DNA of 60,580 nucleotides, the filler included, from Dugesia japonica (Eukaryota): assembly GCA_001938525.1 (NCBI GenBank). It is 5 parts of 5 records of this genome, joined end to end, with 100 filler letters (N's around TTAATTAATTAA, not from the genome) between each part and the next. Parts side by side here need not be neighbours in the genome. Positions count along the whole stretch, not along the records: positions 35,578 to 51,461 come from MQRL01528443.1; positions 51,562 to 60,580 come from MQRL01607561.1; 3 more parts are not named here. One strand, given 5' to 3'. Below, piece after piece: positions 1-60,580 of the stretch (the first letter of the stretch is position 1; every line of letters begins with the position of its first letter). Below the pieces are notes generated by a model that was not told the origin of the DNA, searched no databases, and saw nothing but the letters and a program-made list of their open reading frames with translations. A program made the translations under genes and the position numbers.

Positions 1-700
1 AAAAAAAAACATTTCAACAGCTTCTAAAAATTAGAAATTGAAATCACAAAGGTACCATAAACAATTTTCCTCAAAACAATTACATCATAATTCTAAAACA
101 AGCCTCATATGTGAGTTGTGATTAATTTACTCATCACTTCTAAGCCGTGCCAGTCATTTAGAGAAATAGAAAATTTCTACTCTGTAAGGTGCAGTTGTTG
201 TTTGTCTGTAATCCATTTTCTCTCCAAGTGTATATTTATAATGACTTAACTCACATATGATAATAATCAAATATCTTTCTAAGGAAATACGATCTACCAA
301 CAGCTGGTATATTGATAAATGACGGTTTTCTCCAAACTATTTCAAGTTTTCCTTTTCATTTTAAATAATTTAAATAATTCCACAAGTAATCTATGAGCTT
401 AATTAAATTTTCACTTTAAATATTTTTTTTTAAAAAAATAAAAAAAATTCGAATTTTTTTTTAAAAGAAAATTAACAAGAATTTTAATGTTTTTAAAATA
501 TAATTAAAATGAAATCAATAAAAATTGCAAGTTTATTTTTACTTTAATTAAATTAATTTTTAAACAGTAATTAAAAATATTTTCAATGTAAGAAAAGTTA
601 ACAAATAGAAATTAATGTGTTAATTATTTTTTTATTACTATATATTTTAATTTAAGCTGGAAGATGGTCAAAGTCTATTAGGCATGATTGCTTAGAATCT

Positions 701-1110
701 AAGTGGTGGCCAACCCAAATGATCTTAAGGGCAAGCACTTTGGAAATGCATTATAACTCCGCGGACCGCATATAAAATTATAACCTCATATTTAGACCCA
801 TTTTAGACATTTTTTTGGAGTGAAAAATTGTAACATAATGAGTTATTATTATTGTGTTTACTATTATTCTTACATGCAAACTACATTTAAATTACAAATT
901 GTTTTTGTGTAATTTATTGAAATTTTAGACGCATATTTAAATAATTAATTTTTACATAGATTTCTAAAATTTTTAATAAACATGTGATGGTTCATCGCAC
1001 ATTGGTTTTCACTACTTTACTTTAATAAAATAAATATATTTTGTAAAAGTGTGATGAATCTCGCGGGCCGGAAAAATGTTCACGACGGGTTGAGTGTGTG
1101 CCATACATGG
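701..1110. mobile_element. Possible degenerate non-autonomous hAT-like element (MITE)
   Basis: GC-rich ends in AT-rich DNA (AGTGGTGGCCAACC...CCGCGGACCGCAT at left; CTCGCGGGCCGG...GTGTGCCATACATGG at right) resemble hAT/Charlie termini; no clean TIR or TSD. Confidence 0.3.
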
Positions 1111-1605
1111 CTTAGATGTTATAAATATGACAAATTGTGTTAAAACTATTTTTGTTTTGTTTATATTTAAATACACCTCGGACATTTTCGGTAACCTCTC
1201 AATTTATAATATAGATAAAACATAATATAGACAACCAAATTTTAATTCAGAACTTTATATAAGCAATCTACTTATCCTAATTTAATTAATTACTATCCCA
1301 TCTCACAGACATATTACTCCTTTTAAAGTCTATATAATCTTAGTTCATTAAAGAAAATAAAAATGCATTAAAATTTATATGATTGACACTGAAATGACAG
1401 AATCTATAGTCGTTTACAAACTTGTTCATTTTTTCAATGTTTCCATTTCAAATACAGAAACAATTTTTTCAGAAAATTTCTACAATATATATTTTTTAGT
1501 TAATAATTTCTACAATAAAATATTTTTAAAAATAAATTATGTCAAACAGTTTTAGNNNNNNNNNNNNNNNNNNNNNNNNNNNNNNNNNNNNNNNNNNNNN
1601 NNNNN

Positions 1606-1673
<68 letters not shown>
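1606..1673. repeat. (TTA)n microsatellite
   Basis: Perfect trinucleotide run next to an N-gap. Confidence 0.95.
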
Positions 1674-1674
<1 letters not shown>

Positions 1675-1675
<1 letters not shown>

Positions 1676-1860
1676 GGAACATATCAAACAGAAAGAAAGT
1701 GAAGTCTTCAAACGATTTCAACACAAACATAAAATTTTACTAGAACAACATCACATAACATGAAAAACATTATAAACAGGTTNCATTTCTACAATTCACA
1801 TGAAGAAACATGAAGAAATATTGATCAAAGAAGATAAATCTAACATCAATCTAATTTATA
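1675..1860 (+). pseudogene. Possible GIY-YIG endonuclease remnant (Penelope-like)
   Basis: IKEHIKQKESEVF resembles the KEHxxxxxSxV helix of PLE GIY-YIG domains; heavily degraded. Confidence 0.3.
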
Positions 1861-2802
1861 ATAAATTATTTTGATTTAAAATTAGATTAAATTAAAATTA
1901 TCCAATAAAATGCAAACGATTTTGTAAAATTTTCTAATATTGTTTAACCAATAGAAAAGTTGAATTCTTGAAGAAGACAATAGTTGAAAATTCTGATTAT
2001 CACCAATAAAAAAACTAAAATGAAACAAAAACAATATTTTAATTGAAGCTATTCCAAACATCCATTACAACCCATAATTCTTTTCGAAATTAAATGACAT
2101 CAATTGGAATAGACTTAAAGTTTTTATATTTAGAACATTTTTTAAAAATAAAAAAAAACGTTTCTTTTAAACTGGAACACATATGCGTCGCTGGGGCATA
2201 GATAAGAATTGTACGTTGTAGCTTATCCGTCATATATATGTGACACATTAAATTAGAATGAAATTTATGATTGAAAAAAACATAATAAATACAATTTTTT
2301 AAAGTGAAATACATTTATATATTATATATTATTTTGCATGATAAATCTTAAATATTTGTCAACGCATAGTTTAATTAGTTTTCCCTTATTCGTTTTACAA
2401 ACTTCACTATTATCATTGTTAAGGTTGCTATAATTATCTTTTAACCAGAAATTATCACTAATAATTGAAATTGACGAGTTAATCATTTCGGCACTGTCCA
2501 TAAAAGAAAAATGATCAGTTTGATCTAATATATCTACATAGTATTCCATGTCTTCACCATTGGAGTAAAAGATGCATATTTTCTTCATTTTGGAATTTCT
2601 TACGAAAATTAAATAATTTTCTAGAGACATATTTCTACCGATCTATTCAATTATTGTAGAAACTTCAATCTAATAATCTGAAATTATCGCAGACAAAGCA
2701 CATTCTTTATATATTTCACTGTTTTAAAATTTAATAATTCTATTCAAAACACAACACGTTTCAACATGTCTTCATAAATTGACCAGATTCATCTATCACA
2801 TA

Positions 2803-3238
2803 TTATGATGTATAGGTAATAGCATTCAATGCATCACTATCCACTACAGATTGTCGATGTTCTCTCAGCTTATTCTCCAAACTGAGGTCACCATCACAAA
2901 ACTTGTGGAAACATTTTTGGCATTTGCGACCATCAAGTACTTCACCGTAAACATTGCAGATATTTTTGGTGACAACAGTAGCATTTGATCCGCGTTTAAA
3001 CACATACAGCATACAATGGCGAATATGATTGTCATTTGGGAAATTTTCAATCATCTTTAAATACGATAAATTAAAATATTATATATATAAATTTTAATTA
3101 CTATATGTAGTTGACATCGGGCTTTAATTTCAAATTGATTTTGCTTATTATTTAAAAAAATAAATGAAATAAACAATATCAAAATAATGGTATTAAATAT
3201 TATTAAAAGAAACAAACTTTCAATTTGAAAACCCTAAT
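2803..3238 (-). mobile_element. Mariner transposon 5' fragment (TIR + N-terminal HTH)
   Basis: ORF 2803-3054 HIRHCMLYVFKRGSNAT...NICNVYGE...CQKCFHKFCDGDLSLEN matches the mariner N-terminal HTH; TATTAGGG-type end on the minus strand at about 3238. Confidence 0.8.
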
Positions 3239-5551
3239 ACATGTGACAATGGGCTTTGATAAAAAAACCGATGTGTCACAAAAACGAAATAAAAATACAA
3301 TCAAATTTGTTTAAATTTTAAAGAAGGTTCATTTATTTTTTATTAACCGTAATGTTACTTTGTAATTAAAAAATTAAATTAAAATTAATTAAAAATTAAA
3401 TAGAACAATTTCACATTTTAACTTTATATGCTTTATTTATATACTCTTATTAAATGAACAAAAAGTAATTTAAGAATTATTTTTAAAATTGTTTTACAGT
3501 TTTGTTTAATAAATAACATTCAATTGAACCAAGTTCTAAGAAAAACAAAGTTTTTATGAAAGCAATGTCTTTTAAAAGTTTGAGACCCATTTGTCAATTT
3601 CATGATTTCATTCATAATTTGTACTACATATATTGAGTTAATTGTGTAACAATAGTACTAATAAATTGGTTTCCGTTGCATTTTTAGATGACTTGTAATA
3701 AGGTGGAATATCCAGTAAATCTGGTATTTTCTAAATAATTATTTACGTTGACTACAACATAATTATAAGCACCGTTTGAAAAACTTTCATTCGTCCACTT
3801 TAAATGTATATCAAAAATTGAAAGATAAAAGTTTCAACAAACAAATTATATTAATAAACGAAACGTTTTTTGTATATACGTAGTGTTATGTTTATAATGA
3901 AATTATTCGTTTGAAAATATTTAAATTATAAGAAATATCGTAGATTACTTGTTATAATGTTTAATTTAATCACCAGAAAACCAGAAATCAAAGTTTAAAC
4001 TTCACTTTTCATTGCATTATTATAAAATTTATTATTTTCATTTTGATAATTTTCATTGATAAAATTATTTAACGATTATGTTAAAATTATAAATACAATT
4101 TAAAAATTTTGTTTAAAATAAAAAGTGTCTTATAAGTCTTAGTGATTATAAAAATTAATATTGTATTTATCATAATAAATCAAAATAAATAATATTGTTA
4201 ATATTATAATTTTACAATAATAATTATTGCGAAAATGATGGTTGCAATTAACCAGTGATCGTGTTTGGGAGTTGTGGACCCTCTCTTTAAACATGATAAA
4301 AGAGAAAAGAACATTGCATAGATATCTATTATTAAAAAATATTCGATTTTATTATTTTATTTTAACTTGAATTTATCATTAATCATAAACTTGACTTAAG
4401 TGGGGTTTTATAGAAAAAATTTAGTATAATAGTATTTAGTACTAATGAAGTAGTCATTAATTTAGTAGTAAAATCATAACAATGGGAGGCAGACTTAGTT
4501 AAGGGTANAGTGGGTTTAACTTAGTCACGCTACACGATTTAGTTAAATAATTAGAAACGAAATAGTAATGATATATTTACTTAGGCTGTAATAATAGTTA
4601 TGTAATAGCATATCCCAAATAAAAAAAAGTCTATCTAAACCATTAATACTCGCTTAATAATTTATTTATTAGTTTATAAAATACATACAAAATTATTATT
4701 CTGAAGACTATGCTGCATTTCCTTAATTAATTGCTTGAATTGAGACATGAATTTTGACAAAGCAGCCCGCATATCATGCTCAATATTTAAAAGAATTCAA
4801 TTTTTGTTTAAATCATCACAAATGTGGAAAATCCGGCCTCTCAAAGATACACTGGAGTAAACAGATATATAGCTCTTATAGCTCGTTTTACAATTTACGA
4901 ATTAAAATTTATGTCAGCAGACCCCAAAATGTTATCCATGGACTACATGTTAAAAACAATATTTTGATTGAATGTTTTAATTAAATGAAATATTAAAATT
5001 ATTATTATTTTTAAAAAAATTTAATTTGTGTGCTCTCTAATCAAAGACACAAATATGTTTCTTGTATTTCTTCATTCATCCCAATAAAGGTTATTTTAAA
5101 TTTTAAATTCTTTGTTTTTGTATTTTGTTTTTACTAATTTTCCATGTAAATTGAAATATATATTTTTGGTTTCAAATGATTTCATAAAAAAAACGAACTA
5201 AAATAACTTAATATAAAACCAATTATTTGCTGAGTGTCGTTTTGAAACTTGATCGATGATGTAATTTTCAATTATTTTTTATCTACATTTTTAATTGTCA
5301 TAATTTACCTGCGGATGTATTTTCCCTCACTGAATTGACAGTTACTAATTGAAAATAAAATAAAATGAAATTATTGTGAATTATATGAGTTAAAATTGTT
5401 GTATTATCAATTATTTGTTAAATAATCTGTTTAAATTTGTACTTGAAATAATAATATTTTGTTTCGTTAAGCATTAATATTATGATATCTTATTTACATT
5501 ATAATTAAATATAGAATTTTGCTGTTTTTAAATGTATATTATTTTATATTA

Positions 5552-6040
5552 CAGTGCCGTAACAATGATGTAAAGCGCCTGTAGCAAGTGTCTAACTTTC
5601 GCCTCCTCGTCAAATAATTACAAAAATTAACAGTTGTAATTTAAGTTAAAATTTAGCAAATGCATTTTATTAAACATTATTAACCTTAGCAAAATACGTT
5701 TCTTGTGCATAAATTAATACATTTGTCAAGATATTTGTATGAATAAATAATCTATAATCTAAATAAAATAAAGTCTTTATTCCTATTCAATGACGACAAC
5801 ATAAAAGAAATACAAAAGATAAGTATATGCTAAAGTAATATAATAAAAACTTAAAACCTTTCAGCATATTTAATAAATAATTTTTCTCGATTTTTCATTT
5901 GCAAACACATCTATTATATATTCATAATTTAATGTTTCTGCAACATCTTTTTCAATTGATGTTATATACATGTTGGTTAATTAATATTGTCCAATAGAAA
6001 AACGAAGGCATGATTTTATAATTTTAAATTGAAAGTGCTT
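5552..6040 (-). mobile_element. hAT transposon 3' remnant (dimerisation domain + terminus)
   Basis: Minus strand KIIKSCLRFSIGQ...SIEKDVAETLNYEYIIDVFANEKSRK is a typical hAT C-terminus; CAGTGCCGTAAC terminus at 5552. Confidence 0.65.
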
Positions 6041-6779
6041 TGCCAATTTTTCTGTTACAATGAAGTATATATACATTTGTTCGTGTTGAGTTCAATGTCA
6101 ACATTGTTCCCGGCGAGAAGTGCCAAGTGTGCTATCAAATAAAATAGAAATAAATTGTTTTTTGAATATTTGAAATGATATGCTGTCTAATATTATTTTA
6201 TATTATATTACATTAGATTTAATATTAACTCAGTAGTTTTACATAAAGATTCGATATTTACTGATGTTTACAATTTAAAATCAGGTAATATTTTTTTTAA
6301 AAAAAAAATATGAAGTTTTATTTGAGATTATTATCAACATTTCTAAAATTGCTATTTTCAATAATTTTTTTACTTTCTGATGATTTTTTTCAAAGAAGAT
6401 CAAATAAAAGCGAAAAATAATAATAAAATAATTAATATTATTAATATAATGAAACAAAAAAATATTCATCTAATTTTCTTTAAAATGTGAAATAAAAATT
6501 AATTTTCTTCAAATTAAATAAGAATTAGAAATACCAGGATTTTTACAGGAAATTTGAAGCCTGGATAATAAACAGCTGTACTTTTTTTCGACTGCTTTCC
6601 ACAATTTCTCAACGATCGATAAGGTCATGTGACTAGCAGAAGAGTAATTTGATAAATTGTGATGAGTTATAATGACTCTAAATAAAGAATATAAATAAAG
6701 AACTACAATATTATTTATAGAAATAGAATAAATATTTGCTGAAAGGATAAACACTGTTAAAGACAATACCTATTTTATG

Positions 6780-6892
6780 GTAATAATAATAATAATATCA
6801 ATAATAATAATAATATCAATAATAATATTAATAATAATAATANNNNNNNNNNNNNNNNNNNNNNNNNNNNNNNNNNNNNNNNNNNNNNNNNN

Positions 6893-6949
<57 letters not shown>

Positions 6950-6995
6950 TGTAATAATAATATAATAATACTAATAATTGTAATAATACTATAAT
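6780..6995. repeat. (AAT)n microsatellite
   Basis: Trinucleotide run spanning an N-gap. Confidence 0.95.
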
Positions 6996-7924
6996 AATAT
7001 GAGTAATCAATAATAAAATTTATTATGTAATAAATTAAATATGATTTTATAGACAATTTATAGACAAAGATATTGTAATTTGCCTATTTAAGTTAGTCAA
7101 CGATTGTTAGAATTTCTTCTTTAATCAGAAGATTGAAAAGTTTTTCCTCATTGATACTTTCTCTAATAATCTCAATGAATCTTCATTGACTGTTCTCAAA
7201 CATTCAAATAAAAACAGTAATTCCTTCTTGAGGAATGATCATAATTTAGAATATCAATTTGCTCTGAATCATAGATCTTACGACGTCTAGTCAAATCAAG
7301 TTAANNNNNNNNNNNNNNNNNNNNNNNNNNNNNNNNNNNNNNNNNNNNNNNNNNNNNNNNNNNNNNNNNNNNNNNNNNNNNNNNNAAATAAATTAATATC
7401 TTTTCTGGATCTTTCTTCTAAAATTGGTATCAATATCAGTCCATCCAGTTCAAGTAAAAATTCTCTCTCACGTCATCAAAGACTCAGTAACAATACTCTT
7501 ATATTTTCCATATATTACAATTCTGAACTTAAATATCGAGAATGTTCTGACTGAATATATTTGTAAAACCAGAAATACAAAACCCAAAAGGTTCAACAAT
7601 ACCAATCACTTCAAACATCAGAGTGTCAATATGGATTTCTCACTGTTCAAAATATGTTTTGGAGCTTATCTAATCAAATTCTAAAATTGCTGTCTCTCCT
7701 TCAAAAGAAGACCTCGAAAATCTTTTCAAAATCAGATCTTCTGATCCTCTTTCTATTTATTGGAATGTTTTGCCACACATTTGATGTAATCCTAGTTCCA
7801 ACTAATCGTATCACCAAATCCATGTCAAACAGCAGTTCAGAAATCAGTAACATCACTTACAGAGATATCAAGTTTTGTGACCCAAAATCCTCACTTATCT
7901 GCCTTCTCTTTAAAAAAGATCATT

Positions 7925-8380
7925 AGGTAAGGCAAAATTCCAAAACGCTGGAAATCATATTCAACTTTCATGATACCAAACCCTGACAGAGAAGGACAGT
8001 ACAATAAATTAGGGGCTTGGTGTCTTATAACTCTATTGGAATGCATGTATAAGATCATTACTGCACACCTAAGTCGTCAAATTGATGAAAGGAAAGATGA
8101 AAATCAACTTTATTTCCTTCTTTAAAAAGAAACCAAAAAACCAGAAAGCTACACTGAACATAATAACATCCTCAAGTCTATGCTTAAAAATACGGTTCAA
8201 ATAAAAACCTACACATCGCCTATCTTAAGATCTCAGATGCTTTCAGAAGTATACCAATAAATCACATAACAGGAATATTAAAACCCATTGGTATGAAGAG
8301 TCCTGCTACAAATTTCATCATTAGCATCTATGAAGGTTGTTCATCGTACTGCATCTGTTTAAATATTGTAGTTGGTTCTC
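7925..8380 (+). pseudogene. Non-LTR retrotransposon reverse transcriptase fragment
   Basis: Degraded motifs GKIPKRWKS, WCLITLLECMYKIITAHL (WRPIxL..YK) and LHIAYLKISDAFRSIP (LDxxxAFxSxP); many stops and frameshifts. Confidence 0.6.
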
Positions 8381-10501
8381 CCAGTTATTCAAAACTTAAT
8401 GATGGTCAATAAATGCCTAATGGGAGAAAGGCTGAATGGTATTTACCCTCAGGAAAAGCCTATTGATTATGGAAAAATATCGATTGATTGGAGTCTCATA
8501 AGATATAAAATACTCGATGATAACCTCGCGGATTCTATCAATTCAACAAATCATTAAACAAGTGACTTGATTCCATCAAAGGATATTGCTAAATAATATG
8601 AGAATCACATATCATGAATCATTTTTTGTTTGTATTTTAGTTTAGTGAGAAGCTGTAATGGAAACGAGAAGTTGTGCTTTAGCACGTGTAAATGTTTTGA
8701 TACATAAATATATCATTGTACTTCTCGGTGAAGTCGCTAAAACGATTACAAATTTTCCATAAGGAAAAATTAAATATTAATCTGAATTTCATTTGTGGCA
8801 TGTATAGTTTAGTTATTTTTAACCAATTCCGCTTTGAATGATGTTACATCGTACTACTCAAAGATTTTTGGGAAATAAAATAAAAATTGATCATTACAAA
8901 ATTTTCAATAGGTTGCAATAAATATTTACATGGTTCTAAACAAAAAATTTATTTAAACAAGAAATTAGATTTCCAAAGATTACGCCACTCATGATGTCAT
9001 CAGGCAATTATCTAATCAAATTATAACTATCTCGTAGTCATAACGCAATTCTAAAGGTTTTGTATTCTGAAACACGAATGACGTAATGAGAGTCAACATT
9101 TTCAAAAATAAAGTAACACATAGACAACGCAACAAAAAGACGTCTGACACAATAACTACGTACTTTTACTAAGTACGCAAAAAATGATATTCATTAAATA
9201 ATCCTTGTATGCAAATACATACATAACATCAATACAAATTAAAATTTCAAAACAGAATTGACAGCTGAAGAGTGATCCATTGCGTTCATATCTACATACG
9301 TATTCACAATCTAAGCTCTAGGTACCGTTATTAATATCTTACAAATAATAACAGTATCAACACCAAAATAAAAGTATAAAGTAATAATAAAAATTATAAT
9401 TATATTATNNNNNNNNNNNNNNNNNNNNNNNNNNNNNNNNNNNNNNNNNNNNNNNNNNNNNNNNNNNNNNNNNNNNNNNNNNNNNNNNNNNNNNNNNNNN
9501 NNNNNNNNNNNNNNNNNNNNNNNNNNNNNNNNNNNNNNNNNNNNNNNNNNNNNNNNNNNNNNNNNNNNNNNNNNNNNNNNNNNNNNNNNNNNNNNNNNNN
9601 NNNNNNNNNNNNNNNNNNNNNNNNNNNNNNNNNNNNNNNNNNNNNNNNNNNNNNNNNNNNNNNNNNNNNNNNNNNNNNNNNNNNNCATTATTATTACCAT
9701 TATTACTTTTATTTTTATTATTATTACTATTATCATGATTATTTAAAAGTTTCTATAAAAAAAATAAATATTAATATACTCATTTCGTTAATTTATATTT
9801 TTATCCAGACAAAACAATTATTATAAAATTAACACAATAATTTTACAATTAATTATTTATTATTTTAATTTGGTTTATCCTTATATGTTTTCATTTTAAT
9901 TATCAATTGATCGATTTATTTTCTCCAGACTAAAACAAATTAAATTTTTGATAATAAATATTAATTATTATAAATGAAACTAATATAACAACTCACAACT
10001 AAATTCAAACAGCATTTGCTTTGAGTTACTTTCAACAAAATTTGTCATAGACATTTACAATTAGTGTCAAACTTAATTAATTTTTTTTATTTTTTAATTA
10101 ATAGTTTATGCTGGTAAAACAAATCATAATCTTTTTCTAGAAATTATCTATTTTTGTCTTGCTAAATATTTATAATTATAAAATCTCTTGAAATTACTTG
10201 AAACATTTTAAAAGAGCCATAATTACAGATAAGATTTTGAGATCAAAGAAATAACTGAAAAAAATAATTAGGTTAAATTTTTTTGAATAATTGCATGTAT
10301 TGAGAATTGAAATTATAAATGAATAATAATTACTGTTATAGTATCGTTATAATTGTCATAATAATTATCATTATAGATAATACATTATTTTTAATATTAA
10401 TATTTCAAGATTAATAATAATAATATTACTATAATAATATTAGTAATAATACTACTANNNNNNNNNNNNNNNNNNNNNNNNNNNNNNNNNNNNNNNNNNN
10501 N

Positions 10502-10513
10502 TTAATTAATTAA
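10502..10513. other. Artificial scaffold linker TTAATTAATTAA (also 26262-26273, 35522-35533, 51506-51517)
   Basis: Identical 12-mer with stops in all six frames, embedded in N-runs four times. Confidence 0.9.
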
Positions 10514-10579
10514 NNNNNNNNNNNNNNNNNNNNNNNNNNNNNNNNNNNNNNNNNNNNTATATATATATATATATATATA

Positions 10580-10945
10580 AGTATATGTCTAAAGACCCCA
10601 ATTCACTCAGGGTTATGTGAAATATTAACTGTCAAATGTTTTATGTCAAATATTTTATGTCAAAGGTTTTATGTCAAATTTTTTGTGTGAAATATTAACT
10701 GAAAAATGTTTTATGTCAAATGTTTTATGAGAATGTTTATTGTCAAATGTTTTTATGAGAATTTTTTATGAGAATGTTTTATGAGAATGTTTTGTGTGAA
10801 ATATTAACTGCCAAATGTTTTATGTCAAATGTTTTATACCAAATGTTTTATGTCAAATATTTCAACTGAGAATGTTTTATACCAAATGTTTTATACCAAA
10901 TGTTTTAACTGAGAAATATCAACTGAGAAATATCAAATGAGAAAT
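10580..10945 (+). repeat. Left TIR of Polinton 1 (array of ~14-bp AAATGTTTTATRYC units plus AACTGAGAAATAT units)
   Basis: Reverse complement of the array at 25808-26217. Confidence 0.9.
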
Positions 10946-11022
10946 TTAAGAGGAAAAAACTTAAGAGGAAAACAATATGCACTATTAAATTTTTTATAAT
11001 AAAAAAGAAGAAAAAATATAAA

Positions 11023-14000
11023 ATGTCTTCATTAAAATGTCCTAATTGTGATAGAATTTTTTTAAATCAACGTGGTTTAAATTCACATATACAATCTAAA
11101 AAATGTGTAAATATAAATTCAAATGATTATCTAACATGTGTAATTTGCAATAAAAAATTTAAAACTCAAGCTGGTTTAAATGTTCACAAGAAAAAAACTA
11201 AATGTGATAGTATTATTTTATATTGTGAATTTTGCGATAAACATTTTGAAACTGAAGAATTAATAAATGAACATAAACTAACTAATAAACGACATTTGTT
11301 ATTAGTTAAAAAAACAGATAGAAATCGGAAAACAAAACCAAAACATATTAAAGAAGTTTTTAATGAACAAACATATCCAGATCATTATATTGATATTTTA
11401 TTAAATAGTAGATTATTAATGGTAAAAGATGTTGAAGATCTAAGATTAACTACAATGGAATTAATAAGACCAGAAATAGAAGAAATTGTTAGAAAGTTTT
11501 TTACGTTAGGATATAAATTTTATTTTAAAATGGGAGTTAGTTGTGAATATAACAAAGAAAGTAAAATAGCGACGTTTTATTCTTACAATAGTAATAGAAA
11601 AATTTATACAAAAGCATCAATATCTAAAAAATTATATCAAACGTTTGAACAGGTAGAAAATTATATGCGAAATAAATATTTTAATGAATCTAATTGGAAT
11701 TTAAGTCATATAATTGATTATAGATTACAATTAAAAAAATATAATTCATTAATAAAAGCTGGTGCTTTTAGTTATTGTGAATTACCAGATAGCATAACAA
11801 AAAATAGAAATGGAATTATTAATATTAAAAACTTTGATGATAAATGTTTATTATATTCAGTTCTTGCACATTAACATATTTTTCATAATGCTAGAAGAGT
11901 AAATAATTATATTCCATATTTAAAAGATTTAAAAACTGAAGGAATGAATTTTCCAGCAGAAATTGGTGATATAAAGATATTTGAAAAGTTAAATAATTTT
12001 AAAATAAAGGTTTTTGAATAAAATTTAAAATTTAAAATTACACCAATTCGTATTAAACATTTTGATGTTGCACCAAATCCGGAAGAAAATAAATGTAATT
12101 TATTAATTTATAAAAGCCATTTTATATTAGTTAGAAATGTACAAGTTTTATTTAATGTTAAACATGGTAATCAATTATGTCTTGGATGTATGAATATTTA
12201 TTCAAGTAAAAACGTTTTATTAAAACATCAAGAAGAATGTATTCATCATAAATCATTGAGTGTTAAATTTCCTATTCAAGAATACTTCGAATTTCAAAAT
12301 CATTATTTTAAAAATAAAATACCATTTGATACCACACAAAAGAAAATAATATCCAAGAACCAATAAGATTAGGAATATATTTCAAATCAGATTATCCTGA
12401 TTTAATGGAAAGTGATTATTATTATTCCACAGGTGATAATGTAATTAATGAATTTATAGACTTTCTTGAAAATATTAATAATAAATTTAATGAGTTAAAT
12501 AAATAATATACAAATACATATCCAGCCTTCGTCAAAAACACAAAATGTTATTATTGTGAAAAACCAATCGTTGAAAATCCAATTAAAGATTATAATTACT
12601 TCACAGGTGAATTTCGTGGTTACACACATACAAAATGTAAACAATTAAAAAAAGAAAATTTATTTATATCATGTTACTTTCATAATGCAATGGGATATGA
12701 CAATCATTTATTTTTTAGACAACTTTTATATAATCATCCAAAAGGAATAAAAAATATAATTCCACATTCTGACGATCAATATATTTCATTTCACTATAAA
12801 AGTATTAGATTTCTAGATTCTTTAAAAATATGTAAAACTACAGTTGAAAAAATGGGTGAAACATTAGCTAAATCAGGAAATCATGAAATATTAACATCTT
12901 ATGATTTAAAACCTAAAAAAGCAAGTTTTCCATATGATTATGGTAAAGCAAACAGTGCAACAGAAGCTGAAGAATTATTAAAATCAAATAGAATGCCAAC
13001 ACAAAAATGATTTCTTTAGCAAATTAAGACAAAAAGGAATAACTGACAATGAACATGATGAGTTTTTAATAGATTATTTAAACTTTGAAAATATGTGGGA
13101 TTACATGTTACACTATATGAAACTTGATGTTTTAATTTTAGCAGATTACGTAGAAAATTTTAGAAATATTTATTTAGAGTTTTATAAAATTGATCCATGT
13201 TATTGTTTTTCAGCATCAGGTTTAACATGGCAGCTGGAATGAGATTTACATAAGTTAAATTGAAATATGCAAAATCAGAAACTTATGATACATTTTTAAA
13301 ATTTGAACGTTGAGTTAGAGGTGGAGAAGAAGGTGAACGCCAAGTATTTTCATATGATAAATTTCGTGATTTAAGTAGAAGGTTAATGTCAACTCCAGAA
13401 ATGAATTATTTATGTGAAGTTGATCTTGATTATCCAAGAGAAATTCATGATAGAACTAAATATTTTCCATTAGCACCTGACAGAATAGTTATTGCAGAAG
13501 ATATGTTAAGTAATTATCAAAAATCATTTAATATAAAACCAATGAATCAATTTGACAAGAAAAATTATATAATCCTAGGTTCAGCATTAGATTTATATCT
13601 TTCTTTAGGAATGAAAATAAAAAAGATACATTGTAAATATAAAATGTCAACAATTCCATGGTTAAAAGATTACATACTTTTTAATATCAACCAAAGAAAT
13701 ATAGCAAAAAGAAATAATGATGAATTTTGCGTATCTTTCTTTAAAGATATGAATAATTCATTTTATGGAAAAACACTTGAAAATATTAGAAATAAATGTA
13801 ACGTTCGTATTGTAGGAACTGATAGAGAATATCAAAATCTTATATCAAAACCAACATATTTAAGTTGTAAAAGTTTCAAATTACATCCTGAAATTTCATC
13901 TCACATTGGAGCAGTTCATTTAACAAAAACAAATTTAAAATATGATAAATTTTCATATTTAGGTTTTTAAATTCTTGAATATGCAAAAAAAGTAATGTAC

Positions 14001-14543
14001 AATTTTGTATATAACCGATTGGAATCAGCAGTTGAACAAGAAAATTATAAAATTCATTATTCAGACATGGACAGTGTATTTGTAGAGATAACTTGTAATG
14101 ATAATTTAGAAAAATTTAATAGTTTAACTGGAAATGATTTATTTCAGATGAAAGATGAAATGCCAAATAATACAATTCTTAAATGTGCTTTCATAAAACC
14201 AAAATCATATGCTTATGAATATTCCGATAATAATAAAGAGATAAAACTTTATAAAAAACATAAAGGTGTTTAATCTTTCAATAAAATTGGAATGAAAGAT
14301 TTTGATTCAATATTAAATGATCCAAAGAAAATAATTTATGGAACAAATTATTCATTAAAATCAGAATTACATGAAATTCAATTAGTTGAACAAAAAAAGA
14401 TAGCATTAACAGGATATAGCGATAAAAGAATTATTGAAGATAATGTAACTAGAACATGGCCACATGGAAATCAATTTAATTGTGAAAATTGTGAAGATTG
14501 GCATTTTAGATTAGATTTAATAAATCATAAAATTTTACATTAA
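11023..14543 (+). pseudogene. polB: Protein-primed family B DNA polymerase with N-terminal zinc fingers
   Basis: Three zinc-finger-like motifs; IINIKNFDDKCLLYSVLAH; FHNAMGYDNH; RFLDSL; FPYDY; YMKLDVLILAD; KDMNNSFYGKT (motif B); YSDMDS (motif C); KPKSYAY; DKR...TWPHG; several stops and frameshifts. Confidence 0.95.
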
Positions 14544-14547
14544 TAAA

Positions 14548-26217: not shown

Positions 26218-26416
26218 NNNNNNNNNNNNNNNNNNNNNNNNNNNNNNNNNNNNNNNNNNNNTTAATTAATTAANNNNNNNNNNNNNNNNNNNNNNNNNNN
26301 NNNNNNNNNNNNNNNNNTATATATATATATATATATATATATATTTAAACAATTATATGTAAAATGTCATGGTTACGACAAACCTACTTGGCTATCTGCA
26401 TCTCAATTAGTTAACA

Positions 26417-27445
26417 ATGAACAACTCAAATAATTTCTATACAATTATACCTAGTAATAACTGTCCACGTATTCATCCAGATAATAAAGCCAGTAAATTT
26501 ATAGTTGAACTTGATAATCCTATTTTTTTGAATGGAAATTGGTAAGTAATATTGATGGACTTTACTTTTCTATATAATACATTTCCACTTTATAGCGAAT
26601 AAATGGTTAAAATAGATACTGGAAAATCAGAAACTAAGAATATTTTTGTTTTTATTTCAAACGGAGATAATAAATTGATTTGTGAGGATCAATGAATTGA
26701 AATAGTTAATGGTTACGATATGATAGTAATATAGTAATATCATGATTATGTTATTGAATTTGAAAATTTAGAAGTTGCAAAAAGATTTGTTTTCAATAAG
26801 TTAAAGAATGATATGAATAGTGGAGGTATTATACCTTTTAAAGATTTTAAAATTAATAAAGACATTGAAAAGATTTTAAATTAACGTATAGTAAAGAAAT
26901 AACTAGTTACCTGAAGTTTGAAAAAGACTTATACATTAAAAATATACAAGAATTAGATGAATTCGTGAAATAGATATTTAAAGATGTATTCAAAACTTGT
27001 ACATTAAAGAAAAATGAATTATTTAATTTTTCATTGCAGTCACATGTTAAAAGTATCACCTTTGATAGAATCATGACAAAAACGTCGGGATTAGATAGAC
27101 AAACATATATCTAAAGTAACCTAAATTTACCTCATCTAGATCAAATATTCACAGGAGTTAGAAACCCAAAAATAATCGTCAATCCCCATCAAATGTTCAT
27201 CTATAGTATTATTGTTGAACCTATCATTGTTGGTGATGCAAATGTTCCTCTGTTGACATCAGTATAGTTGGAGAGTTATATAGATGATCAACTCGTTCAA
27301 ATAATAGTCAAAAATCCTATCCAATTGCTACTTCATGTATAAACAATATAGAAATCAATATCAGAGATGATAACGGCGATTTATTAGATTTAATCAAGAT
27401 ACAAAAACTCAATTAACATTACATTTGAGAAAAATATTCTTAGAT
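26417..27445 (+). pseudogene. Penton gene from a different Polinton type
   Basis: Not in ORF track. FYTIIPSNN...HPDNKASKFIVELDNPIFLNGNW*V and MFIYSIIVEPIIVGDANVPLL...INNIEINIRDDNG...LTLHLRK; many stops. Confidence 0.8.
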
Positions 27446-28276
27446 GTATTGGTTCAATTGGAATGAAAATAGCGCCGGATGTTATAAATAATAAAGCAAA
27501 ACTTTTACTATCACTCAAAACAAATTCAATGAATGAATTTAATAACTTTATGGATTAAGATGAGCTTTCAAAAATTTTTAAATTATGAAACTCATTTTAA
27601 TAAATGAGAATGTGAAACAAAACATTATGAGAAAACTTTGAGTAACTAAATTTAAAGGAAATAATTAATATAAATAAAAAATATTTTGCAAAAAACGTAT
27701 ATAACAATTTGGACAGAAAATTGAGATATTTTAACATTTTTTCGGAATTCGATCACAAAACCTTCTGTTATTAATGAAAAATAAAAGTTGACATGAAACC
27801 AATGAAATCACTTCATGATCGAATCATGTTATTAGTAGTTAATGGATGTATAAAAATCAATTTTGAAATCTTTAATTTGTCAATGTATTTTATTGGGTTT
27901 TTAATTTAAATCAGGTTTTGGTGTGTTGATTGAACTCACTTTTGGACTCAGATTTGTTCCTTGGTGGAGTTGTCTGAAGAGAGTGATATTTGATTAAAGG
28001 TGAAAATGTTATTATTATAAACCATATTCCACAGAGGCACCTTTATATGATTCTTGTTAGATAATTATGTTTCTTAATAACAGTGGACAACATGTTTCTA
28101 GAGGTTTTGAGTTGTTGTTGCCCGAAATTTTATTAATATCAGTGATAATAATTTTTAATAATTTTTGATATTAATTAACAAAGAAAATAAAAACAACAAA
28201 TGGTTCAAATGTATTTGATAAATAAATGAATTATATTAATAATCATTAATATTTATATATTAAAGTAAATTTGTAG

Positions 28277-29397
28277 CAAATTGTTCTTAATCAATTGGAG
28301 GAATTCTATAAAATAAGTAGTGAAAGAATAAATATTATATTCGAAGAAGAAATGCTTGTATTCACCATGGATTCTACATTTGAGAAGGAAAATGGTTATG
28401 AATTATAATTAATTTATTTATTAATTTTTTAAAATTAATAGTTATTAATGAATTAGTTAAGTAATTATTATTTATTATTAATAAAATTATTTATTTATTA
28501 ATTTTTTAATTAATTTTTTAAATAATTAATCATTATTTTATTCTTGTTTTTTTTTACTTTTAGAAATTTTTACATCAGTAGAAAACAAAACCTTGCCTCT
28601 TTTTGTTCTTAGAGAAGAAGCAAAGTGTGTAAAAGTTTTAATTACGGTATATACTCGTGTATAAGCTGAGTAATTTTGGATTAATTTGGTTTTAAAAGTT
28701 GATGGATCGGCTTATACAGAAACTTGCTTTTAATTAAAATAATAATAATGATTCAATAATTAATTGATAATAAATGTAACGTGTCAAAAAGTGATTGATA
28801 TTATGTATATTAATTTACAGAACCAATTAAATTCAATTATTATTACTTTGTTTGAATCAGTTTATTTTTTTGCTTATCAAAGTCAGTAGAATGCGTTTTG
28901 GTGCCAATAAACAGAAGCAGTCATCATATTATTCTGCTTTTAAACTTATAGTTGCATAATTAAATATTCCCCAAATTTTATTTGTAATATGTCGGCTTAT
29001 ACGCGAGTGTATACGGTATATTTATTATAAATTATTGGTTTCTTTAAAAGTCAATCAGCGGATCCTTTGAAGGAAAACTCTAAAAAATTGCATGAAATTA
29101 TTACTGTCTATTTAAAAGTATGTTACTATTATTTTATTATAATAACATAATACTTTATTTTATATTTCATTTTTTCTAAAGATTGTTAACGCACGTTTGT
29201 CTGATTTGATTCCAATGTCGATTCGTCAATGTTTACATGTGGAATTAAGCGAAAGCTTAAAAGGAAAATTGTCAGAGTTTGCCGCATCCCCAAATATAAA
29301 AATTGAAGAAAATTGGACTGTTCGTGATGAAAGAATAAATTTACAAAATAAAATCAATAGATTAAGAAAGGCTCGAGATGAATTATCAAAACTCTAA
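28277..29397 (+). CDS. Mx/dynamin-like GTPase, last four exons (28277-28394, 28564-28624, 29051-29117, 29182-29397)
   Basis: GT-AG introns with consistent phases (1,2,0) give an open frame: EEEMLVFTMD...LHEIITVYLK/IVNARLSDLIPMSI...EENWTVRDERINLQNKINRLRKARDELSKL*, a GED domain most like Mx. Confidence 0.8.
28645..29016. mobile_element. Tc1/pogo-type MITE in an intron of the Mx-like gene
   Basis: Imperfect TIRs CGGTATATACTCGTGTATAAGC / GCTTATACGCGAGTGTATACGG flanked by TA on both sides. Confidence 0.85.
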
Positions 29398-29587
29398 GAT
29401 TAGAATTGACCGAGTTATACAAATTAAAGACAATTTAGAAAATTTCGTTATTTTAAATGTAATGATAATAAATTTTATTTATCTGAAATAAAGTTTAAGC
29501 ACCAATTATTTTTATCGTACAATTTTACAATACAAAATATGTATTTTGGATTTAATATTTTTTTTACTTTTTAACTTTTACACATTT

Positions 29588-30575
29588 ATGACTAAAAATC
29601 ACCATTTTCAGGAAGCATTACATTTTCTGTTCAATTTTAAGAACAGTGCTATTGATTTACATAAACTACTTGTAGAATTTAGTAGCAATCATTCTTTGGG
29701 TGAAAGAACTTGCCGAGAANNNNNNNNNNNNNNNNNNNNNNNNNNNNNNNNNNNNNNNNNNNNNNNNNNNNNNNNNNNNNNNNNNNNNNNNNNNNNNNNN
29801 NNNNNNNNNNNNNNNNNNNGATTGTCAAACGCAAGAGTTATTGTCGCTTCATTGAATATATAAAATCCATTTCTACCGATTACGTGATATGGGAAACATT
29901 TAGAAGGATGGAAAATTAGTGCCATATAAATTAACAGAAAGAAATAAACATCAGAGTAAGATCACGTGCAAAATTGTGATATAAAGAAATAAAAAAGCCC
30001 TTCCTGAATCGTATTGTAACTGGCAATGAAACTTGGATTTATTTATTTAAACACAGTTTTCATGGAAAGAAATGTTATTGCGTGTGTAGAGGGATCAAAA
30101 AGGGCTAATGAGGTAAGAAAGACAGTTACTAGCAATAATTATTAACATCAAATAGTGAGATTAAATCATGTACTCACAGAAAAACGATCAAAATGGCCCC
30201 AATGCATGAAAAAGTGATTTTACTTCAACGCTGGCCTCATGTTGCAAACCTTGCCAAAGAAAAAATATAAAAACTGAAATGAGAGGTTTCGATCCACCCA
30301 CCGTACTCAATAGACATTGTTGCATAGGATTCAGTAGATGAAACATGACCTGTCGCAGCAAAGTTTCACAAGTTATCAAGATTTCAAAAAAATGAATAGA
30401 ATGCTTTGAAACAAAATCAATTCTTCTATGAATGAATTCATAAATTGCACAACCTTTGAAAAAATATTGATAATAATGACAGAAAATATTTGTAATAAAA
30501 ATATAGGCAGAATTTACATTGCAATTTATTTCCTAAATCGAAAGTATTGGCGGAATAATACTTGTACACCTAATA
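29588..30575 (+). mobile_element. Decayed mariner transposon
   Basis: HFQEALHFLFN...LGERTCRE HTH; FLNRIVTGNETWIY; HPPYSIDI; right terminus ...TTGTACACCTAATA. Confidence 0.85.
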
Positions 30576-30949
30576 GATTGATAATTTCAGTAAGTATAAA
30601 TTATATTATAGTAGATAGATGCATATGCACCAGACCAGATGATTGACAGGTCACTTCACACATCATTAATTTTTAATTTACTATGAACATTAATCGAAAA
30701 TGAATTAATGAAGCGTGAGCGTCACTAATTGTTGACATCATTAAATTAATGATGCGTGAGGGCCACTACCGGTAAACTGTTATTAAACTATAAATTAATA
30801 AAGCGCTAACGTTACTTCCGGAAAGTTTTTATTAAGATAATTTATATATGATGTGTTAGGTCAATCTTTAATTCGTAATTGGTTATTCAAATCAAAACTA
30901 AGTTCATTGGTTGCCTAAACGGTTTTACATTGCTTGATTCACCACTTGT

Positions 30950-32620
30950 GATTATTTTGTGTCTTGTTAGATGTGTGCGTTCTACATCCAAATTATCTAT
31001 CATAAAAGTATCTTATTTACTTTTAATTATTTTCAATAACCGTTGATCCTCTTTAATCTTAAAAATATTTAAAGCTCTTGTTAATCGCTCTCCTTTTTTA
31101 ATTTGTCTCCCATATTTCACTTCAATATTACAAATGTAAGTTTCTGATTTTTCATCCGTTTTGCTGTTAACCTTTCGCATAAGCTGATATCCAAACATAT
31201 TCTGCATATCTATTCCTCCTATCAGATCTGGTGTCACTCTTTTAGCAACTAAGAAAGTAATCTCTTTGCAAACTTTATCAATTATCACTCCAATTTTAAC
31301 TTTTCGAACAATTTCAAGTGTAATATTATTTGCACAACGCAATCTTACATCACTCATTTTTAAATGCATTTTTCGTAATTTATTAAAAAAAACTCAAACT
31401 CATAACGTTAATTCTAGCCCTTGTATCTAATAAACATTCTACTTTATTTCCTTGAATTGATACCGTAATACTTGGTCTGGTTTGCAATTTATGGTAAGAA
31501 ATATTTGTTTTCTGTTCTGCTTCAATTGTTCCAACTCATTCTACTTTTCTATCATCCGCAAAATTTTCCATCTTTAAGAACCTGTATACTTTTTCTGTAA
31601 CTTTTCCTATATCATCCCACTTTTCAGCCCCTTGAGGATAATGACTAACTTCATTTAACAATAGATGGCTCCAACCAACTCCTCAACTGGTGGAGCCTTG
31701 CCTTTTGGGTACTGCCATTCAGAATCACTTTCATACTCTTCGTCATATTCATCGTTTGTATTAACATCTTCAGCTTCAATCGCGTGTACTCGATTATATC
31801 GGTTTTTTGATCTTTCTGTAGACATAAATTTCTCACTAGTTCTTTTCATTTTTAAATTTGTGTAGCACTTTTCTGCTCTATGTTCACCATTACCATATCC
31901 TTTACACCTCACTTTTTGACATAGCCTTCTAATATGGCCAACCTTTCTACAGCCAAAACATTTTGTCGGTTTTTTATTTGGACAATCTCGACTTATATGT
32001 CCTGTTTTATGACAACTCCAACACTCTACCACTTTTTTCGTTGGAAAATTTGCTTTATTATGACCTATCTTATGACATAACCAACATTCGATATTTTGTT
32101 TTTCCTTTCTTTGATCCAAATGTCTATTCACGGTGTGATTTACAAGTTTCTGATCATTTTGACTTGTAACTCTCGTGTAACTTCTAACTGCATTGACTTG
32201 ATCTAGGTTTTTCTCTTTTCTTTCTACTAACGTTAATATTTCTTCAATTTATTCTATATTCTCTCGTTTCNGCAAAGTCACTTCTTCTTCAACTTTTTTG
32301 TTATCTGAACAATATTCTAGCATCTTTGCTACCACTTTTTCTTCAGCAAACTCTTTATTTGTAAATATTCGTTTTACTAAATCGTTTACATTTTTAAAAT
32401 AAACTTGAATCTCTTCATTTCCATGCCTGTAATTAATCAAATTTGGAAAATCTTTGATAACATCTTTCTCTTTTTCAAATGCCATACGTTAGCGAGCCTG
32501 GAAACTTTCAACATTTTTAATCATCTTTACATATTCTTCCAAAAATTCTTCATCTAACAAACAAGAGACTAATCTTTCCTGTTGTTTCACATGGGTGATG
32601 TTTTTAGCTTCAAAATACAA
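30950..32620 (-). pseudogene. Ty3/gypsy gag-protease fragment
   Basis: Several CCHC knuckles (CWSCHKTGHISRDC, CFGCRKVGHIRRLC), protease ECLLDTRA, linker homologous to 44280-44480; truncated at both ends. Confidence 0.85.
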
Positions 32621-32624
32621 TTCA

Positions 32625-33196
32625 CAAACTTACAGAATATGTGTATGGAACCAAACAACCAGCAATTAATTTATTTAGATTTATCAGAATATTTGATCCA
32701 TGACAACTTCCACTCTTATCAAAGAATTTTGCCAAATACCTACAATTAGTTCCGGCAATTATAGATGTAGTGGATGAATGGCAAGCTTGTTTAGATTTGG
32801 CATCTCGTGAAGTTATCCATGCTAATATCAATGATTTTTCGTGTGTTTAAGAGAACAGATTGCCTTACTTATCAAATCTTGTTAAAGTATACATAGCATT
32901 GCTGATCTCTTCTGTTAATGTTGAACTCTCATTCTCGAAATATGGATCGGTACTGTGGCCACTAAGGTATTCTCTGTCACAGCAAAACCTAAGAGCCTAT
33001 AATGTCATTTACTTTAATAATAAATAATTATTACAATCTTTTTTTCATTTAAATAGATTTGAGTTTTTTTTGCATTTAATTATATTTCACTGTGAAATTA
33101 TTACTAGTTATTTATTGCTTAACCTGGCACATTACGTCATTTGCAGTGTGCCACGGAAATTAATAAAATTTTTGCCGCGGTAAATAGTGGGCCCTA
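32625..33196 (+). mobile_element. hAT transposase 3' fragment
   Basis: IRIFDP...ISSVNVELSFSKYGSVL..LRYSLSQQNL dimerisation-domain motif; GC-rich terminus ...GCCGCGGTAAATAGTGGGCCCTA. Confidence 0.65.
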
Positions 33197-33599
33197 TTCA
33201 TCATCATAAATTGAACAATGTCTTTCATTCCAATATTAATTTTTTCGGAAGTGGCGCTCATGGTTCATTAATTTATTATTGTGTAAAGTAAATTAATTAT
33301 ATGCATCAATAGTCTAAAATTTGATTAATTGAATTAATTATTAATATCATGTGAAATAAAATTAAATTATGTATAATAATATAAAAAAATAGCGCTCACA
33401 CATCATATATATATAAATTCGTGACGCTCGCGCTTCAATAATTCATTGTCAATTAATGTTTGTAGTTAATTAAAAATTAATGATGTGGTAAGTGACCTGT
33501 CAATCATCTGGTCCAGTGCATATGCATCTACCTACTTATTATATTTATACTTTTCTCTTAAAAACAAAAGACCTTTCATTTGTAATATGTATGATGGTG

Positions 33600-33940
33600 T
33601 GGTTTAAATCAACAAATTTAAATTGATATTATACGAAAACTACAACAAAGATGAGACATAATGCTGATTTCGTAAAAGATTTGATATAAATATAAAAAGA
33701 CACTCGTTAGGTAGTCTCATGAAGCTCTTTAAATCAACAGGTTTGTGAAAAAATCATTCAAGATCAGGGAGACCAAAATCCGTATGTACTTTCAAAAACA
33801 GCCAAGCTCTTGAAATTGCTTTAGCTGATAATCCATAAAAGTCTAAGAGACGAGCATTACAAGAACTTGATATATCTGTAACATTGAATGTAAGATTGCT
33901 ACGCGATGTTTGACATCATATCATTCACACTTGCACCGTT
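33600..33940 (+). pseudogene. Tc1/mariner transposase N-terminal fragment
   Basis: FKSTG..., RSGRPKSVCT, KSKRRALQELDIS motifs, degraded. Confidence 0.6.
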
Positions 33941-34639
33941 AACTGTATGTTATAGAGAAATGCTGATAATTGCAACCTTTTATTATTATTGAAAATAGAA
34001 TTTTTATATTAAAACGACAAAAAAATCCGATAATTATTTCACATAAATACATTTTAAATATAATAAACAAATACATCTAATTCCCCTGTTCAATGACTAA
34101 TTGCATTCAGCATTTGAATTTCTAGAACTGCAATTTGGATTTTTATTTTTAGTTATGACTTGTTAATTCCTTTCCGACCCTGAATATTCGTACTCTGAGA
34201 TGTTATGTCTTATCATTCCTGTTAACTTACGGTATGTGTTTCATCTGATTATAATTTTTCCATATTACCTTTTGGCATTTGTTACTCTTGAAGATATACA
34301 TCAACTAATTTTTAACGGAAATATTAATTAAGGTTCCTATAAATCATGGACCAAATCTATCTCTGTCTTTGTTTCTCACAATTTAGTTTCTTAAATAATT
34401 TTGTTCTATCGTAACCTTTGAATTTTCTATGGTTCATTGTTTCCATATTAATGTTAACTTATTTGTGTAATTATTTTAATTTACCTTGTAAATTAAATAA
34501 AAACACGTCGTAATCTTTTGTCTCAATATCATTGTTTTTAGAAATATTGCAAAAATTACAGCTAGCAATTATGATCAGAATAGTATTTAGTAACTTTACT
34601 TGAAAAGAGAATCTGCTGCAAATATTACCCATGAAAGAA

Positions 34640-35160
34640 CGAACAAGAGGTGAAAATATTTACAACACATTGAGCAAATATATCAAGTTGATTAAAATGC
34701 CTTTGTTTTTAAGCTGTCTGTGATAATTACTGATGGAGCACCAGAAATGGTTGGTAAAATCAATGGATTTATTGTCCTATGAAAGAAAGTTGAATCATTT
34801 TCAAACATCATGTTAGATCACTGTATTATTCACCAGAAAGTCTTGTGTGGCAAAATACTCTCATATGAACACGTTATTAAAATATTTACAAAAATAATAA
34901 ACTCCATTCAAGCATCCAATTTGCAGCACCAACTTTTGAAGGCCCTATTGAAAGATGCAGAAAATGATCTCAGCGTGCATACGGAAGTACGTTAGCTTAG
35001 TGAAGGCAAAGTTCTTACAAATTTGTAAGCTCAATTGAAAAAATAAAAATATATCTTGACATCAAAAATAAAAATTTCGATGAACCAATCGACATTTGCT
35101 GGTTGGTGGACTTCGGTTTTCTCACAGACATAATTCATTTAAAGCATAACTCGTTTTATG
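34640..35160 (+). pseudogene. hAT (GTF2IRD2/Charlie/SPIN-like) transposase fragment
   Basis: TRGENIY, ITDGAPEMVGKINGF, HCIIHQ, HTEVR*LSEGKVL. Confidence 0.85.
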
Positions 35161-36199
35161 GATATCCCATTTGCAGATAAAGTCTCTCGTGCATTTTCCT
35201 AACATAGGTAAAATGACAGGTAACACAGAATTCAATGTGTCATTATGTATTAATAATTTTTGTTGCTTCAAGAATATTTTGAAAAGTGATTTCAGCAGTT
35301 TAATACCATCGAGCCAATGATATCCTGTTTTATCAATCATTCGTAAGAAGGCAACAGTCGAAAATTTGAATTTCTTTAAAAATACATTTTATTTTGATCG
35401 TAGCTAGTAGATAGATAGTGGCGGATAAGAACAGCACACATTCAGTAACCCCCCCCCCGACGTAATCGGATTATTACNNNNNNNNNNNNNNNNNNNNNNN
35501 NNNNNNNNNNNNNNNNNNNNNTTAATTAATTAANNNNNNNNNNNNNNNNNNNNNNNNNNNNNNNNNNNNNNNNNNNNTCAAAATTAAAAAATTCTAAGTA
35601 TAATATATCTATAATATCTAAAAGACTTTTCTATATTGGTCAAAAAAAATTGAAACTTTTTTGATTTAAAAAATTAAAAAAAAAATTAAGATCATTAAAT
35701 TTCGGAAAAAAATAAACCAATAAAATTTTGATAAAATTTAAAGAATTTAGTAACAAAGCTCTATTGCATTGAATATCNNNNNNNNNNNNNNNNNNNNNNN
35801 NNNNNNNNNNNNNNNNNNNNNNNNNNNNNNNNNNNNNNNNNNNNNNNNNNNNNNNNNNNNNNNNNNNNNNNNNNNNNNNNNNNNNNNNNNNNNNNNNNNT
35901 GAAATCTCAAATCCGATCAATGGTTAAGTCCAACAATTATTCTCACAATAATTGTAATTATAAAATAAAGAAAAGAATCCAGAATTATAAACGATGCAGA
36001 TGGAAAAAGCCCGCTATCGACATAATGTTATAATATCCAAAACAGAGTGTTTATTTTATAATTAATAAACAAAATGCTAGACACTCAAAATTTTCATGTA
36101 ACTTTATCTATGTTTATGTATATATTTGTAAATACATTAAGTACCTCATTACAGTTGCAATTATGATTTTAATAAAAATCCTAATGAAATAACTCAAAA

Positions 36200-36780
36200 A
36201 GTAAAGAAACCGTCTTCAAAATATTTCACTGATCCTATTAAAAATTGAAACCATTTGTTTCTACATAGCATTCATATTTTCTTGTGTGCAAATTTAGAAG
36301 AAATACAGGTTGAAGAAACGGCGTAATCGATATCACAATGCTCAACAAATGGATTTTAAATAAATGGAGGACAACGACCAAGAACGAAATATTAAAATTT
36401 TTGTCATGTTTCTTTTATAAGCAGGATCACAAAAACTTTTTGGGGTAGCATACTAGCCAGTATATTATAATAAGTTGATTTCCTTTCAATAAAAATATCC
36501 AAATAAAGGCAAAATACCATTTCTTTCCTCCTCAACAGTAAATCTAATATTAGGATGTAACGAATTGATAAAACTCTGGAAAGGCAAAACATGTTCACGA
36601 TTACCAAAAATAAGGAAAACGTCGTCAGCATATCTTTTGTAAGTAAGAGGGTGATTCAAAGAAAATAAGTTCATTCGTTTTACAAGCATATTCAGGAAAA
36701 TCGACGCTAATGTCGAAGCTAAAGGAGAACCCATAGATACTCCATCAATCGGTTTATACCATTCATTGTTAGATATAAAA
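36200..36780 (-). pseudogene. Penelope-like retroelement reverse transcriptase fragment
   Basis: YKPIDGVSMGSPLASTLASIF, YKRYADDVF, NSLHPNIRFTVEEE, LDIFI. Confidence 0.88.
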
Positions 36781-38482
36781 AAAATTTCAATTTTTGAAGT
36801 TTTAATATATTTTCATGTTTTTGTTAAAAGTTTTGTATTTCATTTTTTAAAATCACTTTTAATTTTTGTATTATTTTAGAGGATTTTAGAAAAAATTTAA
36901 AATAATTTAAAAGTAAAAATTTTTACATAGTTATGAAAATGTATTTGATTTAAGAGTTTAAATAGTAATTTTAATAAAATTTTATTGTAAAAAAATTTAT
37001 TATTAGATTATAAATTAATTTTGTATTTAAAAATTTTNNNNNNNNNNNNNNNNNNNNNNNNNNNNNNNNNNNNNNNNNNNNNNNNNNNNNNNNNNNNNNN
37101 NNNNNNNTAATCTTTGTTTAAATAATATAGACTGAATAAACTCATTTTTTCATTTTTGTTTGATGATGACGGTTGATCCTTTAAAATATATAACAATAAA
37201 GTTTTATTTTAAATGGCGTGTTTTATTTTTCTTTGAAGAAATTGTTTTTAATTTAAAGTTTTAGAAAATTTAGAGAATTGTATTGTGCTGTGTACAAAAT
37301 ACAATTTAAAACTTTAAGAAAATAAAACATTCATAATTCATCCAAAGTCACATTCAAACAGCCCGGACTTTTTCAAGATGGAATTCATTAGCTTCTTGTA
37401 AGATGGCTTAAAAGTATCTTTAACAATGGTGATTTCTTTAATTGAAAATTTTGTGTCACTTTTTTAATACATTTTAGAGCTAGCTGAAGAATTTGGATTA
37501 TTTATTTGTGGAAGTTATAAATAATTTTCTTTTTGATAGTATTATAATTGTGGTAATCATGTAGATCTTCAAGATATGTATGAATAAATTCCTAAAAAAT
37601 GAATTCATTATACTCCTTAATTTTAACTTTAATATTTTTCTTCTAATATTTTTTTATAATATCTAAACAATAATCAGCAACAATTTACTGTAATTTACAA
37701 TGGTATATAATTCTTCTGATCATTCACAAAACCTCGCAAAATCTCCAGCATATTGTGTTTCTATTCCCATTGAATTCTTGCTTGAATTATTCATTGTAAT
37801 AATATAAATAATTTTTAAATACTAATTCAAGCAACTAATTAATTAGATTGGATTAATCATATTCTACTAATTATTTCATTAAATTATATGGTTCGATCAA
37901 AATGTTGTTTTATTAATATTTTTTATTTGTTGTTAGTAATTCGAATTTTCGACAGTTGTCTTCTTTAGAATTCCATATCTGGATTTATTCAAGATTTATT
38001 TATTGAAATCGAAAACTGTTTGGAATTTTATATTACTAAATTTTTATTCTTTTATTTCTAAATAACTATAAATTACAATTATTTTAGGTTTATCTTTAAT
38101 TATTAATTATTAATTTTTCATGTTGCTTTATGTGAAATGTAAAAATGTAGCGTGTTCCTAGTGTGTTCTATTAACTACCTCATTAATTCCGTTTAATTTC
38201 AACAAAAATCATTAATTTCACCTAATTTAAACTAAAATTCAATTCCCAGTGACTAGATAATGATCAATCAATAATTACATCACAGACACACATAAAACTT
38301 TGACCAATCAAAACGCTTAAAATTGGAACTCATATACCTTTAAAAATTCCTGGCAAAGGTTACCAAGTATGGCCCTATCTGTTTACTATGATCCAAAAAT
38401 TCCCGATTTCATTATACTTTTTATTAGGTTTTCTTAATATTTAATTAACAGTATTATATTGATATTTGATATTTATTTGAAG

Positions 38483-41400
38483 CGTTGAAAAAATGAAAGC
38501 ATTTTCTTTACTGGTTCATTGTGCGGATATTTCTCATCCAACTAAACAATGGGATCTTCATGAAAAGTGGACGCATTTATTAGTCGAAGAATTTTTTAGA
38601 CAAGTAAATTCGCATATTACTAAATAAAACTAAAATCTCTAATGATAGGGTGATCGTGAAAAGGAAATGGGTCTTTCTTGTTCACCTTTATGTGACAGAA
38701 ATACAACTGTTGTAGCGCAATCTCAAATAGGTAATAAATTTAATTTTGGGTTTTATTTTAGTTTTCTAGGTTTTATCGATTTCATTGTTGAACCAAGTTT
38801 TTTGCTTTTGGGTGATATGTTAGATCGAATGTTACAAATGGCACAGAATAATAAAGAGCAAGTACAAACTGATGAAGGTTATTTTTTCAAATAATTCCTT
38901 TAGATATGTTTTTTAATATTAAAATTTTTGTTAGATTATATCTGCACAAATTATTAGCATTTTTGACAATAGTTTTTCTTATGCTCCCGTTTGCTAAACA
39001 TTTATCGATCAAGTCTTCCACTTTTTTAAAGAACACCTCAAATTCTTCACCACCACGTCGATAGCTTACAGGATTCTGTAAATCTTNNNNNNNNTCTCTC
39101 TTGCTCTCAAAAGCTAATCGCAATCTCTCTCGATATCCATCCTCTTTCTTCAATGTCTTCACATATGCTTTCATTAAATCTTCATCAAGCATACATGTTA
39201 CCCAAAGTTCCTGATCTTTCTTAACAACGATGTTCTACGCCTCGAAGTATATTTCACATCGTTTAATAAACGTCTCTAGATCATCGCCTCTGCAAAATAT
39301 TTTTGGCAACAATCTCTCTGTGATCGCATCGGTGTTTACCTCTGCCATCATGTTAGATGAGTTTTAAGAATTCGCATTATCAACATCAAAATTCAACTCC
39401 ATAAAATTTATTTCAAAATAAAAACTATAAACTTAAATTTATATTTTCCAAACAAATTAAAAATTCATATTTAAAAAACGGAAAATGCTAAATATTTAAA
39501 TTCTTAAATATCTAATTTTAAAATACTAAAATAAACTTTTTTCATTCATTGAATTTTATATTTTATTATATTTAAAATATACTTGATTTTTAATTTTATT
39601 AATAATGAATTTTAAAACACTAAAATAAATATTTTTCATTCATTTAATTTTATATTTTATTTTATTTAAAAGTCTTTAAATTATAGTAATTTATTTTATA
39701 ATTTATTTTCCTGATACAAATTTAAATATACTTTTGATTTTAATAAATTCCGTTTGAAAATAAAAAATTTAAATCTGTTTTTATAAAAACTATCTTATAA
39801 CATGAATATTGTGTTCTTTCATAAGCTAAATCATTAAATTTATTTATTTCTCCATTTGGCAATCTTTTAGTCATACATGCTGAATAAAGACTACTTTCAT
39901 CTAAATAATACCATGATGAAGCACAGAATAATAATTGTGGAATTGATTTTGGAAGGGTATAGTACTTGCTCAATAAAGCAAATAATGACGGACAGGCATC
40001 ATATTGATGTGTCAAAGCGTGGCAAAAAAAATTTAATAAAATATAATAAAATCTTTTCATCTAATTTCAGATTTTTAATAATTGGTTCTTCTGGCTCAGG
40101 TAAAAATGTTTTCTTAATGAAAATGTTATTAAGTCCAGAGTTTTTAAATTATGAAACTTTAATAATTTATTCTAAAACTATAAATCTATTTCAATTGCAA
40201 TTGGTTTACTATGGTTTTGATAATGATTTAAGTAAACATTTTTATTTTTGTACGTCAAAATATAGTTCTTTAATATTTCCATTACAAGTTATACAATGGT
40301 TTATAGAATAAAAGTACTTGTCAAATAAACCTAGATCTATTAATGTATTTTTAAGTAATAAACCAAATGAAATTATTCCTTTGTGATAAATTATCTAAAC
40401 AGAAAATAAATTTAATAATTTTTAATGATGTTGTAAATGTGAAAGATCAAGAAATTCAAAAAAGTTATTTTACTAGAGGAAAACATGTAAATTGTAATGT
40501 TATTTATATTTCACAAACATATTTCCATTTAGACAAAAACTCTTATAGAAATAATTCTAATTGTTTTATATTTTTTAAATTCAACAAAACAGATAAGGAT
40601 AAGGTTTATTATGATTTATTTAGTAATATATTTTCTAGTAAAATGGAATATGATTATGTACTAAATTTACATTGGCAAATTAAATATAACTATTATTATT
40701 TAGATAGAGAAGTTGATGTTTTATTAGAAAACTTATTCGAAGAGAAGGAGGTGATTTAAAATAGGTGAAAGATGTGTAATTAATTTCTCCTCTTACCTCT
40801 TTGAAAGAGGTGAAAGAGGATTTAAATTTGGTTACTAAATATAAATAAGAATATTTTCATTATTTTTTTAAATAAAATCTCTTCAGTTTCAGAACAAAAA
40901 TTAATTGATTTGATAAATTCAAATAAATGTAATTCTGTAAAGATTAATGGTAAAACCTATTGGATTGGTAATAAAGTTAAAGAAATNNNNNNNNNNNNNN
41001 NNNNNNNNNNNNNNNNNNNNNNNNNNNGTGGATTTGCTTTTCTTGCTGCAATACCAGCTATAATTGCTGGTTTAGCATCAACAGCTAGAATTGTTTCAGG
41101 TCTTGCTAGTACAGTAAGTAATTCTAGAGATGCAATTAAAAAACAAAAAGAAACTGAATTAGTTGAGTTACTGAAAAAAGAAAAATTAATTCAAATAGAA
41201 AAATTAAATTCAGAATCAGAAAATAAAACTGGAAGTGGATTATATTTAAAACCTTATTAAGGAAGTGCAATTCATGAATATTAAAAAACTAGTTTACCAA
41301 ACTCAGAATTAAAGATGATTACTAAAAACTTTTAAAAAGGAGTACAAATAAAAACTAGTGGTGATGGCTTATATTTTAAACCTTATGAAAATGGATAGTG

Positions 41401-44400
41401 AAGAAATATTGGCAAGAATAAAACTTTTGAAAGAATTAATTAAAGCTCGAGATTATTATAATAATTTCTTAACTAGTAATGTAATAGAATCTAAAACTTA
41501 AGAAGACACTTTAACCTGTGAACAACAACCTACTATTAAAGCTATTGAAAAATTAAATACAAAATATATAAACCCTTTTGAAAATAGAATACCATTCTTT
41601 CCTAAACTTAATTTAAATATTGATAATTGATCTTAAACAATTATACCTATATTTAAAATAGAAGTTATTAATAACAAAAACTTTCAAAAAATAGTTTACC
41701 CACACAAAGAAGTATATTTATTTGAAGAAAATGGAAAGAAATACTTTTTAACAAAAGAAGAACTAATACCTTATTCTGAAGAAGTAATGTATTTAATTTT
41801 AGGAAATGGAAGTAATGATCCAGAAGGAAAATATATTTATTTAAATAAATAAAATATTAAATTTCCAACTAATTGTAACTTTTATAAATTTTTAACTGGG
41901 AAAAAAACTTCAAAAATACCAATGCTTAAAAAAGAAACTCTTATAAAAGAAATCCAAGAAGATATTATTCAAGATGAAGGTTAATAAAGCTTTAAAAGAT
42001 TATGAAGCTCCTTCAAATCGCAAGCAAATGCGAGTCGAAAGTGATATAATAACTTTATTTGAAAGATTAACATAATTAATTTCAGCAGTAAAAGCTGGTC
42101 ATAATAATCTACACAAAGAAATAAAATCAGTTTGTAAAGAATTATTAAACCAAGAATTAATTTTCCAAATAAAAATAATACGTTTATAAANATAAGTATT
42201 TTGTGTAGTGGTAGTTTTAATAAATTTAAAATAAAGAAAATATCTCATCAATTTTTAGTTGTTGAAAAAGAATCTAATTTAGAAGTTTAAGATTTCTAAT
42301 AGAATTAGATTCTGATTATGAAATGGGATTATTATGTTTTAGTTGTTATAATATAATTGTTAATGTTACTTGTTAGGAGTTTAAAAATAAAATCCTATTT
42401 GTAATTTTAAAAATCATCATTTTTAAATAGTTTTAATAAATTTAAAATTAATTATTATAGCCAGTAAATTTTTCAACATTAGAATATTAATTTTTTATTG
42501 TTAAATAAATTTTTAAGTTATTGAAATTATTTTATGTATATAGAAACTGAACCCAATAGCTTAGCGACAGCTAACATGGCGACTACTACCACGGATTTAT
42601 TAATCAGCAGATTATTACCTGAGAGATTCTACAGAAAGGATAACCTAGAAGAATTCATTACAGATTGCCAACAATTTTTCAGAGTCACCAATACAAATCT
42701 GAAGATGCAGAAAAGTTTTGTAACTACCTTGTTGGATAAAGAATTGTTTGAGAAATACGAAACAGTATAAGGAAAATCGTTTGAAGAAAAGCTCAGAAAT
42801 GCCTTCCAAAAACCAAGTTCCTTAATTGAAGATCTAAAAGAAGCTTTAGGTTATGAACAAGGCAACNATTCGGCAGAGATATTCATCGATTAAAATCAAA
42901 AATTTGACAAAAAAGTTAATTATTCATAAATGGGACGAAGAAGAAATAGAAAAATGCTTATTAATGCACTGTGTTGGAGATAAAGAAGTAAAAACAGTAA
43001 TAGAAATGAGAGAATTAAGAACATCAAAACAAATCAGATCAACACTAACGAATGTTGAAAATGTAAATAAAGCAATTGTTAATATCAATGTTCTTAGAAC
43101 CTCAACAACAAAGAATGTCCGAAGTTATACATATGTGATACAGAAGGGACAGTTAAGAGATGCAAATATGAAAATAAATAAATATGATGAAAATAGACGA
43201 ATTCTAGTTTGTTGGACAGGCCAAAAACCAGGGCATATAAACAGTGATTGCCAAATGAAAAGAAGTTTTCAATGCTATGCATGTACAGCATTTGAACACA
43301 TGCGCAGAGAATGCCCAACAATTCAGTGTGGAAGATGTCTTCTGCTGGGACATAAAACAACAAAGTGTTACACAAATTTAGAAAGAAGACAGAAAGCGAG
43401 AATAGTTGATAATATAAATTATAATAGACATGATGATTTCAGAAATCAGAGTAATGAGACTAGAGATTTCATAAACAGAGATCAACAGAGGAACAAACAA
43501 AATAAAAAATGATATCAGGTATCAGTTCTAATGGGGATACACCAGTAGAAGAACAAACAATGAACTAACTGGGGAATATGAAGCAATAAATTACCCAAAA
43601 GGTTATGCTCCTTCCAGAGAGGCAATAGTCGAAGCAATTTATTAGGTAATTTTGAAGTTGATAATGATATTGGCTATGATAATGTAAATAAAATAGAGTA
43701 TTTTAATTTAAGTAATAATAATATTAAAAAATCATCTAGTAATAAATTATGTAATATGTATAGTAATAATTTTTTTAATTCTAAATATGATAATTATCTT
43801 GTAAATAATAATGATAACAATGAATATATTGAATGGAGAGTTACAGAGAAGATTTATAAATTTATTAAGAAAGATAATAATGTAAATGAAAATGAAATAA
43901 TAGAAGGTATTTCGATAAGCAAATTTTAACTATAGATGAAAGGAAACGACAAAGAATAACCTATAATAAAACGCTAGGCAGATCAAGTATAACGATATTT
44001 ATCCAGGGTCGTAAGATGGAGTGTCTATTAGATACAGGTGACCGTGTTAACGTATTATCAAAAACAATACTAGATAAATTAGAAGATGTAGAAATAATTT
44101 AAACCGATGAGTTATTAAGATGTGCGAATGATAGTAAATTAGAAAAAATGGGTAAAATTCATGTTAATGTCAAATTAGGAAATGAAGAGAAGAAAATAAC
44201 ATTCATAGAGGTAAAAACTATTATTCCGGATATTATTAAAGGTATTTAGCGTAAAAATCAATTCGGTATAGAACTGACATGGATAGAGAAAACAAAAGAA
44301 AGAACAGAATATTTTATATGGGATATAGAAGCAAAGTATGGCAGAAAAATCAAGGATGATGAAAGATTACGATGTGCTATAGAAATTTTGAAATTGAGCA

Positions 44401-47400
44401 AAAATATTAGATTAATGAAAATCGCGCAAAGAAATAAAAATATCTTCATAGCAGACAAGTGGGATATTGGGTGCACGGCTTTAATTGAACACGGAATTAA
44501 AACAAATGGAGTGCCGATAAATATAAAACCAAGGAGGCAGCCTGTAAATTTAGAAGGAAAAATAAATGAGGCTTTAAAAAATTTAGAGGACAATGATATA
44601 ATCAGGAGATACAACTCACCTTGGAATATACCTTTGGTATGTGTATGGAAACAAAGAAAGAAAGATATCAGATTGTGTCTAGATTTTAGACAATTGAATC
44701 AAATTACGGAAAGACAAGCATTCCTTATGCCAAATGTCGAAGACATTTTGGATACATTACATGGAGCTAAATATTTTAACTCCGTCGATCTAGGAAACGC
44801 TTATTACCAAGTAAGGTTTGATAAAAAATCGCAAGAAAAAACGGCTATTTCCACAAAGGAGGGTCAATTTTGTTTCAATAGAATGCAATTTGGCAATACA
44901 GCAGCTCCTGCAACCTTCCAAGAATTGATGAATAAGATATTAAAAGAGATGTGGAAGGACGGAGTAATGGTATACTTAGATGACATTTTGATTTTTACTG
45001 ATTCAATGGAAATACAATATATTATATTGGAAAAGGTTTTGAAGACAATTATAGATGTAGGAATCAGAGCTAATCCAGCAAAAAGCCAACTGTTAAAAAG
45101 AGAAGTTAAGTTTTTAGTTCACATTATAAACGATAAAGGTATTCAAACAGATGCGAGTAAAATAGAAATTATCCAGTCATTTCAAAGACTAAAATGTGTA
45201 AAAAACTTGAGGAGTTTCTTAGGCATATGCAATTATTATCAGACGTTTATTGGGGATTATGCAAAGAAATCAAAAGCATTAGAAGCTATGTGTGGGAAAA
45301 ATAATTCAAAATTGATATGGTCTGATTTGTGTGAAAAGCATACGAAGAAATGAAATTAGCATTAATAAGCTATCCAATATTGATATTCCCAGATTTCCGA
45401 AAAGAATGTTTACTCGACACCAATGCAAGTTTTGATACCATTGAAGCAGTATTATCTCAAAATTGATGAATACGGACATGAACATGTAATATCATATGGA
45501 TCTCATTCCATGAATGATCATGAANNNNNNNNNNNNNNNNNNNNNNNNNNNNNNNNNNNNNNNNNNNNNNNNNNNNNNNNNNNNNNNNNNNNNNNNNNNN
45601 NNNNNNNNNNNNNNNNNNNNNNNNNNNNNNNNNNNNNNNNNNNNNNNNNNNNNNNNNNNNNNNNNNNNNNNNNNNNNNNNNNNNNNNNNNNNNNNNNNNN
45701 NNNNNNNNNNNNNNNNNNNNNGAATTTAGAAAAGGTACAGCACATAGTAATGCAGATATGTTTTCAAGAAATAAATGTGGAACACGCGTGCAATGTCTAA
45801 TGGACCATGACCAACCAAAAGTAGGGTGATTAAAAACGAGATTATTAACCATCATTGCGGAAGATAATGGTGAAAATTGGCAAAATAATAGGGAAAATAA
45901 TTGAGGGGTATTATAGACAGGAGACTGCTACATTTATTGTTGAAGATGGTATTGTTTACACAAAACATAACAAGATATGGGTCCCGTCGTGCAATAGACA
46001 AGAAATGATTAAAGAGACTCATGTTTTACTGTGTCATGCAGGAGCAGAAAATACAATGAAATATATTAAAAATAATTTTGATATGAAGGATTTGGTTGTT
46101 GAATGAAAATGAATTATATGAGAATGTGATCAATGTCGAAAGACAAAGATAGTAACGACAAAAGTAAATGAAGAAACTAAAGTAGTAGTGGTAAATGAAC
46201 CGTTGGAGAAAATATATATGGATATTTGTGAACCGTGGAAAGAAGACGAGAGAGATATATTTGTGCAATTATTGACCATTACAGTAAATAAATGATATTA
46301 ACTGCTATAAATAAACAAGATGAAAAGACAATAGTCCAAGTTTTACTGAATAATTGGATACTAAAATTTNNNNNNNNNNNNNNNNNNNNNNNNNNNNNNN
46401 NNNNNNNNTTTGAAGCAAAGGGTGTAAAGGAAGTGACAAGTGCAGCAGGAATTGAGCTAATATTCTCTAGTCCATACCATCACAAAACCAATGGCATGAT
46501 GAAAAGACAGTTTTGAACCATTAGAGAATACATAAATGCATCATTAAAACATCGACTTAATACAGATTGTGCAGATATAATTCCGGAAATTGAGTACACT
46601 TTGAATTCGACAACTCAGAAAACCAACGGAGTAAGTCCAGCAGAAATTGTATTTGGAATAAAAATTAATAGATCAAAATGGTTTAGTAACAGCAAAGTAG
46701 ATAGAGAAGCAATGATGATGAAAATTGAAACACAAAAGAAGGAATATAACATAAGAATAGCACGGAATTTGAATGTTGGAGACGATGTTCTAATTAAGCA
46801 AGAAATACGTAATAAAGATCAAAATAGATTTGTAGAACCATATACGGTCGTCGAAGATTAAAGATTTTTAAAAATCGGGATGTTAGGAGTTAAAAAATAA
46901 ACTCCTATTTGTAATTTTAAAAATCATCATTTAGAAATCGGTTATTGAAGTAACCAATTTTTTTATATTTTGTTTGATTTTTAGATTTTAATTTTTAGAA
47001 ATTATTACCATGGTAAATAAGTTTAAGAAATCATTTCGATTTTTTATTGTTTTCATTTAAGAAATTAATTGCACAACTTTTTTCATTTTAGAGATTTGAG
47101 AAAGTTGTATACTGCAGTATACACTTTTTTCATTTGTAGAGATTTTTAAGTTTTTAGATTTTAAATTTTTAGATTTTAAAAATAGTGAGATTCGCTCACA
47201 TTAAATTACATTTTAAATTTCGTTTTAATTTATCTAACATTAAATGCCACTGCTTATAAATTTTATAATAAACTTATTTCCTTGTTGTCAAGTTCTTACA
47301 CCATTGCTTTCAATTAATCTCTTATCATCATAACCTGTTAAAGCTATTTTCTTTTGTTCAATTAATTATATTTCATGTTTATTTGATTTTAAAGTATAAT

Positions 47401-48557
47401 TAGTTCTATAAATTATTTCTTTTGGATTATTTAAAACTTTATCAAAATTTCTCATTCTTATCTCATAAATTTAGAAACACCTTTATGTATTTTATCCAAT
47501 TTTATATCATCTCGATCCATAACTTTTTGATTTTATAAAATCACATTTGATTATTTCTGAATTTGGCTTTTCGTCTTTAATTTTAAATAAATTATTACCC
47601 AATAAACTTTCAACTTGTCTTAAATTATTTTTTCGAATTATTTCTATAAAAATTGAATCTGTATCACTATAATGAATTTTATATTTACCTGGGATCTTTA
47701 CATCTAACTGTTTATATATAAAGTCATAAATTACTTCTTTAGCATATTCCAAAATAATAAAACCAATGGATGGAAATTTTATTATATTTTAATTCTGTTT
47801 GTCTCAAATGAATTGCAGCTGTTTGAGCTTCACTTGTTTCTGAGCATGTAAATATTTTGCTAGATCTTAAGTTTATTTTTGAAGCAAATTTCTGATAATC
47901 TTTATCAGTTCCAACTATTTCTACTTTACATATTTTTCTAATATCTTCTAAAGGTTTTCCATAAAATGCATTATTTAATAATTTAAAGAAATAATCTCCA
48001 AACATATCGGTATTTCTTTTTGATATATTTCTTTGATTAATATTAAATTCAATATAATCTTTTAACCAAGGTTTTGTTTGTATTTTATATTTACTATGAA
48101 TTGTTTTTATTTTCATTCCTAAAGATAAATATAAATATAAGATTTCTAAAGTACTTCCCAAAACAATATAATTTTGTTTGTCGAATTCATTCAATGTTAA
48201 TTTAATATTTTTCTTACTCAACTTTTTATTAAATGATAATTGATAAGGAGCTAACATTTCTTGAGTTATGTTTATTCTATCTGGAGCTATGTGTAGAATC
48301 ATTACCTAATAAACTATAAAATTTTGGAGTACTGCATGTAATTACTTAATCGTATTAATTTACGTCAACGGGAAGTTACCTGTGCGCTCATATCCGCCTA
48401 CTTTAATGAATTTTAAATTTATGCTATTCAAAGTTTATTTGTAAATTTTAATACTTACATTTTTTGTTTTATAGATATTAAGATTCAAAGACCTTGGATT
48501 CGATATATCAATGAAAATAAAGAAGCTTGGAAATCAAGAGCTAATAAAAAAGAATAA
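38483..48557 (+). CDS. PDE1: PDE1-like cyclic nucleotide phosphodiesterase, 3' exons (38483-38603, 38649-38730, 38770-38877, 48475-48557)
   Basis: Spliced: KAFSLLVHCADISHPTKQWDLHEKWTHLLVEEFFRQ/GDREKEMGLSCSPLCDRNTTVVAQSQIG/FIDFIVEPSF.../DIKIQRPWIRYINENKEAWKSRA; introns of 45, 39 and about 9600 nt, GT-AG, phases consistent. Confidence 0.88.
38930..39350 (-). pseudogene. Ty3/gypsy gag 5' fragment
   Basis: ERLLPKIFCRGDDLETFIKRCEIYF...MLDEDL; homologous to gag at 42576. Confidence 0.75.
39984..40759 (+). pseudogene. Polinton 2 packaging ATPase
   Basis: FLIIGSSGSGKN, LIIFNDV, FTRGKHVNCNVIYISQTY; clearly homologous to 21261-22036. Confidence 0.9.
40870..41390 (+). pseudogene. Polinton 2 pX-like protein
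   Basis: GFAFLAAIPAIIAGLAST..., GSGLYLKPY; homologous to 14548-15228. Confidence 0.75.
41391..42200 (+). pseudogene. Polinton 2 conserved hypothetical protein
   Basis: QQPTIKAI; LFERLT*LISAVKAGHNNLHKEIKSVCKEL; homologous to 15279-16162. Confidence 0.65.
42241..42370 (+). pseudogene. Polinton 2 penton 5' end, cut by LTR insertion
   Basis: SHQFLVVEKES...IELDSDYEMGLLCFSCYNIIVNVT matches the penton at 16178 and stops at the LTR TG at 42371. Confidence 0.85.
42576..43512 (+). pseudogene. gag: Gypsy gag
   Basis: LLPERFYRKDNLEEFITDC; three degenerate CCHC knuckles; stop and frameshift. Confidence 0.85.
43970..46861 (+). pseudogene. pol: Gypsy pol (PR-RT-RNaseH-INT)
   Basis: CLLDTG; SPWNIP, RLCLDFRQLN, DLGNAYYQV, YLDD; LRSFLGICNYY; HVLLCHAG; SSPYHHKTNG; SPAEIVFG. 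Confidence 0.95.
47230..48302 (-). pseudogene. polB: Polinton 2 pPolB C-terminal half
   Basis: KLLNNAFYGK, HYSDTDS, KSKSY, KKIALTGYDDKR; homologous to 13470-14543. Confidence 0.92.
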
Positions 48558-49699
48558 GGGAAAACTTTTCATTCGTAATAAAATAAATTTAAATGCATTA
48601 TTAGTACATCAAATTGCTTGAATTAATTAAGTCATGTGATAAAAAATTCTAATTACAAATGTTTGCTTAGTTAGTTTTAATGTGTTTATTAATAATTCAA
48701 ATCTTTTACAATAAACCAAATATTTCAATTTCGATGTCAATGGACGAAAAAATGTAAATACTTAAATTTGATACACCCTCCAAATAAATATAATTAGATC
48801 GCATTGAATGAAAAACAGTATTTATCTAAACTAAAAAATATATTTGGTTTTGGAGTTTTAAGGTATATATAAACATAATAATACCTTGCTTTTCATTATT
48901 TTATCTCAATAGATTTTTAGTCTTCAAAGGGGCTGTGTAAATTTAGGTTTAGGCAACTAATTTTGGGTCTAATATATTGAAAGAAATTGTACGTTTTGGC
49001 TAATCAAAAATTTAAAAAGCCAAAATAAATTTTAAAATTTTATTCAAAATACTAAAAACTATATGTATTAAAGAAATAATATAAATAAATAATAATAATA
49101 AAGAAATAATCAGCAGAAAAGGTTGGCGTCATTCATCTTTATTTTAAAATTTATTTTTTAATTAAAGAAAATTTAATTAATTTCTATTTTATATTTAATT
49201 CAAACAAATAATCATTATTTCAGTGCTTTTATTGGGATTTATTTAAACTAAACCTCGTAGAAGTGTGCATCAACATTTTGACCAATAGATGACATTTATA
49301 TGAACGCTTGCTAAAATTAGATCGTGGCGCAGTGTTACATCCACACCAATGAAGTGATCAAGAAATATCACAATCTGCTTGGTCGACACATAAATAAGTG
49401 ATATAGTAACCTGCATTTTGATTGGTTGAAAGTGAATTTAAAAAGTCAATTCCTAACGAAGACAGTCGAAATTTAGAATTATTATCCAAAACAAATCGAT
49501 TCAAAAATGTTCGAATCAAATTATTAAACGAATTAATAATTAAGTCAATAAATTTTGGAATAATAAAAATAAATTGCAACAAATCCAAATAATTTATCAA
49601 CAATGGAATAGTTAAATCAGTAATAACAGACATCTTGAAATTGGAAAATATATATTTATTTACACTTTAATATATAAACAAATTTTCAAGGTCAAATCA

Positions 49700-50340
49700 A
49701 TTTCCAACGTCTCCGACTCTTTCAGATTTTTAACACCTTTTCAACCTTTATATACGTCTGTATTTCGAACCTTCTGAATTCTGTAATCTTACATGATGAG
49801 ATGATAAGAATTCCATAATTTCGAAAGGCCTGTCATATATAATCGTTTTACCGGATCTCTCTTTACCAGATCTTTATCTCCAACTTTAAATTCCCTTCAA
49901 CTCGGTTTCCTTCTTGATTGATAATTTTTTCCGAAGCTTCGTTCAGTTTACTTTCGGCCTTTTCCAGAATTTCTTTACGGTTACTCTTGAATTCTTTCGT
50001 TGAATCAATATTAATTGTCCTTCCATAGATAACTTCCACCGGAGAGAATCCTGTCGCCTTTGATATCGTGCAATTGAATAGAAAACTCAACTTTTGAATG
50101 AATTTCATCCCAACCCTTCTTTTCTTCTCCAGATTTCAAAAATATTACTATCATATATCTGACAGTTCTAATTGCGCGTTCTGCTTAACCATATGACTTA
50201 TACTCATGGGGAGATGTAAATGTCCACGAAATATAAAATCTTGAAGCAAACTCTTGTAAAACCTTTCCTTCAAACACTCTTCCTCGATCAGAAACAATAC
50301 GTTTAGGTTTTCCATATTTGTAACTCCAGTTATTTAACAA
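49700..50340 (-). pseudogene. Gypsy integrase C-terminal fragment
   Basis: NNWSYKYGKPKRIVSDRGRVFEG, SPHEY, KATGFSPVEVIYG. Confidence 0.8.
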
Positions 50341-50479
50341 AGCACTTTAAAAAAACTCAAAATGAAAATTTAAAACAATTACTTATTAGTCATTTAATTT
50401 TTTCATTCCTATTTAAATCTTTTTTAAATAAAGGATTTCAAGAAAACTATCACAAACTTCACAAAAATTTCAACTCGCT

Positions 50480-51050
50480 TTTCAAAACATACTCACATCT
50501 TCCTTTTTCTACGTTTTTTTCGAGACTTTTTCCAACTGTATCTTCAAGGATGTAACATCTGTCGTGAAACTTTCCTTTAATCTTTTAAGGTCCTTTAAAA
50601 CAATCTAAGTTCTTGTCTCTTGTTTCAACTTTGACTAAAGCCTAATCACCGACCTCGAGTTGTCTTTTGGTTAGTATCTCTTCATCTTGCTCTTTGTGCA
50701 CTCTNTGAGTATTTGTTTCGCACCATTTTTTTCTGCTTATTCTTTTCCCAAATACAATTTCAGCTGGGCTATTTCCTATGGTTTCCCGCAATACATTGCC
50801 CAATATGAGGTTTGCATTTCTTTTACTGTCGCATTTATCATGTCTCAAATAGTTCTAGATTGTCTTGCAATTTTTCCATCAGTGTTATGATGATATGGAC
50901 TCGAAAACCTGAGAGTAATGCCATGTTCAGCTGTAAAATCTTCCAATGATTTTGACTCAAATACTCTTCCACAATCAACTTTAATCTCCCTCTGACACTT
51001 GAACTTTAATAACCACTTCTCCATTATTGTCTTGTCATTTCTATCAAAAC
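50480..51050 (-). pseudogene. Gypsy integrase C-terminal fragment
   Basis: IKVDCGRVFES, FSSPYHHNTDG, SPAEIVFG, LEVGD; homology ends at about 51050. Confidence 0.85.
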
Positions 51051-51580
51051 TATATACGTGTTGGGATGAGACACCGGGTACCGAAAATAAAAATTGCGAC
51101 AAGTAGACTCGAAGTTAAAAAATTGTCGTCAGAAAAGAAAGCGAAGCATTCAGACCTAAGAAGAAAATAGTTCAGTGAAAGAAGAAAAAAATTTTTAAAA
51201 AACCGAGATTGTTAGTTAAAACCAACGAAATAATCAACAAAACTCAAAATTTACAACAAGAAACCACTCAGAAAAAAACAGACCAAAGAAGAAAAAAAGT
51301 AATAGAAGTTGTAGCAGGACAAAGAAAGATAATGAATAACCATTATTTCGTCGGGCAAAATCAAGAAAATGGAATTAATTATTAATTATTAAATAATTTA
51401 AATGAAGAAAACAGTGAAATTAAATTAAAACCAAATCAAGGAACAAAGAAATGAACACTTANNNNNNNNNNNNNNNNNNNNNNNNNNNNNNNNNNNNNNN
51501 NNNNNTTAATTAATTAANNNNNNNNNNNNNNNNNNNNNNNNNNNNNNNNNNNNNNNNNNNNACAGAAATCATCACTTTAT

Positions 51581-53010
51581 TTGGACCAGGAAGGGAATAT
51601 CGGTACACCCAAGAAACCAGAAGTTAACAGATCAAATTCACTACATAAAACCAAAACTCTAGAACCTATCAGTTCAAACAGTAGCCCAAGTGATAAAGAA
51701 AACAAAGCCGACCAAAAAGCCACATCTAATAAAACTCCAGGGGATAGTAATCGATCAAGTGGACTAAGTTATACATCAGAGGAACCAGAAATCGTAGAAG
51801 TAGCAAACACCAGCCTAGTAATCATCAACTCACTAATAGTACAACCCGACGAGGTAGAAACCGAGACATCCACATTAACAAAACAAAACCCGAAAATAGA
51901 AATTAATTTGGAAAAAGATAAAAATATGACAACTAAGACCGAAAACCATAGACCAGAATGGAAAATAAAATTCGACGGTGAATATTTTAGTGGAATCCCA
52001 GAAAAATTGGATGAATTTATACAAAATTACGAAATGTATGCCAAGACCTGTGGCTGGGATGAGGAAGCAAAAAGAAAACGACTACCGGCTTACTTAACAG
52101 GAGTAGCAAAAACTGTATTTTGGGATCATACTAAAGGCATGGAAGCCATTCCNNNNNNNNNNNNNNNNNNNNNNNNNNNNNNNNNNNNNNNNNNNNNNNN
52201 NNNNNNNNNNNNNNNNNNNNNNNNNNNNNNNNNNNNNNNNNNNNNNNNNNNNNNNNNNNNNNNNNNNNNNNNNNNNNNNNNNNNNNNNNNNNNNNNNNNN
52301 NNNNNNNNNNNNNNNNNNNNNNNNNNNNNNNNNNNNNNNNNNNNNNNNNNTTCTTAAACGGATTACGCGACGAAAATGCCAAATTAATGGTAAAATTAAG
52401 TAAACCAGTAACGCTACAGGATGCTTTAGCTACATTACGAATTGTAGCAGACCGACCATCGGAACGAATATTCAAAGTGGAAGGACAAGCCGAGGAAACT
52501 TCACCAAGGATATCGGACTTCATACCGAATACACAATCAATGATGAAAACCCTGACCCCAGGGCAGGAAAGGAATAACCGGAATGACAGACCAAATTATC
52601 CTAGAGGAAATAATGGAGGATTTAATGCACCACGGAATAATTGGCAAAACAATCGAGATATCCAATGCAATACATGCGGTAGAAGGGGACACATATCTCG
52701 CGATTGTAGAAGCAAAGGCAATAATAGTAACAACAACCGATTCTGTACTTATTGTAAGAAGACCAACCACAACGTGGAAACGTGTTTTTTGAAAAACCCG
52801 ACCGTATGTTATAAATGTAATAGAAGGGAACATATGGCAAAAGAATGTCAAGCCGGAAATCAAACCAATTATAATCGAAATCCGAATACAAATCTAGAAA
52901 ATCTCATGCAAGAAAACGAGAGATTGAGACAGCGAGCAAATCAAAACAAGGGTGATGAACCAGTTGCTACGATTATAGCACCCACAAGTACACGCCAAAG
53001 TACGGGCTAA
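51581..53010 (+). CDS. gag: Ty3/gypsy-type Gag
   Basis: KFDG...LDEFIQNYEMYAKTCGWDEEAKRKRLPAYLTGVAK capsid-like region; FLNGLR; three CCHC knuckles (CNTCGRRGHISRDC, CTYCKKTNHNVETC, CYKCNRREHMAKEC); spans an N-gap. Confidence 0.88.
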
Positions 53011-56000
53011 TTGGCAGAAAACGATATCAGATTACATTACCGAACTGTACCAGGAAACCTAGTTAGAGGATTATGAGTTCGAAATTCAATACGTATGGCA
53101 CAACAACCCAGAAGTCATTCCAAAACGGGTAAAATTACCACTAAAAGAAATGACGGTACGACATTTGAAAATAGCACTTAACAATATAAAGTGGGATAAC
53201 ACAAACCCATCTCTCGACTCACTACCATTTGACGAGCAACAACAATGGAATAGGAAGTGGAATAAACATCGAATACAAATAAACAATATTGGCATCAACA
53301 TTACTCCAGACGATAAGAATTTAATCTATTACGGGGCAAGACCTCATGAGATAACAACGATCAAGTTAATTAATTGGGGATTAGTATTCAGACCCCAGAT
53401 AGTAATTAAAGAAACAGATACAGGCGAGCTATATCATAATCTAGAAGAAACATTCCTAAAGGAAATTGTTCCCCTTCAGTCACAACCGTACATGCGTAAA
53501 AGATTGGGGACAGTAAGGTTAATGGACCATCTGGAATTGGGACAAATCGAAGCATCAAGATTATCACTAGCTCGGATAGATGAGATATTAGTAGCCGCCA
53601 AGAAACTCAACGACACCATCAGGAAGGAAGTATATTTAAAATTGACAAACCGTTTAGTGGAGCTTTTGGAAGTTATAAAATTGATAACCACGGAAGAAAG
53701 TGATTGGACGGAATGGTTACCAGTCCATTACGATTGGGTAATATCTAATATGGGATTATCGGATTATCAAGTATGGTTGTATAATCCGGAAGGTAATATG
53801 AAATTAACTCTTGCGGGATTAATGGTAGAAGATCTGGAAACTGCACTCAGTCAAGCCGGTCATACATGCGTGATGGATAAATACGTATGTACTCCAAGTG
53901 CGATAGTGGATTTTAATGCTCGAAAAAGACATATCTATGACTTTGGAATAAAGCCTGGAGAAGATATTGAAATCGTGATATTAGACAAACACCCCGGTAT
54001 CGATTACGACGTATGGGTAACAAAAACGGAAAGATCAGCCTTAGAAATCATGGGGGAAATGGAATATCTATATAAACAAGGAGTAGAGCCCATTAAAATT
54101 AAGATACTTTGCACAGTGCTCGGAAAGAAAGATAAACTAACGAAGGACGAAAGGAAACAATTGTTAATGACGCGTAATGACTTCCTCAGACAACGATTGG
54201 AGAGGAGAGAAGGTAAATGCAACATGATTCGAATGCAACAGATGCCTTCAAGGGAGATAATAGCAATGCGTAAAGTGGAGGAGATGGTTAACAGAATGCA
54301 GATGGAGAAGGAGAATTTACCCCGAGAAACCTATTGGATGATAATGAATAGAATCTACGACATATATGATGGACTAAAGATACCAGAGGAAGTCGAAAAG
54401 CAGTGGCTCATGATTAGGCAGAAGTATGCCGAAGAAATATTAGCGACTACCAAGATTCGGGACTATCAATTATATTTAAATATCGGTAAAAATGAACAAG
54501 ATTTGACGAGATACAGTCGATTGAAACCACAAGGAATCACCATGATGGATTTAATGGANNNNNNNNNNNNNNNNNNNNNNNNNNNNNNNNNNNNNNNNNN
54601 NNNNNNNNATGAATAGAATCTACGACATATATGATGGACTAAAGATACCAGAGGAAGTCGAAAAGCAGTGGCTCATGATTAGGCAGAAGTATGCNNNNNN
54701 NNNNNNNNNNNNNNNNNNNNNNNNNNNNNNNNNNNNNNNNNNNNNNNNNGGTAAAAATGAACAAGATTTGACGAGATACAGTCGATTGAAACCACAAGGA
54801 ATCACCATGATGGATTTAATGGATGCTGTTACGGATAAGTGGCGAGAACAAGGGTTAAATATGGTACCCCTATTTATAAATGGCAAATTGGTGGAAACGG
54901 ATGATGAGGATAGACATATATTCCAATGTCACGCCAAACCTGGAGAAATATGTGAGCTGGATGGGGAGGACGAATCTCGAACAATCCCATCACCGAATCT
55001 TAATGAAAGTATGGATGAAATAACAGAAATATATGTGACTGAAGTATTGGCGGGCATGAAGGAACAGATAAAGGAGAATCAGAAAATACAGGATATTGAT
55101 AACTTGCCAATAACCACCACCAAATCTGTTGTATTCCCAGAAGGGACACCCACAATACGTGATATTCGGATAAACTACACCAAACCGATAACGGAGGAAT
55201 CGGCCACGTTTCATGCTATTAATGACTTAATGAGAGTAACTCGCGAAACTCGCCCAGTAGTGGATATCAAAGTATATTGGAAAATGATGAATAATCTACG
55301 AGATTTAGCTACCTATGGTCAACTTAGCTTGTGGGCTAGAGCACAATGGTGGAAAGAGAAAAATTTATATGAAGAGGAAGTGCAAAACACCTCCACCATA
55401 TCGGATTACTCCATCAGAGTTAGCCTGCTCAACAAGGAAGGGCACATAAAAAAGGTCGATATGATAACATTGGAGGGATTAACGATGCGATACATTTTGA
55501 AACCGATAAAAAAATGGCTATGGCCAAAATCCATCAAATCTTATAAAATACAGGCTGGAGCAACAACAATCCTCTTAGCCAAAAAAGCAGATCACATCTT
55601 CTTGCACGATATCAAACCGGGAGAGATCACAGAAATCAAACTAACGCCACGTAAAATGGCAGTAGACCTTCCAATACCAAAAATGCCGGATACCGATCAG
55701 CTCATATTCAACATGATGAGTTTATATCTACAAGAGATATTGCCGATAGAAAATGAACGACTCATAAATACTTATGGCGAAAATAAAGCCCAAGTAAATA
55801 TGGTCCGGAGTGGAGATCCTGACACACCAGACCTAAGCTCAGACGAAGAAGAACAGGATGAGGGAATCTCGAAAGATATGGGCCAAACCCGATTGTTACC
55901 CTTTAAACCCGAATTCGCTGGTCCCTTCAGTTCTCCTCAGACGGAGCGGATATCGAAAATAATTGCAGACTTCTGTTATTTTCAGGAAAGAATACCGCGA

Positions 56001-57879
56001 GTAGCCTTTTGGAGAGCATTGAATTTATTGATGGATCTGACAAAATATACGGAGATAACTAAGGAAGACCGTGCCAAATGGGAATCGGTAATCACGCCGT
56101 ATATTGGTACAGTAAAGGCAAGCGTCCGGGGAAAAGATTTCCAAGTTACAATAGAATACTTGACGCCAAACAAGAAACCCAGGAAGGAACCGGAATTGGC
56201 GGTTATGCATATACCAAAATTCGATAGCACATCAGCAAGAGAATTACAGGAAATTATACAATCACTGGATATAAATGATCAACAGAAAGGTTATGCGATT
56301 ACTAGTGATCACCTAAGATTTCCGATAAAGTTTGAAGGGAAGCAACATCTAATGGACGTCGGGTTAAGGCCTGGTGAAAATACATTCCTTCAAATACAGA
56401 GGCACGAGGATTACATTCCAGGTCTAGTGAAATCTATGGGGGAAGTGATCCAACAATTAGAACAATTACACGAACAAGAAATCAACGGGGGGACAGTTAT
56501 TCGAAGAGATCGATGATAGAACAATGGAGATAAATATTGAACTATGGGAAGGCAGTAAAACATGGGGAGGTTTAGCGCGAGTAATAATGAAAATACTTTT
56601 AACATTAGAAGAAAACATGGAACTGTTACGACATGATAAAGTAATCCAATTAGTTCTCAAACTAAATCAACTACGAGCTATAAGCCAAATGCCCGAAGAC
56701 ATTATGGATGCGATATTAAATAAAGCAGTTCGAATGATAGCCAACGAAACAGTCAACGTAGTAATAAAATTTCCTGATGAAAGTGAACTTCAATGGCAAG
56801 TCCAGATGAATGAGCCATGGGCTAAGTTACGAAAAAGGATCGTAAAATTCATGAACCAACAACGCAATTTTGACGAGGAAGAAACTGGGACACAACCAAC
56901 AGTACAAGAAGACGATATAATACTCTATTACAACCAAGTAATAGAACCGGATCAAATGAGACTACCAGTAAAATATATGGGGGTTTGGCCGGGTACTAAA
57001 TTAAAACTCTACGTAACAGCAAAGGGGGAGAAGAGACCACGACCACGAGTCTCGGAAGAGAAATGGAAGCAGGAGGCGAGAGAATTGGTAGAATATTACG
57101 TAGAAGAAATACACCCCTTAGTATTTGCAAGAGCTAAACTCCCGAAGCAAGAACAAACAAAACAAAAAGTGGAAATGGTGGCAGCCTTGACCAACACCCC
57201 GGTCAAAGATGAAAAGCCGGAAGACAATTTGCCAAAACTATTCGAATTATTGATGGAGAATAAATTAATAAAGCCAGAAATTATCCGGTGGTGCAATGTG
57301 GTTCTACAACAAGACCTGACAAGAGAAGACCTCAGAAAATTGCGACGACTAATATTGGCTGTCAAAGCATCCCATGTTTGGGACCCGACTCAGTTTAACA
57401 AACTTCTGGTTAAGTGGCGGAAAGCAGAAATGGGCCAGGCCACGCCATTAGAAATCAAATTCCGGATAATCGACCCGGAAGGAGACAAAACCACGATTAA
57501 GGTACCAGTTTATTATACGGTAAAGCATATACGGGAAAAATTGCCGTTTAAGCCACCATATAAACTCTTAGACGACGAAGGAATAGTGGAGGACACCACC
57601 CCAATCGGACTGATGAAAATAGACTTAATCAAACCTAATACGTTGTGGATTTTCCCAGAATTAGGAGGTACCCTTACTCGAAAAGACGCAGACCCTAATA
57701 AAGCAGCGGATAAGACTCGACCAATAATGGGCAAAACTTCGGGTATGTTGAAGGATTATAAACAGCGAACACAACTAGCAGCTAGCCAAATATTGGCCAA
57801 CAACAGACCAATCAGGAAGTACCGAAGCGTCTCGGGAAACGAAAGGAACCCCCAAAACCAGCCAGGACTGGGAACGTGA
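52979..57879 (+). CDS. Repeat protein with ~7 ubiquitin-like domains separated by helical segments (part of a larger frameshifted ORF)
   Basis: Recurrent DY/DF-beta start and C-terminal signatures YGARPHE, FGIKPGE, CHAKPGE, HDIKPGE, VGLRPGE, MGVWPGT, DLIKPNT; ORFs 53150-54616, 54609-56516 and 56524-57879 abut. Confidence 0.6.
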
Positions 57880-58387
57880 AATATTCGGATCCCCATCAGT
57901 AGACGAGTCAGTGGACGACGAAAACGAAGTACAAATTACAAAATATTCGCCTCCAATTAGGAAAAGTGAGGAGAAAAAGGGCAAAAAGGTCACACCAACT
58001 AAAAAATATGACCCCACCAAGGTCGACTTGGATGAGGAAGACATATTGGAAGACCAACCACTATCACCAATATTAAGTAGAATAGCGAAAGAATTACCAT
58101 CGTCGGGGATGAATGATTTCATGGACGCAAACCATCCGCTAGACATGGAAAATCCAATAGCGATAGTAGAGAAAGAGACACCACCAAAACCAGTACGCAC
58201 CCGAGTAGATGCGGAAAGAATTACTGAACCACGTAACAGAGGGCGACCAAGAACGAAACCTCCCGGAAACCCAGAGGAAGAAGAAGTGTTAAAACAGAGA
58301 CGACTAGCAACATCAATAAACCATCAAACTAAGAGATTAGCAACGGTGTCACAAGAGAGATATCAAGAAAATTCAGTAGACGATGAC

Positions 58388-58790
58388 ATGCCCACAGAGG
58401 TAGTAATACGACAATTATTGCTAATGCTATATCCAGAACTGAAAATATGGATCGGTAAATTTCAATTATCCGATACCCTCCGACCATTAGCAAAAGAAAT
58501 CGAGGCAGCAATTAGGAAATTCCCTGCTACTAAAGGAACTAGTCATGGTACTAGAGATAACCTAGAGGGAGTAATAGATGAACTATTACAGGATTCACCT
58601 ACGAACGGAAGAGTAGTAGTATCTATTGCACACCTAATCAATCAGACACACTTATCAATTGCTAGAAGCAAGCCGTCAAAAAACTTCATTCTCAGTAAAT
58701 TGCCGATAGTGGACCTAATGCAAAACAAAATAGTGCCATTGATAAAGCAACAAGGTGGATGGAAAAAGTTTATTGAGATCATTTGTCCTA
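58388..58790 (+). CDS. Bcl-2-like domain within ORF 57911-59827
   Basis: BH3-like DTLRPLAKEIE, BH1-like VIDELLQDSPTNGRVVV and BH2-like LIKQQGGWKKF in canonical order and spacing. Confidence 0.7.
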
Positions 58791-58885
58791 AGCCACAACC
58801 ATCACATGAAAATGCAACTCGAGTAATAAAAATTGTTCGGGATCAGTTAAACGAAATAGAGAATGGATGGACACGTGGAAATTCG

Positions 58886-60580
58886 TGGCAGGCGTTAGCA
58901 ACCACGATACTCGTGTTGTTCTTAATGATGGGTAGAAGCGAAGCCATACTGGCGTATGACTGTGACAAAATACAGGTTGGGAAAGAAGTATTCTCGCTAA
59001 TAGATACAGAAGAATGCCCAGATGCAAACCCCGAAAAAATTTCACTTCGAAACAATTCGGTCTATCATCTCTATCAGGAGTCAGATTATTATAAAGCCCA
59101 GGTACGCGAGTGTGCGGTAACGGTAAGNACTTTCATATTTCATTGNGNNTATCATAGTTATNCGTCAATAATCGATCCCGGAACGGTAAGGCATCCGGTA
59201 CACTTAACCGGACAGCAATGCGATGAAGGATTTGCTACAGGGAAAATTACCATCAAACATGGTACTCAAGTTGTTGCCAAGAAAGGACATGTAATCGACC
59301 AACCTATCGAAGCAGCAGGAAGTATATCCACCCATAAGGGTAATTGCGAATATGGTACATATACTATACGAGGAAAGGTATGGCAATATGCAGTATCAAT
59401 CGAAACCTACACAGTAGAACTCAAGAAATATGAAGCATTTTTTAATGCTCAGGATTTGACGATGAAAAGAAGGTCATACTGCAAGGCAGCCGATGGGGCA
59501 TGCAATACAGGCACATCAACATTGACATACAAAGTAGATCACCAGGACTGTAAGTTGGCACACCTAAAAGAAGCCGTGTTTAATGAATATCAAGGACAAC
59601 GTGCAATATCGCCTACTAATCAAGCAACCCCAGCAGGTAATCTAAAAGATGTAATAGATAATTTCAAGGAAAACATAAAGACAGGCCCAAAATCATATGA
59701 CCAACAGTGNNNNNNNNNNNNNNNNNNNNNNNNNNNNNNNNNNNNNNNNNNNNNNNNNNNNNNNNNNNNNNNNNNNNNNNNNNNNNNNNNNNNNNNNNGG
59801 CCAAATAGTGTTCAAAACCAACTATAAAGGGATCTTTGTGTCCGAACACCGAATAAGAACGGCGAAAGCCACAGTAATATCAGAAGATATCAAACTACAC
59901 CTTTATACCAATAACAAATTGGACAACATATTTTATCGAATGCAAGATACCATCGGACGGATGTACCACGATCTCGTCCAAAATGACTGTACCTTAAACA
60001 AAGAGATATTAAAAACAAAACTAGCCATGGCAGTTACGAACCCTGACAGTGTCACCCCATTACTTCCATTGGAAAAAGGATAATTCGGTCGAGTAGTAGG
60101 AGAAGTGATGTACTTATATAAATGCAAGGCCATCGATGCAGAATTCTCGTCAAATCCAAAACACTGTTACAACGAAATAGAAATTATTCACAACAACAAG
60201 AAAAGATACGTACAACCCATTACGCGAATAATATCGCCGTTGGGCTATAGGCCGAATATCATAAATTGTTCCAACGTGTTTGGACCACAATACGTAATGA
60301 CGGACGGTTCATGGATAAGGTTCCCACAACGAATGTCAGTGGGAGTCGAACCACGGAAATTCTCGATGTTACGACTAAATGGAGGTATGGAATTTACTCC
60401 AATCGATATAAACAAAGGAGGGATCTACAGCAGAGAAGATTTAGAGAAAGCAAGAGAATATATGTTGTTCCCAGTCCGAAGAATGCATATTCTCTCAAAT
60501 ATCGTGCAATTAACCAGTGGAACCAACATCGACGGCCGAGTAAACTATGACGCGTTATTATCAGCGGACCACTTTCAAAA
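58886..60580 (+). CDS. env: Chuvirus-like (class III-type) envelope glycoprotein, runs off window
   Basis: Signal WQALATTILVLFLMMGRSEA/ILAYDC; SLIDTEEC; LYQ...VREC; AAGS...GNC; YTNNKL; GEVMYLYKC; CYNEI; PITRI; GGIYSREDL...MLFP; one in-frame stop at 60081. Confidence 0.85.

Follow-up and report, generated by a model that had tools for sequence, protein, structure and literature searches.

Gag, ubiquitin-fold repeats, a Bcl-2-like domain and Env in a probable Burro-like Ty3/gypsy retroelement of Dugesia japonica

Gag and the reading frames of the element

The window, i.e. the whole 60,580-nt stretch of Dugesia japonica DNA analysed here, changes in composition at 51 kb: G+C shifts from about 20–30% to 30–43%, and the plus strand is steadily A-rich from there onward, with an AT skew of +0.39. 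The 5′ end of a plus-strand element is placed at 51059–51461. This segment starts with TG and has an A-rich leader; it is a candidate short LTR or 5′ untranslated region, and self-comparison finds no second copy of it within the window. On the minus strand, two older, decayed gypsy integrase fragments lie at 49800–51058; the element begins directly inside the second of these (rve, E 7.6e-5), and no long LTR is visible between the two.

The gag frame follows at 51563–53010 (plus strand), interrupted by an N gap (52153–52350) and closed by its own stop at 53008–53010. It features three CCHC-type knuckles at about 52663–52872 (Pfam zf-CCHC, E 1.9e-9; the pattern of the third was read from the translation), in agreement with the gypsy-type gag proposed in the earlier note. 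The reading frame of the cargo, i.e. the domains between gag and Env, starts immediately afterwards in a different frame (53011–53062, plus strand), with an in-frame stop at 53060–62 in the present copy. Because gag ends in its own stop, access to the cargo frame would require frameshifting, re-initiation or splicing. In the contigs aligned to 52820–53260, for which 40 of the 65 differences are listed, four of the six variants within gag affect third codon positions as read in gag's own frame and, in the cargo frame, third positions account for 12 of the 15 in 53011–53110; within 53011–53062, third positions of the cargo frame hold seven of the nine listed variants. None of the listed differences changes the frame, the sole listed length difference being frame-preserving. 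Given this bias on both sides of the junction and the lack of a listed frame-changing difference, the offset between gag and cargo looks like a trait of the subfamily. Many sister contigs diverge from the window's sequence near 52.95 kb, and gag may therefore be fused to the cargo in other subfamilies.

The four long same-strand ORFs described earlier are present on the plus strand at 53063–54616 (A), 54555–56516 (B), 56461–57879 (C) and 57779–59827 (D), with pieces of Env continuing to the end of the window. From 53063 to the end, minus 265 duplicated bases, they amount to about 2,418 codons, which agrees with the proposed single ORF of more than 2,400 codons. The break between A and B is likely an assembly artefact: the proposed duplication at 54.6 kb is seen as a 265-base tandem duplication (54344–54823), its arms are 100% identical over 86 and 74 bases at a spacing of 265 and lie beside N runs, and no back-joint is found among the 15 of 19 joints listed for the contigs of three sequencing runs. 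The B/C break lies at a G run (56482–56492), near the G6 at about 56487 to which it had been attributed, and here sister contigs vary in length (nine contigs with 27% of the summed depth in run X1, 19% in X2 and 31% in X6). The C/D break falls in a two-frame overlap (57779–57879, plus strand) and had been ascribed to a C5 at about 57849. The length differences listed for sister contigs instead fall at about 57.79 kb, with none at the C run, which makes a position near 57.79 kb more likely.

Two in-frame stops, at 53060–62 and, within Env, at 60081–83, were absent from the earlier note. At the former, another letter occurs in 92% of the summed depth (X1). The two stops indicate that this copy is decayed, beyond mere mis-assembly. 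The sequence between 54750 and 59127 contains no N.

Contigs of the three runs, which share one source organism, extend over each of the 30 bins of 51563–59127, with 30,048, 18,243 and 16,998 aligned pieces. Identity to the element is mostly 90–95% (15,497 of the 30,048 pieces in X1). Such coverage by diverged pieces points to a large, diverged repeat family, the counts themselves not being a measure of copy number. In RNA run X12, 11 reads of 13.6 million align to the element, all of them only partly.

Architecture of the cargo and Env

The 5′ part of the cargo, all on the plus strand, is dominated by ubiquitin-fold repeats. Five of them are mutually homologous, as judged with a leave-one-out profile whose score was reached by none of 500 shuffles for each repeat. 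Repeat 1 is at 53069–53380 (26.2 bits; Atlas lead of 0.83 for residues 1–320). Repeats 2 to 5 are each preceded by a three-helix bundle, which is itself repeated and had been missed in the earlier note. The four pairs of three-helix unit and repeat, identified by alignment and leave-one-out profiles, occupy 53540–53992 (17.1 and 21.8 bits), 54242–54965 (overlaid by the assembly duplication), 55188–55652 and 55920–56405, and the units keep their register across ORFs A and B. The unit at 55188–55652 is predicted to fold as three helices followed by a ubiquitin fold. Further downstream, a ubiquitin/SUMO-like domain 6 (56749–57024) has Atlas language-model features that score 0.90 to ubiquitin and Rad60-SLD clusters, and is not matched by the profile of repeats 1–5. 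A candidate ubiquitin-like domain 7 (57445–57669), ending in Gly-Gly, was recognised as a pattern by eye and gives no match in Pfam, PDB or profile comparisons. Thus, of the roughly seven repeats claimed earlier, five are homologous, the sixth is ubiquitin/SUMO-like by its features yet lies outside the repeat profile, and the seventh is a visual assignment.

The paired units may have arisen through tandem duplication. The array could dock the host ubiquitin/p97/proteasome machinery multivalently or serve it as a decoy; alternatively, its units could be spacers that the element's protease would free. A similar alternation is familiar from BAG1-type proteins, which combine a ubiquitin-like domain with a three-helix BAG domain; the likeness is that of a ubiquitin fold alternating with a three-helix bundle, here beside a Bcl-2-like domain. 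Pestivirus polyproteins carry ubiquitin inserts and, by speculative analogy, host enzymes might cut after the Gly-Gly of domain 7.

The array is separated from the remaining domains by a charged, Pro-rich linker (57880–58370), likely disordered judging from the composition of its translation. The Bcl-2-like domain that follows (58380–58790) contains BH1-like and BH2-like motifs, with the BH1 tryptophan replaced. Its Pfam Bcl-2 match (E 0.003, 18.5 bits) is below the curated cut-off of 31.4, and Bcl-xL accounts for 43 of its 48 weak PDB matches (Bcl-xL alignment E 0.24); together these are consistent with the Bcl-2-like domain proposed earlier. The signal or anchor that had been noted corresponds to the most hydrophobic segment of the cargo–Env frames (58892–58951; hydropathy 1.67 over 19 residues), likely an internal signal peptide of Env, and the Pfam match to Env begins here. 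Env itself, a gB/chuvirus-type fusion glycoprotein (58952–60580), has an N gap at 59710–59798, and the window ends before the membrane anchor. It matches PF24664 in three collinear pieces (E 4e-29, 5e-10 and 5e-25; profile positions 5–515 of 653), so that the glycoprotein assignment holds. The Bcl-2-like domain, the signal segment and Env share one open frame.

By analogy with known membrane-protein topology, translation of the long protein would proceed in the cytosol as far as its first hydrophobic segment, and this would serve as an internal signal peptide. Env would then pass into the lumen of the ER and be released by cleavage, leaving the Bcl-2-like domain held at the membrane, on the cytosolic side, through the hydrophobic segment, comparable to the tail anchor of host Bcl-2 proteins. 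In this position it could dampen apoptosis in the cell making particles, and Env could let the particles enter neighbouring cells. The ubiquitin-modulating and anti-apoptotic functions of the cargo are putative.

Relationship to Burro and to other enveloped elements

The available text of PMC6431247 describes Burro/GYPSM1 elements as having a Gag with three or two knuckles, a Ubi2/SUMO-like domain (PF11976) preceding BCL-2, and an Env, located between BCL2 and the protease, that matches mononegavirus fusion glycoproteins, all in a single ORF of 4,873 or 5,140 aa; decaying fragments with stops and frameshifts are reported there from Dugesia japonica. The present element is alike in its CCHC knuckles at the 5′ end (Pfam zf-CCHC; three patterns), in a ubiquitin/SUMO-type fold between gag and the Bcl-2-like domain (the predicted fold and the features of domain 6), in a Bcl-2-like domain directly before Env (weak but consistent, by Pfam and by Bcl-xL alignments with BH1/BH2-like motifs), and in an Env of this type in frame with it (PF24664), as well as in its many and decayed copies. 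The order of capsid/gag, ubiquitin-fold domains, Bcl-2-like domain and Env is therefore already published for Burro elements, and the headline architecture is not new. The earlier note had called the architecture undescribed, subject to there being no described family with the same domain order, and since the published Burro order of Gag, Ubi2/SUMO-like, BCL2 and Env, followed by protease and pol, is such a case, this claim fails. Its broader description, of an enveloped gypsy-type element whose Env is fused to apoptosis-related and ubiquitin-fold cargo, agrees with both the evidence and the literature. Taken as a whole, its ORFs, duplication, G-run break, Bcl-2-like domain and Env stand, whereas its repeat count and C-run break needed revision, along with the unlisted stops and the word undescribed.

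There are also differences. In Burro/GYPSM1, Gag shares one ORF with the cargo and Env, while here gag stops at 53008–53010 in another frame. One ubiquitin-like motif is named there, against five homologous repeats, four three-helix bundles and one or two further ubiquitin-like domains here. The protease, dUTPase, RT, RNase H and integrase that follow Env in Burro, with a total of more than 30 kb including LTRs, have no counterpart in the window, which ends in Env; LTRs lie outside it or are unrecognised. Pfam gives no match up to E 1 to MATH (present in Burro1), BIR or ankyrin in any of the eight pieces searched, a search in which divergent domains can be missed and from which the 3′ half is absent. 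Because gag is out of frame with the cargo, and the comparison with Burro is one of published descriptions rather than of aligned sequences, the element is classed as Burro-like and not as Burro1/GYPSM1. The element would work like Burro. PMC13465017 reports at second hand that Burro1 protects planarian stem cells from apoptosis via its BIR/RING region, another cargo domain. As far as their available text goes, PMC8532177, PMC11410931 and PMC13238120 contain nothing further on domains.

The Env also has relatives outside Burro. The available text of PMC13524379 describes six Schmidtea GAG-ENV-POL Ty3/gypsy elements with an HSV/gB-type, chuvirus-like Env, and the Env found here is of this type by PF24664 and by hand counts for three of the six (Smed_errantivirus_1, _5 and _6, leaving out numbers 2–4). 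Gapless counting by eye gives about 69 of 156 identical positions (about 44%) with Smed_errantivirus_5 and about 61 of 156 (39%) with Smed_errantivirus_6; about 49 of 156, also by eye, are identical with Smed_errantivirus_1. Between the Envs of numbers 5 and 6, identity is 42.7%. The likeness to these two is that of a homologous Env, placed before pol in theirs, and concerns the Env segment, not the upstream halves. They span 16.9 and 18.0 kb compared with 14.5–14.9 kb for numbers 1–4, and may therefore carry similar longer cargo; the words Bcl, ubiquitin and Burro do not occur in the main text of that paper. BEL/Pao elements with a chuvirus-derived glycoprotein, cited in the same text, resemble the present element in that an LTR element has captured the same Env family, but belong to another superfamily, and no Ubl or Bcl-2 cargo is described for them there. 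Membership of the present element in the planarian GAG-ENV-POL group is likely, and pol would be expected after Env, as in its relatives, the window ending inside Env.

The analysis shows how the domains are ordered, the array of repeats, the fold of one unit, a large family and the decay of this copy, and we conclude that the element is very probably the 5′ half, now decayed, of a Burro-like planarian Ty3/gypsy retroelement present in high copy number, with gag followed by a cargo–Bcl-2–Env frame that likely continues into pol beyond the window. Base composition and the nearest Env sequences point to a planarian host. It is improbable that it is instead a non-autonomous element of gag, cargo and Env, lacking pol and mobilised by a Burro-type helper. 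The window does end without pol, and gag is a separate ORF; however, Env itself is cut at position 515 of 653 of its profile, so that the absence of pol is not an observation, and pol accompanies every one of the closest Env relatives. Slightly less probable still is a mosaic built from nested insertions, or a chimeric scaffold in which different repeat subfamilies are joined. Signs of it could be seen in the assembly duplication and the several N gaps, in the departure of many contigs near 52.95 kb, in the lack of a contig spanning all of 51563–59127 in the three runs, and in the roughly tenfold fall in summed depth at 53081–53333 and 57129–57634. These troughs fit segments that vary between subfamilies, and continuity is seen elsewhere: the repeats keep one register from ORF A into ORF B, the Bcl-2-like domain and Env share one open frame, 54750–59127 contains no N, strand composition stays uniform between 51 and 60.6 kb, and the domain order is that published for Burro. 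Hardly credible, finally, is that a chuvirus-like RNA virus left an endogenised glycoprotein gene which came to lie behind a gypsy gag by chance. The Env family is indeed one of Monjiviricetes, but the nearest sequences seen are retroelement Envs, no relative was found in viral contigs by a search reaching close relatives, and the gene is in frame with the Bcl-2-like domain in very many copies.

Within the favoured Burro-like assignment, only the long row of repeated ubiquitin-fold modules may be new. Searches of the literature did not find the tandem three-helix and ubiquitin-fold array, but the Burro publications may show it in figures or supplementary files, and the longer spans of Smed_errantivirus_5 and _6 hint at its presence there. 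It is possible, though we think it rather unlikely, that the element belongs to a lineage of planarian enveloped retroelements not yet described, whose three-helix and ubiquitin-fold module was amplified in tandem in a frame separate from gag, and whose array ends in a di-glycine ubiquitin-like domain cut by host deubiquitinases; a multivalent decoy of the ubiquitin system and a membrane-anchored Bcl-2 mimic beside a fusogen would then amount to host control in the style of large DNA viruses. Few retroelements carry host-control cargo, and the Burro type is one of them. For the half of such a polyprotein that had lacked annotation, the present copy provides a description of the structure, with its duplicated three-helix and ubiquitin-fold unit, and it supplies small, foldable natural domains for testing whether these elements act on ubiquitin and cell-death pathways.

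Neighbouring elements in the window

Decayed Polinton/Maverick-like pieces are located at 10927–23364, where C2H2 fingers precede DNA-polymerase-like ORFs (the polymerase recognised by eye) and the minus strand encodes a Pox_A32 ATPase, an rve integrase and a parvovirus-type phospholipase A2-like domain. Related polymerase-like DNA occurs, inverted, at 47.5–48.1 kb. Among the helical-looking ORFs of the Polinton-like region, a unit is present in three diverged copies about 480–590 bases apart (17391–19575). The region is flanked by one 14-base minisatellite in inverted orientation, at 10585–10950 and 25756–26217, about 15 kb apart, which possibly represents its terminal inverted repeats. A small decayed gypsy element at 42371–46943, with a gag-like ORF and an RT (E 3e-26), is bounded by 63-base direct repeats that are 90% alike, and a further gag fragment with CCHC knuckles lies on the minus strand at 31655–32248.

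Follow-up and report, generated by a model that had tools for sequence, protein, structure and literature searches.

Our main reading, to which we assign a probability of roughly 0.8, is that the window (the whole stretch of 60,580 nucleotides of Dugesia japonica DNA that was analyzed) carries a divergent Bcl-2-like domain in frame before the Env of a Gag-Env retroelement present in high copy number, which is likely a planarian element of the Burro type (Ty3/gypsy). In intact copies, this domain would likely be cut free, the Env signal segment would keep it at a membrane, and it would likely dampen apoptosis. The Bcl-2-like helical domain lies on the plus strand at 58391–58783, as located by matches to Pfam, Atlas, the relative P0004 and a profile. 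The sequence-only reading of this DNA had proposed a Bcl-2-like domain encoded by a retroelement, in an intronless frame continuous with Env. The domain and its place in frame with Env are borne out by Pfam, Atlas, P0004 and a joint profile, and the continuous frame is seen directly: between 57779 and 59707, the Bcl-2-like/Env frame has no stop codon and runs into a Monjiviricetes_fusion match (E 4.1e-29). All three motifs proposed in that reading (58478–58771) fall within one plus-strand frame, 57779–59827. The Bcl-2-like part is followed by a linker, a hydrophobic segment (58886–58945), and a viral fusion glycoprotein.

A comparison with Pfam, which had been put forward as a check, showed that the 139-residue domain matches a single family, Bcl-2 (PF00452), at E 0.0019. 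The score of 19.1 bits is below the curated cut-off of 31.4, and because unrelated stretches of the same element matched Pfam at E 0.019–0.22, this lone score is modest. When the window domain alone was searched against the PDB, Bcl-xL was found at E 0.17, ranked behind maspin at E 0.14. A search among 1.84 billion representatives returned two matches, P0003 and P0004. P0003 matches over 51 residues and was dropped, being a repeat protein without relation to the domain. In P0004, Bcl-2 part, hydrophobic segment and Env are joined as in the window, with 33% identity over the alignment. On its own, P0004 matches Pfam Bcl-2 at E 0.012 (16.5 bits, below the cut-off), and all 52 of its PDB matches are Bcl-xL. 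When only the Bcl-2 parts are aligned, window against P0004, the score is 120 versus a shuffle mean of 28.4, and none of the 5000 shuffles reached this score. The two share 31 identical residues of 122 in the Bcl-2 part and 28 of 56 in the N-terminus of Env. Further homologue searches gave 0 of 202 and 0 of 224 candidates, the joint profile recovered 1 of 2681, which was P0004 itself, and locus scans of metagenome and viral contigs revealed no relatives.

The joint profile of the window domain and P0004 yielded 66 PDB matches at E ≤ 1, the best at E 1.7e-4, a match a thousandfold better than that of the single-sequence search. The Bcl-2 family accounts for all 60 of the PDB matches listed (of 66), one of which is a viral Bcl-2 homologue at E 0.013. 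The matches listed for the joint profile and for P0004 include no further family: they comprise Bcl-xL and Bcl-2, which are pro-survival, and viral homologues of Bcl-2. The three best Atlas clusters carry the poxvirus Bcl-2-like, Bcl-2 and adenovirus E1B-19K families (0.90–0.92); the Atlas recognition is 1866, under the 2300 level, and the named families occur on 13–29% of cluster members, with Poxv_Bcl-2-like on 23% of the members of the top cluster. The individual Bcl-2 scores are all weak and below the Pfam cut-off. Since Bcl-2 is the sole Pfam family matched and independent lines agree, the match is more than chance. Judged by these sequence comparisons, the window domain is a real, divergent Bcl-2 homologue.

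The sequence-only reading had placed LRPLAKEIE, ELLQDSPTNGRVV and IKQQGGWKKF in the order and spacing of BH3, BH1 and BH2. The positions hold and alignment to Bcl-xL supports the BH1 and BH2 assignments, but the BH3 label is unsupported, and the helix it names lies largely outside the matches. The BH1-like motif ELLQDSPTNGRVV (58580–58618, plus strand) reads TNGR where Bcl-xL has NWGR, and the BH2-like motif IKQQGGWKKF (58742–58771, plus strand) keeps GGW. BH1 and BH2 follow in order and spacing within one stretch aligned with Bcl-xL, with small gaps and degenerate motifs; in this alignment, the window copy retains the Gly-Arg of BH1 and the GGW of BH2. The proposed BH3-like helix LRPLAKEIE (58478–58504, plus strand) is without the Gly-Asp pair, which is absent from both the window domain and P0004. 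Most of it is outside every match (Pfam, PDB single-sequence and joint profile). The first domain residue within the Pfam match is 37 (profile position 14), and alignments with Bcl-xL start at residues 49–51, leaving the start of the proposed BH3 uncovered. The changes of NWGR to TNGR and of GD to AK had also been taken as a sign of viral mimicry. This is unsupported: P0004 alters the BH1 motif differently, and its four-letter motif, NRDK, has no residue in common with the TNGR of the window.

AlphaFold modeling had also been proposed as a check. Two inputs were used with AlphaFold2, the single domain and a two-row alignment of the window and P0004. Both models are all-helical and of low confidence, with pLDDT values of 49.9 (single domain) and 41.3 (two-row alignment). 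With a low-confidence model as the query, Foldseek gave no match at E ≤ 0.001; the top match was Bcl-w, with E 0.026 and an rmsd of 16.1. Of the 50 rows that VIA-align gave for each low-confidence model, none was a Bcl-2 protein, and the best Z values were 5.4 and 6.0. As both models are of low confidence, they leave the Bcl-2 fold unconfirmed, and together with their structure searches they weigh neither for nor against it. The Bcl-2 fold is thus predicted from sequence.

The gB-type (mononegavirus/chuvirus-like) Env ectodomain occupies 58946–60580 on the plus strand, where the window cuts it off. Its open reading frames match PF24664 in three pieces (E 4.1e-29, 5.3e-10 and 4.8e-25), and it is interrupted by an assembly gap (59710–59798), a stop (60081–60083) and the end of the window. 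The hydrophobic segment that precedes it (58886–58945, plus strand) is the predicted Env signal peptide and, likely, the tail anchor of the Bcl-2 domain. It has the top 19-residue hydropathy, 1.67, among the eight ORF pieces scanned. The Env profile match begins inside it. The segment is internal to the polyprotein, lies in register in P0004, and doubles as the predicted Env signal. In P0004, the hydrophobic segment aligns with the C-terminal hydrophobic stretch of Bcl-xL. The end of the window segment has a small-residue pattern, which we take to be typical of signal peptidase sites. The distance from the BH2 Trp to the start of the segment is 42 residues in the window and 28 in P0004, a linker difference of 14. 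From these features, we infer that one hydrophobic segment serves both as the Env signal peptide and as the Bcl-2 tail anchor.

In an intact polyprotein, the hydrophobic segment would direct Env to the ER lumen, and signal peptidase would cut after it. Once this cut is made, the Bcl-2 domain would remain anchored by its tail on the cytosolic face of the ER, and an upstream protease cut would free the domain from Gag. We rate the signal peptidase step, with the anchored Bcl-2 domain on the cytosolic side and Env in the lumen, as somewhat more probable than its opposite. The function that we consider most likely for the domain, at about even odds, is pro-survival; we propose it because of the analogy with viral Bcl-2 proteins and the IAP cargo of Burro1, which is reported to protect planarian stem cells (as cited in the available part of PMC13465017). 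The literature on Bcl-2 proteins with altered BH motifs cuts both ways. In the accessible sections of PMC5691656, canarypox CNP058, a poxvirus Bcl-2 with TWGR, binds Bim, and mouse Boo, whose motif is SWSQ, fails to bind any pro-apoptotic partner. Deerpox DPV022 binds Bak, Bax and Bim although its BH motifs cannot be recognized (PMC11209288, from the text available). Three points speak against the pro-survival and anchor model: the linker differs by 14 residues, Env needs a signal anyway, and the groove motif is not conserved. Any Env requires a signal peptide, whether or not it also anchors a Bcl-2 domain. A literature search, in which subscription papers and bioRxiv supplements were beyond reach, found no functional test of the Burro BCL2 region and no statement of the signal/anchor idea.

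A more tentative and rather doubtful extension is that planarian Gag-Env-Pol elements took up a Bcl-2 gene, tail anchor included, and put that anchor to use as the Env signal peptide, so that a single cut would supply a survival factor bound to the membrane at every site of Env production. If so, these elements would have, in addition to the IAP, another means of blocking death that acts further upstream, and a retroelement would carry a working Bcl-2, as large DNA viruses do. If the Bcl-2 domain is active in the polyprotein, Burro-type elements would influence host cell death on two levels. Using one segment as both signal and anchor would also explain how Env can be placed between Gag and Pol in one frame.

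Several poxvirus Bcl-2-like proteins act as scaffolds that interfere with host signaling. The window domain could likewise keep a Bcl-2 fold without a death-blocking job and work as such a scaffold, alongside the ubiquitin-like modules, which we regard as unlikely but worth weighing. It would fit a BH1 signature that differs at all four positions between the window and P0004, a BH3 Gly-Asp pair missing in both, the Poxv_Bcl-2-like label on 23% of the top Atlas cluster, and the presence in Burro of a separate IAP cargo for survival (PMC13465017, available part). However, every sequence match listed is to Bcl-xL or Bcl-2, both pro-survival, or to a viral Bcl-2 homologue, and the window copy retains the Gly-Arg of BH1 and the GGW of BH2.

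The domain might instead be an old passenger that is now a folded spacer before the Env signal peptide, without host-directed activity. The lower identity to P0004 in the Bcl-2 part (31/122) than in the Env N-terminus (28/56) points this way, as does the one contig in each of three runs that skips 58363–58793. Yet two elements that are only 33% identical both keep the domain, with all of its helical length and at one and the same position, and it is reported in several Burro families (PMC6431247); we hold this explanation to be improbable. Chance similarity of an amphipathic helical region draws on the weak single-sequence E-values (Pfam 0.0019; PDB 0.17, with maspin first at 0.14). It is already largely refuted, and we give it very little weight: P0004 matches Bcl-2 independently in Pfam and the PDB, the joint profile improves the match a thousandfold, and a BCL2 motif is published at the same place in Burro (PMC6431247). 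The preferred reading remains that of a divergent Bcl-2-like domain with a likely role in dampening apoptosis.

Burro, or GYPSM1, elements are giant Ty3/gypsy LTR retrotransposons of planarians (PMC6431247, available part, citing Jurka 2007 and Grohme 2018). Their Gag has two or three CCHC knuckles at the N-terminus, three of them in Schmidtea mediterranea; a SUMO-like domain (PF11976) precedes BCL-2, and the Env, which is mononegavirus-like, comes after BCL2 and ahead of the protease (PMC6431247). The BCL2-like motif is credited to Grohme 2018, as cited in the accessible text of PMC6431247; it is reported in several Burro families, and decayed Burro copies are described as well (PMC6431247). 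The calls of other Burro modules (MATH/TRAF, Smc, BIR and ankyrin) came partly from HHpred, and the set varies between species (PMC6431247). In the available part of PMC11410931, Burro is merely named. The window element resembles Burro/GYPSM1 in its Gag with three CCHC knuckles, in a SUMO-like domain ahead of BCL2 (on a weak Atlas basis), in a BCL2-like motif followed directly and in frame by a mononegavirus-like Env, and in a high copy number (thousands of diverged contigs per run, which is not a copy count). Unlike the single uninterrupted polyprotein ORF of Burro/GYPSM1, the window copy has stops, frame changes and gaps. MATH, Smc, BIR and ankyrin gave no Pfam match in the element pieces scanned. 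None of three BURRO1 primers (from the PMC8532177 supplement) matches the window at ≤3 mismatches; they may target another region or family. We consider it very probable, from this shared architecture, that the element is a Burro element of a planarian host. Because the order of Gag, SUMO-like domain, BCL2 and Env is published for Burro (PMC6431247), a Bcl-2-like domain before Env was already known. With the BCL2-like motif before Env in print, the observation itself adds little.

Six S. mediterranea elements, Smed_errantivirus_1–6, have an Env of the HSV/gB type, and flatworm elements are arranged GAG-ENV-POL (PMC13524379, available part). The window element, like these six, has a gB-type Env after Gag. 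Compared by eye with the Env rows in the available part of PMC13524379, the window Env shares blocks with Smed_errantivirus_5 and 6, for example IETYTVELK with number 5, but is identical to none of the six. In the main text of that paper, 'bcl' does not occur. As in Bcl-xL, the BH1-to-BH2 region aligns and a C-terminal hydrophobic segment then follows; unlike Bcl-xL, the window domain has TNGR for NWGR and no clear BH3, is embedded in a polyprotein, and has a tail that continues into Env. It also resembles the viral Bcl-2 proteins (poxvirus Bcl-2-like, adenovirus E1B-19K and ASFV A179L) in being divergent, intronless and borne by a mobile element, and these include its nearest Atlas clusters. 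The poxvirus Bcl-2-like, E1B-19K and ASFV A179L proteins are encoded by free-standing genes of DNA viruses, whereas the window domain is part of a retroelement polyprotein. Elements of this kind are known to carry another cargo related to apoptosis, the B-IAP of Burro1 (Dev Cell 2026, as cited in the available part of PMC13465017). Unlike the window domain, B-IAP is a BIR-RING caspase inhibitor with a tested function and belongs to a different protein family (PMC13465017, same part).

The region 54760–59120 was compared with four sequencing runs, in which 20295, 12279, 11421 and 3998 contigs were placed, covering 30 of 30 bins in each run; contig depth is not copy number, and one of the four runs may be the window's own source. 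The commonest class of contigs is 90–95% alike, and the Bcl-2 bins are among the deeper bins of the region. The element family is abundant, with many diverged copies. Given this coverage in four runs, the Bcl-2-like domain is a feature of the element family, not a peculiarity of the copy in the window. In each of three runs, one contig joins across 58363–58793, nearly exactly the Bcl-2 domain, with the letters in between unread; such contigs represent either a copy without the domain or one with a very diverged domain. In all four runs, contig depth at 57242–57533 is far below that elsewhere in the element, and contigs skip 57246–57544 in three of the runs. This may be a fast-evolving or an optional stretch of the polyprotein. 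Four RNA runs, read to 6–25% and without a positive control, gave 0, 3, 0 and 1 partly placed reads.

Upstream of the Bcl-2-like domain, all on the plus strand, the N-terminal part of Gag comes first (51902–52152); it is capsid-like by eye and is assigned by its ORF and its position before the knuckles. It has no Gag family match in Pfam, and an assembly gap (52153–52350) cuts it. The three CCHC zinc knuckles of Gag follow at 52666–52848 (zf-CCHC E 1.8e-09, three pattern matches). A long polyprotein region, defined by ORFs in two frames with two assembly gaps, spans 53063–56516; these approximately 1100 codons gave no Pfam match better than E 0.019. By eye, it holds additional short units rich in beta structure, which could be ubiquitin-like repeats as well. 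A 472-residue upstream ORF gave no useful PDB match. At 56731–57030, a ubiquitin/SUMO-like domain is likely from Atlas look-alikes, of which the named ones listed carry Rad60-SLD (PF11976) or ubiquitin (PF00240) with a score of 0.90; PF11976 is on 22–36% of their members, which is weak, and the segment has no Pfam match. A possible second ubiquitin-like domain was noted by eye at 57436–57660, which has no ubiquitin match in Pfam.

The copy is broken by a stop at 53008–53010, frame changes near 56461–56516 and 57779–57879, a stop at 60081–60083, and assembly gaps. It is unlikely to yield a complete polyprotein. Because the window stops within Env, it shows neither a 3′ LTR nor Pol, the part after Env that in Burro/GYPSM1 comprises protease, dUTPase, RT, RNase H and integrase. 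No long repeat inside the window pairs with the 5′ end of the element as a 5′ LTR would. Between assembly gaps, stretches of 86 and 74 bases are repeated exactly, 265 bases apart (54344–54558 and 54609–54823), likely a scaffolding artifact.

The window also contains other mobile elements. Decayed Maverick/Polinton (adintovirus-like) pieces are found at 10927–24736 and 47507–48305. They include an A32-type ATPase (21479–21970), an rve integrase (22278–22730), a phospholipase A2-like domain (22801–23364), a weak double jelly roll match (23409–23828), and DNA polymerase B-like fragments recognized by eye (13314–14273 and 47507–48305). Two arrays of 14-base tandem repeats, in inverted orientation and about 15 kb apart, flank the Maverick-like genes (10585–10949 and 25756–26217) and are possibly the terminal inverted repeats of the Maverick-like element. 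Fragments of ordinary gypsy elements are present at 31013–32248, 42850–46861 and 49863–51114. These carry zinc knuckles (31658–32248), a reverse transcriptase (44250–45350, E 2.9e-26), and, on the minus strand, an integrase piece (50848–51114) that lies directly upstream of the Burro-type element in the window.
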